DNA of 64,000 bases from Escherichia coli (GTDB lineage Bacteria; Pseudomonadota; Gammaproteobacteria; Enterobacterales; Enterobacteriaceae). A model generated the notes under the pieces. The model saw only the letters and a list, made by a program, of their open reading frames with translations. It had not been told where the DNA came from and ran no database searches. The stretch is from NCBI RefSeq assembly GCF_003019035.1, contig NZ_CP027447.1. The stretch is one strand, 5' to 3'. This document shows positions 1-64,000 of the stretch, one piece after another; positions within the stretch are counted from its first letter, which is position 1; every line of letters begins with the position of its first letter. The translations under genes were made by a program, and so were the position numbers.

Positions 1-1530
<1,530 letters not shown>

Positions 1531-1540
1531 TCAATGCTAA

Positions 1541-1562
1541 AAACCCCCGACAAGCGGGGGTT
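1541..1562 (-). terminator. Putative intrinsic terminator downstream of zipA
   Basis: Perfect 6-bp inverted repeat cccccg/cggggg with 5-nt loop (1546-1562), followed on the minus strand by a run of 5 U (plus-strand aaaaa 1541-1545). Confidence 0.5.
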
Positions 1563-1591
1563 CGAAGAGGAGTTAATTTGCCTTAAGTGTA

Positions 1592-2590
1592 TCAGGCGTT
1601 GGCGTCTTTGACTTCGCGGATGATGTCCTGGTACTCGCGCAATTTCTGCGGAGTCATCATACGGCGCTGATCGTCAAGCACTACACCGCCCACTTCATCG
1701 GCAATATGCTGCGCAGATTGCAGCATCAGCTTGAAGTTCTGCAGCTCGTCACCGTAAGACGGTACCTGCATAAAGATAGTGACACCCGGAGTAGTGAAAT
1801 CCTTCATTTCAGGATCAAAGGTTCCCGGTTTCACCATATTCGCCAGGCTAAATAACGCCGGGCCGCTGCCATCCGGGCTAAGATGACGATGGTAAATATT
1901 CATATCGCCAAAAATGAAGCCCGCTTGTTGAATGCTGTTAAGAAGCAGTTCACCGTTTAGCTCGCTACCGTGATGCGCCGCGACGTTCATGATAATCACC
2001 GCTTCTTTGCGCTTCGGTTTATCCATAACTGGAGCCGGTTCCGCTACAGGCTCAGGCTGTGGTGCCGCTACAGGCTCTGCAGGCTGGAAAGCCTGTTGTG
2101 CCGGTTGCGGTGCTGAATGCACTGGCTGCGGCGCTGATGCGACCTGTGGCGAAACTGGCTGCTGCAACGGCTGTTCAGGCTGCGGCTGATAGGCAGGCTG
2201 CTGCACGGGTTGCTGCACCGGCTGCGCTGGACGCGGAGCATGTTGCGGCGGTACCTGAGCTTCAGGCGGCTGCTGGACCGGTTGACGCGGCTGCGCAGAC
2301 GCATAAGGCGGTTGGTACTGGTGTTGCGGCGACGGACGAGCAGCCTCATGCTCCTGGGCGTTAGCCGGGGCATGATTCACGCGGTGAACTCGAACCTCAC
2401 CAACGCCCTCATCATCTTCGACATCCTCGTCATAAGAATCGTCGTCACGTTTTGACTTCATTCGTTTTAATGGCCGATCGCGGAACATAGAAGATCGTTC
2501 TTTACGGCTGGTCCAGAAACCATGTACCAGTAAAGCGATTATGGCGATCGCGCCAACAATGATTAATATCAGACGCAAATCCTGCATCAT
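1592..2590 (-). CDS. zipA: Cell division protein ZipA
   Basis: ORF track 1592..2641(-) trimmed to the [26 protein letters not shown] start; N-terminal TM helix, P/Q-rich linker, C-terminal ...[10 protein letters not shown]. Confidence 0.9.
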
Positions 2591-2819
2591 TATATTCTCT
2601 GTTGTTCTAACACCTTGCCACCACGGCAAACATTTACTCACTAAGAGTATTTGCCGATTACCTCAAGTGCAAGTGCACTATTAACTTTCACAGCACAAAG
2701 ATAGATGAAATCGTGCTTTTTGCTGTTTTTTCGAACATATCCTAACTGTCCATTGCGCAATTACCCGGTAAAATACGCAGAATTTTCCTGGGATTGGTCA
2801 AAAGGAGCTCATCCTGATT

Positions 2820-3581
2820 ATGGTTTCATCATTCACATCTGCCCCACGCAGCGGTTTTTACTATTTTGCGCAAGGCTGGAAGCTCGTCTCGCAACCTGGG
2901 ATTCGGCGTTTCGTTATTTTACCGCTGCTGGTCAATATTTTGTTGATGGGGGGCGCATTCTGGTGGCTATTTACGCAGCTCGATGTCTGGATCCCGACGC
3001 TCATGAGTTATGTTCCGGACTGGTTACAATGGCTGAGCTATCTGTTGTGGCCTCTGGCTGTCATCTCTGTGCTGTTAGTGTTTGGCTATTTCTTCTCAAC
3101 GATTGCTAACTGGATTGCCGCTCCGTTCAATGGTTTATTGGCTGAACAACTGGAAGCACGATTGACTGGCGCTACACCGCCAGATACCGGGATTTTCGGT
3201 ATCATGAAAGATGTGCCGCGAATCATGAAACGCGAATGGCAAAAATTTGCCTGGTATCTGCCGCGCGCAATTGTATTGCTAATTCTTTACTTCATCCCTG
3301 GTATTGGGCAAACCGTCGCGCCGGTACTATGGTTCCTGTTTAGCGCCTGGATGTTAGCCATCCAGTATTGCGATTACCCCTTCGATAACCACAAAGTGCC
3401 GTTTAAAGAGATGCGCACCGCCCTGCGCACACGCAAAATCACCAATATGCAGTTTGGTGCTTTAACCAGCCTGTTTACGATGATCCCGTTGCTTAATCTG
3501 TTCATCATGCCCGTTGCCGTTTGTGGTGCGACGGCGATGTGGGTCGATTGCTATCGCGATAAACACGCGATGTGGCGGTAA
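2820..3581 (+). CDS. cysZ: Sulfate transporter CysZ
   Basis: 253-aa [34 protein letters not shown]..., polytopic membrane protein, position upstream of cysK. Confidence 0.9.
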
Positions 3582-3765
3582 CAATCTACCGGTTATTTTG
3601 TAAACCGCTTGTGTGAAACAGGGGTGGCTTATGCCGCCCCTTATTCCATCTTGCATGTCATTATTTCCCTTCTGCATATAGATATGCTAAATCCTTACTT
3701 CCGCATATTCTCTGAGCGGGTATGCTACCTGTTGTATCCCAATTTCATACAGTTAAGGACAGGCC

Positions 3766-4737
3766 ATGAGTAAGATTTTTGAAGATAACTCGCTGACTAT
3801 CGGTCACACGCCGCTGGTTCGCCTGAATCGCATCGGTAACGGACGCATTCTGGCGAAGGTGGAATCTCGTAACCCCAGCTTCAGCGTTAAGTGCCGTATC
3901 GGTGCCAACATGATTTGGGATGCCGAAAAGCGCGGCGTGCTGAAACCAGGCGTTGAACTGGTTGAACCAACCAGCGGTAATACCGGGATTGCACTGGCCT
4001 ATGTCGCTGCCGCTCGCGGTTACAAACTTACCCTGACCATGCCAGAAACCATGAGTATTGAACGCCGCAAGCTGCTGAAAGCGTTAGGTGCAAACCTGGT
4101 GCTGACCGAAGGTGCTAAAGGCATGAAAGGCGCAATCCAAAAAGCAGAAGAAATTGTCGCCAGCAATCCAGAGAAATACCTGCTGCTGCAACAATTCAGC
4201 AATCCGGCAAACCCTGAAATTCACGAAAAAACCACCGGTCCGGAGATCTGGGAAGATACCGACGGTCAGGTTGATGTATTTATTGCTGGCGTTGGGACTG
4301 GCGGTACGCTGACTGGCGTCAGCCGCTACATTAAAGGCACCAAAGGCAAGACCGATCTTATCTCTGTCGCCGTTGAGCCAACCGATTCTCCAGTTATCGC
4401 CCAGGCGCTGGCAGGTGAAGAGATTAAACCTGGCCCGCATAAAATTCAGGGTATTGGCGCTGGTTTTATCCCGGCTAACCTCGATCTCAAGCTGGTCGAC
4501 AAAGTCATTGGCATCACCAATGAAGAAGCCATTTCTACCGCACGTCGTCTGATGGAAGAAGAAGGTATTCTTGCTGGTATCTCTTCTGGAGCAGCTGTTG
4601 CCGCGGCGTTGAAACTACAAGAAGATGAAAGCTTTACCAACAAGAATATTGTGGTTATTCTACCATCATCGGGTGAGCGTTATTTAAGCACCGCATTGTT
4701 TGCCGATCTCTTCACTGAGAAAGAACTGCAACAGTAA
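3766..4737 (+). CDS. cysK: Cysteine synthase A (O-acetylserine sulfhydrylase A)
   Basis: 323-aa [27 protein letters not shown]...; PLP-fold motifs SVKCRIG and GNTGIALA. Confidence 0.95.
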
Positions 4738-4750
4738 TGCCAGCTTGTTA

Positions 4751-4778
4751 AAAATGCGTAAAAAAGCACCTTTTCAGG
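4751..4778 (+). terminator. Intrinsic terminator after cysK
   Basis: aaaaagcacc-ttttca-ggtgcttttt hairpin followed by T-run, 14 bp after the cysK stop. Confidence 0.6.
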
Positions 4779-5120
4779 TGCTTTTTTGTGGCCTGCTTCA
4801 AACTTTCGCCCCTCCTGGCATTGATTCAGCCTGTCGGAACTGGTATTTAACCAGACTAATTATTTTGATGCGCGAAATTAATCGTTACAGGAAAAGCCAA
4901 AGCTGAATCGATTTTATGATTTGGTTCAATTCTTCCTTTAGCGGCATAATGTTTAATGACGTACGAAACGTCAGCGGTCAACACCCGCCAGCAATGGACT
5001 GTATTGCGCTCTTCGTGCGTCGCGTCTGTTAAAAACTGGCGCTAACAATACAGGCTAAAGTCGAACCGCCAGGCTAGACTTTAGTTCCACAACACTAAAC
5101 CTATAAGTTGGGGAAATACA

Positions 5121-5378
5121 ATGTTCCAGCAAGAAGTTACCATTACCGCTCCGAACGGTCTGCACACCCGCCCTGCTGCCCAGTTTGTAAAAGAAGCTAA
5201 GGGCTTCACTTCTGAAATTACTGTGACTTCCAACGGCAAAAGCGCCAGCGCGAAAAGCCTGTTTAAACTGCAGACTCTGGGCCTGACTCAAGGTACCGTT
5301 GTGACTATCTCCGCAGAAGGCGAAGACGAGCAGAAAGCGGTTGAACATCTGGTTAAACTGATGGCGGAACTCGAGTAA
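5121..5378 (+). CDS. ptsH: Phosphocarrier protein HPr
   Basis: 85-aa [32 protein letters not shown]... (active-site His15 context). Confidence 0.95.
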
Positions 5379-5422
5379 TTTCCCGGGTTCTTTTAAAAAT
5401 CAGTCACAAGTAAGGTAGGGTT

Positions 5423-7150
5423 ATGATTTCAGGCATTTTAGCATCCCCGGGTATCGCTTTCGGTAAAGCTCTGCTTCTGAAAGAAGACGAAATTGTCATT
5501 GACCGGAAAAAAATTTCTGCCGACCAGGTTGATCAGGAAGTTGAACGTTTTCTGAGCGGTCGTGCCAAGGCATCAGCCCAGCTGGAAACGATCAAAACGA
5601 AAGCTGGTGAAACGTTCGGTGAAGAAAAAGAAGCCATCTTTGAAGGGCATATTATGCTGCTCGAAGATGAGGAGCTGGAGCAGGAAATCATAGCCCTGAT
5701 TAAAGATAAGCACATGACAGCTGACGCAGCTGCTCATGAAGTTATCGAAGGTCAGGCTTCTGCCCTGGAAGAGCTGGATGATGAATACCTGAAAGAACGT
5801 GCGGCTGACGTACGTGATATCGGTAAGCGCCTGCTGCGCAACATCCTGGGCCTGAAGATTATCGACCTGAGCGCCATTCAGGATGAAGTCATTCTGGTTG
5901 CCGCTGACCTGACGCCGTCCGAAACCGCACAGCTGAACCTGAAGAAGGTGCTGGGTTTCATCACCGACGCGGGTGGCCGTACTTCCCACACCTCTATCAT
6001 GGCGCGTTCTCTGGAACTGCCTGCTATCGTGGGTACCGGTAGCGTCACCTCTCAGGTGAAAAATGACGACTATCTGATTCTGGATGCCGTAAATAATCAG
6101 GTTTACGTCAATCCAACCAACGAAGTTATTGATAAAATGCGCGCTGTTCAGGAGCAAGTGGCTTCTGAAAAAGCAGAGCTTGCTAAACTGAAAGATCTGC
6201 CAGCTATTACGCTGGACGGTCACCAGGTAGAAGTGTGCGCTAACATTGGTACGGTTCGTGACGTTGAAGGTGCAGAGCGTAACGGCGCTGAAGGCGTTGG
6301 TCTGTATCGTACTGAGTTCCTGTTCATGGACCGCGACGCGCTGCCCACTGAAGAAGAACAGTTTGCTGCTTACAAAGCAGTGGCTGAAGCGTGTGGCTCG
6401 CAGGCGGTTATCGTTCGTACCATGGACATCGGCGGCGACAAAGAGCTGCCATACATGAACTTCCCGAAAGAAGAGAACCCGTTCCTCGGCTGGCGCGCTA
6501 TCCGTATCGCAATGGATCGTAAAGAGATCCTGCGCGATCAGCTCCGCGCTATCCTGCGTGCCTCGGCTTTCGGTAAATTGCGCATTATGTTCCCGATGAT
6601 CATCTCTGTTGAAGAAGTGCGTGCACTGCGCAAAGAGATCGAAATCTACAAACAGGAACTGCGCGACGAAGGTAAAGCGTTTGACGAGTCAATTGAAATC
6701 GGCGTAATGGTGGAAACACCGGCTGCCGCAACAATTGCACGTCATTTAGCCAAAGAAGTTGATTTCTTTAGTATCGGCACCAATGATTTAACGCAGTACA
6801 CTCTGGCAGTTGACCGTGGTAATGATATGATTTCACACCTTTACCAGCCAATGTCACCGTCCGTGCTGAACTTGATCAAGCAAGTTATTGATGCTTCTCA
6901 TGCTGAAGGCAAATGGACTGGCATGTGTGGTGAGCTTGCTGGCGATGAACGTGCTACACTTCTGTTGCTGGGGATGGGTCTGGACGAATTCTCTATGAGC
7001 GCCATTTCTATCCCGCGCATTAAGAAGATTATCCGTAACACGAACTTCGAAGATGCGAAGGTGTTAGCAGAGCAGGCTCTTGCTCAACCGACAACGGACG
7101 AGTTAATGACGCTGGTTAACAAGTTCATTGAAGAAAAAACAATCTGCTAA
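5423..7150 (+). CDS. ptsI: PTS enzyme I (phosphoenolpyruvate-protein phosphotransferase)
   Basis: 575-aa [34 protein letters not shown]...; GGRTSHTSI phosphohistidine motif. Confidence 0.95.
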
Positions 7151-7190
7151 TCCACGAGATGCGGCCCAATTTACTGCTTAGGAGAAGATC

Positions 7191-7700
7191 ATGGGTTTGT
7201 TCGATAAACTGAAATCTCTGGTTTCCGACGACAAGAAGGATACCGGAACTATTGAGATCATTGCTCCGCTCTCTGGCGAGATCGTCAATATCGAAGACGT
7301 GCCGGATGTCGTTTTTGCGGAAAAAATCGTTGGTGATGGCATTGCTATCAAACCAACTGGAAACAAAATGGTCGCGCCTGTAGACGGCACCATTGGTAAA
7401 ATCTTTGAAACCAACCACGCGTTCTCTATCGAATCTGATAGCGGCGTTGAACTGTTCGTCCACTTCGGTATCGACACCGTTGAACTGAAAGGCGAAGGCT
7501 TCAAGCGTATTGCTGAAGAAGGTCAGCGCGTGAAAGTTGGCGATACTGTCATTGAATTTGATCTGCCGCTGCTGGAAGAGAAAGCCAAGTCTACCCTGAC
7601 TCCGGTTGTTATCTCCAACATGGACGAAATCAAAGAACTGATCAAACTGTCCGGTAGCGTAACCGTGGGTGAAACCCCGGTTATCCGCATCAAGAAGTAA
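7191..7700 (+). CDS. crr: Glucose-specific PTS enzyme IIA (EIIA-Glc)
   Basis: 169-aa [42 protein letters not shown]... Confidence 0.95.
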
Positions 7701-7714
7701 TTCTTGCCGCAGTG

Positions 7715-7745
7715 AAAAATGGCGCCCATCGGCGCCATTTTTTTA
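7715..7745. terminator. Bidirectional intrinsic terminator between convergent crr and pdxK
   Basis: aaaaatggcgcc-catc-ggcgccattttt perfect hairpin flanked by A-run upstream and T-run downstream; overlaps the pdxK stop. Confidence 0.65.
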
Positions 7746-8594
7746 TGCTTCCGCCAGCGGCGGCAAAATCAATTCATCGCTCTCATGCTGCTGGGTATAG
7801 CGCATCACTTCCAGTACGCGCAACCCCGCGCGGTGCACCGCATCGTTTAACGCCTTCCCTTTCAGCAAACCACTGATAAGCTGAGCACAAAACAGGTCGC
7901 CAGTCCCTTTCAGGTCGGTTTTTACCCGTGAATGGGAAATGACATTCACGCTGTCGGCACTCACCACCACCACCTGCATCTCCTGATTTTCTTCGTTACC
8001 GGAGGCGCTGGTAACCACCACCCATTTTAATGTGTCTGAAAGCAGACTTTTTGCGGCAGCAATGGCACTGTCGAGATCGCGGCAATTTTTACCGGTCAGG
8101 ATTTCCAGCTCAAAGATATTGGGGGTAATTCCCTGCGCCAGCGGCAGTAAATATTGTCGATACGCCTCGGGAAGGTCAGGTTTGACATAAATTCCGCTAT
8201 CAATATCGCCAATCACCGGATCGACCATGATCAATAGGTCAGGATGGTCTTTGCGTAGCGCAGTCAGCCACTCGGCAAGGATTTTGATTTGCGATGCCGT
8301 TCCCATATAGCCCGTGGTTACAGCTCGAAGTTGGCGCAGCGCATCACGCTCCTGAAGCGCACGCAAATAACCGCTAAACCATTCATCCGGAATCGCACCA
8401 CCGTAGAAAGTGTCATAATGCGGCGTATTGCTCAGCAATACCGTCGGCACGGCAAAGACATTCAGGCCGTTCTGTTTGATAGCAGGCACCGCAATGCTGT
8501 TGCCTACGCTGCCGTACACTACCTGCGACTGCACGGCAACGATATCCGCCTGCAGTGCCCTGCTCTTATCGTTAAACAACAACAAACTACTCAT
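7743..8594 (-). CDS. pdxK: Pyridoxal/pyridoxine/pyridoxamine kinase
   Basis: 283-aa [35 protein letters not shown]... Confidence 0.9.
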
Positions 8595-8607
8595 TTAATT
8601 TTTTCTC

Positions 8608-9067
<460 letters not shown>

Positions 9068-9069
9068 TC

Positions 9070-9981
9070 TTAAATCCCCGCCCCCTGGCTAAAATGCTCT
9101 TCCCCAAACACCCCGGTAGAAAGGTAGCGATCGCCACGATCGCAGATGATCGCCACCACCACCGCGCCAGGGTTAGCTTTTGCCACTCGCAGTGCACCAG
9201 CAACCGCGCCGCCGGAGCTAACGCCACAGAAAATCCCTTCCCGCGCCGCCAGTTCGCGCATAGTGTTTTCCGCATCGCGCTGATGAATATCCAGCACCTC
9301 ATCCACCAGAGAAGCGTTGAAAATTCCCGGCAGATATTCCGCAGGCCAGCGGCGAATGCCTGGAATACTGCTGCCTTCTTCCGGCTGCAGGCCAACAATC
9401 GTCACCGGTTTGGATTGTTCGCGCATAAAGCGTGACACGCCGGTGATAGTGCCGGTTGTTCCCATGCTGGAGACAAAATGGGTAATGCGCCCGCCAGTCT
9501 GCTGCCAGATTTCCGGCCCGGTGGTGGTGTAATGGGCGAAGGGATTATCAGGATTATTGAACTGATCGAGCAGCTTTCCTTCACCACGATTGGCCATCTC
9601 CAGCGCCAGATCGCGCGCACCTTCCATGCCCTGCTCTTTGGTGACCAGAATCAGTTCCGCACCGTAGGCACGCATTGCCGCACGGCGTTCCTGGCTCATG
9701 TTGTCGGGCATCAGCAATTTCATGCGATAGCCTTTAAGCGCGGCAATCATTGCCAGCGCAATGCCGGTGTTACCACTGGTGGCTTCGATCAACACATCAC
9801 CCGGTTTAATCTCGCCGCGCTTTTCCGCCTCGACAATCATCGAAAGCGCTGCACGGTCTTTTACCGATCCCGCCGGGTTATTGCCTTCCAGTTTTAACCA
9901 CACTTCACTGCCGTTATCCGGCCCCATTCGCTGCAACTTCACCAGAGGCGTATTGCCAATTGTTTGTTCTAATGTACTCAC
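9070..9981 (-). CDS. cysM: Cysteine synthase B (O-acetylserine sulfhydrylase B)
   Basis: ORF track 9070..10059(-) trimmed to GTG start (V)STLEQTIGNTPLVKLQRMGPDNGSEVWLKLEGNNPAGSVKDR; 303 aa. Confidence 0.9.
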   Translation of the reverse strand: MSTLEQTIGNTPLVKLQRMGPDNGSEVWLKLEGNNPAGSVKDRAALSMIVEAEKRGEIKPGDVLIEATSGNTGIALAMIAALKGYRMKLLMPDNMSQERRAAMRAYGAELILVTKEQGMEGARDLALEMANRGEGKLLDQFNNPDNPFAHYTTTGPEIWQQTGGRITHFVSSMGTTGTITGVSRFMREQSKPVTIVGLQPEEGSSIPGIRRWPAEYLPGIFNASLVDEVLDIHQRDAENTMRELAAREGIFCGVSSGGAVAGALRVAKANPGAVVVAIICDRGDRYLSTGVFGEEHFSQGAGI

Positions 9982-10004
9982 GATCTCTGTCCATACGTGG
10001 TGTT

Positions 10005-10040
10005 GCCTGATGCGACGCTTGCGCGTCTTATCAGGCCTAC
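10005..10040. repeat. REP (repetitive extragenic palindromic) element in cysA-cysM spacer
   Basis: gcctgatgcgacgcttgcgcgtcttatcaggcctac, classical REP palindrome. Confidence 0.7.
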
Positions 10041-10114
10041 AGGTTACAAACCTTGCCATTAAAAAGCCCGGATCGCGGGAAGCGCCTCCGGGCGTTTAAC
10101 ATTCACTCAACCTA

Positions 10115-11212
10115 TCAGGCGCTTTGTGCGAGAGCAAGTTCCTCATCGCGGGTTTCAATACGCTCGTCGCCGTTATACAGCCGCGCATGTTGCAGACCAA
10201 CGAATAAACGCTCGCCACGTTGCGGGGCGTCGTCGCCGTGCATCACGACCGTCAGCGCTTCGTTGTACCACCCCAGCGGCTGCACGACTAATTGGGTGTA
10301 GTGGCCTTTCGGGCTGGCTTCCAGTACCTGTACCGGCAGCGGCGAATCGAGGCTGGTACGGCGGCTGATATCCACTTCCCACGGACGCAGGAAGAGATCC
10401 ACCGGCCCCTGATACGCAGGTGTATAGCCCAGCGGCCAGCGATGTGCGCCAACATGGAACTGCCCGCCGCGAATGGTTCCCTGCAGGCGGTTCACTTCGC
10501 CCATAAATTCGAGTACAAAACGGGTCGCTGGTTCGCGCCATACCTGGTCCGGTGCATCAGCCTGCTCGATATTGCCCTGGCTCATCACCACTACACGATC
10601 GGCTACTTCGGTCGCTTCTTCCTGGTCATGGGTCACAAACACGCTGGTGAATTTCAGCTCTTCATGTAACTGACGCAGCCAGCGACGCAACTCTTTACGC
10701 ACCTGCGCATCCAGCGCGCCAAACGGTTCATCAAGCAGCAGAATTTGCGGTTCTACGGCAAGCGCGCGCGCCAGCGCCACACGCTGTTTCTGGCCGCCGG
10801 AAAGCTGCGCAGGATAGCGGTCTGCCAGATGGGCAAGCTGCACCATCTCCAGCAATTTTGTCACTTTCGCTTTGATAGCTGCGGCATTCGGGCGCTCGCG
10901 ACGCGGCAGCACCGTCAGGCCGAAAGCGATATTGTCGAACACCGTCATATGGCGGAACAGCGCGTAATGCTGAAACACGAAACCGACTTTACGATCGCGC
11001 GCATGCAGGCGGCTGACGTCGGTGCCGTGGAAGCGAATATGCCCGCTGGTTTGATGCTCCAGCCCGGCGATAATCCGCAGCAGCGTGGTTTTCCCGGAAC
11101 CGGACGGCCCCAGCAATGCGACCATCTGACCAGAAGGAATATCCAGTGAGATATCGTTCAGCACCTGGGTGCGACCAAAAGACTTCTTAATATTGGCAAT
11201 CTCAATGCTCAT
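10115..11212 (-). CDS. cysA: Sulfate/thiosulfate ABC transporter ATP-binding protein
   Basis: 365-aa ORF; Walker [13 protein letters not shown] signature LSGGQKQR, Walker B LLLDEP. Confidence 0.95.
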
Positions 11213-12077
11213 GATGTTCCTCCTGCTGCGCGCGTTTTTCCTGATTCTCCAGACGCCACTGCAACATACTCTTTAAAAACAGGGTGATAATCGCCATCAG
11301 CGTCAACAACGCGGCAGCGGTAAAGGAGCCGACGGTGTTGTAGTCCTGCTCCAGCAATTCAATCTGTAACGGCAGCGAAAGTGTTTCGCCGCGAATCGAG
11401 CCGGAAACTACCGACACCGCACCAAACTCGCCAATCGCGCGGGCGTTGGTCAGCACCACGCCATAAAGCAGCGCCCAGCGGATGTTCGGCAGCGTGACGC
11501 GACGGAACATCTGCCAGCCAGATGCGCCCAGCAAAATCGCTGCTTCGTCTTCCTGGCTGCCCTGGCTTAACATTACCGGCACCAGCTCGCGCACCACAAA
11601 CGGACAGGTCACGAAGATGGTGACCAGCACCATTCCCGGCCAGGAGAACATAATTTGCAGGTTATGCTCATCCAGCCAGCCACCGAGCGGGCCGTTAGAG
11701 CCGTAAAACAGCAGATACACCAGACCGGCAACCACCGGCGACACGGCAAACGGAATGTCCAGCAGCGTCAGCAGCAACTGGCGTCCGGGGAAGTTAAAGC
11801 GCGTCACCAGCCAGGCCAGCAGAATGCCGAACACCAGGTTCACCGGCACGGCAATCAGCGCAATCATCACCGTCAGCCAGATGGCGTGCAGCATGTCCGG
11901 ATCGGCCAGATTCTGTAAAACCGGCATCAGCCCTTTGCTGAACGCCTGCACGAAGATGTAAATCATCGGCACCAGCAGGATGAACGCCGAAACCAGCATC
12001 CCGATGCCAATCAGAAACCATTTGCCCCAGTTAATCGGGCGCGCGTCATAACGCTTCAATTGTGTCACTTCCGCCAT
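11202..12077 (-). CDS. cysW: Sulfate/thiosulfate ABC transporter permease CysW
   Basis: 291-aa polytopic [27 protein letters not shown]...; overlaps cysA by 11 bp (translational coupling). Confidence 0.9.
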
Positions 12078-12910
12078 TAATGACCTACCACACGCCGACC
12101 AAAGCGACTTTGCAGAGTGTTAATTGAGAACAGCAGCAGCAGGGATGCCGCGAGGATCACCGAAGCAATCGCGCTCGCCGCCGGGTAATCAAACTCCTGT
12201 AAGCGAACAAAAATCATCAGCGACGTCACTTCCGTCTTCCAGGCAATGTTCCCGGCGATGAAAATCACCGCGCCAAATTCACCAAGACTACGGGTAAACG
12301 ACAGCGCCACGCCCGCCACCAGCGCCGGAGAAAGTTCCGGCAGCACCACTTTGCAGAAACTCTGCCAGCGCGTTGCACCAAGCGTTTCCGCCGCTTCTTC
12401 ATATTCCGGGCCTAACTCTTCCAGCACCGGCTGCACGGTACGCACCACAAACGGAATGCTGGTAAAGGCCATCGCCACCGCGATCCCCAGCCAGGTATAG
12501 GTGACTTTGATATCAAACTTCGCCAGCCATTCACCGTAAAAACCGTTCACGGAAAAGAGCGAAGCCAGCGTTAAACCGGCGACTGCCGTTGGCAGCGCAA
12601 AGGGTAAATCCATCAGCGCATCAAGCAGCGTGCGGCCCGGAAAGCGATAGCGGGTTAAGATCCACGCCATCAGCAGACCGAAAACGCCGTTAAAAATCGA
12701 CGCGACAAACGCCGACAGCAGCGTCACTTTATAGGCTGCGACCACCTGCGGGTTGGTGATCACCTCCCAGTACTGCGCCCAGCTCATCTCAGAGAGCTGC
12801 ATCACCAGCGCGGAGAGCGGCAGCAGCAAAATCAGGCACACAAACAGCAGACTGGTGCCGAGGCTTAAGGTAAAGCCCGGCAGCACGCGTCTTGATGAAA
12901 CTGCAAACAT
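12077..12910 (-). CDS. cysU: Sulfate/thiosulfate ABC transporter permease CysU (CysT)
   Basis: 277-aa polytopic [27 protein letters not shown]...; 1-bp overlaps with cysP and cysW. Confidence 0.9.
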   Translation of the reverse strand: MFAVSSRRVLPGFTLSLGTSLLFVCLILLLPLSALVMQLSEMSWAQYWEVITNPQVVAAYKVTLLSAFVASIFNGVFGLLMAWILTRYRFPGRTLLDALMDLPFALPTAVAGLTLASLFSVNGFYGEWLAKFDIKVTYTWLGIAVAMAFTSIPFVVRTVQPVLEELGPEYEEAAETLGATRWQSFCKVVLPELSPALVAGVALSFTRSLGEFGAVIFIAGNIAWKTEVTSLMIFVRLQEFDYPAASAIASVILAASLLLLFSINTLQSRFGRRVVGH

Positions 12911-13926
12911 CAGTTACGCCCCGCCGCTAACAGCTTGTCTAACTCGCCGCCGCTGGTGAAGTGGGTTTTCATCACTTCCGGCCAGGAGCCAAATTTGTCT
13001 TCCACGCGGAACAGTTCGGTCTGCGGGAATTTGTCTTTCAGTTTGTCCATCACCTCCGGGTTATTTACGCGGTAGTAATAGTCGGTGATGATGGTTTGCG
13101 CCTGCGGGCTGTAGAGCCAGTTCAGGTAAGCTTTTGCTGCTTTTTCCGTACCGTTGGCCTGCACGTTTTTATCGACCCACGCCACCGGGAATTCCGCCAG
13201 AATATTGGTTTTCGGAATCACCACTTCAAAGCCCTGCGCTTCATACTGTTTGCGGATGTTGTTCACTTCCGACTCGAAGCTGATCAGCACATCGCCCAGG
13301 CCGCGCTCGGCAAAAGTGGTGGTCGCGCCACGACCGCCAGTATCGAACACTTCAACGTTTTTCAGGAACTGGGTCATAAACTGTTCGGTTTTGGCTTTGT
13401 CGCCACCGTCAGCTTTATCCGCTGCGCCCCATGCCGCCAGATAGGTATAACGCGCGTTACCGGAGGTTTTTGGGTTCGGGAAAATCAGCTTCACGTCGGA
13501 GCGCACCAGATCGTTCCAGTCATGGATATTCTTCGGGTTGCCCTTACGCACCAGGAAGCCCATGGTGGAGTAAAACGGCGAGCTGTTATTCGGCAGGCGC
13601 GACTGCCAGTCAGCCGGGATCAGCTTGCCTTTATCATGCAGGATCTGCACATCGGTCACCTGGTTATAAGTGACAACGTCCGCTTTTAAGCCCTGTAAAA
13701 TCGCCAGCGCCTGTTTTGATGACCCGGCATGAGATTGTTTAATCGTCAGTTTGTCGCCGCCGTTATCTTTGGCCCATTGCTGTTCAAACGGCGGGTTCAG
13801 GGCGGCAAACAGCTCGCGGGAGACGTCATAAGAACTGTTCAGCAGTTCCGTTGCCTGTACATGGCCCGCCAGCAGCAGAGAAGCGACCAGCGCGAGTGAG
13901 TTCTTTTTCAGTAAGTTAACGGCCAT
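12910..13926 (-). CDS. cysP: Thiosulfate-binding periplasmic protein CysP
   Basis: 338-aa ORF with signal peptide [25 protein letters not shown]. Confidence 0.9.
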
Positions 13927-14083
13927 TGCGCACCCTTATAAATTTAACGACTTTCTAATAGCCATCATATTTATAACGGACGTGAAAGGAGTAACGGTTT
14001 TATATACCGTTTGGTGATTTGGAAGTTGAAAAGGGAATAAGACGAAATCCTCCCCACAAATGCAGGGAGGAAACAGAGGTGAA

Positions 14084-14875
14084 TCAGATGCCGACGCTAA
14101 CCGTCTCCGGTAGTGTGCTGCCGCCATCAATCACATTCTGTGTACCGGTTAAATAGCTGGATTCATCCGATGCGAGGAAGGCCGCCAGTTCGCCGACTTC
14201 CAGCGGATCGGCGAGGCGACGCATCGGGATTGCTTTCGCCATTTCAGTCAGCACCGATTCTGGATCTTCCGGGTTCGACTGGCGGGCAATGCTTTCCGCC
14301 ATTGGCGTGCGAACGTATCCAGGGCAGATGGCGTTAACGCGAATACCAGACTGCGCGTACTCCACCGCCAGCGATTTAGTCAGGCCAACAATCGCCGCTT
14401 TCGTTAAGGCATACGCCGTTTCACCCGGATCGGCCACCATATCGCCAGTGACTGAAGACATCATCACAATGCGACCATCTTTGCGGGCAATCATCTCCGG
14501 CAACACCGCCTTCGTGACGTTCCATACGCCTTTAATATTGATATCAATATGGAAATCGCGATCTTCATCGCTCATATCGAGGAAACTGCCCAGACGACAA
14601 ACGCCTGCGTTATTCACCAGGATATCAATGCGCCCTTCTTTTTCCTTCGCGCGCTTGATAGCTGCGGCTACCGACGCCGGGTCACGCACATCGGCGACAA
14701 CCGCCGTACAGCGATGACCACGACCACACAGTTCGTCCGCCAGCTTTTCGATCTCAGGGGAGATATCCAGCAAGATTAGGTTTGCGCCATGACGCGCAAA
14801 AGTTCTGGCAATTCCTTCGCCAATTCCCTGCAATGCGCCCGTAATCAGTGCTGTCTTGCCCGTGAGTTTACCCAT
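14084..14875 (-). CDS. ucpA: Short-chain dehydrogenase/reductase UcpA
   Basis: ORF track 14084..14941(-) trimmed to MGKLTGKTALITGALQGIGEG (Rossmann TGxxxGIG motif); 263 aa. Confidence 0.85.
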   Translation of the reverse strand: MGKLTGKTALITGALQGIGEGIARTFARHGANLILLDISPEIEKLADELCGRGHRCTAVVADVRDPASVAAAIKRAKEKEGRIDILVNNAGVCRLGSFLDMSDEDRDFHIDINIKGVWNVTKAVLPEMIARKDGRIVMMSSVTGDMVADPGETAYALTKAAIVGLTKSLAVEYAQSGIRVNAICPGYVRTPMAESIARQSNPEDPESVLTEMAKAIPMRRLADPLEVGELAAFLASDESSYLTGTQNVIDGGSTLPETVSVGI

Positions 14876-15003
14876 TTTAATGCTCTCCTTGTTAATACAG
14901 AGCGTTACACTCCATTCCCTCTGAAAATACAGGATAAACAAAATATTGCTGCGGATCAGCTCACTAATTCAGGAAAATCTCAATCCAGTCGCTGCTTTAT
15001 GCA

Positions 15004-15861
15004 TCATTTCAGGCGTTGCGTTAGCTCACTGCTGCGCTCAATCATTTTCAATGACTCCACATCATTGAGTTGCACAAGGCCAACAAACAGTAAATCGGTA
15101 ACAGAATTTTGCGCCGTGCGGGTGGACATCGACGAGCTGCGCCATTCGGTTTCGCCAGAAACGGTATCGAGGGTGTAATGCGCCAGCCGCCGCAGCGGGG
15201 AATCGGTTAATGAGGTAATGGCAATCACCGTTGCCCCCTGCTTTCGCGCTGCCTCGGCGCACAAGACAATCTCTTTTTTACTGCCGCTGTAAGAGATAGC
15301 GATTTGTACATCACCTTTTTTCAGCGCCTGGGAAACGGTGGCTTGTACATGCGTGTCAGCTTCACAGGTCACACGATAACCAATTTTCATCAGTTTGAAT
15401 GAAAGATCGCGCCCCACCAGCGCCGACCCACCCAGGCCCGTTATCTGGATAAACGGTGCTTTACTGATGACCTCAATAATTTTTTGCAGCCGCGCGTAGT
15501 CGAACAACGCGCAGGTTTGCTCCAGCGCCAACTCTTTTTCGCGATTCAGTTTGCGGGCTATAACTTCCAGCGAATCATCACTGGTAATCGAACTGTGCAG
15601 GTGCAGCGCCGTGGCATTCGTTTTCTCCCGGCTGGCACTGTATTCGCCAATTAACGCCATACGCAATTCAGTAAATCCTTGCGCGCCGAGCTTCTGGGCA
15701 AACTTCACAATACTCGACTGGCTGATGCCGAGCTGTTTCGCCATCTTGCGCGAAGAGACGGATTTCAGCTCACTCACGTTGGCCCGCAGAAAGTCAGCAA
15801 TTTTTTGCTCGTTCCCGGTAAATTCACTTTCCGCATTGCGTATTTTCGTCAGGTACAACAT
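15004..15861 (-). CDS. murR: MurNAc-6-P-responsive RpiR-family transcriptional regulator MurR
   Basis: ORF track 15004..16116(-) trimmed to [25 protein letters not shown]; HTH plus SIS domain; 285 aa; divergent from murQ. Confidence 0.85.
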
Positions 15862-16024
15862 CTTCCACTCTCCTGGGCTGGCAGCAAAAATTCCGCTTAA
15901 GTTCTTATGACGCTCTTCACACTCTGCGAGTGTAGACTCAATGATTCCTTTAAGTCTGTCAATTCGGGATATATGATTCCATACATCTGCAATTATTTGA
16001 TCGTAAATAGTAAGGTCACCACCG
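15862..16024. promoter_or_regulatory. Divergent murR / murQP promoter-operator region
   Basis: 163-bp spacer between the divergently oriented murR and murQ starts; the regulatory role follows from this arrangement, no site was mapped. Confidence 0.5.
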
Positions 16025-16921
16025 ATGCAACTTGAAAAGATGATTACCGAAGGCTCGAACGCCGCTTCGGCTGAAATTGACCGCGTATCAACGCTGGAAA
16101 TGTGCCGGATTATCAACGATGAAGATAAAACCGTACCACTCGCCGTTGAGCGCGTACTGCCGGATATCGCCGCAGCGATCGATGTTATCCACGCCCAGGT
16201 AAGCGGCGGCGGGCGTCTGATTTATCTCGGTGCGGGAACATCAGGTCGTCTGGGGATTCTGGATGCCAGCGAATGTCCGCCGACCTACGGCGTGAAGCCA
16301 GGTCTGGTAGTTGGATTAATTGCTGGCGGCGAATATGCCATTCAGCACGCGGTGGAAGGCGCAGAAGATAGCCGGGAAGGCGGTGTGAATGATCTGAAAA
16401 ACATCGGATTATCCGCGCAGGATGTGGTGGTTGGTATTGCCGCCAGTGGTCGCACGCCGTATGTGATTGCCGGACTGGAATACGCGCGCCAGCTCGGCTG
16501 CCGCACAGTGGGAATTTCCTGTAATCCAGGGAGCGCGGTTTCCACCACCGCTGAGTTTGCCATTACACCGATTGTAGGTGCCGAAGTGGTTACCGGTTCT
16601 TCACGAATGAAAGCAGGCACAGCGCAGAAACTGGTGCTCAATATGCTCTCCACCGGGCTGATGATTAAATCCGGCAAAGTGTTCGGCAACCTGATGGTCG
16701 ATGTGGTCGCCACCAACGAAAAACTGCATGTGCGCCAGGTCAATATCGTCAAAAACGCTACCGGATGTAATGCCGAACAAGCGGAAGCGGCGTTAATTGC
16801 TTGCGAGCGCAACTGTAAAACGGCCATTGTGATGGTACTGAAAAATCTCGATGCCGATGAAGCTAAAAAATGCCTGGATCAACACGGCGGTTTTATTCGC
16901 AAGGCTCTGGAAAAGGAATAA
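16025..16921 (+). CDS. murQ: N-acetylmuramic acid 6-phosphate etherase
   Basis: 298-aa [37 protein letters not shown]...; SIS domain. Confidence 0.9.
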
Positions 16922-16924
16922 CCC

Positions 16925-18349
<1,425 letters not shown>

Positions 18350-18353
18350 TAAT

Positions 18354-19655
18354 ATGAAACGGACAATGCTCTATCTTTCTCTGCTGGCTGTCAGCTGTAG
18401 CGTCAGCGCCGCAAAATACCCTGTTCTGACAGAAAGTTCGCCAGAGAAAGCAGGGTTTAACGTCGAACGGCTTAATCAGATGGATCGCTGGATAAGCCAG
18501 CAAGTTGATGCCGGTTATCCCGGCGTAAACCTGCTGATTATAAAAGATAATCAGATTGTTTATCGCAAAGCCTGGGGCGCGGCGAAAAAGTACGATGGCA
18601 ACGCGTTAATGGCGCAGCCTGTAAAAGCCACCACCGGGACGCTGTATGATCTGGCCTCAAACACCAAGATGTACGCCACTAACTTCGCGCTGCAAAAGCT
18701 GATGAGCGAAGGCAAACTGCATCCTGACGATCGGATTGCGAAATATATTCCGGGATTTGCCGATAACCCAAATGACACCATTAAAGGCAAAAACACGTTG
18801 CGGATTTCTGATCTGCTGCATCACAGCGGCGGTTTCCCGGCGGACCCACAATATCCGAATAAAGCGGTCGCGGGCGCGTTATATTCCCAGGATAAAGGCC
18901 AGACGCTGGAGATGATCAAGCGCACGCCGCTGGAGTATCAGCCCGGCAGCAAGCATATCTACAGCGATGTCGATTATATGCTGCTTGGATTTATCGTCGA
19001 GTCGGTTACCGGTCAGCCACTTGACCGCTATGTTGAAGAGTCGATTTATCGCCCGCTCGGCCTGACGCATACGGTGTTTAATCCGCTGCTGAAAGGCTTT
19101 AAACCACAGCAAATTGCCGCCACGGAACTGAACGGCAATACCCGCGATGGCGTGATTCACTTCCCGAATATCCGCACCTCCACTCTCTGGGGTCAGGTGC
19201 ACGATGAAAAAGCCTTTTATTCGATGGGCGGTGTTTCCGGGCACGCAGGTTTGTTTTCCAATACCGGCGATATTGCGGTGTTAATGCAAACGATGCTGAA
19301 CGGCGGTGGCTATGGTGATGTGCAGCTGTTCAGTGCGGAAACGGTGAAGATGTTCACCACCAGCTCTAAGGAAGATGCCACTTTTGGCCTTGGCTGGCGC
19401 GTGAATGGTAATGCCACCATGACGCCGACGTTTGGCACGCTGGCAAGCCCGCAAACCTACGGTCACACTGGCTGGACCGGGACGGTGACCGTTATCGATC
19501 CGGTGAATCATATGGCGATTGTGATGTTAAGCAACAAGCCACATTCGCCAGTTGCCGATCCACACAAAAATCCCAATATGTTCGAAAGCGGTCAGTTGCC
19601 GATTGCAACTTATGGTTGGGTAGTTGATCAAGTGTATGCGGCGTTAAAGCAGTAA
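18354..19655 (+). CDS. yfeW: Penicillin-binding protein 4B-like (beta-lactamase fold)
   Basis: ORF track 18267..19655 trimmed to MKRTMLYLSLLAVSCSVSA signal peptide; SxxK-type motif ASNTK. Confidence 0.85.
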   Translation: MKRTMLYLSLLAVSCSVSAAKYPVLTESSPEKAGFNVERLNQMDRWISQQVDAGYPGVNLLIIKDNQIVYRKAWGAAKKYDGNALMAQPVKATTGTLYDLASNTKMYATNFALQKLMSEGKLHPDDRIAKYIPGFADNPNDTIKGKNTLRISDLLHHSGGFPADPQYPNKAVAGALYSQDKGQTLEMIKRTPLEYQPGSKHIYSDVDYMLLGFIVESVTGQPLDRYVEESIYRPLGLTHTVFNPLLKGFKPQQIAATELNGNTRDGVIHFPNIRTSTLWGQVHDEKAFYSMGGVSGHAGLFSNTGDIAVLMQTMLNGGGYGDVQLFSAETVKMFTTSSKEDATFGLGWRVNGNATMTPTFGTLASPQTYGHTGWTGTVTVIDPVNHMAIVMLSNKPHSPVADPHKNPNMFESGQLPIATYGWVVDQVYAALKQ

Positions 19656-19656
19656 T

Positions 19657-19693
19657 AAAAAGGCCAGTCAGTTGTGTTACTGGCTGGCCTTTA
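19657..19693. terminator. Bidirectional terminator between convergent yfeW and yfeX
   Basis: aggccagtcag-ttgtgtt-actggctggcct hairpin flanked by aaaaa (left) and ttt (right); stronger U-run on the minus strand. Confidence 0.55.
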
Positions 19694-19712
19694 ATCAATG
19701 AATCAGAAACGC

Positions 19713-20696
<984 letters not shown>

Positions 20697-20707
20697 TCAG
20701 ACGCAAA

Positions 20708-21283
20708 TTAACGCCGCCAGATAATTTTACTGACTTTCCAGTTTTTCAGGGTATCGTCCGAAGGCATTAACCCTTCAGGGCCACTCCATTCCCCGCTGAA
20801 CTGGTAGCTAATATGTTGACTGCCTTCGGCTTTACATTCGACGGCACGATTATCATCACTGTCGGCCTTTTGGCAATTGCCAAATGCTTTGCTGTAAAGG
20901 TCACTAAACGGTGTACCGATTTTAACACCGGTGTCAGCAGGAATATCGCTATCCAGCACATCAATGCGGCTGATCGTGCCTTGATCACCGTTAATCACCA
21001 TCGCCACGTTGTCGCCTTTCATCACTTCAAAAAAGCGCACCACGTTGCCGTTCGCGGTTTTCATTCCGCTGCGCAGGCGATAATCGCCATCAAGCGCATC
21101 AGCAATGGCTTGTTCTTGCAGTGGTGTGGACGCCGTTAATTCACCCACGCCCTGCTCGCTCACTTTGGTGGATGATCCAAACCAGTTCCACGGGTTAGCG
21201 GCCGACCAGTTAACTGACGACATCGTGGAACAGCCGGTCAGCATCAACGGCATAGCGCATAACATTAAACGCAGCGATTTCAT
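20708..21283 (-). CDS. yfeY: Lipoprotein YfeY
   Basis: 191-aa ORF with lipoprotein signal MKSLRLMLCAMPLMLTGCS (lipobox LTGC). Confidence 0.8.
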   Translation of the reverse strand: MKSLRLMLCAMPLMLTGCSTMSSVNWSAANPWNWFGSSTKVSEQGVGELTASTPLQEQAIADALDGDYRLRSGMKTANGNVVRFFEVMKGDNVAMVINGDQGTISRIDVLDSDIPADTGVKIGTPFSDLYSKAFGNCQKADSDDNRAVECKAEGSQHISYQFSGEWSGPEGLMPSDDTLKNWKVSKIIWRR

Positions 21284-21343
21284 GTCACTTCCTTTGGTTA
21301 TTCAATAACGTTGCTTGGAGTGCAAATTCACCAAAAAGTGCCG

Positions 21344-21793
21344 TTATTCTTTTTCTTCATTAAAACAAGCGCGTAAACGTCGATTGGTCAGCAGCCAGAT
21401 TAACGCCACGATATCCGCCACTACCAGCGCCAGACCGATACCGCTAACGGATTCACCGTTCAGCCACAGCCACGGTTGCCAACAAAGTAAAACCACTTGC
21501 GCCAACAGCAACAGAAAATAGAGCACATGCCAGATACGGGGAAATGAAGCCCGCCGACCACTCAGCAAAAATGCCAGCACCGCCGGAATGCCGGGAATCA
21601 ACCCCAGCCAGAAATTATCGTGATCGGGATAAAACAGATTTAGCAGCGCAGTACCCTGCTCGCGCGACGCTCCGGCAATGACAAACAGCACCCAGGTTCG
21701 CGCCTGAAGCAATAGCACAAGCCAGAAGAGCAAGGGTAAACGCAGGCGACCGTGCGCATCATAATGGACAGGATGAAACTCAGTACTCTTCAT
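21344..21793 (-). CDS. yfeZ: Inner membrane protein YfeZ
   Basis: ORF track 21344..21799(-); hydrophobic protein [29 protein letters not shown]; start taken at second Met. Confidence 0.75.
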
Positions 21794-22205
21794 CTTCAAT
21801 CAAACGCTTACCCAGACTCAGCACGTCGGCGTGTTCATATCCCAGGCGTTCATACATTCCGAGCACCATGTCGTTATCTTCCGGCACGTTGATCTGAATT
21901 TTCGGACAGCCGCGAGCAATCAGCTTTTTCTCCAACCGATTAAGCAACGCATTAGCAATCCCACGCCCACGAAACTCTGGATGCACGCCAAGATAATAAG
22001 CAGACCCGCGATGCCCGTCATAACCGCCCATCACCGTTCCGACCACTTCACCGTTTACCTCAGCGACCAGAAACAAACTGACGTCATGGTTCATCTTACG
22101 CTCGATGTCCATTTCCGGATCGTTCCACGGACGCAGCAAGTCGCAACGCTCCCAAAGGGTGATGACCTCTTCGAAATCTTCCTGGCGAAATACGCGTATC
22201 TCCAT
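21780..22205 (-). CDS. ypeA: GNAT-family N-acetyltransferase YpeA
   Basis: ORF track 21780..22316(-) trimmed to [37 protein letters not shown]; 141 aa; GNAT motif [10 protein letters not shown]. Confidence 0.8.
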
Positions 22206-22418
22206 GGTATTCGTTACCTTTTTGCGGGTTAAAAGGCTGATTATGGCGTGAACGGTCGAATTAGCCAATATCTGACGAAAATCGGTTGAAAAAGTGGCAT
22301 AATGGGGAGTTGTCAACTATTGAAATGAAAAGTAAAACAATTCTCAACAGCAAACGGTCGTAACGGATTACGCGATACGATATAACATCTGGAACTTTAT
22401 TATTACAACTCAGGCCGT

Positions 22419-23288
22419 ATGAGCACTTTTAAACCACTAAAAACACTCACTTCGCGCCGCCAGGTGCTGAAAGCCGGTTTGGCTGCCCTGACGTTGTCAG
22501 GAATGTCGCAAGCCATCGCCAAAGACGAACCTTTAAAAACCAGCAACGGACACAGCAAGCCGAAAGCCAAAAAATCTGGCGGCAAACGTGTCGTTGTTCT
22601 CGATCCAGGCCACGGCGGGATTGATACCGGAGCGATCGGACGCAACGGTTCGAAAGAAAAACATGTGGTGCTGGCGATTGCTAAAAACGTCCGTTCCATT
22701 TTGCGTAATCATGGCATTGATGCGCGTTTAACGCGTTCTGGCGATACGTTTATCCCACTATACGATCGCGTTGAAATCGCCCATAAACATGGCGCAGATC
22801 TGTTTATGTCAATTCATGCCGATGGCTTTACCAACCCGAAAGCTGCCGGTGCTTCGGTATTTGCCCTCTCTAACCGTGGGGCAAGTAGCGCAATGGCGAA
22901 ATACCTGTCTGAACGCGAAAACCGCGCCGATGAAGTTGCCGGTAAAAAGGCGACTGACAAGGATCACCTATTGCAGCAAGTGCTGTTTGATCTGGTGCAA
23001 ACCGATACTATTAAAAACAGCCTGACGCTCGGCTCGCATATTCTGAAAAAGATTAAGCCGGTGCATAAACTGCACAGCCGCAACACCGAACAAGCCGCGT
23101 TTGTGGTGTTGAAATCGCCGTCGGTTCCGTCGGTGCTGGTGGAAACCTCGTTTATCACCAACCCGGAAGAAGAGCGGCTGTTAGGCACTGCAGCGTTTCG
23201 CCAGAAAATCGCCACAGCGATTGCCGAAGGCGTGATCAGTTATTTCCACTGGTTTGACAACCAGAAAGCACACTCGAGAAAGCGGTAA
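22419..23288 (+). CDS. amiA: N-acetylmuramoyl-L-alanine amidase AmiA
   Basis: 289-aa ORF with Tat signal (SRRQVLKAGLAAL); amidase_3 motifs VVVLDPGHGG. Confidence 0.9.
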   Translation: MSTFKPLKTLTSRRQVLKAGLAALTLSGMSQAIAKDEPLKTSNGHSKPKAKKSGGKRVVVLDPGHGGIDTGAIGRNGSKEKHVVLAIAKNVRSILRNHGIDARLTRSGDTFIPLYDRVEIAHKHGADLFMSIHADGFTNPKAAGASVFALSNRGASSAMAKYLSERENRADEVAGKKATDKDHLLQQVLFDLVQTDTIKNSLTLGSHILKKIKPVHKLHSRNTEQAAFVVLKSPSVPSVLVETSFITNPEEERLLGTAAFRQKIATAIAEGVISYFHWFDNQKAHSRKR

Positions 23289-24191
<903 letters not shown>

Positions 24192-24196
24192 CTCCC

Positions 24197-25249
24197 TCAC
24201 CCCCATTCCCGCATCCGCTGATGCAGCGTCAGTGACGGCTTCTCGGCAAACAGTTGCTGATAATCCGTGGCGAATTGCCCCAGATGCCAGAATCCCCACT
24301 GCATGGCGGCGTCTTTTACCGTCATACTTTGCGACCACGGGCTTATCAGTTCGCGGCGCACGGCGTTCAGGCGAATGCGTTTCAGCCACGCGTTTGGGCC
24401 AATGCCTAAAATAGCGTGAAAAGCGTTTTGTAGCGTGCGGCGGCTGACATGTAGTTGATTACACAAGTCCAGCACCGTCACCGGTTCGGACATGTTTTCC
24501 AGCACATATTCACGGGCGCGGGAAAGCAATCGACGGTAACTCTGATGACTGATGCTTTCCGCCGTCACCATTGGCTGCGCTTCTTCCAGCATCGCCCCCA
24601 TCGCCATTAGCAAGTTATCCCCCAGCACTTTTCGCACTGCAGGCTGATGGAGATTTTCCGGGTTCTCGCAAAACGTCGCCAGCGCCTGTTGGACAAAGCC
24701 CCACAGAGCGGCTTTATGCTGCTCTTTCACTTCCAGCGCCGACTGGCTACGCAGCATATGTAATACCCGATCCGGATTATGCAAAAAGTTAGCCTGACGA
24801 GTGATGACATCTTCAGAAAGCACTACGCCCAGGATCGTGTAATCGTCCGGCGTACTTAATTCAAACTCGGTTCCACCCGGGCGCGTCGCAATTTCTGCGC
24901 TTCCCAGACATTGCGAACCGATAAATCCCTGCTCACCGCGCGTCGCCGGAATGCCAAACCAGAACGAGTTCGGCCAGACCAGGCACGACTGACGCAGCGC
25001 CAGACCAGTGTATTCACGAAAAACCTGAATATCATCGAGTAGAATTTCCGTAAATTCACCATGAAACTTGCCCGGATGCAGCTGATCGTAAATCTGCTGC
25101 CAGGCGGTAATTGTCAAAGCATGTTCATAGACATCCGTTGTCTGTCGTTGATGAACATTATCCACTTCGACCTTCGGCGTGAGCTTCAGGTTTTCGGGTA
25201 AGGGTTCATGATAAAGATGGTGCAAATTGGCTGTACGGGTCTTTTTCAT
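24197..25249 (-). CDS. eutR: AraC-family ethanolamine operon regulator EutR
   Basis: 350-aa [26 protein letters not shown]...; C-terminal AraC HTH; last gene of the eut cluster. Confidence 0.9.
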
Positions 25250-25294
25250 GATGTTAATGCCGGGTGTTGTAGGACACCCGGCACCTCCGACAGG

Positions 25295-25795
25295 TTAATG
25301 GGGCTTGAGACGATAACGACTACTGCGTTTACGTAACGTCCCGGCAGAAAAGAGCTGTTCGAGCGCATTTCTGGCTTTTTCCAGCGGCCAGCCAAAGTGG
25401 GCTGCCACTTCTCCTGCCGTCATTCCCTGACGTACTGATGTTAACAGCGCCAACAACTCGTCAGCAGATTCCGCGACGATAACTGGCGCGTCGGGTTCCT
25501 TTACGGGTTGCTTCGGCTGGCGGTTAAAGCCAGTAACCAGCCACTGGGTGTCATCGTCTGGCCGACCGATCTCCTTACGGCTGATGACACGCCCGGTACG
25601 CATCGCGGCAGCACAACCTGCGTCCAGCGCCGCACGACACGCCGCCAGATCGCCTTCCACCACCAGCGTTAGGCGACCAGGGTCAAGCACTTCATGGCTG
25701 AGCAGACGAACGTTAGCTGCTTTGAGCATGGCATCCGCTGCATCTATCGCGGCGACCATGCCGTCAACTTCCAGCAATCCCAGTGCATTGATCAT
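25295..25795 (-). CDS. eutK: BMC shell protein EutK
   Basis: ORF track 25295..25801(-) trimmed to MINALGLLEVDGMVAAIDAADAMLKAANV (BMC domain) plus C-terminal extension; 166 aa. Confidence 0.85.
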   Translation of the reverse strand: MINALGLLEVDGMVAAIDAADAMLKAANVRLLSHEVLDPGRLTLVVEGDLAACRAALDAGCAAAMRTGRVISRKEIGRPDDDTQWLVTGFNRQPKQPVKEPDAPVIVAESADELLALLTSVRQGMTAGEVAAHFGWPLEKARNALEQLFSAGTLRKRSSRYRLKPH

Positions 25796-25807
25796 CGGCA
25801 ACCTCCG

Positions 25808-26467
25808 TTACGCACGCTGGATTGGATTACGCGCGATTTCCAGCACTGCATCGGTAAAGGCGTTACAGGCTGCTTTACACGCGGCCTGGCTACCGGTTAA
25901 AAATGCTGCCGAGTAGTTGGTTTCAGACGGTGGCGGGACATAGGTCACCAGCTGCACGTCGGCAGATTTCAACGCTGCATCAATGCCGTAGGTCGCTTCC
26001 AGCGGCGGTGCCACCAGATACGCCATCGGATCGCCAGGCGTGATCCCGGCGGTTGATGAGAGATAAGAACCGGTACGCGAAACGACATGTGCCAGGAAGG
26101 CTGTATTTTCTGCGTCATTAGCCCACTGGAAAGCAGCGCCATTTTCAATATGCGCAACCATCGCATCCAGACCAGCACGCACTTCCGCCGGGTTTGGCCC
26201 ACCCAGCATAATCAGCACTTCACCGGCAGTCGGTGACGGGCCGTGTGCGGCTCCCGCATACAGCGAGCGGCCATACACCACTTCCACCATCGCCTGCTTG
26301 GTCGCTTCGTCAGCCGCAATGTAGGTGACGTCATCTGAATCAGCAGAAATCAGCCCGAGGCTACGAATATGCGGCGGCAATTTCAGTTCACGTGCAAATT
26401 CGGCGTTAACGGAGGCAATCACCCGCATGGCGGTTACCGACGGTCGAATCAAATCTAAAGCTGGCAT
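25808..26467 (-). CDS. eutL: BMC shell protein EutL (tandem BMC domain)
   Basis: 219-aa [44 protein letters not shown]... Confidence 0.9.
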
Positions 26468-26476
26468 GATGCCTCC

Positions 26477-27364
26477 TTATCGGGTCATGTTGATGCCGGA
26501 TGCTTTCTGCTCCAGCATACGTTTCGCCAAATCCACAATGACGGCTGCGGCTTCAACCGGCGGCGTGCCGCCCTGGTGAATGTTAGAGATACAGGTGCGA
26601 TCGGCCTCAACGGTGGTTGCCATACGCGGCGAGTAAACGGCGTAGCAGGAGAGGCTTTCTGACTGCCCCAACCCCGGACGTTCGCCCACCAGCAGGATCA
26701 CCACTTTCGCGCCGAGGATCTCACCGATCTGATCTTCAATCTTCACGCGACCATAACGAACAAAGAATGGCGTGCCGACTTTCAGCCCGGCCTGTTTCAG
26801 GCCCGCCATCAGCGGCGGCAGGATCTCTTCGTAGTTCACGGTGATCGCATCAGTTGACAGGCCATCAGAAATAACGACCTGTACGTCCGGATTAGCAACA
26901 CACTGTGCTTTCAGCGCTTCAACAGCTTCAGCACACAGGCGGCGGCCCATATCCGGACGAGTCAGGTAGAGATTTTTGTCGCTGATTTCGGAGCGGACTT
27001 CCAGCAAGCCCTGCGCTTTCACCCACTCTTCCGGTACTTCTTTCAGAACGGTATCTTTCGAACGAGAGTGATCGGCCAGGAAACGCAGCAACGCCTGGGT
27101 GCGCGGACGCGGACCGGCACGACCGGTACAAACGCGGGCCACGGTGCTGCGACGCAGTTCTGTTAACACATCCGCACGATGTGGGTTTTCAACACCAATC
27201 CACGCTTTTGCTTCCGCAGAACCTAAATCCAGCGCGCAGCTTTCCGAGGTCACCGGTGCCGCACAGGTGGTGGTGGCGCACTTTGCTTCTGACGGCGCGG
27301 GGGCCGCTTGTCCCATTGACGCCATCACGCTGCGTACAATTTCTTCAATCTGTTTTTGATCCAT
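26477..27364 (-). CDS. eutC: Ethanolamine ammonia-lyase small subunit
   Basis: 295-aa [22 protein letters not shown]... Confidence 0.9.
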
Positions 27365-27384
27365 GATGTGTTATCTCCGCGTCA

Positions 27385-28746
27385 TCAGAAGAACAGTGAC
27401 GGATCGCCCGCCCGTTTGGTCAGGCGACCGTTTGCCATAATGCCCATGCTTTCCAGCCAGCGTTCAAACTCCGGTGACGGGCGCAGATTCAGTAACTGAC
27501 GCACAGTGGCAGTGTCGTGGAATGCGGTGGTCTGATAGTTGAGCATGATGTCATCGCCCAGCGGCATCCCCATGATGTAGTTGCAGCCTGCGGTGGCGAG
27601 CAGGATCATCAGGTTTTCGTTGAGGTTCTGGTCAGCGTCAGCGTGGTTGGTGTAGCAGCAGTCACAGCCCATAGAGATGCCACTCAGCTTGCCCATAAAG
27701 TGATCTTCTAAGCCCGCACGGATAATCTGGCGGTCGTTGTAGAGATACTCCGGCCCAATAAAGCCGACCACGGTGTTGACGATAAACGGATCGTAATGAC
27801 GCGCCAGCCCGTAGTTACGCGCTTCCATCGTCACCTGGTCTGCGCCGAAGTTAGCGCCAGCAGACAGCGCCGAACCTTGTCCGGTTTCGAAGTAGAGGCA
27901 GTTTTCCCCGGCGATACGGTTAAACTCTGCACCCACTGCGCGCGCTTCGTCGAGCATCGCCAGCTCCACGCCAAACTCTTTCAGCCCTTTTTCGCTGCCG
28001 CAAATACTCTGGAAAATCAGCCCGCCCGGTGCGCCGCGACGAATCGCTTCGATCTGGGTGGTGACGTGCGCCAGTACGCAGCCCTGAGTTGGGATGTTGA
28101 ATTTGTCGATCACGCCATAGATGGTATCCAACACGCGGCTTAAGTTTTCCACGTCGTCAGTCACCGGGTTAACGCCGATCACCGCATCGCCCACCCCGAA
28201 GGAAAGCCCTTCGTAGATTTGCGCGGCGATACTTTGCACATCGTCACGGGTATCGTTTGGCTGCAAGCGGGCGCTAAAGGTGCCCGGAATACCGATGGTG
28301 GTATTGGCCTTTTTGATCACCGGCATTTTCTTCGCGCCGTAGATCAGGTCCGCGTTGGAGCAAATCTTCGCTACCGCCGCTACCACTTCCGAGGTCAGCC
28401 CTTTGCGGGTAAAGGCAATGTCGTCCACGCTGGTTTCATCGCTCAGCACATACTCACGCAGTTCGCTGATGCTCCAGTTTTTAATCTGGTTGTAGGCCGT
28501 TTCGTTAACGTCGTCCTGAATCAGCCGCGTCACGCAGTCATCTTCATAGGCAATCACCGGATTATTGCGGATGTCCGCTACGGTCATTTCCGACAACACC
28601 TGCTTTGCCGCCACGCGCTCCTGTGAGCTTGCCGCAGCAACGCCCGCCAGCACATCCCCCGAACGCAGTTCGTTGGCTTTAGCCAGCACCTCTTTTACAT
28701 CCTTAAACTGATATACATTGCCGAACAATGTGGTCTTTAGTTTCAT
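27385..28746 (-). CDS. eutB: Ethanolamine ammonia-lyase large subunit
   Basis: 453-aa ORF MKLKTTLFGNVYQFKDVKEVLAKANELRSGDVLAGVAAASSQERVAAKQV... Confidence 0.95.
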   Translation of the reverse strand: MKLKTTLFGNVYQFKDVKEVLAKANELRSGDVLAGVAAASSQERVAAKQVLSEMTVADIRNNPVIAYEDDCVTRLIQDDVNETAYNQIKNWSISELREYVLSDETSVDDIAFTRKGLTSEVVAAVAKICSNADLIYGAKKMPVIKKANTTIGIPGTFSARLQPNDTRDDVQSIAAQIYEGLSFGVGDAVIGVNPVTDDVENLSRVLDTIYGVIDKFNIPTQGCVLAHVTTQIEAIRRGAPGGLIFQSICGSEKGLKEFGVELAMLDEARAVGAEFNRIAGENCLYFETGQGSALSAGANFGADQVTMEARNYGLARHYDPFIVNTVVGFIGPEYLYNDRQIIRAGLEDHFMGKLSGISMGCDCCYTNHADADQNLNENLMILLATAGCNYIMGMPLGDDIMLNYQTTAFHDTATVRQLLNLRPSPEFERWLESMGIMANGRLTKRAGDPSLFF

Positions 28747-28757
28747 AAGTCGTTCCC

Positions 28758-30161
28758 TCAGGAAGGAAATGCGAGTGATTTCACCGTCACCGGCACAACC
28801 GATCCGCCAAAAAGAGGCGTACCAATGTCGATATAGTCCCCCGCGCGGACAATCACTTCGTCAATGACTGCCAACGGGAGTTGTTGTAGCTGTGGGCGCA
28901 ACAACATGCCCAGAGCTTTACCAAAGTCCTGCCCGGCCACCACCAGCAGGGGATGCGGATTCGGAAAACGCGCGACGAAATCGACCAACGCGTTGATGAC
29001 CGTCAGTACCGCGGCGTAACGCACAGGCAGCGAGGCGGGAAGCGCCAGCACGTACGCGTCAGTTTTAGGATCAAGATCCAGCTGAATCAGCGCCTGTTGC
29101 CAGGCACTCACCAGATCCTTTTCATCAATTGGGATCGCCACCGGCAAGTTGCGCAGCGGCAGTTGTACGCCCTCCAGCCAGATTGTGCTGCCAGAGAGCG
29201 AAAGGGTATGTGCACCCGCGCCAATCACCGTGGCGCGCACGGTTTGCGCCGGAAACTGCACGTTCATCTCACGCAGGCGCGGATGGTCATGCAGCGCCGT
29301 TGCCAGAAGCGGGCCAATATCGGCAAAACAGAACGGGTCGGCGGGCTGGTGGCGATAACATTCGCCCACGCCGCCAGAAAGCGTAATGATTTCGGGCGTA
29401 ACACCTGCGGGCAGCAAACCGGTTTGCATTAATGCCTGCGCGAGCGGCGAAAGCGTTCCGTCAATCACTTCGACAATCAGCTCTGCCATCCGCCGGGTAA
29501 CCTGCACCAGCTGCGCGCCGGTCAGCGAACGGGCGTCGGTGCCTGCGCCGAAGCACTCATCCACAATCATCTGCCCCGGTTTATGAGCGTAAACCACGCG
29601 CCCCTGGCTGTCGGTTTCCAGCAGGCGACCGCCGACATTGAGGCAGGCGGTGCCGCTGATTTTTCCGGCATCGAACAGGGCGTAGTTCGCGGTGCCACCG
29701 CCGATATCGATATTCAGGACCCGACACAGCCGTTGTTCAGAAAGGGTTTGCGCCCCGGCACCGTGACCGGCGATCACGGATTCGAGATGCGGTCCAGCGC
29801 TGGCGACGACAAAATCGCCCAGCGACTGGGAGAGCGTCATCACCGCCGGGCGAGCGTTGCGGGTTTTCGCGCTTTCACCGGTGATGATGATGGCACCAGA
29901 ATCAACGCTTTCCGGCGCAATGCCCGCAGCCTGATATTGCTCGAGGATTAAGGTTTTCAGTTCCGCTTCTTTTAAACCACCCTGTTTATCGACAGGGGTA
30001 AAGAACACCGGGCTTTGCCAGCTAATTTCGCGTTTGATGAATTCGTAGCGCGGCACCTGCGACACCGCCGCACGGTTAACCAGCTCCAGGTGGGAGAAAA
30101 TCACCTGGGTGGTGGTGGTGCCGATATCGATACCGACGCTCAGTAGCTGGCGAGTGTTCAC
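28758..30161 (-). CDS. eutA: Ethanolamine ammonia-lyase reactivase EutA
   Basis: 467-aa ORF MNTRQLLSVGIDIGTTTTQVIFSHL...; starts 11 bp after eutB with no intervening prophage. Confidence 0.9.
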   Translation of the reverse strand: MNTRQLLSVGIDIGTTTTQVIFSHLELVNRAAVSQVPRYEFIKREISWQSPVFFTPVDKQGGLKEAELKTLILEQYQAAGIAPESVDSGAIIITGESAKTRNARPAVMTLSQSLGDFVVASAGPHLESVIAGHGAGAQTLSEQRLCRVLNIDIGGGTANYALFDAGKISGTACLNVGGRLLETDSQGRVVYAHKPGQMIVDECFGAGTDARSLTGAQLVQVTRRMAELIVEVIDGTLSPLAQALMQTGLLPAGVTPEIITLSGGVGECYRHQPADPFCFADIGPLLATALHDHPRLREMNVQFPAQTVRATVIGAGAHTLSLSGSTIWLEGVQLPLRNLPVAIPIDEKDLVSAWQQALIQLDLDPKTDAYVLALPASLPVRYAAVLTVINALVDFVARFPNPHPLLVVAGQDFGKALGMLLRPQLQQLPLAVIDEVIVRAGDYIDIGTPLFGGSVVPVTVKSLAFPS

Positions 30162-31384
30162 GATTGCGCCTCCGCTTCGGTTTTAGCCGCGCTCGCGTCT
30201 TCTTTAGGTACCAGCATCATCGCCACGCCAATCGCCGTGACGCCGCCGATCAGCTTGCCGACAATCATCGGGAAGATCATGGCGTTCATGTTGGCAGCCG
30301 CGAAGCCTAAATGGTCGCCCAGGGCGAAAGCAGCGGAAACGGCGAAGGCACAGTTGATGACTTTGCCGCGGGTATCCATCTGCTTCATCATGCCAAACAT
30401 CGGGATGTTGTTGGCAAGCGTTGCCACCATGCCGGCTGCCGCTATATTGTTCATATTCAGCACCTTACCGACACTCATCAGCGGTTTTTCAAACCAGCGA
30501 GTCAGCAGCAGCACCATCGGATACGCCCCCAGCAGCACGCAGGAGATAGAACCGATAACTTCAATGGCGCGCATCACTTCACCGGGTTTGTCGCCTGGAG
30601 CCATGAAGATCGGATCCAGACCGGGGATCAGTTCCCAACCGAGCAGGAATTTCACTACCGCAGCGGCAAGACCGAGGGTGATCAATGCAACGAGGAATTT
30701 GGCGAAGATCTGGAAGCCGTTGATCATTTTTTCCGGGATGAATTTCAGCCCCAGCGCCACCAGCACCGCAACGATAAGTACCGGGATCATGTTCATCAGG
30801 ATCAGGGCAAAGGTGAATTCAACAGGCTGGCCGTTGATCTGCACACCGGAGTACATCGCTACCAGACCACCAGCGATACAGCCAATCGGAATGGTCACTA
30901 TGCCCGCCAGCACGCCGAGCGCCAGATAACGACGGTCAGAAGGTTCGATAATGCCGAGCGCCACCGGAATGGAAAACACAATCGTTGGCCCCATCATCGA
31001 CCCGAGAATTAACCCAGAGTATAGCCACGCTGCTACGTCACCGCCCGCCAGCTCTTTGGCGAGGAAGAAGCCGCCCATATCGCACGCCAGCAGTGTTCCA
31101 GCGAACATTGACGGGTTTGCGCCGAGCATTTCGTAAACCGGGATAATCACCGGCCCGAGTACGTGGGCCAGTACCGGTGCCAGCGCGGTCATACCGACCA
31201 TAGCCAGGCCCAGAGCGCCCATTGCCATAAAGCCTTCTTCGAACTGACCGCCGGATCCTTCGATACTTTTACCGAACTTACCGAGGAAACGAGCAGAACC
31301 GCCGAACTGCGACAGGATCCTGTCTACGGCAGCTATCAGCATAAAGAACATCATGATGTACATGATGATTTCGTTAATTCCCAT
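30158..31384 (-). CDS. eutH: Ethanolamine permease EutH
   Basis: 408-aa polytopic membrane ORF MGINEIIMYIMMFFMLIAAVDRILSQFGG... Confidence 0.9.
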   Translation of the reverse strand: MGINEIIMYIMMFFMLIAAVDRILSQFGGSARFLGKFGKSIEGSGGQFEEGFMAMGALGLAMVGMTALAPVLAHVLGPVIIPVYEMLGANPSMFAGTLLACDMGGFFLAKELAGGDVAAWLYSGLILGSMMGPTIVFSIPVALGIIEPSDRRYLALGVLAGIVTIPIGCIAGGLVAMYSGVQINGQPVEFTFALILMNMIPVLIVAVLVALGLKFIPEKMINGFQIFAKFLVALITLGLAAAVVKFLLGWELIPGLDPIFMAPGDKPGEVMRAIEVIGSISCVLLGAYPMVLLLTRWFEKPLMSVGKVLNMNNIAAAGMVATLANNIPMFGMMKQMDTRGKVINCAFAVSAAFALGDHLGFAAANMNAMIFPMIVGKLIGGVTAIGVAMMLVPKEDASAAKTEAEAQS

Positions 31385-31437
31385 CGCCTTTACTCCCTGT
31401 TAGTTGTTATTTATTGCCAATGCTGAAAGTGGGTTTT

Positions 31438-31556
31438 TCCCTCACTCTGGAAGCCGAGGGGCCGGGGTGAGGGTAATTGTTTGCACCGGCGCGACTCTGT
31501 TCCCCTCACCCTAACCCTCTCCCCAAAGGGGCGAGGGGACTGTCCGTACACTTTTA
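31438..31556. repeat. Composite GC-rich palindromic intergenic repeat (possibly Box C-type) in the eutH-eutG spacer
   Basis: Inverted repeat ccctcac...gtgaggg (31438-31472) followed by tgttcccctcaccctaaccctctccccaaaggggcgaggggactgtccgtacactttt; a second copy of the latter lies at 46998-47055. Confidence 0.7.
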
Positions 31557-32741
31557 TTGCGCCGCAGCATACAGACCAATAATCTGCTCCAGGCTGGCGG
31601 TACGCGGGTTGCTGCGCAGACAAATATCTTCCAGCGCGGCCTGCGCCCATGCGCCGTAATGTCCGGTGGTTGCGCCCACGTCTGCCAGCCGCTTGTTGAT
31701 CCCGACCTCCGCAATCAACTCACTTACCGCGTTAATAGCGTCACGATCGTCGGATTTTTTAGTTCGCAGTGCCCGGCCAATCTGACTAAACCGATCACGA
31801 CAAACCATCCGGTTAAATTCCATCACCGTTGGCAGCAACATAGCGTTCGCCAGACCGTGCGGAATATGCAGCGCCGCCCCTGGCTGATGCGCCATCGCGT
31901 GGCACAACCCAAGCCCCGCACTGGAAAACGCCATTCCCGCCATACATGAAGCCAGCAACATGCTCTCGCGGGCGGCAAGGTCGTGACCGTAGCCCACCGC
32001 TTTCGGCAGCGATTTGCCAATCATCGCAATGGCACCAATCGCCAGACTGTCGGTAAACGGTGTGGCGTTCAGCGCGCTGTACGCTTCAATGGCATGGGTT
32101 AACGCATCAATGCCAGTCATCGCCGTGACATGCGACGGCACACCTTCGGTCAATGCGGCGTCGAGAATCGCCACATCCGGCATCAGCGAGGCATGGGCTA
32201 ACACCTGCTTACGCCCGCTCACCGCATCGATAATCACCGTTACGTTGGTGGTTTCAGAGCCGGTTCCGGCGGTAGTCGGAATGGCAATCAACGGCAGGCG
32301 CGATTGCAGAACGCTGGTTTCTGACATCTCTGCCAGCGTGCTATCCGGGTTCGTCACCAGCAACGCCACGGCTTTTGCTGCATCCAGCACCGAGCCGCCG
32401 CCAAACGCAATCACCCCGTCACAGCCTGATTCACGCAACTGCGCCACGGCTGCACACACGTCGGTGATGCATGGTTCGCCCACCGGACATGGCCAGAGCG
32501 TCATGGCGATACCTTTAACGGCCAGGCTACGTGTCAGCCCGGCGGTCATCCCTGCCTGATGCAAAAAGCTGTCTGCCATCACGAACAGATGTTTCAGCCC
32601 ACGCGTTTGCGCTTGCTGCCCACAACTGCTCACCGCGCCCGGACCGCAAAGCGTCACCGGTGGAACGCTAAATGTTTTTACCCGTTGCAGATTCAGGGTA
32701 TCGAACGCCTGAAAGAGCGCGGTCTGCAATTCATTTTGCAT
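31554..32741 (-). CDS. eutG: Iron-containing alcohol dehydrogenase EutG
   Basis: 395-aa ORF MQNELQTALFQAFDTLNLQRVKTF...; Fe-ADH motifs GGGSVLDAAKAVA. Confidence 0.9.
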   Translation of the reverse strand: MQNELQTALFQAFDTLNLQRVKTFSVPPVTLCGPGAVSSCGQQAQTRGLKHLFVMADSFLHQAGMTAGLTRSLAVKGIAMTLWPCPVGEPCITDVCAAVAQLRESGCDGVIAFGGGSVLDAAKAVALLVTNPDSTLAEMSETSVLQSRLPLIAIPTTAGTGSETTNVTVIIDAVSGRKQVLAHASLMPDVAILDAALTEGVPSHVTAMTGIDALTHAIEAYSALNATPFTDSLAIGAIAMIGKSLPKAVGYGHDLAARESMLLASCMAGMAFSSAGLGLCHAMAHQPGAALHIPHGLANAMLLPTVMEFNRMVCRDRFSQIGRALRTKKSDDRDAINAVSELIAEVGINKRLADVGATTGHYGAWAQAALEDICLRSNPRTASLEQIIGLYAAAQ

Positions 32742-33567
32742 ATAGCCCCTCCGCTTTCTCTCGCCCGCTACTGGCGATCGCCAGCGGGGTCATAAACAAA
32801 CTGTGCTGCGGTAAATGCACCTGTAACGCCGGAAATTGTTTGCGAAACAGTTCCGCCACGCCCGGTTGCATACAAGAGCCGCCCGCCAGCCATAAATCCG
32901 TAATGCCCTGCCCTTCAATATGCCGGGCGACAATGTCCGCCATTTTTTCGTACACCGGTTTCACCGCGGGCCAAATCTCTTCACCGTGACCGCGCTTGTA
33001 CTGCTCTGCCTCTTCCAGCGAAATACGACGATTTCCGGCGAGAGTCAGAGAGATGTGATGTCCGCCGGTCGCTTCATCCGCCGAGTACGTCACCTTGCCC
33101 TTTTTCACGATGGCAATACCAGTAGTGCCACCGCCGATATCCACTACACCGGCGTTGTCCAGTTGCAGCAGATCCGCGACTGCGGTTGGCTCATCCAGTA
33201 CATGGCTCACTTCCAGTCCGGCAGATTCCAGCACGTTGATGGAAATACGCGGGTCCGTACCTGGAGGAAAAGAGGTCGCCGCATGGCTAAAACGGCGACC
33301 GAATTGCTGCTCGAGGGTGTCGAGATGGCGACGAACAATGGTGACCGCACCGAAGAAATCCCAGACGATGCCGTCGCGGACCACATCAGCCCAGTCGAGG
33401 CATACCGCCACCGGCTGACCGTCGCGGTCGACAACCATCGACACCACATCGCAGGTGCCCAGATCCACCCCCAGCCACAGCGGAGATTCCGTCGCGGCGG
33501 GCGTCTGGTTACACAGCGTTGCCGCCGTTTGCAGACGTGGGGTGAGCCATTGTTCGTCGTGCGCCAT
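32731..33567 (-). CDS. eutJ: Hsp70/actin-fold chaperone-like protein EutJ
   Basis: 278-aa ORF MAHDEQWLTPRLQTAATLCNQ...; ATPase motifs LGVDLGTCD and VVDIGGGTTGIAI. Confidence 0.9.
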   Translation of the reverse strand: MAHDEQWLTPRLQTAATLCNQTPAATESPLWLGVDLGTCDVVSMVVDRDGQPVAVCLDWADVVRDGIVWDFFGAVTIVRRHLDTLEQQFGRRFSHAATSFPPGTDPRISINVLESAGLEVSHVLDEPTAVADLLQLDNAGVVDIGGGTTGIAIVKKGKVTYSADEATGGHHISLTLAGNRRISLEEAEQYKRGHGEEIWPAVKPVYEKMADIVARHIEGQGITDLWLAGGSCMQPGVAELFRKQFPALQVHLPQHSLFMTPLAIASSGREKAEGLYAK

Positions 33568-33577
33568 CGGTTACTCC

Positions 33578-34981
33578 TTAAACAATGCGAAACGCATCGA
33601 CTAATACACAGCGACGCAGACGGACAAACGTCCGCGCGCTGGTTACCCCTTCACCGGTTGGCGTGGTGATGGTCATCGTGGTCCAGCCTTCCCCGCCCAG
33701 CCCCAGCCCGGCAATGCACGGTCCGTTCTTAACGAAAATGCTGGTATCAATGGCGTTCGCCATCTGGTTCATGTTTTCGATGTTGCGCGAGTGCATTGCC
33801 GCCGTGTGGTGGCAACCGCCTTCCAGTTTCACCGCCAGCGCAATGGCATCCGCCACGTTGGCGACGCGCACGACGGGCAGCACCGGCATCATCAGTTCAG
33901 TCACAGCAAACGGATGTTCTGCGGTGGTTTCTACAAACAGCAGTCGCGTTTGTTCCGGAACTTTAAGGCCGATTGCCGCCGCGATTTTCGCCGCATCGCG
34001 ACCAACCCAGTCACGGCTGACGGTGCCTTTTCCGCACTCGTCGATATTTTTCAGCAACACCGATTGCAGTTGCTGCGCCTGCTCTGCGGTCAGTTTCACC
34101 GCATGCTGGCCTTCCATCAGACGCATCAGTTCATCGGCTACGCTATCAACAACAATCAGTACCTTTTCGTCGGCACAAATGATGTTGTTATCGAAAGACG
34201 CGCCTTTGACGATGGACTGAGCAGCACGGGCGAGGTCGGCGGTTTCATCCACCACTACCGGCGGGTTGCCAGCGCCTGCGGCAATCAGACGTTTATTGGT
34301 GTGTTTACGCGCCGCTTCCACTACCGCTTCGCCGCCGGTCACCACCAGCAGGCCGATACCCGGGAACTTGAACAAACGTTGCGCGGTTTCGATATCCGGA
34401 TTGGCCACAGTAACCAGTAAGTTTTCCGGCCCGCCTGCGGCAACAATCGCCTGGTTGAGCAGCGTAATCGCCCGCTGGGAGACTTTTTTCGCCGCCGGAT
34501 GCGGGGCAAAAATGACGCTGTTGCCCGCGGCAATCAGGCTGATGGCGTTGTTAATTACGGTTGCCGCCGGGTTAGTGGAAGGCGTCACCGAAGCCACCAC
34601 GCCCCAGGGCGCGTTTTCAATCAGGGTCAGGCCGTTGTCACCGGTCAGCACCTGTGGTGAGAGGCACTCAACGCCTGGTGTGCCGCGCGCCTGAGCGACG
34701 TTTTTGGCAAATTTATCTTCAACGCGCCCCATGCCGGTTTCACTGACGGCAAGTTCCGCTAAATCTCTGGCGTGTTTTTCGCCTGCCTCACGAATGGCAG
34801 CAATGGCTAACTGGCGCATTGCCACGCTTTTTAACCCTTGCTGGGCGACTTTGGCTGCCGCAACGGCGTCATCCAGGGACGCGAAAACGCCCATCTCATG
34901 AACGGCGGCGGGCGGCGTGTCACTGCTTTGCATTTTCAGCAGTACCGCTTTCACCACCTGTTCAATATCCTGTTGATTCAT
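33578..34981 (-). CDS. eutE: Acetaldehyde dehydrogenase (CoA-acylating) EutE
   Basis: 467-aa ORF MNQQDIEQVVKAVLLKMQSS... (N-terminal encapsulation-like helix) plus ALDH fold. Confidence 0.9.
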   Translation of the reverse strand: MNQQDIEQVVKAVLLKMQSSDTPPAAVHEMGVFASLDDAVAAAKVAQQGLKSVAMRQLAIAAIREAGEKHARDLAELAVSETGMGRVEDKFAKNVAQARGTPGVECLSPQVLTGDNGLTLIENAPWGVVASVTPSTNPAATVINNAISLIAAGNSVIFAPHPAAKKVSQRAITLLNQAIVAAGGPENLLVTVANPDIETAQRLFKFPGIGLLVVTGGEAVVEAARKHTNKRLIAAGAGNPPVVVDETADLARAAQSIVKGASFDNNIICADEKVLIVVDSVADELMRLMEGQHAVKLTAEQAQQLQSVLLKNIDECGKGTVSRDWVGRDAAKIAAAIGLKVPEQTRLLFVETTAEHPFAVTELMMPVLPVVRVANVADAIALAVKLEGGCHHTAAMHSRNIENMNQMANAIDTSIFVKNGPCIAGLGLGGEGWTTMTITTPTGEGVTSARTFVRLRRCVLVDAFRIV

Positions 34982-34992
34982 GATGTTCTGCC

Positions 34993-35280
34993 TTATTTGT
35001 GGAAAATGACCTGACCGCCAGACACCACCTCATCGACGATGCCAATCACGCACAGATCGACCGGTGACGTTTCGCTTTTATGCGCCTGGCGGGCGGAACT
35101 GCCACTCACCAGCAACACCCACTCCCCGGTTCCCGCGCCAATATTGTCGATGGCGACGGCGCATTGCCCGTCAGGATTACCTTGTGGATCAATCATTTCC
35201 ACCATCAGCAATTTGTCATGCGCCAGTCCGTGATGGCGTACGGTACAAACAATTTGTCCAGTGACGACTGCCAGTTTCAT
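34993..35280 (-). CDS. eutN: BMC vertex (pentamer) protein EutN
   Basis: 95-aa ORF MKLAVVTGQIVCTVRHHGLAHDKLLMVEMIDPQG... Confidence 0.9.
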   Translation of the reverse strand: MKLAVVTGQIVCTVRHHGLAHDKLLMVEMIDPQGNPDGQCAVAIDNIGAGTGEWVLLVSGSSARQAHKSETSPVDLCVIGIVDEVVSGGQVIFHK

Positions 35281-35386
35281 ACCCGCCTCCGTGGCGTATT
35301 TCAGGTAAAAGCTCCCCCTACCCTCCGCAGAAGGTAAAATGAAAAAGGAGAGAGCGTGACGCCCGAATCGACGTCACACAGGGTGA

Positions 35387-35680
35387 TTACAGGTTGCTGC
35401 TATCGCCTTTCAGGCCGATCGGGAAGACTTCTTCCAGGTCGCCGTGCGGACGCGGGATAACGTGTACAGATACCAGCTCGCCGATACGCTGTGCCGCTGC
35501 GGCACCTGCATCGGTCGCGGCTTTACAGGCTGCAACATCACCACGAACCATGGCAGTACACAGGCCGCCGCCAATCTGCTTAACACCAACCAGCTTGACG
35601 CGCGCAGCTTTAACCATCGCGTCAGAAGCCTCAATCAGTGCAACCAGGCCCCGGGTTTCGATCATTCCTAATGCTTCCAT
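35387..35680 (-). CDS. eutM: BMC hexamer shell protein EutM
   Basis: ORF track 35387..35722(-) trimmed to [40 protein letters not shown]; 97 aa. Confidence 0.85.
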
Positions 35681-35718
35681 TGTGCTTTCCTCTTTATCAG
35701 GGTCCAGAACGGGACCGT

Positions 35719-36735
35719 TCATTCAACCAGTGTTTGTAAACTGCTTTCGCGGTTCACTTCTGTCTGACGCGGCACAGCTGCCACCAGCGCCAGTTCGATA
35801 ATTTCCTGCACGCTACAACCACGAGAGAGATCGTGCATCGGCGCGGCAAGTCCTTGTATCAATGGCCCGACGGCACGATATCCGCCAAGTCGTTGTGCGA
35901 TTTTGTAGCCAATATTTCCGGCTTCCAGCGACGGAAAAACCATCACATTGGCCTTGCCTTGTAGCGGGCTGGCAGGCGCTTTTTGCGCCGCCACTTCCGG
36001 CACGAAGGCGGCGTCAAACTGCAACTCGCCATCGACAACCAGCTTTGGTGCGCGCTCACGGACGATTTCTGTCGCCTGCTGCACGTTGGCAACGCAGGGG
36101 TGACGGGCACTACCGTTGCTGGAAAACGACAGCATCGCCACGCGCGGTTCTTCTCCGGTGATGGCGCGCCAGGTTTCGGCGCTGGCAAGCGCGATATCCG
36201 CCAACTGCGCCGCCGTCGGCTGTGGCACCACGCTGCAATCGGCAAAACCCAACGCCGGACCGCTGTACTGTGGCAGCATCAGGAAAATGGATGAGAGCGT
36301 TTTACAGCCTGGCTGCAAGCCAATAATGCGTAATCCGGCACGCAGCACATTCGCCGTGGAAGAGAGGTTGCCCGCGATACAGACATCCGCTTTACCGGCG
36401 CTGACCATTGCTGCGGCGAACATCAGCGGGTCGGTAAGTTTTTCCAGCGCATCCGGCGGCGTTTTTTCGCCCGCGCGGGCCAGCCAGCGATGAGCAAATT
36501 CTTCCCGCATTGCGAGGTTGCCATGCGGATCAATCACCTGTAGCCCGTCCATCGCCACGCCATGACTGAGCGCAAACTGACGAAGTTCAAACGGATTGGC
36601 GACCAGAATGGGCGTTGCCAGACCTTGTTGATGTAAATATTGCGCAGCTTTCAGCACACGTTGATCTAACGCATCCGGAAAAACTACTCTGGCGGGCGCT
36701 CGCAACGCCAGTTCACGACAACGTTTAATAATCAT
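35719..36735 (-). CDS. eutD: Phosphotransacetylase EutD
   Basis: 338-aa [41 protein letters not shown]... Confidence 0.9.
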
Positions 36736-37535
36736 TGCGTTTCCCCCAGTCGTTGTTGGATCTGCTTCACCGTTAGCGGTTGTTTCGCTACGCTCAGGAT
36801 CATCATCACGTAAACCGTGCTCGAAAGGCGGTTCAGCGCCTGCAAAATGTCCGGGCGTAATACTTCAAAGCTGCGGGTGATAAAGACCTGCGCCGCTACG
36901 GTTTCGGTTTCCCGCACTTTGGTGCGTAGCAGATTTAGCAACGCCGCATCGCGCCCGTGGCTGGCTTCCGGCACCAGATGATCGTGGTCGAGATAACGCA
37001 GCGGCTGGTGAGAAAGCCGATGCAGATCTTCGTCAGAAAGCCCGACAATCGCTTGGCAGGCCAGCGGTTCCCCCAGCGCATCGGCACGCATAATGTTGCC
37101 AAGACGCGAACGGATATCCGCCAGCCACGGCTGCCACGGTTCCGCCAGTTCAATTTGCAGCCACACTGCCAGCGCAATGGTGCTGTCGAGAACCGCGCGA
37201 AAAGCCAGGCGCGGATCGCTTTTGGCAACCATTTTTTCCGCCGACAGGTGAGTCAGCGTATCCGGCTTTTTTGCCACCGGCTGGCGGCACAGTTCGCAGC
37301 ACGCCTGCGGATGTTCATCGCTACTGGTAAGCCCGTGAACGGGCTGCGGCTGCTGCTGTTCATCGTCAACAAACAGGCGGCCCTGCTCGTCAATAAACTT
37401 GATGCGCAGATGGCGGCTTTCCAGTAACTCCCGGGCAGAGGGCGTCAGGCGACTGTCCGCAGGGAGATGGATCTCTGCGCCTTCGCTGAGCGTATGGTTC
37501 GCTCTTAGCCATGCTTCGGTGATGAAATCTTTCAT
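36732..37535 (-). CDS. eutT: Cobalamin adenosyltransferase EutT
   Basis: 267-aa [41 protein letters not shown]... Confidence 0.9.
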
Positions 37536-38233
37536 AGGGATTGCCAGTTAGCCGGCCAGGCGACATACAGGAATTTCACGCTGGATGTCGTACCAAATTC
37601 GATACTGGAGCCTTTCGGGATAAACATCACATCGCCCGCTTTGGCGATCATAGTTTCGCCTTCGTGGCGAACATGCAGCTCCCCTTCCAGCACCATGTCG
37701 ATTTCGTCGTAGTTCAGGGTCCACGGAAAGAAGGCGTTCTCCCACTGCATGAAACCAGCGGCCATACTGCTGCCGTCGTCTCCGGTCACGAGATCAGTCA
37801 AGCCTACGCAGTGCGGTTCCGCGCCATCGAAACGACCAAACTTGACGCTGCTGCCATCAATCACTTTGATGCCGCCTTTGCCGGTCACCGATTTGAAGCT
37901 CGGCTGCATTGCACCCTGCTCCAGTGACTGTTTTTCCTTCATCACTTTTTCCATCAGCTGCGCGACCAGGCTTTCGGTAAACTGGCCTTCCGGTAGCTGG
38001 GCGATGATGGTTTCGCGGATGCGCTGGCTTTCGGTTTTATCGGCTGGCACGCTGGCGGGAACGGACGTCGTTACCGCAGTCGATTCATCACATTCGGTGA
38101 TGGTAAAACCCAACAGATCCGCCACTTCACGGGCTTCCGGGGTAATAATGCTGGCGCGCAGAACCACGGACATTGCCTGTTCGCCGCGCGCGTGTGCTTC
38201 ACGAATATCATTCGCTGTGATGAGTTTTTTCAC
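37532..38233 (-). CDS. eutQ: Cupin-fold acetate kinase EutQ
   Basis: 233-aa ORF MKKLITANDIREAHARGEQAMSVVLRASIITPEAREV... Confidence 0.9.
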   Translation of the reverse strand: MKKLITANDIREAHARGEQAMSVVLRASIITPEAREVADLLGFTITECDESTAVTTSVPASVPADKTESQRIRETIIAQLPEGQFTESLVAQLMEKVMKEKQSLEQGAMQPSFKSVTGKGGIKVIDGSSVKFGRFDGAEPHCVGLTDLVTGDDGSSMAAGFMQWENAFFPWTLNYDEIDMVLEGELHVRHEGETMIAKAGDVMFIPKGSSIEFGTTSSVKFLYVAWPANWQSL

Positions 38234-38687
38234 CTGCTTCCTCCTGTTTGGTGAGAGATGCCAGATAATCCACCAGTTGCTGCACGCTTTGCGGGTCGTG
38301 GCTGTTTAGCTCGAAAATCGGCTCTTCGAAGCCCGTCTCAAGCAATAACTTTCGCGTTGCGGCGACGTCAGCATCCGGCATGTCCGTTTTACTGATGACG
38401 GCGATTTGCCGTTTGCTGACGCCAATATCCAGCAACCCGGCAGGCAACCGACTTTCCGGGTCATTCGCGCCGTGGACATAGATCAGCATGTCCACATCCT
38501 GTAGCGTGGTAATTAAGGCGTGATACCAGCGGGGATGGCTGAAATATTCACCCGGCGTATCAATATCGCCCTTATCATTAAATTCCACGGCCTGTGTTTT
38601 TCTGGCGAGGGTATAATTCCCCTGCAACGCATTAAATAACGTTGTTTTTCCTGCCCCGACGGTACCCACAAACGCAATTCGTTTCAT
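38208..38687 (-). CDS. eutP: P-loop NTPase / acetate kinase EutP
   Basis: 159-aa ORF MKRIAFVGTVGAGKTTLFNALQG (Walker A). Confidence 0.85.
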   Translation of the reverse strand: MKRIAFVGTVGAGKTTLFNALQGNYTLARKTQAVEFNDKGDIDTPGEYFSHPRWYHALITTLQDVDMLIYVHGANDPESRLPAGLLDIGVSKRQIAVISKTDMPDADVAATRKLLLETGFEEPIFELNSHDPQSVQQLVDYLASLTKQEEAGEKTHHSE

Positions 38688-38699
38688 GAATGCCTCGTA

Positions 38700-39035
38700 T
38701 TAACTTTTGGTCATTTCACAAAGCGTATAATTTAATAAGCGTCCTAAACCACTGACGGTTTGTGATAACGCTTCTTCTACTGCGCCCACCGAGCCATAAA
38801 TCACCAGCGCGCCGCTAAAACGGTCGAGAAAACCGATATGCACATCGGCGGCTTTCAACGCTAAATCACCGGCGATCATCGCCGTTTCTCCGGGAGTTAG
38901 CGTCATAATGCCGATTGCGCCCGCATCCGGAACGCCGATTTTCTTCGCCAGTTCCTCGCCGGGATGCGCGATGAGATGCGCCAGTGTGACCTGTTTACCG
39001 GGCACAAATTCCTGAATGATGCGTTCTTTATCCAT
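38700..39035 (-). CDS. eutS: BMC shell protein EutS
   Basis: ORF track 38700..39107(-) trimmed to [32 protein letters not shown]; 111 aa; first gene of the eut operon. Confidence 0.85.
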
Positions 39036-39400
39036 GAGTCGCCGCCTGTGAAAAACTTTCGTGTATCGTGACAATTTTTCGTCAGAGTAAATAACAAAAT
39101 TCGGCAAGCGCGTTTAAAAGGTGAGGTAGATCACTAAGAATGGAGAGATATTTTATGTTAAGAAAAAAAACATACATTGTATGAATATAAACGGGAACCA
39201 ATAAGTTTTGTTTATCATATGTACTACAACATCTTTTAATAATCCCTCGAATCACCCGACGTTGTATTTTTAATAATTAGCAGAATACATATTTAATGTA
39301 CTGTTGTATTCTGAAAAATATTATTATCTTCACCCCATTTAAAATACATCTTACGCGATGATTTTATTCAGGAAATAAATAAAATGGATGGATCCCTGGA
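39036..39400. promoter_or_regulatory. AT-rich divergent promoter region (eut operon promoter upstream of eutS; promoter of the plus-strand glycosyltransferase cassette)
   Basis: 365-bp strongly AT-rich spacer between the divergent eutS and glycosyltransferase starts; the regulatory role is inferred, no site was mapped. Confidence 0.5.
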
Positions 39401-40471
39401 ATGAAAATTCACTACCTTGTCACCACCCTCGAAGCGGGAGGCGCTGAATTTGCGATTCCTGATATTGTGACTACTCTGCAAGACCTTGGTCATGAGGTGA
39501 AAATTTATGTCTGTGAACCCCGCGATATGGGAGCAGCGCCTCGTCTGGAAGCCGCTGGATTATCCTGGTGTTTATTATCAAATCGGCGGCGTTCTGAACC
39601 CATGCTTGTAGCTGCTTATCTGGCAAAAATCATTCACGACAAACCCGATCTCATCTGGACTTCGTTAAGTTGGGGGACTCGTATTGGGCAATGGGTCGGC
39701 CGGCTTATGGGCATTCCTGTTATCAGTTTTAAACATAGCGCCAGCGTAAAACCAGCGACCTGGCGTATGCGCAACATGTCTCGTTTATGGATAGGAGATT
39801 CTGAAACCGTAGCTCAATACCTGCATGAAACCATGTTGATCCCGAAGCAACAAGTGCTGTGCTGGCCCTTTTTTCAGGCGAATCCGCAAGCTGCCCAAGC
39901 GCAAAACTGGGACGGGAAATCAGTTTTACAATTAGGCTCTGTTGGACGCCTGCATGAAGTTAAAAATTACGCTGGATTAATTACAGCACTCGCTTCGTTT
40001 GTAGATAAAAACCCGCAATTGCGCTCGCGAATCCGATTAACCATTCTCGGTGAAGGGCCTGAACAGGAAGCATTGCAAAAAACCATAACGCAACACGCGT
40101 TGGAGGATGTGGTTTGTTTAGCGGGTTTTTCTGCGGATGTCGAAAATTTTCTTGCCGGATTACATGTCTACATCCAGACCTCCCGCTACGAAGGGATGTG
40201 CCTCGCTGCACACGAAGCCATGAATGCAGGGCTTGCAATCATCACGACTCCTGTAGGCGAACTTAAAGAATCGGTAATAGATGGTCATACTGGATATACG
40301 CTTAATGGCGAGCTAACGCCAGCGCTGGAGGGTGTGCTTAACCGTATTTTAAGTGAACCCGAAGAATTAGAACGCTATGGGCAAAATGTGCGGCAGTATG
40401 TATTAGCGAAGTTCAGCCATGAAAATTTTGTCCAGTCTGCAATCAACATCGTCAATAGACTTATTCACTGA
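39401..40471 (+). CDS. Glycosyltransferase family 1 (GT-B fold, GT4-like) protein; accessory gene
   Basis: 356-aa ORF; C-terminal region RYEGMCLAAHEAMNAGLAIITTPVGELKESVIDGHTGY resembles the retaining GT1/GT4 sugar-donor binding motif; to my recollection K-12 has no gene between eutS and maeB. Confidence 0.7.
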   Translation: MKIHYLVTTLEAGGAEFAIPDIVTTLQDLGHEVKIYVCEPRDMGAAPRLEAAGLSWCLLSNRRRSEPMLVAAYLAKIIHDKPDLIWTSLSWGTRIGQWVGRLMGIPVISFKHSASVKPATWRMRNMSRLWIGDSETVAQYLHETMLIPKQQVLCWPFFQANPQAAQAQNWDGKSVLQLGSVGRLHEVKNYAGLITALASFVDKNPQLRSRIRLTILGEGPEQEALQKTITQHALEDVVCLAGFSADVENFLAGLHVYIQTSRYEGMCLAAHEAMNAGLAIITTPVGELKESVIDGHTGYTLNGELTPALEGVLNRILSEPEELERYGQNVRQYVLAKFSHENFVQSAINIVNRLIH

Positions 40472-40484
40472 ACAAGGCAGAAAA

Positions 40485-41387
40485 ATGAATTGCTATACCA
40501 CCGATCTTTGGCAGATAGGCATTGTTCAGGCCCCCATACAGCACATTGTTGCTTCTGGCAGTTTGGATGGCTTCAGGATTAAATGGATTACCCCGGATAA
40601 ATCACTCACTTTTCTTGCCGATCCTTTCGGTCTGTGGAAAAAAGGGGTTCTCTATCTTTTCGCGGAATCCTACGATTATCGGACTCGTCGTGGCGATATT
40701 ATCGCTTATAAGCTCAATGCTGACCTGGACGTCATTGAGCAACGAACTGTGCTACAAGAACCCTGGCATCTTTCTTATCCTTTTGTGTTTGAAGCCGATA
40801 ACGAAATCTGGATGTTACCTGAAGGATATAAATCAGGTACGCTAACGTTGTACCGCGCTATAGAGTTTCCCTGGCGATGGGAAAAGGTGCCAGATTTTTC
40901 ATTCCCTTGCGCTGCCATTGATGCCACCCCCTTTTACGCACAAGGAAAATGGTGGATGTTTTATACTCCCCCACTACCAAAGGCAGCCAGGACGGATACG
41001 TTAATGCTCGCTCATGCCCCCCATTTTATGGGGCCATGGGAAAACGTCCTGCAAACTGCCGCGCACAGGAATAAAAGCGGCGCGCGTATGGGCGGAACAC
41101 CATTTGATCATGATGGGCAAATTTTCTTACCAACACAAGATTGCAGCCGAACCTACGGTGGCGCATTGCAGATGCTGACACTAGACCCACAACGTTTATT
41201 AACTCCAGAATTTGCTGCCTCTGTGCGCCTGGAAGTGCCTGCAAGTGCCGCGCCTTTTATTGCTGGCATGCATACGCTTTCTGGCGTTGGCGACGTAACA
41301 TTCATTGATGCCAAGCGACACCTTAAAGGTTCGCCTCAGCGATTATGGGTGGATTTGCAGCGGCGGATACAGAAGTGGATCAGCTAA
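40485..41387 (+). CDS. Hypothetical protein, possibly beta-propeller glycoside-hydrolase-like; co-transcribed with the upstream glycosyltransferase
   Basis: ORF track 40419..41387 trimmed to ATG 40485 (MNCYTTDLWQIGIV...), 13 bp after the GT stop with aagg RBS; DPFG..W and aromatic-rich repeats (WHLSYPFVFEADNEIWMLPEGY, KWWMFYTPP); family assignment unverified. Confidence 0.55.
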   Translation: MNCYTTDLWQIGIVQAPIQHIVASGSLDGFRIKWITPDKSLTFLADPFGLWKKGVLYLFAESYDYRTRRGDIIAYKLNADLDVIEQRTVLQEPWHLSYPFVFEADNEIWMLPEGYKSGTLTLYRAIEFPWRWEKVPDFSFPCAAIDATPFYAQGKWWMFYTPPLPKAARTDTLMLAHAPHFMGPWENVLQTAAHRNKSGARMGGTPFDHDGQIFLPTQDCSRTYGGALQMLTLDPQRLLTPEFAASVRLEVPASAAPFIAGMHTLSGVGDVTFIDAKRHLKGSPQRLWVDLQRRIQKWIS

Positions 41388-41389
41388 AC

Positions 41390-41417
41390 CGCTTACCCTG
41401 AATATTCAGGGTAAGCG
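41390..41417. terminator. Perfect 28-bp palindrome between the accessory cassette and maeB (bidirectional terminator candidate)
   Basis: cgcttaccctgaata/tattcagggtaagcg: 13-bp arms with a 2-nt loop, between convergent ORF 40485..41387(+) and maeB(-). Confidence 0.55.
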
Positions 41418-41434
41418 TGAGAGTTAAGAATGAA

Positions 41435-43714
41435 TTACAGCGGTTGGGTTTGCGCTTCAACCACAGCCAGCGCCACCATGTTGACGATACGACGTACCGA
41501 TGCGATCGGCGTTAACACGTGAACCGGTTTCGCCACGCCCATCAGCACCGGACCGACAGTCACACCTTCCGAGCTGGAAACGCGCAGTAAGTTGTAACTA
41601 ATGCGGGCAGCTTCCATGTTCGGCATCACCAGAATATTAGCGGAACCTTTCAAAGGGCTGTCCGGCATACGGTCGTTGCGAATCGCTTCCACCAGCGCTG
41701 CATCGCCGTGCATTTCACCATCAATCATCAGTTCTGGCGCACGTTCCCTGACCAGTTCCAGCGCCTGACGCATTTTGCTCGACGACGGGCAGTCAGAAGA
41801 ACCAAAGTTGGAGTGCGACAACAGAGCCACACGCGGTTCAATACCAAAACGACGAACAGTTTCTGCCGCCATCAAGGTGATCTCCGCCAGCTCTTCTGCA
41901 TCAGGCTCATCATTGACGTAGGTATCGGCAATAAAGGTGTTACCACTCGGCAACAGCAGCGCGTTCATTGCACCTGCGGTGTGAACGCCATCGCGATAAC
42001 CAAAGACATTTTTCACCACGCTAAAGTGTTCATGATAATCGCCCACCGTACCGCAAATCATTGCATCGGCTTCGCCACGCTGAACCATGATCGCGCCGAT
42101 CACTGTCGGGTTACTGATCAGCGCACGCTGCGCCTGCTCCTGAGTGACACCGCGACGCTTCATGATCTGGAAGTATTCGGTCCAGTACTCTTTAAAGCGC
42201 GGATCGGATTCGTTATTGACGATCTCAAAATCAACACCCGCTTTGATCTGCAAGCCCAGTTTCTGAATGCGCATTTCGATCACGTTCGGACGACCAATAA
42301 GAATCGGTTTCGCCAGTCCCAGCGTTACCAGTTCCTGAGTGGCATGCAGAACGCGCGCCTCTTCCCCTTCCGGCAGAACGACGCGCTTCGGCGCTTTGCG
42401 AGCCTGGGAGAAAATCGGCTTCATAAACAGGTTGGTTTTGTAAACGAACTCCGTCAGCTTGTCGATGTAGACGTCGAAATCAGCAATCGGACGCGTCGCC
42501 ACGCCAGACTCCATCGCCGCTTTCGCCACCGCTGGAGCGATCTTAACGATCAAGCGCGGATCAAACGGTTTTGGAATGATGTATTCCGGACCAAAGCTCA
42601 GATCCTGATCGCCATACGCTGAAGCCACCACTTCACTCTGTTCCGCATGGGCCAGTTCTGCAATCGCGCGTACTGCCGCCAGTTTCATCTCTTCGTTGAT
42701 GGCGGTTGCGCCAACGTCCAGCGCGCCACGGAAGATAAACGGGAAGCAAAGGACGTTGTTCACCTGGTTCGGGTAGTCGGAACGGCCGGTACAGATGATG
42801 GCATCCGGACGCACTTCTTTCGCCAGCGGCGGCAGAATTTCCGGTTCCGGATTCGCCAGCGCCAGGATCATTGGTGCCCGAGCCATTTTCTTCACCATTT
42901 CCTGGGTCAGCACTTTCGGGCCGGAACAACCCAGGAAAATATCCGCGCCTTCAATCACATCATCGAGGGTACGTTTGCCGTCATCCACCACCGCATATGC
43001 GGCTTTGGTTTCCGCCATATTTGGCTCACGGCCCTGATAGATAACGCCTTTTGAATCACAAACCACGATGTTATGTTTTTGCAGCCCCAGCGCCACCAGC
43101 AGGTTCATACAGGCGATTGCTGCTGCACCCGCGCCGGAAACCACCATCCGCACGTCGGAGATGTTTTTCTCCACCACGCGCAATCCGTTGAGGATGGCGG
43201 CAGTGCTGATAATTGCCGTGCCGTGCTGATCGTCGTGGAATACTGGAATATTCATCCGCTCGCGCAGTTTCTGTTCAATATAGAAACATTCTGGCGCTTT
43301 AATGTCTTCGAGGTTGATGCCGCCGAAGGTCGGTTCAAGCGCGGCGACGACTTCAATAAATTTGTCCGGGTCGAGTTCATCAACTTCAATGTCAAATACA
43401 TCAATCCCGGCGAATTTCTTAAACAGAACGCCCTTGCCTTCCATCACCGGTTTGCCTGCCAGCGCGCCAATGTTGCCTAACCCCAGCACCGCCGTACCGT
43501 TAGAGATCACCGCCACCAGGTTACCACGCGCGGTATATTTGTAGGCTTTTAACGGGTCTTTTTCGATTTCAAGACAAGGTGCGGCAACGCCTGGTGAGTA
43601 GGCCAGCGCCAGATCGCGCTGCGTTGCCAGAGGCTTGGTTGGAGAAACCTGGATTTTCCCTGGAACTGGAAATTCATGGAAATCAAGTGCACTTTGTTTT
43701 AACTGGTCATCCAT
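41435..43714 (-). CDS. maeB: NADP-dependent malic enzyme (with C-terminal PTA-like domain)
   Basis: 759-aa [47 protein letters not shown]... Confidence 0.95.
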
Positions 43715-44002
43715 TTGGTTGTTCCTTTCACGTAACGTTCACAAATAAAGTGTGTGGGCAACAGCCCCTGCCCACAACGTGGCGCACATTATTACCCTGC
43801 CGGAGTCTACAGACTTTGAGCAAGTCCAAACTCTCACCATTAATATAATGTTTTGGTAATAATCCTATAACACTGATGTTACCTGCTTAATCCAGCAATA
43901 CCATGCCTGTCTGCTATGCTTTTTTGATGCGTTTAGCGAAATTTCTCAGAAGTGTGAATTAACGCACTCATCTAACACTTTACTTTTCAAGGAGTATTTC
44001 CT

Positions 44003-44953
44003 ATGAACGAGTTAGACGGCATCAAACAGTTCACCACTGTCGTGGCAGACAGCGGCGATATTGAGTCCATTCGCCATTATCATCCCCAGGATGCCACCAC
44101 CAATCCTTCGCTGTTACTCAAGGCTGCCGGATTATCACAATATGAGCATTTAATAGACGATGCTATCGCCTGGGGTAAAAAAAATGGCAAGACCCAGGAA
44201 CAACAGGTGGTCGCTGCATGTGACAAACTGGCGGTCAATTTCGGTACTGAAATTCTCAAAATCGTACCCGGTCGCGTGTCAACAGAAGTTGATGCACGCC
44301 TCTCTTTTGATAAAGAAAAGAGTATTGAGAAGGCGCGCCATCTGGTGGACTTGTATCAGCAACAAGGCGTTGAGAAATCACGCATTTTGATCAAGCTGGC
44401 TTCAACCTGGGAAGGAATTCGCGCGGCAGAAGAGCTGGAAAAAGAAGGTATTAACTGCAACCTGACGCTGCTGTTTTCTTTTGCTCAGGCGCGGGCCTGT
44501 GCAGAAGCAGGCGTTTTTCTGATTTCGCCGTTTGTCGGGCGTATTTATGACTGGTATCAGGCGCGTAAGCCGATGGACCCGTATGTGGTGGAAGAAGATC
44601 CGGGCGTTAAGTCAGTGCGCAATATCTACGACTACTATAAGCAACACCACTACGAAACCATTGTAATGGGCGCGAGCTTCCGTCGCACCGAACAAATCCT
44701 CGCCTTAACCGGCTGCGACCGACTGACTATCGCACCGAATTTGCTGAAGGAGCTACAGGAAAAAGTTTCGCCAGTGGTACGTAAATTAATCCCATCTTCT
44801 CAGACGTTCCCACGCCCAGCTCCCATGAGCGAAGCGGAGTTCCGTTGGGAGCACAATCAGGATGCGATGGCGGTAGAAAAACTGTCTGAAGGCATTCGTC
44901 TATTCGCCGTTGATCAACGCAAACTGGAAGATCTTCTTGCCGCCAAACTATAA
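44003..44953 (+). CDS. talA: Transaldolase A
   Basis: 316-aa [46 protein letters not shown]... Confidence 0.95.
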
Positions 44954-44972
44954 ACCAGCCACGGAGTGTTAT

Positions 44973-46976
44973 ATGTCCCGAAAAGACCTTGCCAATGCGA
45001 TTCGCGCACTCAGTATGGATGCGGTGCAAAAAGCCAATTCTGGTCATCCCGGCGCGCCGATGGGCATGGCCGATATTGCCGAAGTGCTGTGGAACGATTT
45101 TCTTAAACATAACCCTACCGACCCAACCTGGTATGATCGCGACCGCTTTATTCTTTCCAACGGTCACGCGTCGATGCTGCTCTACAGTTTGCTGCATCTG
45201 ACCGGTTACGACCTGCCGCTGGAAGAACTGAAGAACTTCCGTCAGTTGCATTCGAAAACCCCAGGCCACCCGGAAATCGGCTATACGCCTGGTGTTGAAA
45301 CCACCACCGGTCCACTTGGACAAGGTTTGGCGAACGCCGTCGGGCTGGCGATAGCAGAGCGTACGCTGGCGGCGCAGTTTAACCAGCCAGATCATGAAAT
45401 TGTCGATCACTTCACCTATGTGTTTATGGGCGACGGCTGCCTGATGGAAGGTATTTCCCACGAAGTCTGTTCGCTGGCGGGCACGCTGGGACTGGGCAAG
45501 CTGATTGGTTTTTACGATCACAACGGTATTTCCATCGACGGTGAAACCGAAGGCTGGTTTACCGACGATACAGCAAAACGTTTTGAAGCCTATCACTGGC
45601 ATGTGATCCACGAGATCGACGGTCACGATCCGCAGGCGGTGAAGGAAGCGATCCTTGAAGCGCAAAGCGTGAAAGATAAGCCGTCGCTGATTATCTGCCG
45701 TACGGTGATTGGCTTTGGTTCGCCGAATAAAGCAGGTAAGGAAGAGGCGCACGGCGCACCACTGGGGGAAGAAGAAGTGGCGCTGGCACGGCAAAAACTG
45801 GGCTGGCACCATCCGCCATTTGAGATCCCTAAAGAGATTTATCACGCCTGGGATGCCCGCGAAAAAGGCGAAAAAGCGCAGCAGAGCTGGAATGAGAAGT
45901 TTGCCGCCTATAAAAAGGCTCATCCGCAACTGGCAGAAGAGTTTACCCGTCGGATGAGCGGTGGTTTACCGAAGGACTGGGAGAAAACGACTCAGAAATA
46001 TATCAATGAGTTGCAGGCGAATCCGGCGAAAATCGCTACCCGTAAGGCTTCGCAAAATACGCTTAACGCTTACGGGCCTATGCTGCCTGAGTTGCTCGGC
46101 GGTTCGGCGGATCTGGCTCCCAGCAACCTGACCATCTGGAAAGGTTCTGTTTCGCTGAAGGAAGATCCGGCGGGCAACTACATTCACTACGGGGTGCGTG
46201 AATTTGGCATGACCGCTATCGCCAACGGCATTGCGCACCACGGCGGCTTTGTGCCGTATACCGCGACGTTCCTGATGTTTGTTGAATACGCCCGTAACGC
46301 CGCGCGGATGGCGGCACTGATGAAAGCGCGGCAGATTATGGTTTATACCCACGACTCAATTGGCCTGGGCGAAGATGGTCCTACGCACCAGGCTGTTGAG
46401 CAACTGGCCAGTCTGCGCTTAACGCCAAATTTCAGCACCTGGCGACCGTGCGATCAGGTGGAAGCAGCGGTGGGCTGGAAGCTGGCGGTTGAGCGCCACA
46501 ACGGACCGACGGCACTGATCCTCTCCAGGCAGAATCTGGCCCAGGTGGAACGTACGCCGGATCAGGTTAAAGAGATTGCTCGTGGCGGTTATGTACTGAA
46601 AGACAGCGGCGGTAAGCCAGATATTATTTTGATTGCCACCGGTTCAGAGATGGAAATCACCCTGCAAGCGGCAGAGAAATTAGCGGGAGAAGGTCGCAAT
46701 GTACGCGTAGTTTCCCTGCCCTCGACCGATATTTTCGACGCCCAGGATGAGGAATATCGGGAGTCGGTGTTGCCTTCAAATGTTTCTGCCCGCGTGGCAG
46801 TAGAAGCGGGTATTGCCGATTACTGGTACAAATATGTTGGTCTGAAAGGGGCAATTGTCGGGATGACAGGTTATGGGGAATCTGCTCCGGCGGATAAGCT
46901 GTTCCCGTTCTTTGGCTTTACCGCCGAGAATATTGTGGCAAAAGCGCATAAGGTACTGGGAGTGAAAGGTGCCTGA
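44973..46976 (+). CDS. tktB: Transketolase 2
   Basis: ORF track 44910..46976 trimmed to [40 protein letters not shown]; 667 aa. Confidence 0.95.
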
Positions 46977-46997
46977 TGGTGATCGCCGGATGCTGTA

Positions 46998-47057
46998 TGT
47001 TCCCCTCACCCTAACCCTCTCCCCAGAGGGGCGAGGGGACGGTCCGTGCGCTTTTTA
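46998..47057. repeat. GC-rich palindromic intergenic repeat (second copy) downstream of tktB
   Basis: tgttcccctcaccctaaccctctccccagaggggcgaggggacggtccgtgcgcttttt; 54/58 identical to 31498-31555, same orientation. Confidence 0.7.
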
Positions 47058-47078
47058 GGGGCGCATCTGGGATTTTGT

Positions 47079-48122
47079 TTAACGGGTGATCCACAACGTG
47101 GGCCAGGCGTCTGGCCCATGCCAGTTATCGCAGGTGGGTTCTGCGGCGTAACGCACCAGGCGAAAACGCTGACCGTCAAAGCGCCAACGCGCCTGAATGC
47201 CACAATCGCTTAATCCGCGCCCTTTCGCTAAGGTCACCAGTTCACGCGATTTCTCATCAAATGTTGCGTTCATCAGTTCCAGTTCATTCGTCTCCTGACC
47301 GTTGTTGAACGGCAAACGCAACCGAACCGGGCGCGAGGCTAGCGGCTTTTTACGCGACACAATCCATGCCAAATCAATGGTGTTATAGGCCCCTGCCTCA
47401 CAGCTAATCATCATCAGTGCTTTATCATCGGTCAGCGCAGTGACATTCACCTCACGACGTAACGGATCAAGCGAGCAGCGCAGACCATTCATCCGCCAGT
47501 TTCCATAATCCAGCAAATCGTTGCGTTCTTCGAGTGAGAGTGGCGTCGGCGTTGGGTTAACCACCGCGACCTCTTTCAGCGCAGGCGCAGGCGGTACGCT
47601 GAGCGGCGGTTCGTCCCCTTTCTTTATCCACGCGGTTTCACTGCCAACGCGCTTTTGCTGAGCATCAATAAACAACAACGCCGCTTTTAAGCCATTCAGA
47701 GAAATGGTCTGATTGCCATCGCGTAAGGTGATTGCCTTCCCTTCCTGAATCAGCTGCAAAAACGCGGTGATGGTTGCCGTATCATCGGTTACTAGTAACC
47801 ATGGTGAAATCCGCCACTTGTCACCACTTAACGCCAACGGCTCACCATCTAACAGCAGCCGTGGCGCTATCTCCCCTTCAGACGCATCCGGCGACTTCAA
47901 CCCGCCGCGCTCAATACGTAAAACGGCATCGGTATGCGCCCCGGCGCTGCGGCTCAGGGTCATCACCAGTCCATTATGATCGCCCGTATTGCGCGCTACA
48001 CAGAAATTTTGGTTATTACAGGTAACCTGCCAGTCGGAAAACGCCCGTTGCGCTGGTGCCGCCCACACCAAAGACGTCGGCAACAAAGCGAAAAAAAAGA
48101 GAAGGAAAATGCGATAGCGCAT
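47079..48122 (-). CDS. ypfG: DUF1176-family periplasmic protein YpfG
   Basis: 347-aa ORF with signal peptide MRYRIFLLFFFALLPTSLVWAAPAQ. Confidence 0.8.
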   Translation of the reverse strand: MRYRIFLLFFFALLPTSLVWAAPAQRAFSDWQVTCNNQNFCVARNTGDHNGLVMTLSRSAGAHTDAVLRIERGGLKSPDASEGEIAPRLLLDGEPLALSGDKWRISPWLLVTDDTATITAFLQLIQEGKAITLRDGNQTISLNGLKAALLFIDAQQKRVGSETAWIKKGDEPPLSVPPAPALKEVAVVNPTPTPLSLEERNDLLDYGNWRMNGLRCSLDPLRREVNVTALTDDKALMMISCEAGAYNTIDLAWIVSRKKPLASRPVRLRLPFNNGQETNELELMNATFDEKSRELVTLAKGRGLSDCGIQARWRFDGQRFRLVRYAAEPTCDNWHGPDAWPTLWITR

Positions 48123-48247
48123 GGACGGTACGACCCCAGAAGTTCAAACAAACAGCACAAGTCGTATCTTCGTTGCGCAGGTAGCGCGGCTCAATCGGAT
48201 TTGTCGGATTGAGCCAATAATAAACAACGAAATATTATTGTTATTTT

Positions 48248-48823
48248 TCAGTCCATTAAATGTGACGTTTGCAAATAGTTAAGCAATAACACCGTCTTAC
48301 CGTCACGTATCTCGCCGGTTTTAATCATCTCCAGCGCCTGGCTGAACGGCAGCTCAAGCACTTCAATATCTTCATCTTCGACACCACCACCGGCGTTAGC
48401 GCGCTGGCTGTCACTGTATTCGGCGATAAAAAAGTGGATTAGCTCAGTCACACCGCCAGGCGACATATACAGTTCAAATAATTTGCGCACTTCGCCAACT
48501 TCATAGCCCGTCTCTTCAATCGCTTCTTTGCGAATGCACACTTCCGGTTCGTCGTTATCCAGCAGCCCGGCGCAGGTTTCAATCAGTTGCCCGCTTTCAT
48601 TGCCATTAACCCAGGTAGCGACGCGGAACTGACGAATCAGAACCACGGTCTTTTTCTTCGCGTTGTACAGGAGGATCGTCGCACCATTACCGCGATCGTA
48701 AACTTCACGTTTATGGCGGATAACTTCGCCATCTTTGCGCGTGAGATCGTAAGTAATGTTGTGCAGGGTGAAATAGTTATCGGAGAGAATTTTGTCTTTA
48801 ATGAGGGTGATTTGTTGCGTCAT
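48248..48823 (-). CDS. nudK: GDP-mannose pyrophosphatase (Nudix hydrolase) NudK
   Basis: ORF track 48248..48850(-) trimmed to [27 protein letters not shown]; Nudix box [21 protein letters not shown]; 191 aa. Confidence 0.85.
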
Positions 48824-48890
48824 ACCGACTCCACAGCGCGAAATGAACAATTATCTTACGCTGTGAAGTCGGGTTTGTCTGCGCAGGCTA

Positions 48891-50870
48891 TCAGTGAGAT
48901 TTGACTGATTTTACCCCCAGCCAGTCAATAATCCCCTGTGCCGCATGACGTCCTTCTGCCATTGCGGTAACCACCAGATCCGCACCACGCACGGCGTCAC
49001 CACCGGCGAAGATTTTCGGATTCGTGGTCTGATAACGGTACTGGCTTTCCACATCCGCGATGATGCGGCCCCATTTGTCTACCGTTACACCGTGCGACTC
49101 CAGCCACGGCATCCCGTGCGGATTGAAGCCAAACGCCATAATCACCGCGTCGGCTGGCATGACAAATTCACTGCCTTCCACCGGCACTGGACGCCGACGC
49201 CCCTGGGCATCCGGCTCGCCAAGACGCGTACGCAGGAAACGAATTCCGCAAACGTGACCTTGCTCATTCAGCTCAAGCGCCACCGGCTGGACGTTAAATT
49301 CGAAGTTGGCCCCCTCTTCGCGGGCGTTCTTCACCTCTTTCTTCGAGCCTGGCATGTTAGCTTCATCACGACGATAAGCGCAAGTGACGTTACTCGCGCC
49401 GTGGCGAAGCGCGGTACGCACACAGTCCATCGCGGTGTCGCCGCCGCCCAGTACCACGACGTTGAGTCCGGCGGTATTGATAAACGGCTCTTCCGGTAGC
49501 TCTTCGAGTCCCATCACCTGTTTAGTGTTGGCGATGAGGAACGGCAGGGCGTCATAAACGCCCGGCGCATCTTCATTGGGTAAACCCGCTTTCATGGAAC
49601 GGTAAGTGCCTACGCCAACGAAGACCGCGTCGTATTGTTCCAAAAGCGAATCCAAAGAGACATCTTTACCCACTTCACAATTGAGTTCGAAGTGAATCCC
49701 CATCGCGCTGAAGATTTCCCGACGGCGTGCCAGCAGGGATTTATCCAGTTTGAAAGAAGGAATGCCGAAAGTGAGCAAGCCACCGATTTCTGGATGGCGA
49801 TCGTACACCGTCACCGCCACGCCATTGCGGGTCAGAACATCCGCACAGGCCAGCCCTGCCGGACCCGCACCGATAATCGCCACTCGCTTGTCCACTTTGG
49901 TGACATGGCTTAAGTCAGGACGCCAACCTTTCGCCAACGCCTGATCTGAAATGTAGCGTTCAATGTTGCCGATAGTTACTGCGCCGTGCTCATCGCGAAT
50001 AGTACAGGCACCTTCACACAAACGGTCTTGCGGGCAAACGCGTCCGGTAATTTCCGGCAGGGTGTTGGTCTGGTGAGAAAGCTCGACGGCGGCGTCGATG
50101 TTTCCGGCTTTCACCAGTTCAATCCACTGCGGAATATGGTTATGCAGCGGGCAGGTCCATTCACAAACGCTGTGCTCGCCACACTTAAGGCAACGCGAGG
50201 CTTCCCGTTGTGCCTGATCGGCACGGAATGGCAGATAAATTTCATCAAAACCGGTTTTGCGCGCTTCAATCGCCAGTTTGTCCGGCTCGCCACGCGCGGG
50301 CGTTGCCTGCATTTGCTCGACTTTACTCATTACCGGCATTTCTTGTGCCGCGGTACTGGCATGCCACGGTTGATGTTCCTGACGTGCGGTGCGTAAGCGG
50401 CGGGATTTCGCCATGCCGGAGAGTGCGGCGTCAGTGACCAGTTGCAGCGCGTCCGCCGGGCAATTTTCGACACAGGCAGGACCGTTTTCGCGCCCTGCAC
50501 AAAGGTCGCATTTATGCGCCGTGGCTTTAACTTTGCCAGCCGCAACGGGTGTCAGGACGATTTGCATCGTACCAAATGGACAGGCCACCACGCAGGATTT
50601 ACAGCCAATACACTTTTGCTGATTGACCTGAATGCTGTCATCAACGTGGCTGATTGCGCCATTAGGGCAGCTACGGGCGCAGGGCGCATCTTCACAATGG
50701 TGACAGGTCACTGCACTACGTTGCTGCTGATGTTTGATAACCGTAATTCGGGGATGAAAATGGTGTTGGCTCAGGACATGTTGCTCATCATTGTGAGCCA
50801 TGACACAGGCGATTTCACAAGCATGACAACCCAGACATTGCTGACTGTTGGCCATAATAAAACGATTCAT
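48891..50870 (-). CDS. aegA: Fe-S cluster oxidoreductase AegA (ferredoxin domains plus GltD-like NAD(P)H-binding domain)
   Basis: 659-aa ORF MNRFIMANSQQCLGCHACEIACVMAH...; multiple CxxCxxCxxxCP motifs and GAGPAG dinucleotide motif. Confidence 0.9.
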   Translation of the reverse strand: MNRFIMANSQQCLGCHACEIACVMAHNDEQHVLSQHHFHPRITVIKHQQQRSAVTCHHCEDAPCARSCPNGAISHVDDSIQVNQQKCIGCKSCVVACPFGTMQIVLTPVAAGKVKATAHKCDLCAGRENGPACVENCPADALQLVTDAALSGMAKSRRLRTARQEHQPWHASTAAQEMPVMSKVEQMQATPARGEPDKLAIEARKTGFDEIYLPFRADQAQREASRCLKCGEHSVCEWTCPLHNHIPQWIELVKAGNIDAAVELSHQTNTLPEITGRVCPQDRLCEGACTIRDEHGAVTIGNIERYISDQALAKGWRPDLSHVTKVDKRVAIIGAGPAGLACADVLTRNGVAVTVYDRHPEIGGLLTFGIPSFKLDKSLLARRREIFSAMGIHFELNCEVGKDVSLDSLLEQYDAVFVGVGTYRSMKAGLPNEDAPGVYDALPFLIANTKQVMGLEELPEEPFINTAGLNVVVLGGGDTAMDCVRTALRHGASNVTCAYRRDEANMPGSKKEVKNAREEGANFEFNVQPVALELNEQGHVCGIRFLRTRLGEPDAQGRRRPVPVEGSEFVMPADAVIMAFGFNPHGMPWLESHGVTVDKWGRIIADVESQYRYQTTNPKIFAGGDAVRGADLVVTAMAEGRHAAQGIIDWLGVKSVKSH

Positions 50871-51075
50871 AACGACCTTCTTTTTTGGTTGTAAAAACCT
50901 TATTCTTTATATGAGTGTTGTTATTACCCGACTTACAGGGGAATCGGCAATGTTCATGTGCCCAGAATAAGTCACTATTTCGCTATAAACTGTGGCAGAT
51001 CAAATAATCCCATCACTGACTAAATTGCGTTTCAGCGAACTGGAACATTAATGATTTTTTGTGGAGAAGACGCGT

Positions 51076-52776
51076 GTGATTGTTAAACGACCCGTCTCGG
51101 CCAGTCTGGCCCGGGCCTTTTTTTACATTGTGCTGCTGTCGATTCTTTCCACGGGTATCGCTCTGCTAACGCTGGCGAGCAGTTTACGCGACGCTGAGGC
51201 TATCAATATTGCCGGATCGCTGCGTATGCAGAGTTACCGCCTGGGCTACGATTTGCAAAGTGGCAGTCCACAACTCAATGCACATCGCCAGTTATTTCAG
51301 CAGGCACTGCATTCACCGGTATTAACCAATCTCAACGTCTGGTATGTGCCAGAGGCAGTAAAAACCCGCTATGCGCATCTGAATGCCAACTGGCTGGAGA
51401 TGAATAATCGGCTCAGCAAGGGCGACTTGCCGTGGTATCAGGCCAATATTAATAATTATGTTAATCAGATAGACCTGTTCGTGCTGGCTTTACAGCACTA
51501 CGCTGAACGCAAAATGCTGCTGGTGGTGGCGATTTCCCTGGCTGGCGGCATCGGTATTTTCACGCTGGTCTTTTTTACTTTGCGCCGCATACGCCATCAG
51601 GTGGTTGCCCCGCTGAATCAGCTGGTTACCGCCAGTCAGCGTATTGAACACGGACAGTTCGACTCGCCGCCGCTGGATACCAGCCTGCCGAATGAGCTTG
51701 GCCTGCTTGCAAAAACCTTTAACCAGATGTCGAGCGAGCTGCATAAATTGTACCGTTCGCTGGAGGCGTCAGTAGAAGAAAAGACCCGCGACCTCCACGA
51801 GGCCAAGCGTCGTCTGGAGGTGTTGTATCAGTGTTCGCAGGCGCTAAACACCAGCCAGATTGATGTGCATTGTTTCCGCCATATTTTGCAGATTGTTCGC
51901 GACAATGAAGCGGCTGAATATCTGGAGTTAAATGTCGGTGACAACTGGCGGATTAGCGAAGGGAAACCAAACCCGGAATTGCCGATGCAGATTTTACCGG
52001 TGACAATGCAAGAGACGGTTTACGGCGAACTGCACTGGCAAAATAGTCACGTTTCATCATCAGAACCGCTGCTTAACAGTGTTTCGTCGATGCTGGGACG
52101 CGGTTTGTACTTTAATCAGGCGCAGAAGCATTTTCAGCAGTTATTGTTGATGGAAGAACGTGCGACCATCGCCCGCGAATTGCACGACTCGCTGGCTCAG
52201 GTACTTTCTTACTTACGTATCCAGTTGACGTTACTGAAGCGTTCGATACCGGAAGATAACGCCACCGCACAAAGTATCATGGCCGATTTCTCCCAGGCGC
52301 TGAATGATGCTTATCGGCAGTTACGCGAGCTGTTAACTACTTTCCGCCTGACGCTGCAGCAGGCGGATCTCCCCTCCGCGTTGAGGGAAATGCTGGATAC
52401 GTTACAAAATCAAACCAGCGCCAAACTGACCCTCGACTGCCGTCTGCCAACCCTGGCGCTGGATGCGCAAATGCAGGTGCATTTGTTGCAAATTATTCGC
52501 GAAGCGGTGCTGAATGCGATGAAGCACGCCAACGCCAGCGAAATCGCCGTTAGCTGCGTCACCGCGCCGGATGGCAATCACACAGTCTATATTCGCGACA
52601 ACGGGATTGGCATCGGTGAACCGAAAGAACCCGAAGGCCATTATGGTCTGAATATCATGCGCGAACGCGCGGAAAGATTGGGTGGGACGCTGACTTTTTC
52701 ACAACCTTCCGGCGGCGGCACGTTAGTGAGTATTAGCTTTCGCTCCGCGGAGGGTGAGGAAAGTCAGCTGATGTAA
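51076..52776 (+). CDS. narQ: Nitrate/nitrite sensor histidine kinase NarQ
   Basis: ORF track 51061..52776 trimmed to GTG start (M)IVKRPVSASLARAFFYIVLLSIL; 566 aa; HAMP and His-kinase motifs. Confidence 0.9.
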   Translation: MIVKRPVSASLARAFFYIVLLSILSTGIALLTLASSLRDAEAINIAGSLRMQSYRLGYDLQSGSPQLNAHRQLFQQALHSPVLTNLNVWYVPEAVKTRYAHLNANWLEMNNRLSKGDLPWYQANINNYVNQIDLFVLALQHYAERKMLLVVAISLAGGIGIFTLVFFTLRRIRHQVVAPLNQLVTASQRIEHGQFDSPPLDTSLPNELGLLAKTFNQMSSELHKLYRSLEASVEEKTRDLHEAKRRLEVLYQCSQALNTSQIDVHCFRHILQIVRDNEAAEYLELNVGDNWRISEGKPNPELPMQILPVTMQETVYGELHWQNSHVSSSEPLLNSVSSMLGRGLYFNQAQKHFQQLLLMEERATIARELHDSLAQVLSYLRIQLTLLKRSIPEDNATAQSIMADFSQALNDAYRQLRELLTTFRLTLQQADLPSALREMLDTLQNQTSAKLTLDCRLPTLALDAQMQVHLLQIIREAVLNAMKHANASEIAVSCVTAPDGNHTVYIRDNGIGIGEPKEPEGHYGLNIMRERAERLGGTLTFSQPSGGGTLVSISFRSAEGEESQLM

Positions 52777-52939
52777 TGCCTCTTATTGACCAAAGAATAG
52801 TGGCACTTAAGGTTCAGTATAAAAGGGCATGATAATTTACATTAACTCCTTTTTTTCTCCACGATTGGCTCGTACCTTGCCGCTACAGTGAAGCAAGTCA
52901 TGCCTACAACGATACGCAGAAACACGAGGTCCTCTTTTA

Positions 52940-55900
52940 ATGGCGAATTTCTTTATTGATCGCCCCATTTTTGCCTGGGTGCTGGCAATCCTGTTGTGTC
53001 TGACAGGTACCCTGGCGATTTTTTCATTGCCCGTTGAACAATACCCCGATCTCGCGCCACCGAATGTGCGAGTGACCGCTAACTATCCCGGCGCATCGGC
53101 CCAGACGCTGGAAAACACCGTGACCCAGGTTATCGAGCAAAATATGACCGGCCTCGATAATCTGATGTATATGTCATCTCAGAGCAGCGGCACCGGTCAG
53201 GCATCTGTCACGTTAAGTTTTAAAGCAGGCACCGATCCGGACGAAGCCGTGCAGCAAGTACAAAACCAGCTACAATCAGCCATGCGAAAGTTACCGCAGG
53301 CGGTGCAAAATCAGGGCGTGACGGTGCGTAAAACCGGCGATACCAACATTCTGACCATTGCCTTCGTCTCTACCGATGGTTCGATGGATAAACAGGATAT
53401 TGCCGATTATGTTGCCAGTAATATTCAGGACCCGTTAAGCCGCGTGAATGGCGTCGGGGATATCGATGCCTATGGTTCGCAATATTCCATGCGTATCTGG
53501 CTGGACCCGGCGAAACTCAACAGTTTCCAGTTGACGGCTAAAGATGTCACCGATGCCATTGAATCACAGAACGCGCAGATTGCGGTTGGGCAACTTGGTG
53601 GTACGCCTTCCGTCGATAAGCAGGCGCTCAACGCCACCATTAACGCCCAGTCACTGCTGCAAACACCAGAACAGTTCCGCGATATCACCTTGCGGGTGAA
53701 TCAGGACGGCTCAGAGGTAAGGCTGGGCGATGTCGCCACCGTCGAAATGGGGGCGGAAAAATACGATTATCTTAGCCGCTTCAATGGTAAGCCAGCCTCC
53801 GGGCTGGGGGTAAAACTGGCCTCCGGCGCGAACGAAATGGCGACAGCGGAGCTGGTGCTCAATCGTCTCGACGAGCTGGCGCAGTATTTCCCGCACGGAC
53901 TGGAATACAAGGTGGCGTATGAAACCACCTCGTTTGTTAAAGCCTCCATTGAAGACGTGGTGAAAACGCTGCTGGAAGCTATCGCTCTGGTTTTCCTCGT
54001 TATGTATCTGTTCCTGCAAAACTTCCGCGCCACGCTGATACCCACTATCGCCGTGCCGGTGGTGTTGATGGGAACCTTCTCCGTACTTTATGCCTTCGGT
54101 TACAGCGTCAACACCTTAACCATGTTCGCGATGGTGCTGGCGATCGGTCTGCTGGTGGATGATGCCATCGTGGTGGTGGAAAACGTCGAACGTATTATGA
54201 GTGAGGAAGGACTCACTCCTCGCGAAGCCACACGTAAATCGATGGGGCAGATCCAGGGGGCACTGGTCGGGATTGCGATGGTGCTTTCGGCGGTATTTGT
54301 ACCAATGGCCTTCTTCGGCGGCACCACCGGTGCCATCTATCGCCAGTTCTCTATTACCATTGTTGCAGCGATGGTGCTGTCAGTACTGGTAGCGATGATC
54401 CTCACTCCGGCTCTGTGTGCCACGCTACTTAAGCCACTGAAAAAAGGTGAGCATCACGGGCAAAAAGGCTTTTTTGCCTGGTTTAACCAGATGTTTAACC
54501 GCAACGCCGAACGCTACGAAAAAGGGGTGGCGAAAATTCTCCACCGTAGCCTGCGCTGGATTGTGATTTATGTCCTGCTGCTTGGCGGCATGGTGTTCCT
54601 GTTCCTGCGTTTGCCGACGTCGTTCTTGCCACTTGAAGACCGTGGCATGTTTACTACCTCGGTACAGTTGCCCAGCGGTTCAACCCAACAACAGACCCTG
54701 AAAGTCGTTGAGCAAATCGAGAAATACTACTTCACCCATGAAAAAGACAACATCATGTCGGTGTTTGCCACTGTTGGTTCTGGCCCTGGGGGTAACGGGC
54801 AAAACGTGGCGAGAATGTTTATCCGCCTGAAAGACTGGAGCGAACGCGACAGTAAGACCGGCACCTCGTTTGCCATTATCGAGCGTGCAACGAAGGCGTT
54901 TAACAAGATTAAAGAAGCTCGCGTTATCGCCAGCAGCCCGCCAGCAATTAGCGGTCTTGGTAGTTCTGCAGGTTTTGATATGGAGTTGCAGGACCACGCT
55001 GGAGCGGGTCACGATGCGCTGATGGCAGCACGTAACCAGTTGCTGGCGCTGGCGGCGGAAAACCCGGAGCTAACCCGTGTGCGCCATAACGGCCTCGACG
55101 ACAGTCCGCAGTTGCAGATTGATATCGACCAGCGTAAAGCTCAGGCGCTGGGCGTTGCTATCGACGATATTAACGACACACTGCAAACCGCCTGGGGTTC
55201 GAGCTATGTGAATGACTTTATGGATCGCGGTCGCGTGAAGAAAGTCTATGTGCAGGCAGCTGCGCCGTATCGCATGCTGCCAGATGACATCAATCTCTGG
55301 TATGTCCGAAATAAAGATGGCGGCATGGTGCCCTTCTCTGCTTTCGCGACCTCACGCTGGGAGACAGGCTCGCCGCGTCTGGAACGCTATAACGGATATT
55401 CTGCGGTTGAGATTGTTGGGGAAGCCGCACCAGGAGTCAGTACCGGTACGGCGATGGATATTATGGAATCGTTAGTGAAGCAGTTGCCAAACGGCTTTGG
55501 TCTGGAGTGGACGGCGATGTCGTATCAGGAGCGGCTTTCCGGCGCGCAGGCTCCGGCGCTGTACGCCATTTCCTTGCTGGTGGTATTCCTGTGTCTTGCG
55601 GCGTTGTATGAAAGCTGGTCGGTGCCGTTCTCGGTAATGCTGGTCGTGCCGCTGGGGGTTATCGGCGCGCTGCTGGCAACCTGGATGCGCGGGCTGGAAA
55701 ACGACGTTTACTTCCAGGTGGGCCTGTTAACGGTCATTGGTTTATCGGCGAAAAACGCCATCCTGATCGTCGAGTTTGCTAACGAGATGAACCAAAAAGG
55801 CCACGACCTGTTTGAAGCGACGCTCCACGCCTGCCGTCAGCGTTTACGCCCGATTCTGATGACTTCGCTGGCATTTATCTTCGGCGTATTGCCAATGGCA

Positions 55901-56053
55901 ACCAGCACGGGTGCCGGTTCCGGTGGTCAGCATGCGGTGGGTACTGGCGTAATGGGCGGGATGATTTCGGCCACTATTCTGGCTATTTACTTCGTGCCGC
56001 TGTTCTTTGTGCTGGTGCGCCGCCGCTTCCCGCTGAAGCCGCGCCCGGAATAA
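52940..56053 (+). CDS. acrD: RND-family aminoglycoside efflux pump AcrD
   Basis: 1037-aa [58 protein letters not shown]... Confidence 0.95.
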
Positions 56054-56064
56054 GCAATAAAAAA

Positions 56065-56092
56065 GGCGACATGCTAATGTGTCGCCTTTTTC
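56065..56092 (+). terminator. Intrinsic terminator after acrD
   Basis: ggcgaca-tgctaatg-tgtcgcc hairpin followed by ttttt, 12 bp after the acrD stop. Confidence 0.65.
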
Positions 56093-56151
56093 AATTTTCC
56101 GATTAAGAACCTGCTCAGCGGGTTCTTGCTGTTTGTACTTTGTCTCAGGAA

Positions 56152-56211
56152 TTACTTACGAAGCATAACTTCGATAAAGTCTTTCCAGTTCCCCAGTTCA
56201 CGTTCAATCAT
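56152..56211 (-). CDS. ypfM: Small protein YpfM (19 aa)
   Basis: Reverse-strand ATG at 56209-56211 translates to MIERELGNWKDFIEVMLRK-stop, matching the YpfM sequence as I recall it; below the ORF-track length cut-off. Confidence 0.6.
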   Translation of the reverse strand: MIERELGNWKDFIEVMLRK

Positions 56212-56573
56212 AACAACCTCTCTTATAATTATGGGTATTCTACGGAAACAATATACCGTGGTGAAGCTAATTTACTCGATTGCTGCGATGACTACCTCCG
56301 GGGGACAAACCTTATGTAAATACTATGGTCCTGCGGTGATAATTTGTATGTGATACACAGCAACATTTCGAGATATTCATACGGCATCTAATACTGATTT
56401 AATTCTGGTTAAAATACAGACAGATAACAAGATGAATATTCTTAATGTTTACGTTAAAAATGTTTAATGTTATTTAATAGTTGTTAATTTGAATACTTCG
56501 ATAATGTTATATTTCCTGATAATCATTTGCAGGCAAAATGTTTTCACCCTTAAATGAGTATTTATTCTCATAA

Positions 56574-56948
<375 letters not shown>

Positions 56949-56951
56949 TCT

Positions 56952-58079
56952 ATGTCGTGCCCGGTTATTGAGCTGACACAACAGCTTATTCGCCGCCCTT
57001 CCCTGAGTCCTGATGACGCAGGATGCCAGGCTTTGTTGATTGAACGTTTGCAGGCGATCGGTTTTACCGTTGAACGCATGGACTTTGCCGATACGCAGAA
57101 TTTTTGGGCATGGCGTGGGCAGGGTGAAACGTTAGCCTTTGCCGGGCATACCGACGTGGTGCCGCCTGGCGACGCCGACCGTTGGATCAATCCGCCGTTT
57201 GAACCCACCATTCGTGACGGCATGTTATTCGGGCGCGGTGCGGCAGATATGAAAGGCTCGCTGGCGGCGATGGTGGTAGCGGCAGAACGTTTTGTCGCAC
57301 AACATCCCAACCATACGGGGCGACTGGCATTTCTGATCACCTCTGATGAAGAAGCCAGTGCCCACAACGGTACGGTAAAAGTCGTCGAGGCGTTAATGGC
57401 ACGTAATGAGCGTCTCGATTACTGCCTGGTCGGCGAACCGTCGAGTATCGAAGTGGTAGGTGATGTGGTGAAAAATGGTCGTCGCGGATCATTAACCTGC
57501 AACCTTACCATTCATGGCGTTCAGGGGCATGTTGCCTACCCGCATCTGGCTGACAATCCGGTACATCGCGCAGCACCTTTCCTTAATGAATTAGTGGCTA
57601 TTGAGTGGGATCAGGGCAATGAATTTTTCCCGGCGACCAGTATGCAGATTGCCAATATTCAGGCGGGAACGGGCAGTAACAACGTTATTCCGGGTGAACT
57701 GTTTGTGCAGTTTAACTTCCGCTTCAGCACCGAACTGACTGATGAGATGATCAAAGCGCAGGTACTTGCCCTGCTTGAAAAACATCAACTGCGCTATACG
57801 GTGGATTGGTGGCTTTCCGGGCAGCCATTTTTGACCGCACGCGGTAAACTGGTGGATGCGGTCGTTAACGCGGTTGAGCACTATAATGAAATTAAACCGC
57901 AGCTACTGACCACAGGCGGAACGTCCGACGGGCGCTTTATTGCCCGCATGGGGGCGCAGGTGGTGGAACTCGGGCCGGTCAATGCCACTATTCATAAAAT
58001 TAATGAATGTGTGAACGCTGCCGACCTGCAGCTACTTGCCCGTATGTATCAACGTATCATGGAACAGCTCGTCGCGTGA
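56952..58079 (+). CDS. dapE: Succinyl-diaminopimelate desuccinylase
   Basis: 375-aa [41 protein letters not shown]...; M20 peptidase motifs. Confidence 0.95.
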
Positions 58080-58106
58080 TGAGTGGTTCCGCAAGAGGAA
58101 ATAAGC

Positions 58107-58307
58107 ATGGACTGGCTGGCTAAATATTGGTGGATTCTGGTGATTGTCTTTTTGGTAGGCGTCCTGCTGAACGTGATTAAAGATCTCAAGCGCGTCGACC
58201 ATAAGAAATTTCTCGCCAACAAGCCGGAGCTTCCCCCGCATCGTGATTTCAACGATAAGTGGGACGATGACGACGACTGGCCGAAAAAGGATCAACCGAA
58301 GAAGTAA
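58107..58307 (+). CDS. ypfN: Small membrane protein YpfN
   Basis: ORF track 58083..58307 trimmed to [27 protein letters not shown] (single TM helix) with acidic tail; 66 aa. Confidence 0.75.
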
Positions 58308-58314
58308 GCTAAGT

Positions 58315-58377
58315 GGCCGGATAAGGCGTTAACGCCGCATCCGGCCATGATGCCTGATACAGTCTTATCAGACCTAC
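58315..58377. repeat. REP element cluster (BIME-like) between ypfN and ypfH
   Basis: ggccggataaggcgttaacgccgcatccggcc followed by tgcctgatacagtcttatcagacctac. Confidence 0.65.
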
Positions 58378-58387
58378 CCGGCTATTA

Positions 58388-59086
58388 TTACATCATTTCA
58401 ATCACATCATCATCGCCAGGCTTACCGCCGCTTAGCGCTTCGTCGAAATAATGTTTCGGAATGGTATAACGCAAGTGATCCAGAGCAAATTGCATACTGC
58501 GATTGTCGATCGCATGGCCTAAATCCTCCACGATATCCAGCGTCACGTCACCACCGGCACTGATTAACGCTTCCTGCGCCGCAACCGCATGCGCCAGATC
58601 GATAACCGGATCTTCACCGCCATGAATCAGGTGAATTGTCGTGGCTGTAGACGCAGTTTCCGGCAGGCTCGCATACCGTCCGTTAAAGGCAATGACGCGT
58701 GAGGCAAGGCCCGGTTCGGCTTTAATGCTCTCCAGCGCCATAATCGCGCCTTGAGAGAAACCGATTAGCGCCGTGGCGTTAGCCCCTACTCCGCTCTGTT
58801 TCTGCCAGTAGCGCACCGTTTCAATAAACGTCGGCATGATGGCATCCACACGCGCCTGGCGATTATCTTCCGTAATACCCTGCACCGAAAACCACTGACG
58901 CCCCGCCGGATTACCGCTCGGCTCCGCGCCTCCGACACTCACCACCAGCGCATCAGGAAATAGCGGCGCAAACCAGCTGCCTATTTCCCCCATTGCCACC
59001 GGGTTATCCCCGACACCGTGGAAAAGCAGTAACAACTGTTGCGCAGGTTTATCCGGGCTTTGAACAACAAAATGGTCATGTTTCAT
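58388..59086 (-). CDS. ypfH: Alpha/beta-hydrolase fold esterase YpfH
   Basis: ORF track 58388..59110(-) trimmed to MKHDHFVVQSPDKPAQQLLLLFHGVGDNP; GFSQG nucleophile elbow; 232 aa. Confidence 0.85.
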   Translation of the reverse strand: MKHDHFVVQSPDKPAQQLLLLFHGVGDNPVAMGEIGSWFAPLFPDALVVSVGGAEPSGNPAGRQWFSVQGITEDNRQARVDAIMPTFIETVRYWQKQSGVGANATALIGFSQGAIMALESIKAEPGLASRVIAFNGRYASLPETASTATTIHLIHGGEDPVIDLAHAVAAQEALISAGGDVTLDIVEDLGHAIDNRSMQFALDHLRYTIPKHYFDEALSGGKPGDDDVIEMM

Positions 59087-59159
59087 GGCGAACTCCTTAA
59101 CTGATGTCATTAATTTTACGCCGCTGACTCACAATGACCATGGGAGAAAATTGAAGGAG

Positions 59160-61175
59160 TCAGTGAAAAAATTGCCATTGCGTTATGCGATCGCGCAAAC
59201 GCTCAGTGCGAACATCATCAAGTGCGTATAGCGCCTGCGCGGCCTCTTCCCGCTGACGGACCAGTAACAGCTTACGGCCTGAAAGTTTAAGTGTGGTACA
59301 TAACTGCGCGTCACTGGCGTTTTTCTGTAAACGCCCACGCAGCGCCGGTAATGCCATTTCGCTGGTTTGTAACAGACGCATTAAGCAACCTAACGACGTT
59401 AATAGCGGACGATGAGCGAAAGCAAAACCGGCCAGTTCAAGCCAGTCGTCGTCAGAAAGGACGGCATCATTTAGTGGATCAACAGGGAGCGTTTCGCCAT
59501 TCCACTTTGCGAGAGCTTGCGCATCGCGACGTAAACGGTAATGCTCACGTTCAGCCAGCTGTTTACCCGCATCACTCATCGGTAACAGCGCCATCGCCGT
59601 ATAGCAACCGCTGCTGGCTTCACGATGATTACCCATTCGCACCAGCACAAAACCGCAGCGTTGCCAGAAACGCCATAATTCCCCGGTGTAACCAAAACTC
59701 ACCGAAAGATAGTCGAGGTCATGCGTATATTGCAAAGCACCAGCAATCAGTTGCTGACCTGTGCCTTCCCGCTGACGAGCCGGATGAACTGCTATCCGGC
59801 TAACCCGCCGTCCACGCAATGTCGCCGCCAGTGGATTGCTGCCGTGCGCCGCCAGCGACTGGGCCACCAGATTACCCCGCGGGCGACGAAAACCTGCCCA
59901 TACCGCCTGACTGAGTTCTTGAGATAATCCGCCCTCATCCACCAGCCACAGCGCCCCGGCAATCGCGTTTTCGCCAGCCGCCTGTAAAAAATGTTGCCCT
60001 GGTGCATCCATCATGCGGCGTAAATCCAGCGGCGAAGTCCGGTAGTGCGCACCAGACAATAATTGATAAACCTTTAACGGCGTTTGTGGCTCGCTTCGCC
60101 ATAACGTCTGTTCAAATGCGGAAATGACGATATTGCCTTGTGGTGTGTGGGTGAAGTTTTCATCGTCAAAAACCAGTGCCTCACTAACCATTTTTTCCAG
60201 CGGGCATCCCTGTGCCCAGCGGATCGGCTGTTGCAGTTCAAAACGGTGTAAATGCGGAAAGCGAGCGCAAAATTTCAGCAAAAAACCACGTCCCGTGCCT
60301 TCGTAGCCCTGCACCGTAGTGGTTAACAACGTTCGAGGAAAACGCGATACCAGTTGATGCAACAACGGCGCAGGTATGGCTGCGGCTTCATCGACCACCA
60401 GCCAGTCGGCTTGCTCATCGCTGGCTAACAAGGCATCCGGCGCAATAAAGCGAAACTTCTCGCCCGCAAATTGTGCCAGTACATACGTTGCCGCTTTTGC
60501 GGGCGCGGTGACAATCGTACTACCCGCAATACGAGAAATGAGTTGCCCTGCCAGCGCCGATTTACCGCGCCCACGCGCAGCCGTTACCACCGCCACGCCC
60601 AATGGCATGGTCAGTAGCTGCTGTAAGAGTTGCTGTTGTTCTGGCTGTGGTGCGCCGGTCGCGGGGTGCCAGTCAGTACGGGGAGTAAAATGCGCCAACG
60701 TGAACGGCTGGTTCTGCCGCCAGAGGATAGCGTCGTTATTCGCCGTAAGTACGCGTTTGAGATGCTGGACAAAATGCGGCGTCGCAATAGGGTCAGGGCA
60801 ATCACTCCAGCGCAGCGAGTCGGCATCAGGTTGGTTTTCCCACTCTTCCCATACAGGGAGTAACAACACCAGCCAGCTTCCCGCTTTCAACGTTCCGCTA
60901 AGTGCCGCAAAGGCAGCGGCATCAAAGCCGTGGCGGGCGTCGAATACCGCATGCCGGAACTCGCGCCCAAGTAAAGTTTGTAGCGCCGAGGGAGAACAGT
61001 GGTTTTCAGCATCTGGCTGCGGCGAAATCCACAGCCAGTCGCCAGGTAAGGCATCACGCAACTTAAGCGCATGATCAAAACACCAACCCTCTTCCCCGCT
61101 CAACACCAGCAAGCGGCGGATCCCTTCACGTTTCATTTGCGCTGTTAATGTGTGAAGCGCAGTCAGTTCAGCCAT
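59160..61175 (-). CDS. tmcA: tRNA(Met) cytidine acetyltransferase TmcA
   Basis: 671-aa ORF MAELTALHTLTAQMKREGIRRLLVLSGEEGWCFDH...; Walker A GRGKSA and C-terminal GNAT domain. Confidence 0.9.
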   Translation of the reverse strand: MAELTALHTLTAQMKREGIRRLLVLSGEEGWCFDHALKLRDALPGDWLWISPQPDAENHCSPSALQTLLGREFRHAVFDARHGFDAAAFAALSGTLKAGSWLVLLLPVWEEWENQPDADSLRWSDCPDPIATPHFVQHLKRVLTANNDAILWRQNQPFTLAHFTPRTDWHPATGAPQPEQQQLLQQLLTMPLGVAVVTAARGRGKSALAGQLISRIAGSTIVTAPAKAATYVLAQFAGEKFRFIAPDALLASDEQADWLVVDEAAAIPAPLLHQLVSRFPRTLLTTTVQGYEGTGRGFLLKFCARFPHLHRFELQQPIRWAQGCPLEKMVSEALVFDDENFTHTPQGNIVISAFEQTLWRSEPQTPLKVYQLLSGAHYRTSPLDLRRMMDAPGQHFLQAAGENAIAGALWLVDEGGLSQELSQAVWAGFRRPRGNLVAQSLAAHGSNPLAATLRGRRVSRIAVHPARQREGTGQQLIAGALQYTHDLDYLSVSFGYTGELWRFWQRCGFVLVRMGNHREASSGCYTAMALLPMSDAGKQLAEREHYRLRRDAQALAKWNGETLPVDPLNDAVLSDDDWLELAGFAFAHRPLLTSLGCLMRLLQTSEMALPALRGRLQKNASDAQLCTTLKLSGRKLLLVRQREEAAQALYALDDVRTERLRDRITQWQFFH

Positions 61176-61189
61176 CCCTGCCCCGGAAG

Positions 61190-62053
61190 TTAAATGCTTT
61201 TACCAAAAGTATTGCATTGTGCCGGATCGCCGCTGTCGAAACCACGTTTAAACCAGCTGTAGCGTTGCTGAGAAGTGCCATGAGTGAAACTGTCTGGTAC
61301 TACTCGCCCCTGACTTTGCTGTTGTAAACGGTCATCGCCGATGGCCTGCGCCGCGTTCAGCGCCTCTTCCAGATCGCCGGTTTCCAGAACACCTTGCTGC
61401 TGCATACTATGCCCCCAGACACCGGCAAAACAGTCGGCCTGGAGTTCCATACGCACAGATAAGCGGTTCACTTCCGCCTGCGTCGCGTTTTCTTGCAGTT
61501 GACGAACTTTCGGCTCGATGCCTAACAGTTTCTGCACATGATGACCGACTTCATGGGCGATAACGTACCCCTGGGCAAAATCGCCATCCGCGCCAAGTTT
61601 GTCTTTCATGTCATCATAGAAGGAGAGATCGATATAAACCGTGCCATCCGCCGGGCAATAGAACGGTCCCATAATGGATTGGCCCGCCCCGCAGCCGGTG
61701 CGCGTCATTCCACGGTACATGACCAGCTTCGGTTGCTGATAGGTTTTACCCATCTTCTCGAATTGCTGTCCCCAGGTGTCTTCCGTGGTTGCCAGAATCA
61801 CCGAAGTGAATTTTGCGGCTTCGTCTTCATTAGGACTAATTGACCGTGTTGATTGCTGTTGGGAAACCGGCTGTCCGGTCATCAACCCGGTTAAATCAAC
61901 GCCATAGTAGCCTGCAACCAGCACGACTATCAGTAAAATCAGCCCGCCTTTACCGCTTGGCAGGCGAAAACCTGGACCGCCCATTGACGGACCACCAGAG
62001 CTGTTGCGCCTGTCTTCAACATTGTCACTTTCACGTCGCCCTTGCCAACGCAT
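61190..62053 (-). CDS. ypfJ: Putative zinc metalloprotease-like protein YpfJ
   Basis: 287-aa [24 protein letters not shown]...; HEVGHH zinc-binding motif. Confidence 0.85.
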
Positions 62054-62220
62054 AGATACCTCAACAATATATTCATTATAGAAATGATCGTAGGTGGTTC
62101 AGAGGAAGATTACCACAGGAAAGCGGGATGAAATGGCGGAGGAATGAGCGTTCAATGCACATCTTCCGAGAGCGGTTGTCTTGCCGTGCCAGCTGCACGG
62201 CAAGATGATGAACAGAAAAA

Positions 62221-62934
62221 TCAGTCCAGCTGTACACCCAGGCGGCGGGCGACGGCTTCATAGGCCTCGATCAGGCCACCGAGGCTCTGGCGGAAACGGT
62301 CTTTGTCCATTTTCTCCAGCGTTTCTTTGTCCCACAAGCGGCTGCCGTCCGGGGAGAACTCATCGCCCAGTACCACTTCACCTTTGTACAGACCAAACTC
62401 CAGCTTGAAGTCGACCAGAATGAGACCAGCATCATCGAACAGTTTTTTCAGCACGTCGTTCGCTTTGTAGGTCAGCTCTTTCATGCGTGCCAGGTTCTCT
62501 TTGCTTACCCAGCCAAAGGTTTCGCAGTAAGATTCGTTGACCATCGGATCGTGCATGGCGTCGTTTTTCAGGAACAGATCGAACAGCGGCGGGTTCAGCT
62601 CAATACCTTCTTCGATTCCAAGACGTTTCACCAGAGAGCCAGCAGCACGGTTACGCACGACACACTCAACCGGCACCATATCCAGCTTTTTCACCAGACA
62701 TTCGGTATCGGAGAGCAGACGCTCCATTTGAGTCGGGATACCCGCTTCAGCCAGTTTGCTCATAATGAAGTAGTTGAACTTGTTGTTCACCATACCTTTG
62801 CGATCAAACTGCTCAATGCGCGCGCCATCCCCTGCTGACGTATCATTGCGGAATTCGAGCACCAACAGGTCCGGGTTTTCCGTGCTGTATACGGTTTTCG
62901 CTTTACCACGATACAACTCAGCTTGCTTTTGCAT
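62221..62934 (-). CDS. purC: SAICAR synthetase
   Basis: ORF track 62221..62943(-) trimmed to [37 protein letters not shown]; 237 aa. Confidence 0.95.
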
Positions 62935-63000
62935 CTTTATCACTCCTGGGTGTGAATTAACGTTTTAAAATCTATTGCTGTCTGGTGTGCCGGATGTTTT

Positions 63001-63034
63001 GTCGGATGCGGCAAGAACGCCTTATCCGACCTAC
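63001..63034. repeat. REP-like palindromic element upstream of purC
   Basis: gtcggatgcggcaagaacgccttatccgacctac (REP-type). Confidence 0.55.
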
Positions 63035-63087
63035 GTCCGACAAACAAATTTCGTGCGAATTACCGCTAAAATCGCATTTTTCTGCCG

Positions 63088-63103
63088 ACGCACACGTTTG
63101 CGT
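63088..63103. promoter_or_regulatory. Candidate PurR operator (PUR box) in the purC upstream region
   Basis: acgcacacgtttgcgt: 16-bp near-palindrome matching the PUR-box consensus (ACGCAAACGTTTTCGT), 154 bp upstream of the purC start. Confidence 0.5.
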
Positions 63104-63112
63104 ATCATATCA

Positions 63113-63140
63113 GAAAAAAGGGCCGGATGACTCCAGCCCT
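63113..63140 (-). terminator. Intrinsic terminator after bamC
   Basis: On the minus strand: gggcugg-agucau-ccggccc hairpin (one G-U pair) followed by uuuuuu, 7 bp after the bamC stop. Confidence 0.55.
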
Positions 63141-63146
63141 GTATTT

Positions 63147-64000
63147 TTACTTGCTAAACGCAGCCTGGAAGACAGCTACCAGCGCGTCATTCTGACTCTG
63201 AGTCAGAGTATGACCTTTCGGATCGATGAACTGTAGGCTGCTGCGGTTATCTAAATCGCCAACCTGCAGTTTATAGTCACCGGATGCCAGGCCTGGATCG
63301 CTCGCGCCCAGTTCCTGCCAGTCGCTGTCAGACAGCGGCTTGTAAGTTACGGCCATGTTACCCTGCGAACGGGTGCTGTCGGTCACTTTCATGCCCACTT
63401 TTTCCAGCGCCGCTGGCAGACGTTGCCAAACCACATTGAACGGCCCGCGTACGACCAGCATCGGTAAACCGGTGTCATCAGCTGCACTTTGTACGTCCAT
63501 AGTGGTGGAGGCACGATTTTGCGCAGCGTTCGCGGCGTCAGTGGCAGATTTATCCAGACCGGCGGAAATAACGTTCATCATCTCCGTGCTGTAACGCTGC
63601 ATGGAAGCCGCGTCTGCAACCGGTTTGCCCGCCTGTTCCAGGTTCAGCAGTTTAACCGTAACCGCCTGCTGATAACCCTGCGGCTTAACAGAGATTTGAT
63701 AACGACCACGATACTGCTCGTCTTCGTCCAGACGGTTCCATTGTACCCAATCGGTGGTCAGTGTCTGACCAGCATCATCACGTTGGGTGATGGTGTAGTT
63801 TTTCGCCTGCAGCACGCTAACCACCTGCGGCCACAGAGTATTGCCACGACCATTTTCCACCAGCAATGAAGCGGTATCGCCCGTGAACTGGGTACGCGCG
63901 CCAGAAACCAGTGCCAGCGGCTGGGCTGGTGGACGAATGTCCAGCGCCTTACCGACAGCACCACTACCGTTGGTCACCGGGATTGCATAATCACCGGAGG
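63147..64000 (-). CDS. bamC: Outer membrane protein assembly lipoprotein BamC (NlpB), partial (5' end beyond window end)
   Basis: Reverse frame open to the window edge (...[33 protein letters not shown]... to C-terminal ...VFQAAFSK); the Met shown by the ORF track at 63977 is an internal Val codon. Confidence 0.9.

Follow-up and report, generated by a model that had tools for sequence, protein, structure and literature searches.

The window analysed here is a 64,000-nucleotide stretch of Escherichia coli DNA in which two genes lie between eutS and maeB, on the strand opposite to both, raising the question of what this DNA is, how it came to lie there, and what its products might do. In K-12 MG1655, eutS (b2462) adjoins maeB (b2463) across a 292-bp intergenic region with no gene between them, as a preliminary description of the window had stated, and elsewhere in the window the gene order follows that of K-12, the segment being, as also proposed there, the only part of the window without a K-12 counterpart. 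The features of the locus are as follows.

38700-39035, minus strand: eutS (open reading frame listing and sequence)
39036-39400: spacer between eutS and ORF1, 365 bp, GC 0.315
39036-39153: eutS-proximal part of the spacer, identical in K-12, CE10, MS 21-1, GF131 and the window
39154-41380, plus strand: accessory segment, 2,227 bp (blastn, CE10 empty site against the window)
39154-39261: left ~105 nt of the segment, apparent diverged counterpart of empty-site DNA, collinear, about 66% identity
39281-39313: perfect 9-bp inverted repeat, CAGAATACA-N15-TGTATTCTG, about 120 nt upstream of ORF1 (repeat search)
39401-40471, plus strand: ORF1, GT4 glycosyltransferase, 356 aa
40472-40484: gap between ORF1 and ORF2, 13 nt
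40485-41387, plus strand: ORF2, GINT1_N propeller, 300 aa
41390-41417: perfect 14+14 palindrome just past the stops of ORF2 and maeB (repeat search)
41435, minus strand: stop of maeB

Boundaries, distribution and origin of the segment

Comparison with K-12 and other E. coli genomes sets the boundaries of the segment. In the alignment of the CE10 empty site with the window, identity extends up to position 39153 and resumes from 41381, and the 2,227 bp between these points substitute for 120 bp of eutS-maeB intergenic DNA; the event is thus a replacement and not the clean insertion initially envisaged. The eutS-proximal 39036-39153 is common E. coli DNA outside the accessory segment and probably carries eut regulatory DNA. 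A literature search for the position of the eutS promoter yielded nothing usable. Of 5,426 complete E. coli genomes, 90 (about 1.7%) carry the cassette, in every case on the chromosome and at the eutS-maeB site, whereas K-12 and about 98% of the complete genomes have the 120-bp empty site, consistent with the initial view of strain-variable accessory DNA. Identity among the 90 carriers is at least 99% for 83, 91% for one, and about 87% for six. Some of the carriers are known ST648 strains. This is a multidrug-resistant lineage that has spread internationally; a literature search for ST648-specific genes at eut yielded nothing usable.

The composition of the segment is foreign, with GC3 of 0.44-0.46 in its genes compared with 0.52-0.65 in the flanking genes, and horizontal acquisition is the best reading of the cassette. 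The spacer, correctly described at the outset as AT-rich, has a GC content of 0.275 in its unshared part (39154-39400). The first ~105 nt of this part resemble the empty-site DNA in a strongly diverged form, the global alignment giving 70 of 106 identical positions (z=3.0, P=0.0035 against shuffles) and the left part of allele B giving z=2.3; a local-alignment search for cassette remnants in the 120-bp empty-site DNA gave nothing significant (P 0.11 and 0.92). The cassette bears no signature of a mobile element, with no boundary direct or inverted repeats, integrase, transposase, or tRNA target, and both neighbours are core genes. The haplotype was probably brought into E. coli by homologous recombination with DNA of a diverged relative having the same eutS-maeB synteny. 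Alleles A and B differ by a dS of 0.31 in ORF1, compared with a nucleotide divergence of 1.6% in maeB. The closest homologues in representatives of other species are at most 66% (ORF2) and 68% (ORF1) identical in amino acid sequence, and no other Escherichia species appears among the best 80 loci of a contig scan by ORF2 peptide motifs, which copies with a damaged ORF2 would escape.

The inverted repeat at 39281-39313 is kept in both diverged cassette alleles and is a candidate operator. The palindrome at 41390-41417, which has the same sequence at the CE10 and K-12 empty sites, is presumed to be a bidirectional terminator, although a simple scan did not flag it. A consensus scan of 38900-41600 returned terminators at chance level only and no promoters, with no sigma-70 consensus promoter in the spacer, and an Rfam scan of the cassette region gave no match. 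When scored for a PhoP box, (T/G)GTTTA-N5-(T/G)GTTTA followed about 12 nt later by a -10 hexamer, the E. coli sequence at 39209-39225 matches at 9 of 12 positions (shuffle P 0.57), whereas the regions upstream of the orthologues in Rosenbergiella, Pluralibacter, and Serratia sp. M24T3 match at 10-11 of 12 with a correctly spaced -10 hexamer (P 0.002-0.1); such a box is suggestive in the relatives and not significant in E. coli.

The two encoded proteins

ORF1 matches Pfam profiles PF00534 (Glycos_transf_1, E 2.2e-29, residues 178-332) and PF13439 (Glyco_transf_4, E 7.6e-9, residues 13-155), the two singled out in advance as diagnostic, and in addition PF13692 and PF13579, and the RefSeq product of its allele-B counterpart is ‘glycosyltransferase family 4 protein’. 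Its initial designation as a family-1 glycosyltransferase follows the Pfam ‘group 1’ name; in CAZy it belongs to GT4 and not GT1. In 23 orthologues E264 of the EX7E motif is invariant and E272 at least 90% conserved, and R183, K188, G13, and G14 are invariant. The AF2 model comprises two alpha/beta halves (pLDDT about 90), and no transmembrane segment was found. By these criteria ORF1 is an intact soluble GT-B glycosyltransferase of the retaining family GT4, resembling MshA, BshA, TarM, and PglJ in having both GT-B halves, the EX7E motif, conserved donor-site Arg and Lys, and a length typical of the family. Identity to solved GT4 enzymes is restricted to the C-terminal half (E about 1e-10), and unlike curated GT4 members ORF1 falls below every NCBIfam cut-off, the best sub-threshold match being the PEP-CTERM/XrtA-associated TIGR03088 ‘stp2’ (119 bits, cut-off 409).

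ORF2 had been described as an unknown protein, possibly a beta-propeller. It is not without a family, since it matches Pfam GINT1_N (PF24793, E 4.3e-35, model positions 58-252 of 304), a domain precomputed for all ORF2 homologues, but the family has no known bacterial function, and a literature search for one yielded nothing usable. The propeller idea is upheld by structure prediction and fold search, the high-confidence model of ORF2 being that of a soluble beta-propeller with five blades, of the GH43/62/117/130 type. No signal peptide and no NCBIfam match were found. Invariant polar residues occur in every blade, with D46, D64, R201, and H263 invariant and D146, R66, R68, and K277 nearly so, and the location of invariant Asp, Glu, Arg, and His at the inner blade strands suggests an active site; ORF2 is presumably an enzyme acting on a glycoside. 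PGAP starts ORF2 at an ATG at 40419, giving 322 aa that overlap ORF1. The 300-aa start is preferred because homologues have 297-305 aa, the UniProt model has 300 aa, and an AAGG Shine-Dalgarno-like motif precedes 40485; the PGAP start is thus probably over-long.

The relatives of the fold differ in what they share with ORF2. GH130 beta-mannoside phosphorylases and GT108 mannosyltransferases (PDB 9fj8, 9erh) are also five-bladed propellers, but their identity to ORF2 is only 8-15%, and no GH130 profile is among the Pfam matches of ORF2 up to E 10. In Foldseek searches with the ORF2 model GH117 and GH43 rank as high as GH130, weak partial Pfam matches to GH43 occur at E 0.0026 and 0.29, and a PDB profile search returned GH43-type chains only (E at least 0.008). 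ORF2 has the five-bladed fold of the GH43, GH62, and GH117 hydrolases, and its N-terminal ‘ADPF’ aligns at low score with the GH43 ‘DP’ motif (‘GDPY’); however, those hydrolases are as a rule secreted enzymes that break down plant or algal polysaccharides, whereas ORF2 lacks a signal peptide and is encoded alongside genes for biosynthesis. The profile that ORF2 matches is defined by the N-terminal domain of plant GINT1. GT64 and GT4 are both retaining families, and a propeller accompanies a retaining glycosyltransferase in GINT1 and in the cassette, but the partner of ORF2 is a separate GT4 protein, and ORF2 has no GT64 catalytic domain: its Pfam matches are GINT1_N and weak GH43 only, and its 300 aa form a single propeller. 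The RefSeq name ‘glucosamine inositolphosphorylceramide transferase family protein’ is for this reason misleading.

The gene pair in other bacteria and its possible function

The proposal that the two genes form a small module gains from their conservation as a pair across distant taxa. Among 83 loci examined in other species, from Enterobacterales, Acetobacteraceae, sphingomonads, and Caulobacter, 52 have a GT4 orthologue next to the propeller gene, so that joint inheritance of the two spans several proteobacterial orders. Homologues of ORF1 and ORF2 have matching taxonomic ranges and correlated pairwise divergences (r=0.83). The pair occurs in about 400 species representatives, and the propeller family as a whole comprises about 9,600 clusters at 50% identity. 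Members of the Enterobacterales have the pair by itself at unrelated chromosomal sites, and isolated pairs of this kind were seen in Shimwellia, Pluralibacter, Rouxiella, and Aristophania. The Caulobacter, Sphingobium, and Acetobacter pairs and a long-form member are instead placed in polysaccharide loci that contain Polysacc_synt flippases, further GT4 and GT2 genes, an acetyltransferase gene, and exosortase genes, and the long fused forms and those of Alphaproteobacteria are found in polysaccharide loci with Wzx-type flippases.

Our preferred reading, held tentatively and falling a little short of probable, is that the cassette encodes a self-contained pair of enzymes, gained by horizontal transfer, for building or modifying a glycan at the cytoplasmic face of the inner membrane. 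ORF1 would use a nucleotide sugar to place a hexose on an acceptor with retention of configuration. ORF2 would work on the same product, most likely attaching a further sugar with inversion, in the phosphorylase or transferase manner of GH130 and GT108 propellers, or alternatively trimming the product. The pair may decorate a host-made lipid-linked envelope glycan or lipid, since no dedicated flippase or initiating transferase is supplied at the E. coli locus; the lack of a flippase or priming enzyme in the isolated pair also weakens the case for an envelope acceptor. The cassette resembles enterobacterial cassettes of the gtrABC type in being small, strain-variable, low in GC, glycosyltransferase-bearing, and placed between core genes, but it differs from them in having no GtrA-like flippase, GT2, or membrane GT-C protein and no prophage context, and both its proteins are soluble.

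It is rather unlikely that the pair instead serves a soluble sugar compound of the cytoplasm, for instance a storage oligosaccharide or compatible solute, that the GT4 protein makes and the propeller cleaves by phosphorolysis or hydrolysis, as in the GH130/GT108 mannoside cycles or sucrose metabolism. The Wzx flippases and many transferases at the alphaproteobacterial and long-form loci are typical of exported polysaccharides, Sphingomonas and Caulobacter are not sugar-niche organisms, and no transporter or kinase gene is linked to the pair.

That the cassette is silent or decaying DNA, its genes owing their integrity in ST648 solely to the youth of the lineage and contributing nothing, is clearly unlikely. 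ORF2 is a pseudogene in seven allele-B or mosaic genomes and is split by IS1 in one allele-A genome, the only carrier with this IS1, indicating that the pair is dispensable; its absence from 98% of E. coli and the spacer of 27.5% GC lacking a consensus promoter would also fit silence. However, 82 of the 83 allele-A genomes, whose sources are humans, birds, dogs, pigs, a dolphin, and wastewater, carry both ORFs undamaged and virtually identical, and at least four further genera of enterobacteria keep the isolated pair intact. Between alleles A and B the dN/dS of ORF1 is 0.145, indicating that it is under purifying selection, and the upstream inverted repeat is common to both.

Tight linkage of the genes and the correlation between ORF1 and ORF2 pairwise divergences (r=0.83), together with the fusion of the plant domain to the GT64 transferase that gave Pfam its name, would be expected if the propeller were a non-catalytic, acceptor-binding or stabilising subunit of the GT4 protein as in GtfA/GtfB, but this is quite improbable. 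An AF2 model of a GT4-(GGGGS)6-propeller fusion, built with 23 paired orthologue rows, has both domains confident and no docking between them (pTM 0.53), so that a physical complex is unsupported; the invariant inner-strand residues suggest catalysis, and many GINT1_N family members are fused to other domains or have no adjacent GT4.

A phage-derived or defence glycosyltransferase moron altering a surface receptor is very improbable: ORF1 has a weak generic glycosyltransferase match in PHROG (E 1e-10) and a weak Pfam GT4-conflict match (E 1e-5), but PADLOC assigned neither ORF to a defence family, the phage collection held no close ORF2 homologue (a single match, 23.5% identical) and the plasmid collection no close copy (best 42% identical), and integrase, tRNA, and flanking repeats are lacking. 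Sphingolipid glycosylation, the role implied by the RefSeq name, is scarcely credible and was rejected for E. coli given the absent GT64 domain and the absence of sphingolipids; E. coli is not known to make inositolphosphorylceramide, nor are the pair carriers Enterobacterales, Rosenbergiella, and Carnimonas known as sphingolipid makers. The GINT1_N match would favour it, as would the many sphingomonad, Caulobacter, and Acetobacteraceae carriers that make sphingolipids (PMC13318209), but Sgt1 and Sgt2, the known bacterial enzymes that glycosylate ceramide, are reported with no propeller partner (PMC13318209).

Implications for E. coli and the propeller family

As a doubtful extension of the two-enzyme reading, the GINT1_N propeller may be the founding bacterial member of a new CAZyme family, a transferase or phosphorylase of the cytoplasm akin to those of GH130 and GT108. 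Together with the GT4 protein devoted to it, the propeller would make up a minimal two-enzyme pathway to an undescribed glycoconjugate, in use across Caulobacter, sphingomonads, Acetobacteraceae associated with insects and flowers, and enterics; in enterics a PhoP-type envelope-stress regulator may switch it on. The analysis also flags two annotation problems, the misleading RefSeq product name and the probably over-long ORF2 start. The cassette itself is unexceptional as accessory DNA, and its uncharacterised enzyme pair is of moderate interest. In E. coli the segment is a lineage marker found in ST648-type strains and may affect an envelope glycan or lipid that matters in encounters with serum, phage, or host, and its small, isolated version there is a convenient genetic entry to the role of the propeller family.

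Strain-variable DNA between eutS and maeB

The two-gene cassette is arranged as follows, in window coordinates.

Up to 39035, minus strand: end of the eutS coding region
Between eutS and ORF1: spacer of 365 bp, GC 0.315 (0.275 in the part not common to other E. coli)
39401–40471: ORF1, glycosyltransferase, 356 aa
40485–41387: ORF2, propeller, 300 aa, after a 13-nt gap
41435: maeB stop

These coordinates and gene calls, checked against the ORF listing and the sequence, are those of the preliminary description. RefSeq/PGAP starts ORF2 at 40419, giving 322 aa and a 53-nt overlap with ORF1, but the start at 40485 is better supported because homologues have 297–305 aa, the UniProt model has 300 aa, and a ribosome-binding motif, AAGG, is located 8–11 nt 5' of it. 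The ORF2 stop codon (41385–41387) falls inside shared sequence, and the gene therefore ends just within DNA common to all E. coli. Between the convergent stops of ORF2 and maeB is a perfect 28-bp palindrome (41390–41417), identical at empty sites, where the cassette is absent.

The proposal that this DNA is strain-variable and absent from K-12 is borne out by genome comparison. In K-12 MG1655 maeB adjoins eutS with an intergenic region of 292 bp, and both cassette genes are present in 90 of 5,426 complete E. coli genomes; all 90 copies are chromosomal, each between eutS and maeB, and 83 of them are at least 99% identical to the window. One carrier is a strain named ST648, and another, IMT16316, is assigned to ST648 in PMC6003029. 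Strain SCU-301 matches the whole window at 99.99% identity. Alignment with the empty site of CE10, a close relative used as reference (flanks 99.2–99.5% identical), indicates identity through 39153 and again from 41381, with 2,227 bp of the window in place of 120 bp. The gene order of the window is that of K-12 from ligA to bamC, and the cassette is therefore the sole gain relative to K-12, as expected from the earlier statement that it alone lacks a K-12 counterpart. Separately, eutA and eutB are contiguous (junction 28746–28758) at the point where prophage CPZ-55 interrupts the K-12 eut operon; the operon is thus uninterrupted in this strain.

The GT4 enzyme and the propeller

As judged from its sequence, ORF1 is an intact GT4 enzyme, since it has Glycos_transf_1 and N-terminal GT4 domains in Pfam, no membrane segment was found in it, and 23 orthologues keep the EX7E motif (E264...E272), R183, K188, and the N-terminal Gly-Gly. 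The preliminary description had named it a family-1 glycosyltransferase and proposed a profile search, in which Glycos_transf_1 matches at 2e-29; the enzyme class stands, whereas "family-1" denotes the Pfam group and not CAZy GT1, the family being GT4. Matches to NCBIfam are all sub-threshold, the top one being the exosortase-associated 'stp2' glycosyltransferase, and solved relatives (MshA, BshA, TarM, and PglJ-type enzymes) match at E 1e-10 or weaker.

ORF2 matches GINT1_N (4e-35) and, weakly, GH43 in Pfam, and a check for a signal peptide was negative. It has no match in NCBIfam, PADLOC, or PHROGs. Across 32 homologues 35 residues are invariant, among them D46, E92, and H263, which together with near-invariant D146 are within or beside predicted blade strands, and R201, ahead of the fourth-blade strands. 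The placement of these polar residues suggests a putative active site within the central funnel. RefSeq calls ORF2 a 'glucosamine inositolphosphorylceramide transferase family protein', a misleading name given that the GT64 catalytic domain of plant GINT1 is absent.

Alleles, origin and upstream sequence

Flanking repeats, an integrase, a tRNA, or an IS were sought at the cassette borders and none was found, and searches of plasmid and phage collections returned no close copy. GC3 of the cassette genes is 0.44–0.46, versus 0.52–0.65 in adjoining genes. Seven genomes (e.g., MS 21-1, locus L008, 2136–4170) carry at the same site a diverged allele B, in which ORF1 is intact and differs from the window version, allele A, at 99 of 1,071 nt (dS 0.31, dN/dS 0.145), and what remains of ORF2 is 80% identical, with ∼370 bp deleted and other gaps besides; in these genomes maeB differs by just 1.6% and eutS by 1 nt. 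GF131 (L007, 2137–4170) is a mosaic, its 5' part like the window allele and its 3' part like allele B, and in one otherwise identical allele-A genome, isolate 624 (L009, 3529–4226), an IS1 separates ORF1 from a 5'-truncated ORF2. Over its leftmost ∼105 nt the accessory segment aligns collinearly with empty-site DNA at ∼66% identity (z=3.0); a local-alignment test of the cassette against empty-site DNA was negative. Taken together, the lack of mobile-element signs at the borders, the divergence of the alleles against near-identical flanks, and the left collinearity fit acquisition from diverged relatives having the same eutS-maeB synteny, probably through homologous recombination rather than site-specific insertion. 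No other Escherichia is among the best 80 loci of a species-representative scan; the nearest homologues, 66–68% identical, are in Pluralibacter, Serratia sp. M24T3 (Rouxiella-like), and Shimwellia.

A perfect 9-bp inverted repeat, CAGAATACA-N15-TGTATTCTG (39281–39313, ∼120 nt upstream of ORF1), is kept in both alleles despite noticeable divergence of the surrounding spacer and is a possible operator. A consensus scan for a sigma-70 promoter and an Rfam scan returned no match, and the eutS-proximal 118 bp are unchanged in the cassette carrier. PhoP-like upstream sites were compared for window 39209–39243 and loci L004, L010, L011, L015, and L017–L019. In Pluralibacter and Rosenbergiella the orthologous GT4 genes are preceded, at a distance of 127–151 nt, by PhoP-box-like direct repeats with a -10-like hexamer 12 nt on, the correct spacing, and Serratia sp. 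M24T3 has phased PhoP half-sites 5' of its orthologue. The E. coli site is weak (9/12 match, not significant).

The gene pair across bacteria and its proposed function

In other species the GT4 orthologue adjoins a propeller gene in 52 of 83 loci, the homologue lists of ORF1 and ORF2 contain the same taxa, and pairwise divergence of the one protein tracks that of the other (r=0.83). The pair is alone at mutually unrelated sites in Shimwellia (beside suf), Pluralibacter (beside a fimbrial operon), Rouxiella (between a cation-efflux gene and nadA), and Aristophania, and therefore requires no substrates beyond those that the host provides. The neighbours of the pair in Caulobacter, Sphingobium, and Acetobacter include a Wzx-type flippase (Polysacc_synt_3, 1.5e-11), a protein with weak similarity to TagF, and more transferases. 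An apparent five-gene operon in Caulobacter sp. RHG1 (L046, 5989–11760; L062 likewise) comprises the following genes.

Propeller
∼400-aa protein with a weak TagF-like match only
Wzx-type flippase
GT4 orthologue
Second GT4

In sphingomonads and Acetobacter, too, members of the ∼400-aa and flippase families occur with the pair. The wider propeller family contains ∼9,600 clusters at 50% identity, and many members, most distant ones among them, reach ∼550 aa through an N-terminal extension of ∼250 aa; in the one example tested, P0144 (L096, 8001–9656), the extension has no Pfam match, and its exopolysaccharide locus includes two flippases, several GT4s, an acetyltransferase, and exosortase genes. 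Other ∼550-aa members bear the source label 'formyl transferase'.

The best-supported reading is that the cassette encodes a cytoplasmic two-enzyme module that builds or modifies a glycan. The GT4 would add a sugar taken from a nucleotide sugar, and the propeller would work on the same glycoside, adding a second sugar or trimming the product; judging by its closest structural relatives, the propeller fold is capable of phosphorylase and sugar-nucleotide transferase chemistry (PMC12814180). Given the polysaccharide context of the pair elsewhere, the most economical guess is that the E. coli acceptor may be an existing envelope glycan or lipid. Alternatively, the pair might synthesize and turn over a soluble sugar, which we consider unlikely. 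Somewhat less probable still is that the cassette is silent, decaying DNA; ORF2 is disrupted in allele B and isolate 624, and ORF1 is intact in allele B. It is improbable that the propeller is a non-catalytic partner of the GT4; an AF2 fusion with paired rows gave no docking signal for a physical complex (pTM 0.53). There is very little likelihood of a defence-related role; PADLOC matches neither protein. A role in sphingolipid glycosylation is scarcely credible; plant GINT1 has a GT64 catalytic domain, unlike ORF2.

The observation is real and was correctly read in the preliminary description. As accessory DNA that varies between strains the cassette is ordinary; both of its proteins belong to known families and already have RefSeq and UniProt annotations. 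What makes it of interest is that the GT4-propeller pair is conserved yet functionally uncharacterised, and that the small E. coli version is a tractable model for it.

What the first reader, a model, noticed from the sequence alone, without database searches (positions are those of the whole stretch)
41390..41417. Perfect 28-bp palindrome at the junction of the accessory cassette and maeB
The sequence cgcttaccctgaata/tattcagggtaagcg has 13-bp perfect arms and a 2-nt loop, exactly between the convergent unknown ORF and maeB. It probably serves as a bidirectional terminator. A perfect palindrome of this length at the edge of putative accessory DNA could also mark the insertion boundary.
Basis: seen in the sequence. 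Interest (0 to 1): 0.3.

Follow-up and report, generated by a model that had tools for sequence, protein, structure and literature searches.

The report
Native maeB transcription terminator hairpin
The perfect 28-bp palindrome is real, but it is the ordinary hairpin that ends the maeB messenger RNA in nearly all E. coli, and it was there before the two-gene glycosyltransferase cassette arrived next to it.

Summary
The palindrome at 41390-41417 is confirmed. It has 14-nt perfect arms and no spacer, and it is the longest perfect palindrome in the window. It is not cassette-borne. The same element lies 17 nt downstream of the maeB stop codon in 5409 of 5426 complete E. coli genomes, whereas the GT4 + GINT1-like cassette occurs in only 91. 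Cassette-free strains, including K-12, carry it unchanged or with one outer-base change. The cassette/backbone junction is at 41380|41381, 9 nt to the left, so hairpin and tail were kept intact. Published full-length RNA sequencing of K-12 (PMC6131387) places the maeB 3' end at 2576049/50. That is 4-5 nt past the palindrome, in its short U-run. Arm differences in other Escherichia lineages are G·U wobbles on the maeB-sense strand and C·A mismatches on the other strand. No U-tract follows the hairpin on the + strand, so the sequence does not support a bidirectional role. The U-run on the maeB side is short (GUUUAGCU), so the element falls below the canonical consensus. A read-through maeB-eutS-eutP transcript is on record.

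The parts
41390..41417 (-). Perfect 28-bp palindrome. On the maeB-sense (-) strand it forms an RNA hairpin with a 12-bp stem and a 4-nt loop.
   Evidence: Conserved downstream of maeB in 5409/5426 E. coli genomes and in other Escherichia species.
41381..41389 (-). Terminator tail on the maeB-sense strand, G-UUU-A-G-C-U-G. The predicted maeB mRNA 3' end is at 41386/41385. This stretch is backbone sequence shared with cassette-free strains, and it also supplies the TAA stop (41385-41387) of the + strand GINT1-like ORF.
   Evidence: K-12 TTS 2576049/50 mapped through L095. Shared sequence resumes at 41381.
41418..41434 (-). 17-nt spacer between the maeB stop codon and the hairpin. It is variable, and in K-12 it is a U8 run.
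41435..43714 (-). maeB, the NADP-dependent malic enzyme (759 aa), whose transcript the hairpin ends.
   Evidence: (malic, Malic_M, PTA_PTB domains) and RefSeq annotation of the identical locus.
39159..41380 (+). Cassette-specific DNA, 2222 bp. It replaces 115 bp of the eutS-maeB intergenic region of cassette-free strains. It holds the GT4 glycosyltransferase (39401-40471) and the GINT1_N-family protein (40419 or 40485 to 41387). It is not part of the terminator and is listed as context.
   Evidence: Junctions from pairwise alignment. Pfam hits. Present in 91/5426 genomes.

Best explanation
The palindrome is the native 3'-end hairpin (terminator) of maeB. It is specific to the genus Escherichia and is read on the - strand. 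RNA polymerase transcribing maeB synthesises the 12-bp stem-loop 17 nt after the stop codon, and the transcript ends 4-5 nt later in the short run G-UUU-A. In cassette-free strains this separates maeB from the co-directional eut operon (eutS lies about 290 bp downstream). In this strain the 2.2-kb glycosyltransferase cassette replaced the middle of that intergenic region and left hairpin plus tail untouched. The position of the 3' end, the ancestry and the strand bias of variation are shown. It is inferred, not shown, that the end arises by intrinsic (Rho-independent) termination rather than by trimming back to the hairpin.
For: (1) Ancestry. The 60-nt region with the palindrome is present in 5409/5426 complete E. 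coli genomes. The cassette is in 91, always chromosomal and single-copy (89 with full flanks). Cassette-free L002, L091 and L092 have the identical 28-mer, and K-12 differs only at the outermost base. (2) Published 3' ends. SMRT-Cappable-seq of MG1655 lists maeB (b2463) TTS at 2576050 in M9 (11 reads at the TTS, 0 passing through). In rich medium it lists 2576049 (37 and 21 reads at the TTS, 3-4 passing through; PMC6131387). In MG1655 the palindrome is 2576054-2576081 and the maeB stop low end is 2576098. The ends therefore fall on the third U or the A of AGUUUA. The hairpin centre lies 18 nt from the TTS, inside the 13-22 nt range seen for RegulonDB-known terminators in the same table. (3) Strand-specific conservation. 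Across 9 distinct variants, 4 stem positions vary only as G·U on the maeB-sense strand, where 97.2% of cells are paired. On the antisense strand these become C·A, and 93.5% of cells are paired. In all 4 arm-asymmetric variants the sense hairpin is more stable than the antisense one: -15.7/-13.0, -16.5/-13.4, -14.2/-6.8 and -17.5/-14.9 kcal/mol. (4) Sister species keep a U-tract on the maeB side: E. whittamii AUUUUUAUAUU, Escherichia sp. MOD1 GUUUUAUU. (5) Other Enterobacteriaceae have an unrelated but canonical terminator at the same place (GGCGCGGG-loop-CCCGCGC-TTTTTTAT), so a terminator is the expected occupant of this site. (6) The cassette replacement spared exactly the hairpin plus 9 nt of tail.
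Against: The U-run in E. coli is only 3 U (GUUUAGCU). The consensus scan does not call a terminator here on either strand. No compensatory double changes exist; there are only wobbles, few independent events, and one terminal-pair change (K-12) that goes the other way. A maeB-eutS-eutP read-through unit is listed in the same dataset, and 12 M9 reads end within 50 bp downstream, so termination is not tight. The 3'-end data come from K-12, not from a cassette-bearing strain. Long-read 3' ends cannot tell termination from exonucleolytic trimming.
Confidence: 0.85

Rival explanations
1. 3'-end protective hairpin rather than the termination site itself. maeB transcription would stop further downstream (Rho-dependent or heterogeneous), and 3' exonucleases would trim back to the stable stem, giving the observed end.
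For: The U-run is short and fails the consensus scan. In M9, 12 reads end within 50 bp downstream of the TTS against 11 at it. Trimming of Rho-dependent transcripts back to stem-loops is an established pattern in E. coli (Dar & Sorek 2018, PMC6061677, title seen; the rest is from my own knowledge).
Against: The ends fall in the U-run 4-5 nt past the stem, as for intrinsic terminators, at a hairpin-centre distance typical of known terminators. Sister species retain longer U-tracts. The sequence downstream in cassette-free strains is AT-rich, not C-rich as rut sites are.
Confidence: 0.25
2. True bidirectional terminator. The same palindrome would also end the + strand transcript of the glycosyltransferase cassette, 2 nt after its stop codon.
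For: The palindrome is perfect, so the + strand RNA hairpin is equally stable (-19.7 kcal/mol). It sits between convergent genes. Head-on RNAP collisions at convergent gene pairs are reported to promote bidirectional termination (bioRxiv 10.1101/2022.10.23.513370, title and abstract seen).
Against: On the + strand the hairpin is followed by UGAGAGUUAAGAAUGAAUU, with no U-run, and no terminator is called. Variation shows no selection for + strand pairing. The diverged cassette allele (L085/L086) has a C·A mismatch on the + strand. The hairpin long predates any + strand gene here. The window's clear bidirectional terminators have A6/T6 flanks.
Confidence: 0.12
3. Insertion-boundary or recombination site. 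The palindrome would be an end of the accessory element, or the site recognised when the cassette was inserted.
For: The backbone/cassette junction (41380|41381) lies only 9 nt from it. In one genome an IS10-like element used the outer 9 bp of the right arm (GGGTAAGCG) as its duplicated target.
Against: The palindrome is present in about 5300 genomes without the cassette. There is no second copy at the left junction or anywhere else in the window. The cassette encodes no recombinase or transposase. The event is a replacement of 115 bp by 2222 bp without target duplication. With an intergenic region of about 290 bp, any junction is bound to lie near the hairpin.
Confidence: 0.03
4. DNA-level operator. 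A dimeric regulator would bind the symmetric 28-bp site to control maeB or eut.
For: The dyad symmetry is perfect and long.
Against: The element lies at the 3' end of maeB. In this strain it is 2.3 kb from the eut promoter, with no apparent cost to the 91 genomes concerned. The centre of the dyad varies freely, including a 1-nt insertion, as a loop would. Arm changes are strand-biased wobbles, which a DNA-binding site would not favour. It occurs at one site per genome.
Confidence: 0.03

Closest known systems
Rho-independent (intrinsic) transcription terminators of E. coli
   Same: A stable stem-loop lies just after a stop codon. The RNA 3' end falls in a U-run a few nt past the stem. The hairpin-centre-to-TTS distance (18 nt) matches that of known terminators in the same dataset. 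It occupies the position where relatives have a canonical terminator.
   Different: The U-run is only 3 U (GUUUAGCU) in most E. coli. The stem is unusually long (12 bp), only about 50% G+C, and fully Watson-Crick. Read-through into eutS-eutP is recorded. Rho independence has not been tested.
Bidirectional intrinsic terminators between convergent genes (for example window 4760-4787 and 7715-7742)
   Same: It is a symmetric hairpin placed between convergent genes in this strain.
   Different: It lacks the 5' A-tract / 3' T-tract arrangement that gives both strands a U-tail. The convergent arrangement is recent and rare (91/5426 genomes).
REP/BIME palindromic units (mRNA 3'-end stabilisers)
   Same: It is an extragenic palindrome at a gene's 3' end that can protect upstream mRNA.
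   Different: It is single-copy per genome and has no REP consensus. A REP-like repeat for comparison lies at 58314-58347.
Stem-loops that define 3' ends of Rho-terminated transcripts after exonuclease trimming
   Same: It is a stable hairpin with a weak U-tail at a mapped 3' end.
   Different: The end lies inside the U-run rather than flush with the stem. Rho dependence is unknown.

Membership tests
Intrinsic (Rho-independent) terminator | Stable stem-loop shortly downstream of the stop codon on the sense strand | tested here: met
   12-bp stem with a 4-nt loop, -18.3 kcal/mol, 17 nt after the maeB stop.
Intrinsic (Rho-independent) terminator | U-tract (typically at least 5 of 8 nt U) immediately 3' of the stem | tested here: not met
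   The window has GUUUAGCU (4 of 8, 3 consecutive), and the scan calls no terminator. The feature is met in E. whittamii (AUUUUUAU) and nearly met in Escherichia sp. MOD1, L085 and L094. The window element is therefore sub-canonical. I say it works like an intrinsic terminator, and I do not file it as a strict consensus member.
Intrinsic (Rho-independent) terminator | RNA 3' ends map in the U-run a few nt after the stem | tested here: met
   Published K-12 TTS 2576049/50 lie 4-5 nt after the palindrome 2576054-2576081. The K-12 tail is identical to the window's. This was not measured in a cassette-bearing strain.
Intrinsic (Rho-independent) terminator | Termination by RNAP alone, insensitive to Rho inhibition | not testable with these tools
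   No bicyclomycin or in vitro data were found.
Bidirectional intrinsic terminator | U-tract after the hairpin on both strands (A-tract / hairpin / T-tract) | tested here: not met
   The + strand tail is TGAGAGTTAAGAATG. Contrast 4760-4787 and 7715-7742.
Bidirectional intrinsic terminator | 3' ends of both convergent transcripts at the hairpin | not testable with these tools
   No transcript data exist for cassette-bearing strains.
REP/BIME repeat | Many dispersed copies per genome with the REP consensus | tested here: not met
   It occurs at one locus per genome. The median of 2 'places' is the palindrome matching itself on both strands. It is unique in the window at up to 3 mismatches.
Mobile-element end / attachment site | Present only together with the inserted DNA, with a partner copy at the other end and a recombinase | tested here: not met
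   It is present in 5409 genomes against 91 with the cassette. There is no partner copy. The cassette genes are GT4 and GINT1_N only.
Rfam RNA families | Match to any curated covariance model | tested here: not met
   The only hit is a chance match at E = 3.6 elsewhere in the stretch.

The most novel reading that the evidence does not exclude
In E. coli the maeB terminator kept, and even perfected, its hairpin but lost most of its U-tract. It may therefore be a deliberately leaky gate that lets some maeB transcription run into eutS-eutP; a maeB-eutS-eutP unit is on record. In the about 2% of strains with the oppositely oriented glycosyltransferase cassette, this coupling would be broken and replaced by convergent transcription across the hairpin, changing basal eut and/or maeB expression.
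Probability: 0.12. Interest if true: 0.3.

Novelty: already known. Interest (0 to 1): 0.08.

Why it matters
It matters little beyond correct annotation. The work shows that the palindrome is backbone sequence, not part of the accessory DNA. It fixes the cassette limits at 39159-41380. It gives the likely maeB mRNA 3' end at 41385-41386 on the - strand. A minor point of interest is that the cassette's second ORF borrows its stop codon from the terminator tail. The convergent transcripts would therefore overlap across the hairpin.

Tried and rejected
- Rfam scan of 41200-41600 at E up to 10 found nothing relevant.
- I looked for maeB or b2463 in the supplements of several E. coli 3'-end papers. 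Adams 2021 and TERMITe 2025 had no occurrence.
- For Dar & Sorek 2018, PMC9122600, Conway 2014 and PMC8848933, no supplementary files are held.
- Ju 2019 is not held. One search was rejected for syntax.
- Only Yan 2018 gave data.
- Text searches for maeB with terminator, eutS or bicyclomycin gave nothing on this element.
- The plasmid search for the cassette gave only a 100-bp match at 77% identity in an Acetobacter plasmid, so there is no sign of a plasmid origin.
- I rejected a REP element, an operator, an attachment site and a transposon end, for the reasons given under the rivals and the membership test.
- I did not use a numerical terminator score such as d'Aubenton-Carafa, because I could only recall its coefficients from memory.

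Full report
**Observation**

Window 41390-41417 is CGCTTACCCTGAAT|ATTCAGGGTAAGCG, a perfect palindrome with 14-nt arms and no spacer. The palindrome is unique in the window at up to 3 mismatches, with 0 of 100 shuffles matching. It is the longest perfect palindrome among the short-range inverted repeats of the 64 kb. By simple arithmetic, chance predicts about 2e-4 such palindromes. As RNA, either strand forms a 12-bp stem with a 4-nt loop (z = -3.8 and -5.3 against shuffles). It lies 2 nt after the stop of the + strand ORF 40419-41387 and 17 nt after the stop of maeB (41435-43714, - strand).

**Surroundings**

The genes to the left are eutD/pta, eutT, eutQ, eutP and eutS, all on the - strand. 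Next come two + strand genes:
- a GT4 glycosyltransferase (39401-40471; Glycos_transf_1, E = 1e-29);
- a GINT1_N-family protein (40419-41387; E = 4e-35). RefSeq names it 'glucosamine inositolphosphorylceramide transferase family protein' in an identical locus.

To the right are maeB and then talA.

**Is the palindrome ancestral or cassette-borne?**

It is ancestral. The evidence is as follows.
- A 3.2-kb query across the locus matches 5423 of 5426 complete E. coli genomes, but only 89 match over its full length. The others lack about 2.2 kb.
- The cassette alone is found in 91 genomes, once each and always chromosomal. It is not on plasmids.
- A 60-nt query holding the palindrome plus flanks is found in 5409 of 5426 genomes.
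- The cassette-free strains CU37RT-2, SMS-3-5 and an O157 strain have the identical 28-mer. K-12 (MC1061, MG1655) differs only in the outermost base, T for C on the + strand.

Pairwise alignment puts the junctions at 39158|39159 and 41380|41381. That is, 2222 bp replace 115 bp of the cassette-free intergenic region. There is no target duplication, and no partner repeat exists. The hairpin and 9 nt of its tail are backbone sequence. The TAA stop of the GINT1-like ORF (41385-41387) lies inside that backbone tail.

**What occupies this position in relatives?**

I read the sequence downstream of maeB in 80 Enterobacteriaceae loci. Citrobacter, Klebsiella, Salmonella and others carry an unrelated, textbook intrinsic terminator there (for example GGCGCGGG-TTTCT-CCCGCGC-TTTTTTAT). 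Other genera have REP-like repeats or the next gene. Only Escherichia has the CGCTTACCC...GGGTAAGCG hairpin:
- Escherichia sp. MOD1-EC7003: CGCTTACTCTGGATTATTCGGGGTAAGCG followed by GTTTTATTG;
- E. whittamii: CGCTTACCCTGAGTAATTCGGGGTAAGCG followed by ATTTTTATA;
- a divergent 'E. coli' representative (SCPM-O-B-8794): the perfect 28-mer.

A terminator is therefore the expected occupant of this site. The Escherichia hairpin is a lineage-specific replacement of the canonical one.

**Which strand is functional?**

Nine distinct variants were aligned. The results favour the maeB-sense strand.
- Read on the maeB-sense strand, 97.2% of stem cells pair. Four stem positions vary only by G·U wobble.
- Read on the other strand, those cells become C·A mismatches, and 93.5% of cells pair.
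- In every variant with unequal arms, the sense hairpin is the more stable one.
- The loop varies freely, including a 1-nt insertion.
- The variants include a diverged cassette allele (strains MSB1_4I and GF131). There the GT4 gene is 89-97% identical and the second gene has decayed to a remnant. Its hairpin has a U·G pair on the maeB-sense strand and a C·A mismatch on the cassette-sense strand.

This evidence is modest. There are about five independent internal events, no double compensatory change, and one terminal-pair change in K-12 that goes the other way. It is nevertheless consistent.

**Experimental 3' ends**

Supplementary Data 1 of Yan et al. 2018 (SMRT-Cappable-seq, PMC6131387) lists transcription termination sites for b2463 (maeB) in MG1655.

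| Medium | TTS coordinate | Reads from the TSS | Reads ending at the TTS | Reads passing through | Reads ending within 50 bp downstream |
|---|---|---|---|---|---|
| M9 | 2576050 | 52 | 11 | 0 | 12 |
| Rich (first TSS) | 2576049 | 62 | 37 | 3 | 2 |
| Rich (second TSS) | 2576049 | 62 | 21 | 4 | 7 |

All three are typed 'novelTTS'. In MG1655 the maeB CDS ends at 2576098 and the palindrome spans 2576054-2576081. The ends therefore fall on the third U or the following A of the tail A-G-U-U-U-A, 4-5 nt after the palindrome. The hairpin centre is 18 nt from the TTS. RegulonDB-known terminators in the same table show 13-22 nt. Transferred to the window, the maeB 3' end is predicted at 41386/41385 on the - strand. 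The same dataset lists a read-through unit b2463|b2462|b2461 (maeB-eutS-eutP), so termination is not complete.

**Mechanism**

The best-supported reading is that this is the maeB terminator or 3'-end hairpin. It works like an intrinsic terminator on the - strand. In cassette-free strains it insulates the co-directional eut operon from maeB transcription.

One weakness is the U-run, which is only three U (GUUUAGCU). The consensus scan does not call a terminator on either strand. I therefore do not file it as a canonical member of that family. I also keep as a rival (0.25) that polymerase stops further on and exonucleases trim back to the stem.

The bidirectional reading is not supported by sequence:
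- the + strand tail is UGAGAGUUAAGAAUG;
- the stem shows no + strand conservation;
- the two evident bidirectional terminators of this window (4760-4787, 7715-7742) have A- and T-tracts on both sides.

It cannot be excluded without transcript data from a cassette-bearing strain. The boundary, attachment-site and operator readings are contradicted by distribution, copy number, gene content and the pattern of variation.

**Comparison and novelty**

This is an ordinary 3'-end element. Its 3' end was already recorded in a public genome-wide dataset in 2018, although it has never been discussed individually. Nothing matches in Rfam. Interest is low.

The most novel reading left open is a deliberately leaky maeB-to-eut gate that the oppositely oriented cassette disrupts. 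I give it about 0.12 probability and modest interest.

Noticed in passing
window 39159-41380: A two-gene accessory cassette (GT4 glycosyltransferase plus a GINT1_N-family protein) lies between eutS and maeB. It is present in only 91 of 5426 complete E. coli genomes, always at this locus. The closest homologues of the second protein are 62-66% identical, in Rouxiella, Shimwellia, Pluralibacter, Rosenbergiella and Acetobacter. Its function is unknown.
   Followed up: partly
L085 4272-4870 and L086 4273-4871 (E. coli MSB1_4I, GF131): A diverged allele of the same cassette exists. The GT4 gene is intact (89% and 97.5% identity), but the GINT1-like gene has decayed to an unannotated remnant of about 600 bp. 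This implies a long history of the cassette at this locus, or import from another Escherichia lineage.
   Followed up: partly
window 40419-40487: The GINT1-like ORF as listed (322 aa) overlaps the GT4 gene by 53 nt. An in-frame ATG at 40485, preceded by AAGG and lying 14 nt after the GT4 stop, would give 300 aa. That is the length of nearly all homologues and of the 100%-identical database cluster P0001.
   Followed up: partly
L096 3528-3545 and 4866-4876 (E. coli LCP30S3_I3): An IS10-like element (ISVsa5) is inserted between the hairpin and maeB. Its 9-bp target duplication, GGGTAAGCG, is the outer part of the palindrome's right arm. It matches 5 of the 6 specified positions of the IS10 target consensus NGCTNAGCN (consensus quoted from my own knowledge).
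   Followed up: yes
L004 (strain 19AR0656); H8 (U13A); L085; H61: IS1 copies recur in this small region. One replaces eutS and the hairpin up to the maeB stop. One lies between eutS and maeB, one between eutP and eutS, and one inside the cassette.
   Followed up: no
window 4760-4787 and 7715-7742: Two perfect hairpins with 12-nt arms are flanked by A- and T-runs (AAAAAAGCACCT/AGGTGCTTTTTT and AAAAATGGCGCC/GGCGCCATTTTT). They look like classical bidirectional terminators.
   Followed up: no
window 58314-58347: A REP-like imperfect palindrome, TGGCCGGATAAGGCGTTAAC/GTTAACGCCGCATCCGGCCA.
   Followed up: no
K-12 NC_000913.3 2575470-2578531: SMRT-Cappable-seq lists a 'novel' maeB-eutS-eutP transcript from the maeB TSS at 2578531. 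This indicates read-through of the maeB terminator into the eut operon.
   Followed up: partly

Follow-up and report, generated by a model that had tools for sequence, protein, structure and literature searches.

To our knowledge, BoxC, a repeat unit of 56 bp, has never been assigned a demonstrated function, and three decades after it was described the family still lacks a functional explanation. Its members are G/C-rich units of about 54-56 bp, dispersed over the intergenic regions of E. coli and often located between convergent genes, whose core combines a single C-rich block with a pair of G-rich ones (CCCTCGCCCC-loop-GGGGAGAGGG-TTA-GGGTGAGGGG). In the account given by Holder et al. (PMC4666352), BoxC was first described in the 1990s, was refound by Hoyne and Maher as the PIT (potential intrastrand triplex) element, and is the same as the TMECO motif; the element under its several names is treated in Bergler 1992, Hoyne and Maher 2000 and 2002, Holder et al. 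2015 (PMC4666352), and Kaplan et al. 2016 (PMC5100583), the last of whom described the HPG1 sequence as a "G-quadruplex-hairpin-duplex switch." Table 1 of Holder et al. lists 23 TMECO motifs in K-12, and the same study counted 3610 TMECO copies in 262 proteobacterial genomes (PMC4666352); a broad distribution was also reported by Kaplan et al. (PMC5100583). The isolated G-rich strand of family sequences adopts triplex or G-quadruplex structures in vitro, as judged by circular dichroism (CD) and NMR (PMC4666352, PMC5100583), and an in vivo triplex footprint was looked for and not found by Holder et al. (PMC4666352). The latter authors also associated TMECO loci with raised local variability, in the category of "intergenic change."

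Two other groups of small repeats invite comparison. The REP/BIME elements, like BoxC, are short structured intergenic repeats that are frequent between convergent genes and inside operons, and they form hairpins in 3' untranslated regions (UTRs). Their sequence (GCCGGATG...CATCCGGC) is, however, unrelated to the C/G three-block motif, and they possess an associated transposase (RAYT) and documented mRNA-stabilizing effects, whereas BoxC has neither. MITEs and ERIC/IRU elements share with BoxC a small size, the absence of coding capacity, dispersal, internal palindromy, and variable presence among strains; BoxC differs from them in having no terminal inverted repeats that match an insertion sequence (IS) element, and neither a target-site duplication nor an empty site was seen at the locus described here.

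The repeat under consideration lies in a 64,000-nt stretch of Escherichia coli DNA (the window), where nucleotides 46998-47055 (copy B) had been described in an original prediction as a second copy of a repeat at 31498-31555 (copy A). Direct reading, alignment, and, independently, a repeat finder (its family D3) agree on 54 of 58 identical positions, ungapped and on the same strand, and a 41-nt core pattern allowing up to three mismatches has just these two matches in the window, against 0.00 expected from 100 dinucleotide shuffles. The observation of a repeat pair is thus confirmed as real. Copy B starts 22 nt past the last base of the tktB stop codon (open reading frame end, 46976), inside the 102-bp gap (46977-47078) between the stop codons of tktB and ypfG. 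The gene order is eutH, copy A, eutG...eutS, two glycosyltransferase-like genes, maeB, talA, tktB, copy B, and ypfG, so that the pair brackets, as originally described, eutG through tktB plus a two-gene cassette of 2.1 kb. This cassette (approximately 39401-41387, plus strand, between eutS and maeB) codes for a glycosyltransferase and a "glucosamine inositolphosphorylceramide transferase family" protein, is absent from K-12, and accounts for the extra 2.1 kb. The start-to-start spacing from copy A to copy B is exactly 15,500 nt, and the earlier suspicion that so round a number is a coincidence proved right: it is an accident of the gene content of the lineage, because the two extra genes set the 15.5 kb, as against about 13.4 kb in K-12, which lacks them. 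The region as a whole is 100% identical to that of strain SCU-301 and has a match in all but one of the 5426 complete E. coli genomes (5425). The repeat is unannotated in RefSeq, and the RefSeq copy of MG1655 likewise carries no repeat features at the tktB and eut region or at ten fetched BoxC regions.

Coordinates of the features at the two repeat loci (positions in the window)
Feature	Position	Strand	Remarks
Copy B, extended BoxC repeat	46998-47055	+	58 nt as first read; conservation at the family level about 46998-47051; aligned with ten K-12 copies
36-nt three-block core of copy B, CCCTCGCCCC-TCT-GGGGAGAGGG-TTA-GGGTGAGGGG	47002-47037	- (G-rich strand)	TMECO type A with one mismatch; PIT; HPG1
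T-run TTTTT, taken in the original prediction as a terminator tail	47052-47056	+	Starts 13 nt past the 3' arm (end 47038)
Weak second hairpin UGCGCUUU-UUA-GGGGCGCA, with AUUUUGUUU 7 nt later	47047-47065	+	RNA fold; at best a poor intrinsic terminator
REP-type 5' half-site GCCGGATGC, left of BoxC	46985-46993	+	Common to the REP alleles of other strains (alignment)
Degenerate REP-type 3' half-site GCATCTGGG, right of BoxC	47063-47071	+	Putative; from the fold and likeness to the REP end GCATCCGGC
tktB (transketolase 2), upstream gene	44973-46976	+	Its mRNA would carry the C-rich repeat strand
ypfG (DUF1176), convergent with tktB	47079-48122	-	Open reading frame
Copy A, in the eutH-eutG gap of the eut operon	31498-31555	+	Core 31502-31537 identical to TMECO entries 7, 11, and 15 (PMC4666352, Table 1)
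Degenerate type B BoxC CCCTCACTCTGGAAGCCGAGGGGCCGGGGTGAGGGT, inverted relative to copy A	31439-31474	+	Compared with Table 1 of PMC4666352

Comparison with the published members of the family revealed that the reverse complement of 47002-47037 (CCCTCGCCCCTCTGGGGAGAGGGTTAGGGTGAGGGG) is letter-for-letter identical to TMECO entries 9, 16, 19, and 22 in Table 1 of Holder et al. (PMC4666352). The core of copy B further contains the published HPG1 sequence GGGAGAGGGTTAGGGTGAGGG (PMC5100583) and conforms to the TMECO pattern CCCTCNCCC-N3-6-GGGNGAGGG-N3-GGGNGAGGG (Holder 2015, PMC4666352). Both window copies belong to type A, as their second loop is TTA; in copy B this loop lies within GGGTTAGGG, which also matches HPG1. 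An alignment of ten fetched K-12 type A copies with copies A and B shows that the 5' TGTT and the 3' ACCGTCCGTGCGC of the extended unit of about 56 bp are partly conserved and yields a conserved unit of about 54 nt, TGTTCCCCTCACCCTAACCCTCTCCCCARAGGGGCGAGGGGACCGTCCGTGCGC. The last Ts of the match at copy A (TTTATTGCGCC) recur in the K-12 allele, which has no repeat there, and hence belong to the flank of the locus, so that the unit truly shared is about 54 nt long. Copy B has in common with BoxC/PIT/TMECO type A/HPG1 the identical 36-nt core, the TTA second loop, the intergenic position, the extended consensus of about 54 nt, membership in a multicopy family dispersed chromosome-wide, and presence or absence from strain to strain. 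Structurally there is no difference; the 23 sites listed for K-12 merely include neither tktB-ypfG nor eutH-eutG, owing to the REPs that K-12 has at both. At the eut locus, the degenerate type B element and copy A reproduce the published arrangement of type A and type B as an inverted palindromic pair (PMC4666352). The linker of this pair, AATTGTTTGCACCGGCGCGACTCTG, resembles that of the K-12 fepB-entC BoxC pair and also the inter-unit BIME linker AATTGCACCGCGCCACTG of the alternative eutH-eutG allele. A search of 46700-47400 for Rfam families at an E value of 10 or below returned only subthreshold matches, the best being Antizyme_FSE at 22.3 bits against a cutoff of 40, which is a chance match via the CCCCUCACCC/GGGCGAGGGG stem. 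We consider it very likely that copy B is one resident, ordinary type A copy of the already known BoxC family, and neither a special partner of copy A nor a convincing terminator. It should be annotated as a 58-bp BoxC/PIT/TMECO repeat, and not as a terminator or as the end of a composite structure.

The original prediction was thus right that the second copy is genuine, but it missed that the repeat belongs to a known multicopy family and does not form a two-copy pair. The genome-wide search for copy number that it proposed is the correct check: with a 62-nt query, 84,189 places were recovered across 5425 of the 5426 complete E. coli genomes, with a median of 17 and a maximum of 29 per genome, and two other BoxC queries gave a median of 16, the maxima across queries being 27-29. 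Strain Nissle 1917, which has the BoxC allele, matches these 62 bp without a difference. Plasmids hold 47 of the 84,189 places. Among the 66 pairs that can be formed from the 12 aligned copies, identity over 58 nt ranges from 41 to 54 positions, with a median of 47. A special relationship between copies A and B was considered and rejected; they do rank first, at 54/58, yet by a single position over several pairs at 53/58. In particular, copy B is identical at 53 of 58 positions to the unlinked K-12 copies at fepB-entC, pstA-pstB, and fimH-gntP, from which it follows that A and B are ordinary family members. The likeness of copy B to copy A, 15.5 kb upstream, reflects shared family membership and not a paired structure. 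Six of the ten fetched K-12 copies lie between convergent genes.

As direct repeats, copies A and B might act as a recombination pair that deletes or duplicates the 15.5-kb eutG-tktB segment, a reading favored by their 54/58 identity in direct orientation and by the link between TMECO loci and raised local variability, although the variability described by Holder et al. (PMC4666352) is mostly small intergenic change and not exchange between copies. We constructed the chimeras expected of a deletion (eutH flank-repeat-ypfG flank) and of a duplication (tktB flank-repeat-eutG flank), with a threshold of at least 80% query coverage; neither junction occurs in any of the 5426 complete genomes, every one of which matched the parental halves only. 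Both copies occur together in at most 304 genomes, and 58 bp with four mismatches is a poor RecA substrate. Recombination between the two copies is, on this evidence, exceedingly improbable, and in practice the suggested rearrangement finds no counterpart in the genomes. The reading of the original prediction, that the repeat hairpin and the T-run downstream of it constitute the Rho-independent terminator of the talA-tktB operon, draws on several genuine likenesses: as in intrinsic terminators, a stable G/C-rich RNA hairpin (-21.1 kcal/mol on the plus strand; -26.2 kcal/mol on the minus strand) follows the stop codon, at a distance of 25 nt, a TTTTT lies downstream of it, the site between convergent genes is typical of terminators, and a T-rich stretch recurs after the GCGC in about half of the family copies in the 12-copy alignment. 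This very recurrence, together with the presence of the Ts of copy A in the shared K-12 flank, indicates that the T-run is neither a local adaptation nor specific to the locus. Moreover, the T-run that was said to follow the 3' arm is present (47052-47056) but starts 13 nt away from that arm, the last base of which is 47038, and the geometry of an intrinsic terminator, in which a U-tract begins 0-2 nt after the stem, is absent. A promoter/terminator consensus scan of 46700-47400 recovered nothing, and thus no terminator-like site on either strand. The hairpin folds only modestly better than shuffled sequences (z = -2.1) and the whole tktB-ypfG region no better than these (z = -0.12 and -1.26), with the segment 47044-47082, which includes the weak second hairpin, reaching -11.2 kcal/mol (z = -1.9).

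Evidence from other members of the family points in the same direction. As summarized by Holder et al. (PMC4666352), PIT elements assayed by Hoyne and Maher (2002) had neither promoter nor terminator activity. The curated peak lists in the supplementary files of the K-12 3'-end maps of Adams et al. 2021 (PMC7815308) hold no Term-seq 3' end at the ten queried K-12 BoxC sites, a result to be read with the provisos that weakly expressed genes may give no peak and that K-12 has no BoxC at tktB-ypfG. Transcripts of the well-expressed gene adk read through one such site in K-12, the BoxC at 497843-497878, and end 60 nt past it at 497939/497940, at a separate hairpin plus U-tract. Downstream of frlR, whose BoxC is oriented as at tktB, the maps call a Rho-termination region at 3504972, 80 nt beyond the element (PMC7815308). 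The pstA-pstB copy matches copy B at 53/58 positions, is oriented alike with respect to transcription, and carries a CTTTTT tail, yet it lies inside the pstSCAB-phoU operon, as copy A lies inside the eut operon. An efficient terminator at these positions would be polar on the genes that follow, which argues against termination by the repeat. Judged from these sequence features and from the behavior of homologous copies that are read through or operon internal, the terminator function is unlikely.

Analysis of the alleles at the two loci revealed that BoxC and REP/BIME elements are alternatives there. K-12 has BoxC at neither locus and carries a REP at tktB-ypfG and a BIME array at eutH-eutG, and REP/BIME elements occupy the same two slots in most other strains. 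By identity band, the BoxC allele at tktB-ypfG is found in about 1380 of 5445 records, about a quarter, and the BoxC pair at eutH-eutG is found in 304 genomes (approximately 6%), the others having two to four BIME units. In an alignment of eight tktB-ypfG alleles, every non-BoxC allele examined contains a full REP and, to a variable extent, partial duplications; in the BoxC allele the repeat takes the place of this REP, the left junction falling after GCCGGATGCTG and the right one before ATTTTGTTTAACGGG. Among these eight alleles we saw no empty site, no target-site duplication at the junctions, and no intermediate allele, so that in place of the insertion expected of a MITE the segment presents itself as a REP replacement. 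The alternative alleles span 31419-31555 and 46995-47071 in the window and 13107-13324 and 26650-26725 in the corresponding K-12 stretch (L001), and they are mutually exclusive at both loci. Copy B itself does not contain the REP consensus palindrome and has only short REP-like half-sites at its flanks; when the whole gap is folded to minimum energy, GCCGGAUGC (46985-46993) pairs with GCAUCUGGG (47063-47071), that is, the half-sites on either side of BoxC pair as if the latter sat within a REP palindrome. The polymorphism at eutH-eutG and tktB-ypfG fits the "intergenic change" category of Holder et al. (PMC4666352). The K-12 BoxC at zntA-tusA (L134, 2185-2220) is near fixed, 4571 genomes having a place that covers 80% or more of the query, and is kept even where it is the sole BoxC-like place of the genome, unlike the polymorphic tktB and eut loci. 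An alternation of REP and BoxC as a general rule, which we considered, was rejected, as this near-fixed copy has no REP allele.

The shared slots raise the question of whether BoxC is, or was, a mobile nonautonomous element with REP palindromes as its target, in which case the tktB copy would have arisen by insertion into a resident REP. The mutual exclusion at both window loci, the flanking half-sites that pair in the fold, the REP-like remnants that adjoin the K-12 BoxC copies at adk-hemH, frlR-yhfS, and fimH-gntP, and the occurrence of the same core with lineage-specific flanks in many distant taxa are all consistent with such targeting. Against it stand the eight tktB-ypfG alleles, with their want of a target-site duplication, empty site, or intermediate; the eutH-eutG locus, which is a clean replacement with no REP remnant; and zntA-tusA, with its near-fixed BoxC and no REP alternative. 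Further, given how common REPs are between convergent genes, chance may account for the adjacency, no transposase is known for BoxC, and the family is essentially absent from plasmids. Mobility of this kind is accordingly quite unlikely, and the more specific notion that the two repeats share slots because BoxC inserts into or converts REP palindromes, with the tktB copy as a fossil of such an event, is very unlikely; if it were true, the long-unexplained BoxC family would gain a dispersal mechanism tied to REP biology.

For copy B as an ordinary BoxC copy, a modest role can be conceived. It fills the 102-bp tktB-ypfG gap with its C-rich strand on the sense strand of tktB and, in the present lineage, takes the slot held by a REP in most E. 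coli strains. Its RNA is predicted to form a stable hairpin of about -21 kcal/mol in the 3' UTR of tktB, which might at most act as REPs do, as a barrier to 3'-exonucleases or as a pause site, and not as an efficient intrinsic terminator; this role is only an analogy with REP. Transcription of tktB probably ends further downstream or by way of Rho. Copy B would then be a passenger repeat at tktB-ypfG. The triplex or quadruplex of its G-rich single strand may transiently hinder replication and contribute to the local sequence turnover observed at such sites. The two loci leave the existing knowledge of the BoxC element unchanged, the repeat being real and already known. They do offer clean examples of BoxC versus REP/BIME alternative alleles across thousands of genomes, a natural experiment that can be put to use, since 3'-end formation and mRNA stability lend themselves to comparison by isogenic allele swaps.

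When species-representative genomes were scanned for the exact 23-mer GGGGAGAGGGTTAGGGTGAGGGG, at least 120 stretches (loci L008-L127) were recovered, which, as a broad distribution had previously been reported by Holder et al. and Kaplan et al., is a confirmation and not a discovery. Among the matches listed are Alpha-, Beta-, Gamma-, and "Delta"-proteobacteria, a metagenome-assembled genome (MAG) of Desulfotomaculum, and one archaeal MAG (Methanomicrobiaceae); the MAG matches outside Proteobacteria, including the last, could be binning contamination. The complementary C-block lies just upstream of the 23-mer in 106 of the 123 evaluable occurrences and an inverted partner within 70 nt downstream in 28 occurrences among the matches listed, the flanks being lineage specific. 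In Pseudomonas sp. dw_612, a left flank of about 45 nt (..TTTCAGGTCGATGTAGCTC..ACTCGGTCAGT) is common to at least 29 copies, and the "Deltaproteobacteria" MAG copies are embedded in MITE-like units with the ends TTATTAATGAG.../...CCCATTAATAA. Elsewhere in the window, a pair of inverted REPs at 58315-58343 and 63003-63031 (GGCCGGATAAGGCGTTAACGCCGCATCCG), 86% complementary and 4.7 kb apart, represents ordinary REP copies, and the repeat finder also reported an 89-nt inverted repeat (3910-3998 and 9752-9840) with 75% complementary arms that lie 5.75 kb apart.

What the first reader, a model, noticed from the sequence alone, without database searches (positions are those of the whole stretch)
56152..56211. 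19-aa small protein ORF (ypfM) missed by the ORF track
The minus strand encodes MIERELGNWKDFIEVMLRK, which matches the small protein YpfM as I remember it. It is invisible in the six-frame track because of the length cut-off, a reminder that other small proteins may be missed elsewhere in the window.
Basis: partly seen in the sequence, partly recalled or inferred. Interest (0 to 1): 0.3.

Follow-up and report, generated by a model that had tools for sequence, protein, structure and literature searches.

The report
Known 19-aa small protein gene ypfM

Summary
Confirmed and already known. Window 56152..56211 (-) translates to MIERELGNWKDFIEVMLRK*. This is identical to K-12 b4606 YpfM and sits in the same place, convergent with acrD and divergent from yffB-dapE. 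RefSeq annotates it as 'protein YpfM'. It matches the NCBIfam equivalog NF033843 at 59.2 bits (cut-off 33). The 60-nt CDS is found in 5423 of 5426 complete E. coli genomes.

An ORF this short is not informative alone: the window holds 527 ATG ORFs of 19 aa or more. Comparative data show it is a real gene. A 19-aa ortholog lies upstream of yffB in 72 of 80 Enterobacterales species. Variation is concentrated at third codon positions, and pN/pS is 0.155 in frame against 1.7-2.0 in the other sense frames. The -35/-10 hexamers, Shine-Dalgarno sequence, stop position and terminator are conserved.

Published top-down mass spectrometry detects the intact, N-formylated peptide. The Salmonella homolog is the short Hfq-associated mRNA 'STnc250'.

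The peptide is not hydrophobic and is predicted to be one amphipathic helix. My best inference is a cytosolic protein-binding modulator, but no function has been shown. In the annotations consulted, no other CDS under 60 aa lies in the window. Interest is low.

The parts
56152..56211 (-). ypfM coding sequence: 19 codons plus a TAA stop at 56154..56152. Product is MIERELGNWKDFIEVMLRK.
   Evidence: Translation. Identical to K-12 b4606. NCBIfam NF033843 at 59.2 bits against a cut-off of 33. RefSeq CDS at the same place. pN/pS 0.155 in this frame.
56217..56224 (-). Shine-Dalgarno sequence AAGAGAGG, 5 nt upstream of the ATG.
   Evidence: Read from the sequence. Near-invariant across genera.
56237..56265 (-). 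Sigma-70-type promoter: -35 TTCACC (56265..56260), 17-nt spacer, -10 TAGAAT (56242..56237). The inferred transcription start is near 56230, which gives a 5' UTR of about 19 nt.
   Evidence: Consensus scan. The same two hexamers are listed as the ypfM constitutive RpoD promoter in a genomic SELEX study (PMC3946193). The -10 and TTCA(C/A) -35 elements are conserved in most of 12 genera; they are divergent in Klebsiella sp. BIGb0407 and Dickeya. The transcription start itself is inferred, not measured.
56104..56128 (-). Hairpin in the 3' UTR with an 11-bp stem (AAGAACCcgctgagcaGGTTCTT). Among the sampled species it is found only in E. coli and E. albertii.
   Evidence: This is the extra segment that lowers the Rfam STnc250 score.
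56052..56093 (-). Rho-independent terminator (GAAAAAGGCGAC...GTCGCCTTTTTT). It is bidirectional and shared with the convergent acrD gene, which ends at 56053 on the + strand.
   Evidence: Terminator scan. RNA fold. Stem and U-run are conserved. Dickeya, which has no adjacent acrD, still has its own terminator after ypfM.
56053..56172 (-). Region matching Rfam RF01409 'STnc250 Hfq binding RNA'. It covers the 3' part of the CDS, the 3' UTR and the terminator.
   Evidence: 37.6 bits, E = 8e-6, below the gathering score of 42. Sittka et al. 2008 equate STnc250 with the ypfM small mRNA.

Best explanation
This is the known gene ypfM. It is a self-contained, monocistronic transcription unit of about 180 nt on the minus strand. 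It has a sigma-70 promoter (TTCACC-17-TAGAAT), a 5' UTR of about 19 nt with a strong Shine-Dalgarno sequence, a 19-codon ORF, a poorly conserved 3' UTR, and a Rho-independent terminator shared with the convergent acrD gene.

The functional product is the peptide MIERELGNWKDFIEVMLRK. Identity, conservation and expression are shown. The mode of action is inferred. The peptide is non-hydrophobic with net charge 0, and it most likely folds into a single amphipathic alpha-helix. The invariant face (I2, E5, L6, W9, F12, I13, M16, L17) would dock onto a larger cytosolic or membrane-peripheral partner and modulate it, while the variable stripe (positions 4, 8, 11, 15) faces solvent.

I put about 0.97 on the identity and the claim that it is translated. 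I put about 0.4 on the amphipathic-helix, partner-binding mechanism. No partner or phenotype is known. The overall confidence figure given for this explanation (0.9) refers to the identification as the known, translated gene ypfM.
For: Identity:
- The translation is identical to K-12 b4606.
- RefSeq annotates the CDS in the same acrD-ypfM-yffB context.
- NCBIfam equivalog NF033843 matches at 59.2 bits against a cut-off of 33.
- The CDS is present in 5423 of 5426 complete E. coli genomes, and 4787 of them are at least 99% identical.

Selection on the peptide:
- 72 of 80 yffB-anchored loci from different Enterobacterales species carry a 19-aa ortholog; in 70 of the 72 the stop falls in the same place.
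- The non-majority fraction per codon position is 0.04 / 0.06 / 0.185. Leu6, Leu17 and Arg18 use several synonymous codons. The stop codon varies between TAA, TAG and TGA while its position stays fixed.
- pN/pS is 0.155 in frame against 1.68-1.76 in the other two sense frames.

Transcription unit:
- The promoter scan finds the same hexamers that the genomic SELEX paper lists for ypfM.
- Mean identity to the window is 0.79 for the 25 nt upstream of the ATG (5' UTR/SD) and 0.90 for the CDS. The terminator stem is conserved, but the first 60 nt of the 3' UTR score only 0.29.

Expression, from the literature:
- Intact YpfM was detected by top-down MS with 100% coverage and an N-formyl-Met. It was also detected by DIA and PRM, and in an earlier proteome study (PMC12529367).
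- Salmonella STnc250, equated with ypfM, is a stable short mRNA of about 220 nt with growth-phase-dependent expression (PMC2515195).

Helix:
- The hydrophobic moment at 100 degrees is 0.546, reached by 283 of 10000 shuffles.
- The variability vector points about 197 degrees away from the hydrophobic vector.
- AlphaFold2, run on a natural 30-aa read-through variant with the ortholog alignment, gives one helix over residues 2-29 with mean pLDDT 85.8.
Against: - No function, partner or phenotype is reported in any paper I could read.
- The helical-periodicity statistics are modest: about 0.03 for hydrophobicity, and 759 of 10000 shuffles for variability.
- AlphaFold2 readily predicts helices for short amphipathic sequences, and the modelled sequence was a 30-aa variant, not the 19-mer.
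- There is no Pfam, PDB or PADLOC match to lean on.
- The mRNA co-purifies with Hfq in Salmonella (24 versus 6 reads), so an RNA-level role cannot be excluded.
Confidence: 0.9

Rival explanations
1. The transcript is primarily, or additionally, an Hfq-binding regulatory RNA (Rfam STnc250). On this view it is a dual-function RNA whose 3' part base-pairs with target mRNAs.
For: - Rfam RF01409 matches 56053..56172 (-) at E = 8e-6.
- Hfq co-immunoprecipitation enriches it about 4-fold in Salmonella (24 versus 6 reads; PMC2515195).
- The predicted transcript folds more stably than shuffled versions (z = -3.19) and ends in a hairpin plus U-tail.
Against: - The score of 37.6 is below Rfam's gathering score of 42.
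- The authors who named STnc250 themselves reclassified it as a small mRNA.
- Outside the terminator the 3' UTR is poorly conserved (0.29) and varies in length from about 60 to 110 nt, so no conserved seed is evident.
- Substitutions in the CDS follow codon synonymy.
- The only Rfam helix inside the CDS has no compensatory changes, and its second pair is broken in 15 of 55 distinct sequences.
- Conservation of the terminator is also explained by its sharing with acrD.
Confidence: 0.1
2. YpfM is a modulator of the neighbouring RND pump AcrD, by analogy with the small protein AcrZ, which binds AcrB.
For: ypfM lies 75-458 nt downstream of the acrD stop in 70 of the 72 loci that carry it. The two genes are jointly absent from seven of the eight yffB loci that lack ypfM.
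Against: - The co-occurrence is confounded by physical linkage and by shared ancestry.
- The two genes are convergent, not co-transcribed.
- Dickeya undicola keeps ypfM next to yffB without an adjacent acrD. Erwinia endophytica has acrD but a different 64-aa ORF in the place of ypfM.
- YpfM has 8 charged residues in 19 and a mean hydrophobicity of -0.12, so it cannot be a transmembrane helix like AcrZ (the AcrZ comparison is from my own knowledge).
Confidence: 0.06
3. It is a leader peptide (cis-regulatory upstream ORF) or a type I toxin.
For: Its small size and stand-alone short transcript resemble both classes.
Against: - No gene follows on the same strand. The ORF is followed by a terminator and then the convergent acrD, so there is nothing to attenuate.
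- The amino-acid sequence itself is under selection.
- The peptide is not hydrophobic, and no antisense RNA family was detected.
Confidence: 0.02
4. It is a chance ORF with no function.
For: ORFs of this length are abundant: 527 ATG ORFs of 19 aa or more in the window.
Against: Frame-specific purifying selection, fixed length across genera, and conserved SD and promoter. The peptide is also detected by MS.
Confidence: 0.01

Closest known systems
YpfM of E. coli K-12 (b4606; NCBIfam NF033843 small_YpfM; RefSeq WP_001386977.1)
   Same: - Identical 19-aa sequence.
- Same genomic position and orientation between acrD and yffB.
- The coding sequence, and the 100 nt upstream of it that carry the promoter and SD, are identical. 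MG1655 shows 4 differences in the 421 nt compared, and none of them lies in the CDS.
   Different: Nothing of substance. The window comes from a non-K-12 strain: it has 4 mismatches in 64 kb against strain SCU-301, and is 96-98% identical to MG1655.
Salmonella STnc250 (Rfam RF01409, 'Hfq binding RNA')
   Same: It is the orthologous locus, acrD/yffB intergenic. The Rfam model covers the 3' end of the ypfM CDS, the 3' UTR and the terminator. It is described as a stable short mRNA carrying the ypfM ORF.
   Different: E. coli carries an extra 3' UTR segment, including the hairpin at 56104..56128, at the point where the Rfam model has a 9-nt spacer. The match therefore falls below the gathering score, 37.6 against 42. 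Hfq association has not been tested for this sequence.
Other very short, non-membrane enterobacterial small proteins that act by binding a larger protein (for example MntS, 42 aa, and SgrT, 43 aa; from my own knowledge)
   Same: Stand-alone or sRNA-embedded small ORFs whose peptide is the effector. In one MS study YpfM was detected reproducibly by PRM only in low-Mn2+ minimal medium, alongside MntS and AzuC.
   Different: There is no sequence similarity, and no partner or phenotype is known for YpfM. The resemblance concerns the likely mode of action only, not family membership.

Membership tests
YpfM (NCBIfam NF033843, equivalog) | Score above the curated cut-off of the family HMM over its full length | tested here: met
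   59.2 bits against a cut-off of 33, E = 2.4e-16, profile positions 1-19 of 19.
YpfM (NCBIfam NF033843, equivalog) | Identity with the reference K-12 product b4606 | tested here: met
   L002:4308-4367(-) translates to the identical MIERELGNWKDFIEVMLRK*.
YpfM (NCBIfam NF033843, equivalog) | Conserved position: convergent with acrD, divergent from yffB-dapE | tested here: met
   Window: acrD 52940..56053 (+), ypfM 56152..56211 (-), yffB 56592..56948 (+). The same order is seen in K-12 and in 70 other species.
YpfM (NCBIfam NF033843, equivalog) | The peptide is actually translated | not testable with these tools
   The literature covers K-12 only: top-down MS with 100% coverage and fMet, plus DIA and PRM (PMC12529367). 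Indirect support here comes from the strong, conserved SD and a pN/pS of 0.155.
Rfam RF01409 STnc250 (Hfq-binding sRNA) | Covariance-model score at or above the gathering threshold | tested here: not met
   37.6 bits against 42, although E = 8e-6 and the full model length is aligned. The shortfall is due to an E. coli-specific 3' UTR insertion.
Rfam RF01409 STnc250 (Hfq-binding sRNA) | Conserved RNA secondary structure supported by covariation | tested here: not met
   Helix 1, inside the CDS, has no compensatory changes, and its second pair is broken in 15 of 55 distinct sequences. The middle helix region is not conserved. Only the terminator hairpin is conserved.
Rfam RF01409 STnc250 (Hfq-binding sRNA) | Binding to Hfq and regulation of targets in trans | not testable with these tools
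   The only evidence is about 4-fold co-IP enrichment in Salmonella. No targets are reported.
Leader peptides / attenuators | A regulated gene downstream on the same strand | tested here: not met
   A terminator and then the convergent acrD follow the ORF.
Small membrane proteins / type I toxins (for example AcrZ-like proteins) | A hydrophobic transmembrane segment | tested here: not met
   8 of 19 residues are charged, mean Eisenberg hydrophobicity is -0.12, and net charge is 0.

The most novel reading that the evidence does not exclude
The ypfM transcript could be a true dual-function RNA. It would encode the conserved 19-aa peptide and also act through Hfq as a base-pairing regulator. Alternatively, the peptide could be a dedicated modulator of a neighbouring gene product (AcrD, or the YffB/DapE pair). 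My evidence makes both unlikely but does not exclude either.
Probability: 0.1. Interest if true: 0.45.

Novelty: already known. Interest (0 to 1): 0.07.

Why it matters
It matters little as a discovery. ypfM is annotated in K-12 and by NCBI's pipeline, has a dedicated NCBIfam model, and its product has been seen by mass spectrometry.

Its value is as a positive control. It also shows that a 19-codon gene can be verified from comparative sequence data alone.

The open question is what YpfM does. The comparative data here give concrete starting points for an experiment:
- nine invariant residues (M1, E5, W9, K10, F12, I13, M16, L17, R18), most of them on or next to one helical face;
- a variable stripe at positions 4, 8, 11 and 15;
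- tight linkage to acrD and to yffB-dapE.

Tried and rejected
- The primary small-protein papers (Hemm 2008, PMC2614699; Hemm 2010, PMC2798279; EcoSal 2020, PMC7212919; the Weaver 2019 ribosome-profiling paper) are not held. I therefore could not cite SPA-tag or ribosome-profiling evidence directly.
- No RIL-seq supplement is held for Melamed 2016.
- The listing of cluster members refuses 19-aa queries. For the HMM and PDB tools I added the in-frame upstream codon (V) to reach 20 aa.
- Pfam, PDB sequence search and PADLOC gave no matches.
- A full-text search for 'b4606' returned only irrelevant hits.
- I did not spend a 5.8-billion-protein search on a 19-mer. Only near-identical hits could reach significance, and the yffB-anchored genome scan had already given the distribution.
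- I considered a linker-fusion AlphaFold run (YpfM with YffB or AcrD) and rejected it. The tool returns neither PAE nor coordinates, so an interface could not be judged.
- Plasmid hits are chromosome fragments or mislabelled chromosomes, not evidence of mobility.
- I rejected the leader-peptide, type I toxin and chance-ORF readings (see the rival explanations).

Full report
**1. The observation**

The reverse complement of window 56152..56211 reads ATG ATT GAA CGT GAA CTG GGG AAC TGG AAA GAC TTT ATC GAA GTT ATG CTT CGT AAG TAA.

A 19-codon ORF is not in itself above chance. The window contains 527 ATG-initiated ORFs of 19 aa or more, and 245 of 15-30 aa. The case has to rest on other evidence.

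**2. Identity**

- The 801-nt neighbourhood matches 5425 of 5426 complete E. coli genomes. In every listed record the features under the match are acrD, 'ypfM: protein YpfM' and yffB.
- In strain SCU-301 the ypfM CDS (WP_001386977.1) occupies exactly the corresponding 60 bases.
- In K-12 MG1655 the gene is b4606, at 2590807..2590866 on the minus strand between acrD (b2470) and yffB (b2471). Its translation is identical to the window's.
- The 421 nt around the gene differ from MG1655 at four positions, none of them in the CDS or the 100 nt upstream of it.
- NCBIfam has an equivalog model for this protein, NF033843 small_YpfM, 19 positions long. The peptide scores 59.2 bits against a cut-off of 33, E = 2.4e-16. 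Pfam has nothing.
- The 60-nt CDS alone is found in 5423 of 5426 complete genomes, and 4787 of these are at least 99% identical.

The window itself is not K-12. It is collinear with SCU-301 with 4 mismatches in 64 kb and is 96-98% identical to MG1655, with several structural differences.

**3. Is it a real gene? Comparative test**

I anchored on the neighbouring yffB protein and fetched 80 loci from different species in the GTDB species-representative collection. In 72 of them a YpfM-like 19-aa ORF lies upstream of yffB on the opposite strand. The species include Escherichia, Citrobacter, Klebsiella, Enterobacter, Cedecea, Kosakonia, Buttiauxella, Shimwellia, Yersinia nurmii, Dickeya undicola and '[Erwinia] mediterraneensis'. 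In 70 of these 72 the stop codon follows codon 19.

Codon-level pattern:
- Among 55 distinct coding sequences, the mean non-majority fraction is 0.04 and 0.06 at codon positions 1 and 2, but 0.185 at position 3.
- Leu6 uses six synonymous codons and Leu17 five.
- The stop codon switches between TAA, TAG and TGA while its position is fixed.

Nei-Gojobori counts:
- In the annotated frame, pS = 0.489 and pN = 0.076, a ratio of 0.155.
- The other two sense frames give ratios of 1.76 and 1.68.
- Two antisense frames give 1.9-2.1. The antisense frame that shares third positions with the sense frame gives 0.30, as expected.

This is the signature of purifying selection on the peptide in this frame.

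Nine residues are invariant in 22 distinct peptides: M1, E5, W9, K10, F12, I13, M16, L17 and R18. Two lineage-specific variants exist. Yersinia nurmii has 20 aa. Lelliottia nimipressuralis has K19N and has lost the stop, giving 30 aa.

**4. Anatomy of the transcription unit**

Promoter:
- The only sigma-70-like promoter match in 55900..56700 is TTCACC-17-TAGAAT at 56265..56237 on the minus strand.
- The same two hexamers are printed for ypfM in the genomic SELEX catalogue of constitutive RpoD promoters. That catalogue also marks H-NS in the ypfM<>yffB spacer (PMC3946193).
- From the -10 hexamer I infer a transcription start near 56230.

Translation signals and ORF:
- An AAGAGAGG Shine-Dalgarno sequence (56224..56217) lies 5 nt before the ATG.

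3' end:
- After the stop come a hairpin with an 11-bp stem (56128..56104) and a strong Rho-independent terminator (56093..56058 plus a U-run).
- The terminator is bidirectional and serves the convergent acrD, which ends at 56053.
- The predicted RNA is about 180 nt long. It folds at -48.2 kcal/mol, z = -3.19 against shuffles.

Conservation across 72 sequences, as mean identity to the window:

| Segment | Mean identity |
|---|---|
| Upstream, first 66 nt (about -120 to -55) | 0.47 |
| Promoter block | 0.60 |
| 25 nt upstream of the ATG (5' UTR/SD) | 0.79 |
| CDS | 0.90 |
| First 60 nt of the 3' UTR | 0.29 |
| Terminator region | 0.61 |

Within the promoter block the -10 and TTCA elements are high. 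Within the terminator region the stem and U-run score 0.8-0.9.

The 3' UTR varies from about 60 to 110 nt in length. The inner hairpin is restricted to E. coli and E. albertii in this sample. Dickeya has no adjacent acrD but still has its own terminator after ypfM.

**5. The Rfam match**

Rfam RF01409 'STnc250 Hfq binding RNA' aligns to 56053..56172 (-) at 37.6 bits, E = 8e-6. This is below the gathering score of 42, because E. coli has 36 nt where the model has a 9-nt spacer.

Sittka et al. 2008 (PMC2515195) list STnc250 in the acrD/yffB spacer of Salmonella with the alias 'ypfM ORF'. They report 24 versus 6 reads in Hfq versus control co-IP and a Northern band of about 220 nt. [quoted passage not shown] It was also the most highly expressed of the mapped Hfq-set RNAs in S. 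Typhi RNA-seq. So the Rfam entry describes the 3' part of this mRNA.

I tested whether RNA structure, rather than the peptide, explains conservation inside the CDS. The one Rfam helix there (GAAG/CUUC, spanning codons 14-15 and 17-18) shows no compensatory change, and its second pair is broken in 15 of 55 distinct sequences by synonymous Leu17 changes. A riboregulatory second function is therefore not supported, but it is not excluded either.

**6. Expression, from the literature**

- A 2025 methods paper detected YpfM in E. coli by top-down MS with 100% sequence coverage, including the N-formyl-Met proteoform. It also detected YpfM by DIA and PRM (PMC12529367).
- That paper calls YpfM one of three small proteins 'commonly identified by LC-MS/MS' and notes earlier detection in a large proteome survey.
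- By PRM, YpfM was seen in all replicates only in low-Mn2+ minimal medium.
- A review of airborne-bacteria transcriptomics notes that ypfM, 'of unknown function', was the single gene downregulated after 30 min aloft in one study.
- A MarA ChIP peak with a weak marbox lies in the Salmonella ypfM<>yffB spacer.
- K-12's own annotation reads 'uncharacterized protein YpfM'.

From my own memory, not verifiable here because the papers are not held: the ORF was proposed in Wassarman et al. 2001, and its translation was shown by chromosomal SPA tagging in Hemm et al. 2008.

**7. How it most likely works**

What is shown is a conserved, translated 19-aa peptide made from its own short mRNA.

Several classes can be excluded:
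- It is not a leader peptide, because no gene follows on the same strand.
- It is not a membrane peptide or type I toxin. It has 8 charged residues in 19, a mean hydrophobicity of -0.12 and net charge 0.
- It has no PADLOC defence-system match and no PDB relative.

The rest is inferred. The sequence has a helical hydrophobic moment of 0.546 at 100 degrees, reached by 283 of 10000 shuffles. The most variable positions (4, 8, 11, 15) form an i, i+4, i+3, i+4 stripe whose vector points about 197 degrees from the hydrophobic vector. That variability periodicity alone is not significant, at 759 of 10000 shuffles. AlphaFold2 was run on the natural 30-aa read-through variant with the ortholog alignment. 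It gives one continuous helix over residues 2-29 with mean pLDDT 85.8, and 94 over residues 11-20.

My committed model is therefore an amphipathic helix that docks by its invariant face onto a larger protein and modulates it. My confidence in this step is about 0.4.

Candidate partners suggested only by linkage are AcrD and YffB/DapE.
- acrD is adjacent in 70 of 72 loci. However, Dickeya has ypfM without acrD, and Erwinia endophytica has acrD without ypfM.
- For YffB/DapE the sampling was anchored on yffB, so that linkage is not an independent observation.

**8. Verdict**

The feature is already known and annotated, so interest is low.

ypfM is the only CDS under 60 aa annotated across the window in SCU-301, and across the partly collinear MG1655 interval examined. 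The next smallest is ypfN at 66 aa. A crude screen found just one other intergenic SD-preceded ATG ORF of 10-50 aa, at 62128..62208 (+), which I did not evaluate.

Noticed in passing
window 56104-56128: A hairpin with an 11-bp stem (AAGAACC...GGTTCTT) sits in the ypfM 3' UTR. Among 72 sampled species it is present only in E. coli and E. albertii. It accounts for the sub-threshold Rfam STnc250 score. Its origin and role are unknown.
   Followed up: partly
window 56322-56329 and 56345-56375: Two strongly conserved blocks lie in the ypfM-yffB intergenic region: ACTATGG, and TGTGATACACAGCAACATTTCGAGATATTC. Both sit just upstream of the published yffB -35 hexamer (TTCATA). They may be transcription-factor sites. 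H-NS (E. coli) and MarA (Salmonella) binding are reported for this spacer in the literature.
   Followed up: partly
window ~39152-41381: Compared with K-12 there is about 2.2 kb of extra DNA between eutS and maeB. In strain SCU-301 this segment is annotated as a glycosyltransferase and a 'glucosamine inositolphosphorylceramide transferase family protein'.
   Followed up: no
window ~28758-28780: eutB and eutA are adjacent here. The K-12 cryptic prophage CPZ-55 (6.8 kb, intZ to yffS), which interrupts the eut operon in MG1655, is absent.
   Followed up: no
window ~9061-9065: The K-12 segment that carries most of yfeK and all of yfeS has no megablast match in the window. SCU-301 annotates yfeK next to cysM and no yfeS.
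   Followed up: no
window 62128-62208 (+): This is the only other intergenic ATG ORF of 10-50 aa with an SD-like motif: 26 aa, MKWRRNERSMHIFRERLSCRASCTAR, in the ypfJ-purC spacer and antisense to both genes. I did not test its conservation. It is probably a chance ORF.
   Followed up: no
L029 2111 downward (-); L073 957 downward (-); L082 2029-2500: Three lineage variants. Lelliottia nimipressuralis YpfM has K19N and a lost stop, giving 30 aa. Yersinia nurmii YpfM is 20 aa. Erwinia endophytica has a different 64-aa ORF (MNYLKASSVH...) between acrD and yffB in place of ypfM.
   Followed up: partly
NZ_CP109874.1 (hit H2), region homologous to window 55900-56700: E. coli strain EC488 carries an IS1 insertion inside the acrD-ypfM-yffB stretch. 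I did not determine whether it disrupts ypfM or its promoter.
   Followed up: no

Follow-up and report, generated by a model that had tools for sequence, protein, structure and literature searches.

A conserved stem-loop without a U-tract in the 3′ UTR of Escherichia coli purC as a candidate 3′-end-defining element

Does a perfect hairpin that lies just past the purC stop codon and lacks a U-tract end a transcript, protect one, bind a protein, or do nothing at all? The last 5 kb of the window (the whole 64-kb stretch of DNA that was analysed) hold tmcA, ypfJ, purC and bamC of E. coli, each encoded on the minus strand, and match annotated E. coli chromosomes at 100% identity. The encoded PurC protein is 100% identical to WP_001295467.1. 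Its start at 62934 is taken from the 714-nt CDS of RefSeq, while the list of open reading frames begins at an upstream GTG (62221-62943). The purC-ypfJ spacer is 167 nt long, and the hairpin is located in it, within the purC 3′ UTR.

59160-61175, minus strand: tmcA
61190-62053, minus strand: ypfJ, a zinc metallopeptidase gene of the KPN_02809 family and the next same-strand gene, 125 nt past the hairpin (RefSeq annotation)
62221-62934, minus strand: purC, SAICAR synthetase, 237 aa, with its TGA stop codon at 62221-62223 (RefSeq annotation)
63147 onward, minus strand: bamC

An earlier note on this DNA had described a perfect 10-bp stem with a 5-nt loop, 17 bp after the purC stop and with no T-run on either strand, and this description holds. 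The sequence cttgccgtgc-cagct-gcacggcaag was confirmed at 62180-62204, in the purC-ypfJ spacer. A flanking T/A pair lengthens the stem to 11 perfect base pairs around the 5-nt loop, and the hairpin as a whole occupies 62179-62205. Counting from the purC stop codon, the 10-bp stem starts at the 17th nt and the 11-bp stem at the 16th, with 15 nt in between. RNA of the purC sense (minus) strand reads UCUUGCCGUGC-AGCUG-GCACGGCAAGA.

62179-62205, minus strand: hairpin of 11 perfect pairs, without a U-tract
62205-62195, minus strand: 5′ arm of the hairpin, UCUUGCCGUGC
62194-62190, minus strand: loop of the hairpin, AGCUG
62189-62179, minus strand: 3′ arm of the hairpin, GCACGGCAAGA
62206-62220, minus strand: U-rich 15-nt spacer UUUUUCUGUUCAUCA from the purC stop codon to the hairpin, its first 8 nt common to the vapBC allele described below

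Seven of the 11 stem pairs are G-C, which makes this a G+C-rich stem of terminator-like size. The minus-strand hairpin has a predicted folding energy of -20.1 kcal/mol (z = -4.04), a value equalled by none of 200 shuffles, and it is retained in the minimum free energy fold of the entire spacer of ~170 nt. Plus-strand RNA would fold into a longer stem of 15 bp through added G·U pairs (-23.5 kcal/mol), but that strand has no gene and no reported 3′ end here, and a plus-strand role was rejected. The minus strand continues after the stem as ACAACCGCUC and the plus strand as AUGAUGAACA, neither with a T-run. With a U-tract defined as at least about 5 U within the 8 nt after the stem, the minus-strand tail ACAACCGC lacks one, having at most one U in its first 8-9 nt; the plus-strand tail AUGAUGAA is likewise not U-rich. 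Ahead of the stem, the sequence is rich in U rather than A and contains no A-tract. A consensus terminator scan made no call at the purC hairpin, though it did call the bamC terminator ~900 nt away. Since both a U-tract and an A-tract are missing, release of RNA polymerase driven by the hairpin is not expected.

63119-63140, minus strand: canonical intrinsic terminator of bamC, AGGGCTGGAGTCATCCGGCCCT followed by TTTTTT, with its 3′ end placed by Term-seq at 2,597,798/9 of MG1655 (Adams 2021)

A search of the 64-kb window for perfect inverted repeats with arms of at least 10 bp and loops of 3-8 nt gave six distinct ones, corresponding to 13 raw matches (nested ones counted) vs ~1 raw match per dinucleotide shuffle. 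Three of the six are bidirectional terminators flanked by A/T runs, and three, including the purC hairpin, are without a U-tract. The other two of these are a 10-bp stem at 25258-25283 (TGCCGGGTGT-TGTAGG-ACACCCGGCA), between two co-directional minus-strand open reading frames, and a 12-bp stem at 41390-41417 (CGCTTACCCTGA-ATAT-TCAGGGTAAGCG), between convergent ones; both are possible further members of this class of U-less 3′ stem-loops. No second copy of the 25-mer was found in the window with up to 3 mismatches allowed.

Several candidate identities were set aside. An Rfam scan of positions 61000-64000, with E-values up to 10, returned no match at the hairpin, its one notable hit being the sub-threshold REP-like match upstream of purC described below. 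It is not a REP/BIME element or another dispersed repeat, as it occurs at one locus per genome in 3805 genomes and nowhere else (86-nt and 35-nt queries, E-value 10). A 3′-UTR-derived Hfq-dependent sRNA was discarded for want of a U-tail and of an Rfam sRNA match, and an RNase III site because the 11-bp stem is well under ~two helical turns. A 28-codon open reading frame (MCIERSFL...), which starts from the ATG in GGAAGATGTGC, is not a gene, as this ATG is ATA in K-12 and in other alleles.

Among seven distinct E. coli alleles of the spacer, 13 of its first 75 positions are variable and none of the 22 stem positions is (Fisher one-sided p = 0.007), an invariance that within one species could come partly from recent shared ancestry. 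Two of the five loop positions vary among the same alleles, and the 92 nt adjoining ypfJ contain just 2 variable sites. The intact stem with its 4-nt flanks (an exact 35-mer, in three loop variants) is present in at least 3794 of the 3805 genomes that carry the hairpin allele, the loop being AGCUG in 2067, UGCUG in 1652 and UACUG in 75 of them. In E. albertii (8 loci) the same hairpin is found with one change in the stem, C to U at the loop-closing pair; this pair stays closed as G·U in purC-sense RNA, while RNA of the opposite strand would have an A/C mismatch there. This is the only stem substitution seen, and there is no compensatory double substitution in the stem among these sequences. 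The comparison indicates that the hairpin predates the split between E. coli and E. albertii. It also behaves as a selected RNA structure would on the purC strand, because the conservation is specific to the stem and the E. albertii change is compatible with wobble pairing.

The earlier note was right about the hairpin itself and missed that it lies in one of two E. coli alleles. The hairpin segment is found in 3805 of 5426 complete E. coli genomes, at a single-copy locus. In 1615-1621 genomes (30%), an 825-nt vapBC cassette is located at the same place, and the two alleles together account for all 5426.

62146-62212, minus strand: allele-specific 67-nt segment that includes the hairpin and is swapped for the 825-nt vapBC cassette in 30% of genomes

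The borders shared by the two alleles are TGATTTTTCTG (62223-62213) and ATTCCTCCGCC... (from 62145 downward), and both alleles have in common the 8 nt past the purC stop (UUUUUCUG) and the 89 nt ahead of the ypfJ start. Comparison of the 67-nt segment with the vapBC cassette revealed no homology and no junction repeats. The cassette encodes a vapB-vapC toxin-antitoxin pair with a PIN-domain toxin (for example in NZ_AP022215, locus L001, 1647-2470), and its coding part is ~77% identical to plasmid vapBC genes. It has a hairpin of its own, UUUAGCCGGAGG-GUA-CUCCGGCUAAA, ~21 nt past the same purC stop. This hairpin is also without a U-tract, is followed by RNA with more C than G (C 20, G 9), and is invariant between diverged subtypes of the cassette. 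Both alleles are old, since each is internally diverged. An exact 11-mer, TTAGCCGGAGG, is common to the vapBC-allele hairpin (L001, 2437-2462) and the purC hairpin of Pseudescherichia (L032/L033, ~3230-3260), and the vapBC-allele hairpin also resembles that of Citrobacter (TGAGCCGG...CCGGCTCA). The cassette's flank on the purC side may be of greater age or foreign, and either E. coli allele may be the ancestral one. A literature search for vapBC with purC, or purC with ypfJ, in E. coli found no relevant description; the replacement of one allele by the other is without a description in the searchable literature and is the main point of added interest at this locus.

Beyond Escherichia, the order purC then ypfJ is kept in most of 80 Enterobacterales loci fetched for comparison. 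A single hairpin of -14 kcal/mol or lower within 80 nt of the stop is present in 94% of 53 purC-ypfJ spacers vs 9% of shuffles. The hairpin sequences themselves are unrelated between genera: Enterobacter has GCCAAAGGATG... and Citrobacter TGAGCCGG..., Kluyvera, Leclercia and others each have their own, and alignment of the hairpins across genera was uninformative, with no homology found. Cedecea, Shimwellia, Serratia, the locus labelled L035 and some others have a U-tract after the hairpin, which makes it a canonical intrinsic terminator there; Escherichia, Citrobacter, Enterobacter, Kluyvera and Leclercia lack such a tract. Because position and structure are conserved and sequence is not, the site is best explained as a purC transcript boundary with a role at the RNA level, not in DNA recognition. 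The earlier suggestion of a protein-binding palindrome finds no support in this pattern across genera. A transcription-factor operator is likewise unsupported, given the unrelated hairpin sequences in orthologous spacers and the lack of another genomic copy.

Some purC-ypfJ spacers are 405-1831 nt long and contain unrelated genes (L038 of Siccibacter, L070 of Proteus, and L055 and L057 of Budvicia). The Siccibacter spacer has open reading frames of 311 aa and 144 aa, NmrA-like and HxlR-like by eye; that of Proteus has open reading frames of 203 aa and 232 aa, GST-like and an HTH regulator by eye; and that of Budvicia has a 160-aa open reading frame of no assigned function, which a second Budvicia species has in truncated form. 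The junction between purC and ypfJ appears to tolerate insertions repeatedly.

In distant Enterobacterales, a PurR-box-like 16-mer, ACGCAATCGTTTACGT, was observed 2 nt past the purC stop, ahead of a terminator hairpin. It occurs in Mangrovibacter, Cedecea, Budvicia, Yersinia, Proteus and Rahnella, with 2-3 mismatches to ACGCAAACGTTTGCGT, the 16-mer taken here as the PurR-box consensus.

PurR-box-like 16-mer in the compared loci: 2-18 nt past the purC stop in L026, L029, L030, L035, L055, L057, L063 and L070; 25 nt past it in L047

Such a 16-mer past purC may be a roadblock or a ypfJ operator, and no PurR-like box was found downstream of purC in E. coli. The only close match in the 64-kb window, ACGCACACGTTTGCGT at 63088-63103 (1 mismatch to ACGCAAACGTTTGCGT), sits upstream of purC, just downstream of the bamC terminator. 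Between this box and the purC start, a REP-like imperfect palindrome (62987-63031, minus strand) lies in the bamC-purC spacer, with a sub-threshold match to the REP-derived Rfam family naRNA4 (31.9 bits vs a gathering score of 59.5). It would belong to the purC 5′ UTR should the purC promoter lie close to the PurR box.

The RNA downstream of the hairpin is rich in C, poor in G and weakly structured by prediction. The first 78 nt past the stem (C 27, G 13) rank among the top 2% of all 78-nt windows, both strands counted, and the best 78-nt window downstream (C 28, G 9) in the top 0.1%.

62080-62157, minus strand: C-rich, G-poor untranslated tract (C 28, G 9 in 78 nt) of rut-like composition
62086-62115, minus strand: block TGGTAATC-N13-CCTACGATC upstream of ypfJ, near-invariant in ~25 Enterobacteriaceae spacers and in both E. 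coli alleles

This downstream result is one of composition only, and the C-rich tract overlaps the conserved block upstream of ypfJ; the composition may not mark a rut site, as that block is conserved for another reason. The block, in which TGGTAATC may carry an added (C), is far more conserved than the remaining spacer sequence, with the cross-genus consensus TGGTAATCC-N9-AACCgCCTACGATC. Its promoter-like parts are a -35-like TGGTAA, a 17-nt spacer and a -10-like TACGAT, and a TATAAT hexamer follows shortly downstream, 21 nt ahead of the ypfJ ATG. The block probably comprises promoter or operator elements for ypfJ-tmcA, that is, the start of the next transcription unit.

In LB, purC is presumably repressed by PurR. 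Published 3′ ends were located on the window by a coordinate conversion anchored on the end of the bamC terminator (2,597,798 of K-12 = window 63114, an offset of ~2,534,684). In the Term-seq data of Adams 2021 (PMC7815308), no dominant 3′ end is listed at ~2,596,600-2,597,099 of MG1655 in LB at OD 0.4, LB at OD 2.0 or M63 glucose. The curated lists of the same study for the three conditions have no entry for purC, ypfJ or tmcA, and do have the bamC end at 2,597,798. Its bicyclomycin map (Supplementary file 2) shows no Rho termination region near purC-ypfJ on the same strand, and the TERMITe supplements have no purC entry. The Adams lists comprise ~1000 dominant ends each, and the bicyclomycin experiment was done in LB. 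Since so few ends are listed, and since purC is presumably repressed in that medium, the lack of an entry was weighed lightly: it is mild evidence against a strong 3′ end or a strong Rho site, which weakens such a reading and does not refute it. Condition-dependent read-through transcripts of a 'dapA-ypfJ operon' are named in a figure legend of the SMRT-Cappable-seq study (PMC6131387), and operon lists keep purC apart from ypfJ-tmcA (PMC5927463, supplement). Leaky termination fits both, as dapA-ypfJ transcripts are reported and the lists separate purC from ypfJ-tmcA.

The best explanation, to which a probability of roughly 55% is assigned, is that the hairpin is an RNA stem-loop in the purC 3′ UTR that marks and protects the 3′ end of purC mRNA at the boundary with ypfJ-tmcA, in combination with leaky termination of the Rho type. 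It is favoured because of the conservation of the stem, the G·U pair of E. albertii, the hairpin of the vapBC allele, the hairpins in 94% of compared spacers, and the excess of C over G downstream. The earlier note had listed an RNA stability element, a Rho-dependent terminator region and a protein-binding palindrome as options, and the first two are the best supported, by stem conservation, by hairpins kept in position and by the C-over-G composition. Three parts of this reading are inferences: an end of purC RNA at the hairpin, termination by Rho, and a longer half-life of purC mRNA.

In the proposed course of events, the ribosome would release at the purC UGA, and the hairpin would fold co-transcriptionally 15 nt downstream, just clear of the ribosome footprint. 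Without a U-tract, the hairpin by itself would release RNA polymerase inefficiently, and polymerase would run on through the next 125 nt, where the RNA is untranslated, rich in C, poor in G and weakly structured. A fraction of the transcripts would be terminated there, most plausibly by Rho, and the remainder would read into ypfJ. PNPase and RNase II would then trim terminated or cleaved RNA in the 3′-to-5′ direction up to the base of the hairpin, which would block them and leave a stable, defined end.

The first rival dispenses with Rho: the hairpin could itself stop a fraction of polymerases as a weak intrinsic terminator of non-canonical form, perhaps with help from NusA or NusG, and be the local descendant of the canonical purC terminators of other Enterobacterales. 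Such a terminator would occupy the same place as those with a U-tract in Cedecea, Shimwellia, Serratia and L035, the stem has the right size and G+C content, and the bicyclomycin map (Adams 2021) is without a Rho termination region here. With no more than one U in the 8 nt past the stem, no A-tract and no call from the scan that recognised bamC, it is nevertheless an unlikely account; the site also has no listed Term-seq 3′ end, unlike the bamC terminator, and transcripts reading through into ypfJ are reported. Those long dapA-ypfJ transcripts would suit a second possibility, that the hairpin is a functionless relic, a former intrinsic terminator that has lost its U-tract and is kept by inertia, with purC, ypfJ and tmcA simply co-transcribed. 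A relic would also be compatible with the free turnover of hairpin sequence between genera and with the lack of a listed 3′ end or Rho signal at the site. Inertia would, however, hardly leave the stem invariant inside the most polymorphic part of the spacer, where none of the 13 variable sites affects it (p = 0.007), or intact in at least 3794 of 3805 genomes. The stem has been kept since the E. coli/E. albertii split with just a wobble-compatible change, and an independent allele, that with vapBC, also has a hairpin at this position; a relic is therefore rather doubtful.

Readings at the DNA level have far less in their favour. A binding site for a dimeric protein, such as one that regulates the ypfJ-tmcA promoter or blocks read-through, would account for a palindrome of perfect symmetry whose arms are conserved and whose centre varies, as in operators, some 65-90 nt upstream of the conserved ypfJ block and at a junction where distant genera have a PurR-box-like operator. 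It is very unlikely, given that other genera and the vapBC allele keep a hairpin and not its sequence, and that the E. albertii change preserves RNA pairing and breaks the symmetry of the DNA. Contiguous G+C-rich arms of 11 bp with a 5-nt gap are unlike typical operators, and a palindrome found once per genome is shared by no regulon. Lower still in probability, and barely credible, is an attachment-like recombination or insertion target at which vapBC cassette and 67-nt segment would replace each other. The hairpin does lie inside the exact segment that alternates with the cassette, and the spacers of Siccibacter, Proteus and Budvicia have taken up unrelated genes. Against this, direct repeats are missing at the junctions, the cassette is devoid of terminal inverted repeats, transposase and integrase, and the inserts share no homology; both alleles are old and diverged, which fits ordinary homologous recombination in the flanking genes.

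A more elaborate form of the RNA-level reading, in which the purC/ypfJ junction is a regulated gate whose hairpins set the read-through of PurR-controlled purC transcription into ypfJ-tmcA, is quite improbable. If true, it would tie a membrane metallopeptidase and an enzyme that acetylates tRNA to the purine state of the cell, and every tolerated allele or insertion would have to supply its own hairpin. The PurR-like box of distant genera, the presence of a hairpin in both E. coli alleles and the condition-dependent dapA-ypfJ transcripts are compatible with such a gate and do not show it.

The hairpin is real and under selection. Should the 3′-end-defining reading be right, it would be one more case of a class already described genome-wide in E. 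coli, and of little consequence alone. The locus is a natural experiment, with two old alleles whose different hairpins are equally far from the purC stop. Across dozens of genera, the hairpin sequence has been swapped and its position kept, which is good comparative evidence for selection on U-less hairpins. For annotation, the site is best read as a purC transcript boundary, not as a protein-binding site or the scar of a mobile element.

Three known systems offer comparisons. Canonical intrinsic terminators, such as those of bamC and of purC in Cedecea, Shimwellia and Serratia, share with the purC hairpin their stem size and G+C content. Those of the three genera also share its position relative to purC, and presumably the same ancestry of boundary function. 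Unlike them, the purC hairpin is without a U-tract or A-tract and receives no call in the terminator scan. Stabiliser hairpins within operons, including REP elements (as in the differential decay of malE-malF; PMC5927463), are likewise located between co-directional genes, and as in the malE-malF type, the purC hairpin could shield the upstream mRNA from 3′ exonucleases once long dapA-ypfJ transcripts have been cleaved. It differs from REP in being single-copy, with no REP consensus and no Rfam match. The third comparison is with the steady-state 3′ ends of Rho-dependent E. coli transcripts, which are stable stem-loops without U-rich tails (Dar & Sorek 2018; PMC6061677). These match intrinsic terminators in size and energy, have no upstream A-tract, are followed by an enrichment of C over G, and were shown to protect against PNPase and RNase II (Dar & Sorek 2018). 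The purC case departs from that class in that its 3′ end and its read-through under bicyclomycin are predictions, and in that the next same-strand gene is 125 nt away, with read-through reported. It agrees with the class in being a stable stem-loop a few nucleotides past a stop codon, with no U-rich tail or A-tract and with C in excess of G downstream, and in the conservation of its structure and not of its sequence.

Follow-up and report, generated by a model that had tools for sequence, protein, structure and literature searches.

The 16-bp sequence at positions 63088-63103 of the Escherichia coli DNA analysed here (one stretch of 64,000 nucleotides, hereafter the window) is almost certainly the PurR operator, or PUR box, of the purC promoter; we put the probability of this identification at about 0.97. 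The evidence comes from the sequence itself, from a position weight matrix (PWM), from the PurR consensus, from identity with a site located by ChIP-chip in K-12 and from conservation across genera, and no counter-evidence was found. PurR control of purC has been on record since 1990, when He et al. reportedly observed in vitro binding of PurR to the purC operator and regulation of a purC-lacZ fusion that depended on purR, and Meng et al. are said to have found purC expression to be under purR control. The operator is thus already known and the sequence adds no new biology to it.

Read directly, the + strand of the box is acgcacacgtttgcgt, and the minus strand, which is that of purC, is ACGCAAACGTGTGCGT. 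Fourteen of the 16 positions are self-complementary (7 of 8 pairs), the exception being a mismatch between positions 6 and 11. The box agrees with 13 of the 14 specified bases of the consensus ACGNAAACGTTTGCNT, so that its description in the original prediction as a 16-bp near-palindrome matching the PUR-box consensus holds, with one mismatch. A CpG step occupies the exact centre (positions 8-9, 63095-63096). The central CpG is the site where, in the co-crystal structure, the PurR hinge helix and Leu54 contact the minor groove.

The box lies in the spacer between bamC and purC, both of which are encoded on the minus strand. The regulated gene, purC (SAICAR synthetase), occupies 62221-62934, and the 3' part of bamC occupies 63147-64000, with its stop codon at 63147-63149 and the gene continuing past the end of the window. 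Both assignments are based on the open reading frames and on RefSeq annotation: many complete E. coli genomes contain DNA identical to 62850-63250, and in these RefSeq places purC and bamC on the two flanks of the spacer. Also on the minus strand are ypfJ (61190-62053) and tmcA (59160-61175). The K-12 annotation has purC begin at the ATG at 62934, with AGGAG at the proper distance before it; the mechanically derived purC reading frame reaches three codons further 5', to a GTG at 62943 (MIKMQKQ...). The edge of the box at 63088 is 154 bp from the ATG, and both this distance and the placement in the bamC-purC spacer are as originally predicted.

The PWM was built from the 27 motifs tabulated by Cho et al. 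2011 (Table 1, PMC3159470) with the purC site excluded, and the test is therefore not circular. In this leave-one-out form the box scores 18.56 bits on one strand and 17.04 bits on the other, and the 27 training sites score both below and above these values (11.3-25.0 bits). It is the top-scoring site of the 64-kb window, the runner-up reaching 11.67 bits, about 7 bits lower. The score corresponds to a p value of 3e-7 per position, or 0.04 sites expected in the window on both strands. A search with the consensus allowing at most one mismatch gives the same picture, since the box is the only match in the 64 kb and 0.04 matches are expected from shuffled sequences.

The same site has been located experimentally in K-12. 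Table 1 of Cho et al. 2011 (PMC3159470) lists the PurR motif ACGCACACGTTTGCGT at 2,595,794-2,595,809 (U00096.2) under the purC ChIP-chip peak, which belongs to the strongest peak class and has a log2 value of 2.08 with adenine and 1.52 without. In U00096.2, purC is located at 2,594,927-2,595,640, and the K-12 motif begins 154 bp upstream of its ATG, the same offset as in the window. When the window is aligned with MG1655, the DNA from the bamC stop codon through the box is identical apart from one base in the terminator loop, and the 16-mer, the -10 element and the terminator stem are all the same. The differences from K-12 are neutral polymorphisms outside the box only: the one terminator-loop base, three in the 12-nt stretch that follows the box and a few in the element resembling a repetitive extragenic palindrome (REP) described below. 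Judged by sequence, the box in the window is the same element as the K-12 purC operator, carried by another E. coli strain. The IPOD-HR study (PMC8282354), in which purC is a showcase promoter, finds that in rich medium the PurR site upstream of purC is occupied; minimal medium abolishes the signal, as does deletion of purR, and the deletion strain also has more RNA polymerase at purC. The original prediction had proposed PurR repression of purC and had named a PurR matrix scan and a comparison with the mapped K-12 operator as checks. All of this is upheld: the box ranks first in the window with a score inside the range of published sites, the K-12 operator is the same 16-mer at the same offset (PMC3159470), and occupancy at the identical K-12 site depends on purR and on purines (PMC3159470, PMC8282354).

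Immediately upstream of the box, with respect to purC transcription, is the predicted intrinsic terminator of bamC (63114-63140, minus strand), which was recovered by a terminator scan and by RNA folding. It consists of a stem-loop at 63119-63140, with nine pairs (six of them GC) and a 4-nt loop, followed by a T-run at 63114-63119. The stem begins 6 nt past the bamC stop codon and the fold has a free energy of -17 kcal/mol (z = -3.65 against shuffles). With these properties the hairpin and T-run 3' of bamC qualify as a predicted rho-independent terminator.

The position of the box relative to the promoter can be read from a K-12 transcription start site (TSS). Table S1 of Kim et al. 2012 (PMC3415461) lists a purC TSS at 2,595,803 on the minus strand with a 163-nt 5' UTR, and the sequence given upstream of it ends ...CTGATATGATACGCAAA / ...TTTTTTCTGATATGATACGCAAA. 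This start, which is supported by 24 reads in one genome-wide K-12 data set and is transferred to the window by sequence identity, corresponds to 63097 (minus strand), the seventh base of the box. As a result, the operator extends from -6 to +10. The terminator tail and the box are separated by 9 nt, which form an extended -10 element, TGaTATGAT (63104-63112, minus strand), identified by sequence reading and positioned by the K-12 TSS: the TATGAT hexamer (63104-63109) lies at -12 to -7 and the TG (63111-63112) at -15/-14. The terminator T-run then falls at -17 to -22, and the stem-loop at -22 to -43, covering the -35 region. A consensus promoter scan of 62800-63300 found no -35/-10 pair, so the promoter assignment is based on the TSS and on the reading of the extended -10. 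Accordingly, the purC promoter is a predicted promoter of the extended -10 type, with the terminator hairpin in the place of the -35. This geometry, with the operator on +1, an extended -10 and a terminator as the -35 region, is a mildly useful addition to the known operator.

The same start also changes how the distance to the gene should be seen. The untranslated leader of purC extends 163 nt, from 63097 to 62935 on the minus strand, and it is this leader that accounts for the 154 bp between the box and the ATG. The 154 bp of the original prediction are correct as a measurement, but the picture of a remote upstream element that they convey is not, because the K-12 TSS lies inside the box and the 154 bp are leader. 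The terminator range given there, 63113-63140, is essentially right, and the compact arrangement of a terminator followed by an operator is also right, with the -10 squeezed in between.

This arrangement suggests how PurR may repress purC. When purines are plentiful, a PurR dimer carrying hypoxanthine or guanine would bind the 16-bp box. With the box at -6 to +10 and a promoter of the extended -10 type that lacks a usable -35, bound PurR would cover the stretch that RNA polymerase has to grip and open, and would thereby block initiation at purC. We infer that repression of purC proceeds by such steric occlusion, and the higher RNA polymerase occupancy in the purR deletion (PMC8282354) fits a block at initiation. 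When purines are scarce, PurR would leave the box and purC would be transcribed with its 163-nt leader. The bamC terminator, lying upstream and overlapping the -35 region, would make purC largely independent of dapA-bamC transcription, and bound PurR would probably also stand in the path of polymerases that read through the terminator.

Several well-known operators are built in a similar way. Those of purF, purMN, purL, purHD, purT and purEK, which share the consensus ACGNAAACGTTTGCNT, likewise overlap purine-gene promoters and consist of an imperfect palindrome of 16 bp with CpG at its centre; the purC box differs in having C/G at positions 6/11, where most PurR sites have A/T. In the same protein family, the lac O1 operator of LacI, centred at +11, is also a palindrome bound by a LacI-family dimer and overlapping the transcription start region, as at purC. 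The ligand logic is the opposite, in that PurR needs a corepressor at purC while LacI is released from lac O1 by an inducer, and, unlike lac O1, the purC operator has no known or visible auxiliary operators or looping. PurR sites are usually located between -35 and -10 (Cho et al. 2011, PMC3159470), whereas the purC box, at -6 to +10, is downstream of the -10. The intragenic operators of purB and purR share the repressor and the motif with purC; they lie within open reading frames and block elongation (PMC3159470), whereas the purC site is on +1 and should block initiation.

The last comparison raises the alternative that PurR acts at purC mainly as a roadblock, as at purB and purR, or that it acts on another promoter, for example one with a -10 downstream of the box. 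We consider this improbable. It would agree with the 14 loci of other genera where a good -10 (CATAAT, TATAAT or similar) follows the box at a distance of 2-5 nt, so that the box falls in the promoter spacer, and with the usual location of PurR sites (PMC3159470), from which the purC box departs if the start of Kim et al. is the main one; in addition, since the box directly follows the bamC terminator, PurR bound there would also meet polymerases that read through. In E. coli, however, no acceptable -10 is present in the sequence that follows the box (CGGCAGAAAAAT; the score is 0 for both L071 and L007), and the start mapped in K-12 falls within the box, 7 nt past TATGAT. Polymerase occupancy at the purC promoter also rises in the purR deletion (PMC8282354), which fits blocked binding.

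Two further explanations concern the nature of the site itself, and both are very remote. As operators of the LacI/GalR family share a central CG and similar half-sites, the site could serve mainly another repressor of the family, such as RbsR or CytR, with PurR binding only incidentally. The occupancy, however, is lost in a purR deletion and tracks the purine supply (PMC8282354, PMC3159470), the score lies among those of genuine PurR sites, and purC is a core gene of purine biosynthesis; the published loss of occupancy (PMC8282354) largely rules out another regulator of the family. The box could also be a chance palindrome, or an RNA hairpin of the bamC terminator or purC leader with no role in protein binding, given that it adjoins the terminator and that read-through RNA could fold a short 5-bp hairpin there. 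Against this, only the 0.04 matches mentioned above are expected in the window by chance, and transcription starts inside the box, so that the purC mRNA has only its 3' half. The box is moreover kept, with compensating half-site variants, in genera with differing flanks, and it is occupied in vivo (PMC3159470, PMC8282354). The conservation and the ChIP data together rule out a chance palindrome or an RNA hairpin.

Within E. coli the operator is nearly invariant. A 30-nt core comprising the end of the T-run, the extended -10 and the box is present at 99% identity or more in 5410 of 5426 complete genomes, while the 401 bp around it are only 95-99% identical in 5066 E. coli records. For the comparison across species we used one genome per species (120 loci), anchored on a conserved N-terminal peptide of PurC and thus chosen independently of the operator. 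Among these Gammaproteobacteria other than E. coli, 117 loci have enough upstream DNA, and in 63 of them the 400 nt preceding purC include a PUR box that scores 14 bits or more, against an expectation of 0.005 per locus. The identical 16-mer is found in 33 of the 117. Other genera have different but likewise good PUR boxes, for example AGGTAAACGATTGCGT in Pantoea and Rosenbergiella, ACGGTATCGTTTGCGT in Serratia and ACGCAAACGTTTGGCT in Edwardsiella.

Two of the 33 identical 16-mers are flipped, reading ACGCACACGTTTGCGT on the purC strand (Enterobacter sp. BIGb0383, L014, and Enterobacter sp. ENT03, L098). This swap of the sole asymmetric pair is consistent with the orientation of the box being functionally irrelevant.

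A PUR box reaching 14 bits was not found in the 400 nt upstream of purC in Yersinia (L017, L086, L087), Pectobacterium (L111, L028, L056), Rahnella (L012, L075, L106), Proteus (L041, L108), Photorhabdus, Xenorhabdus, Gilliamella or Mangrovibacter (L029). The bamC-purC synteny is retained in several genera without the box, and purC in such genera may be regulated differently or from a more distant site. In Cedecea neteri (L084) and at two other loci (L011, L109), a weaker PUR-like palindrome, TTGCGCAAGCGATCGCTA (6-8 bits), replaces the usual box; it lies beside the ribosome binding site, 13-17 nt upstream of the purC ATG. At a similar place near the ATG, three more loci (L110, L112, L015) have CCGCAAAGCGGTTA.

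The surroundings of the box are partly constant and partly variable. In about 40 of the 63 box-bearing loci, the terminator T-run ends 9-11 nt before the box. In 15 loci (Escherichia, Citrobacter, e.g. L004, and Kluyvera), the predicted -10 directly adjoins the box on its upstream side, which puts the box at -6 to +10. In the 14 loci already mentioned (Enterobacter, e.g. E. cloacae, L009; Edwardsiella, L050; Hafnia, L058), it follows the box at a distance of 2-5 nt and leaves the box in the spacer, and in the Pantoea group (e.g. L019) it precedes the box by 11 nt, with the box at approximately +5 to +20. One tentative reading of these predictions, to which we give somewhat less than even odds, is that in Enterobacterales the promoter has turned over around an operator that stays fixed beside the bamC terminator, so that the mechanism of repression would differ between genera. 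This cross-species view of a fixed operator and a variable predicted promoter placement adds, in a small way, to what is known of the operator.

The purC leader of Escherichia contains an insertion of about 103 bp (62950-63052, minus strand) that becomes apparent when the sequence is aligned with Citrobacter and Pseudocitrobacter. An imperfect direct repeat flanks the insertion, with copies (62950-62962 and 63053-63065) that are 103 nt apart, and as a result its exact edges are ambiguous. REPs are imperfect palindromes, about 35 nt long and of the GCCGGATG...CATCCGGC type, that occur in transcribed intergenic regions. The insertion hosts a REP-like hairpin with inverted repeat arms at 63001-63012 and 63019-63030. 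In a comparison of the leader with Rfam, no riboswitch or small RNA family was matched, and the only match in the spacer is to the REP-derived naRNA4 at 62987-63031 (E = 6e-4), with a score of 31.9 bits that is below the gathering score of 59.5. That an Escherichia-specific insertion with a REP-like element lengthens the purC leader is also a mildly useful observation. The box starts 168-169 nt before the purC ATG in E. coli and E. albertii, compared with 65-69 nt in most Enterobacteriaceae that have the identical 16-mer (65-67 nt in Citrobacter and Pseudocitrobacter), and the longer distance in Escherichia is due to the insertion, which is absent from Citrobacter and Pseudocitrobacter.
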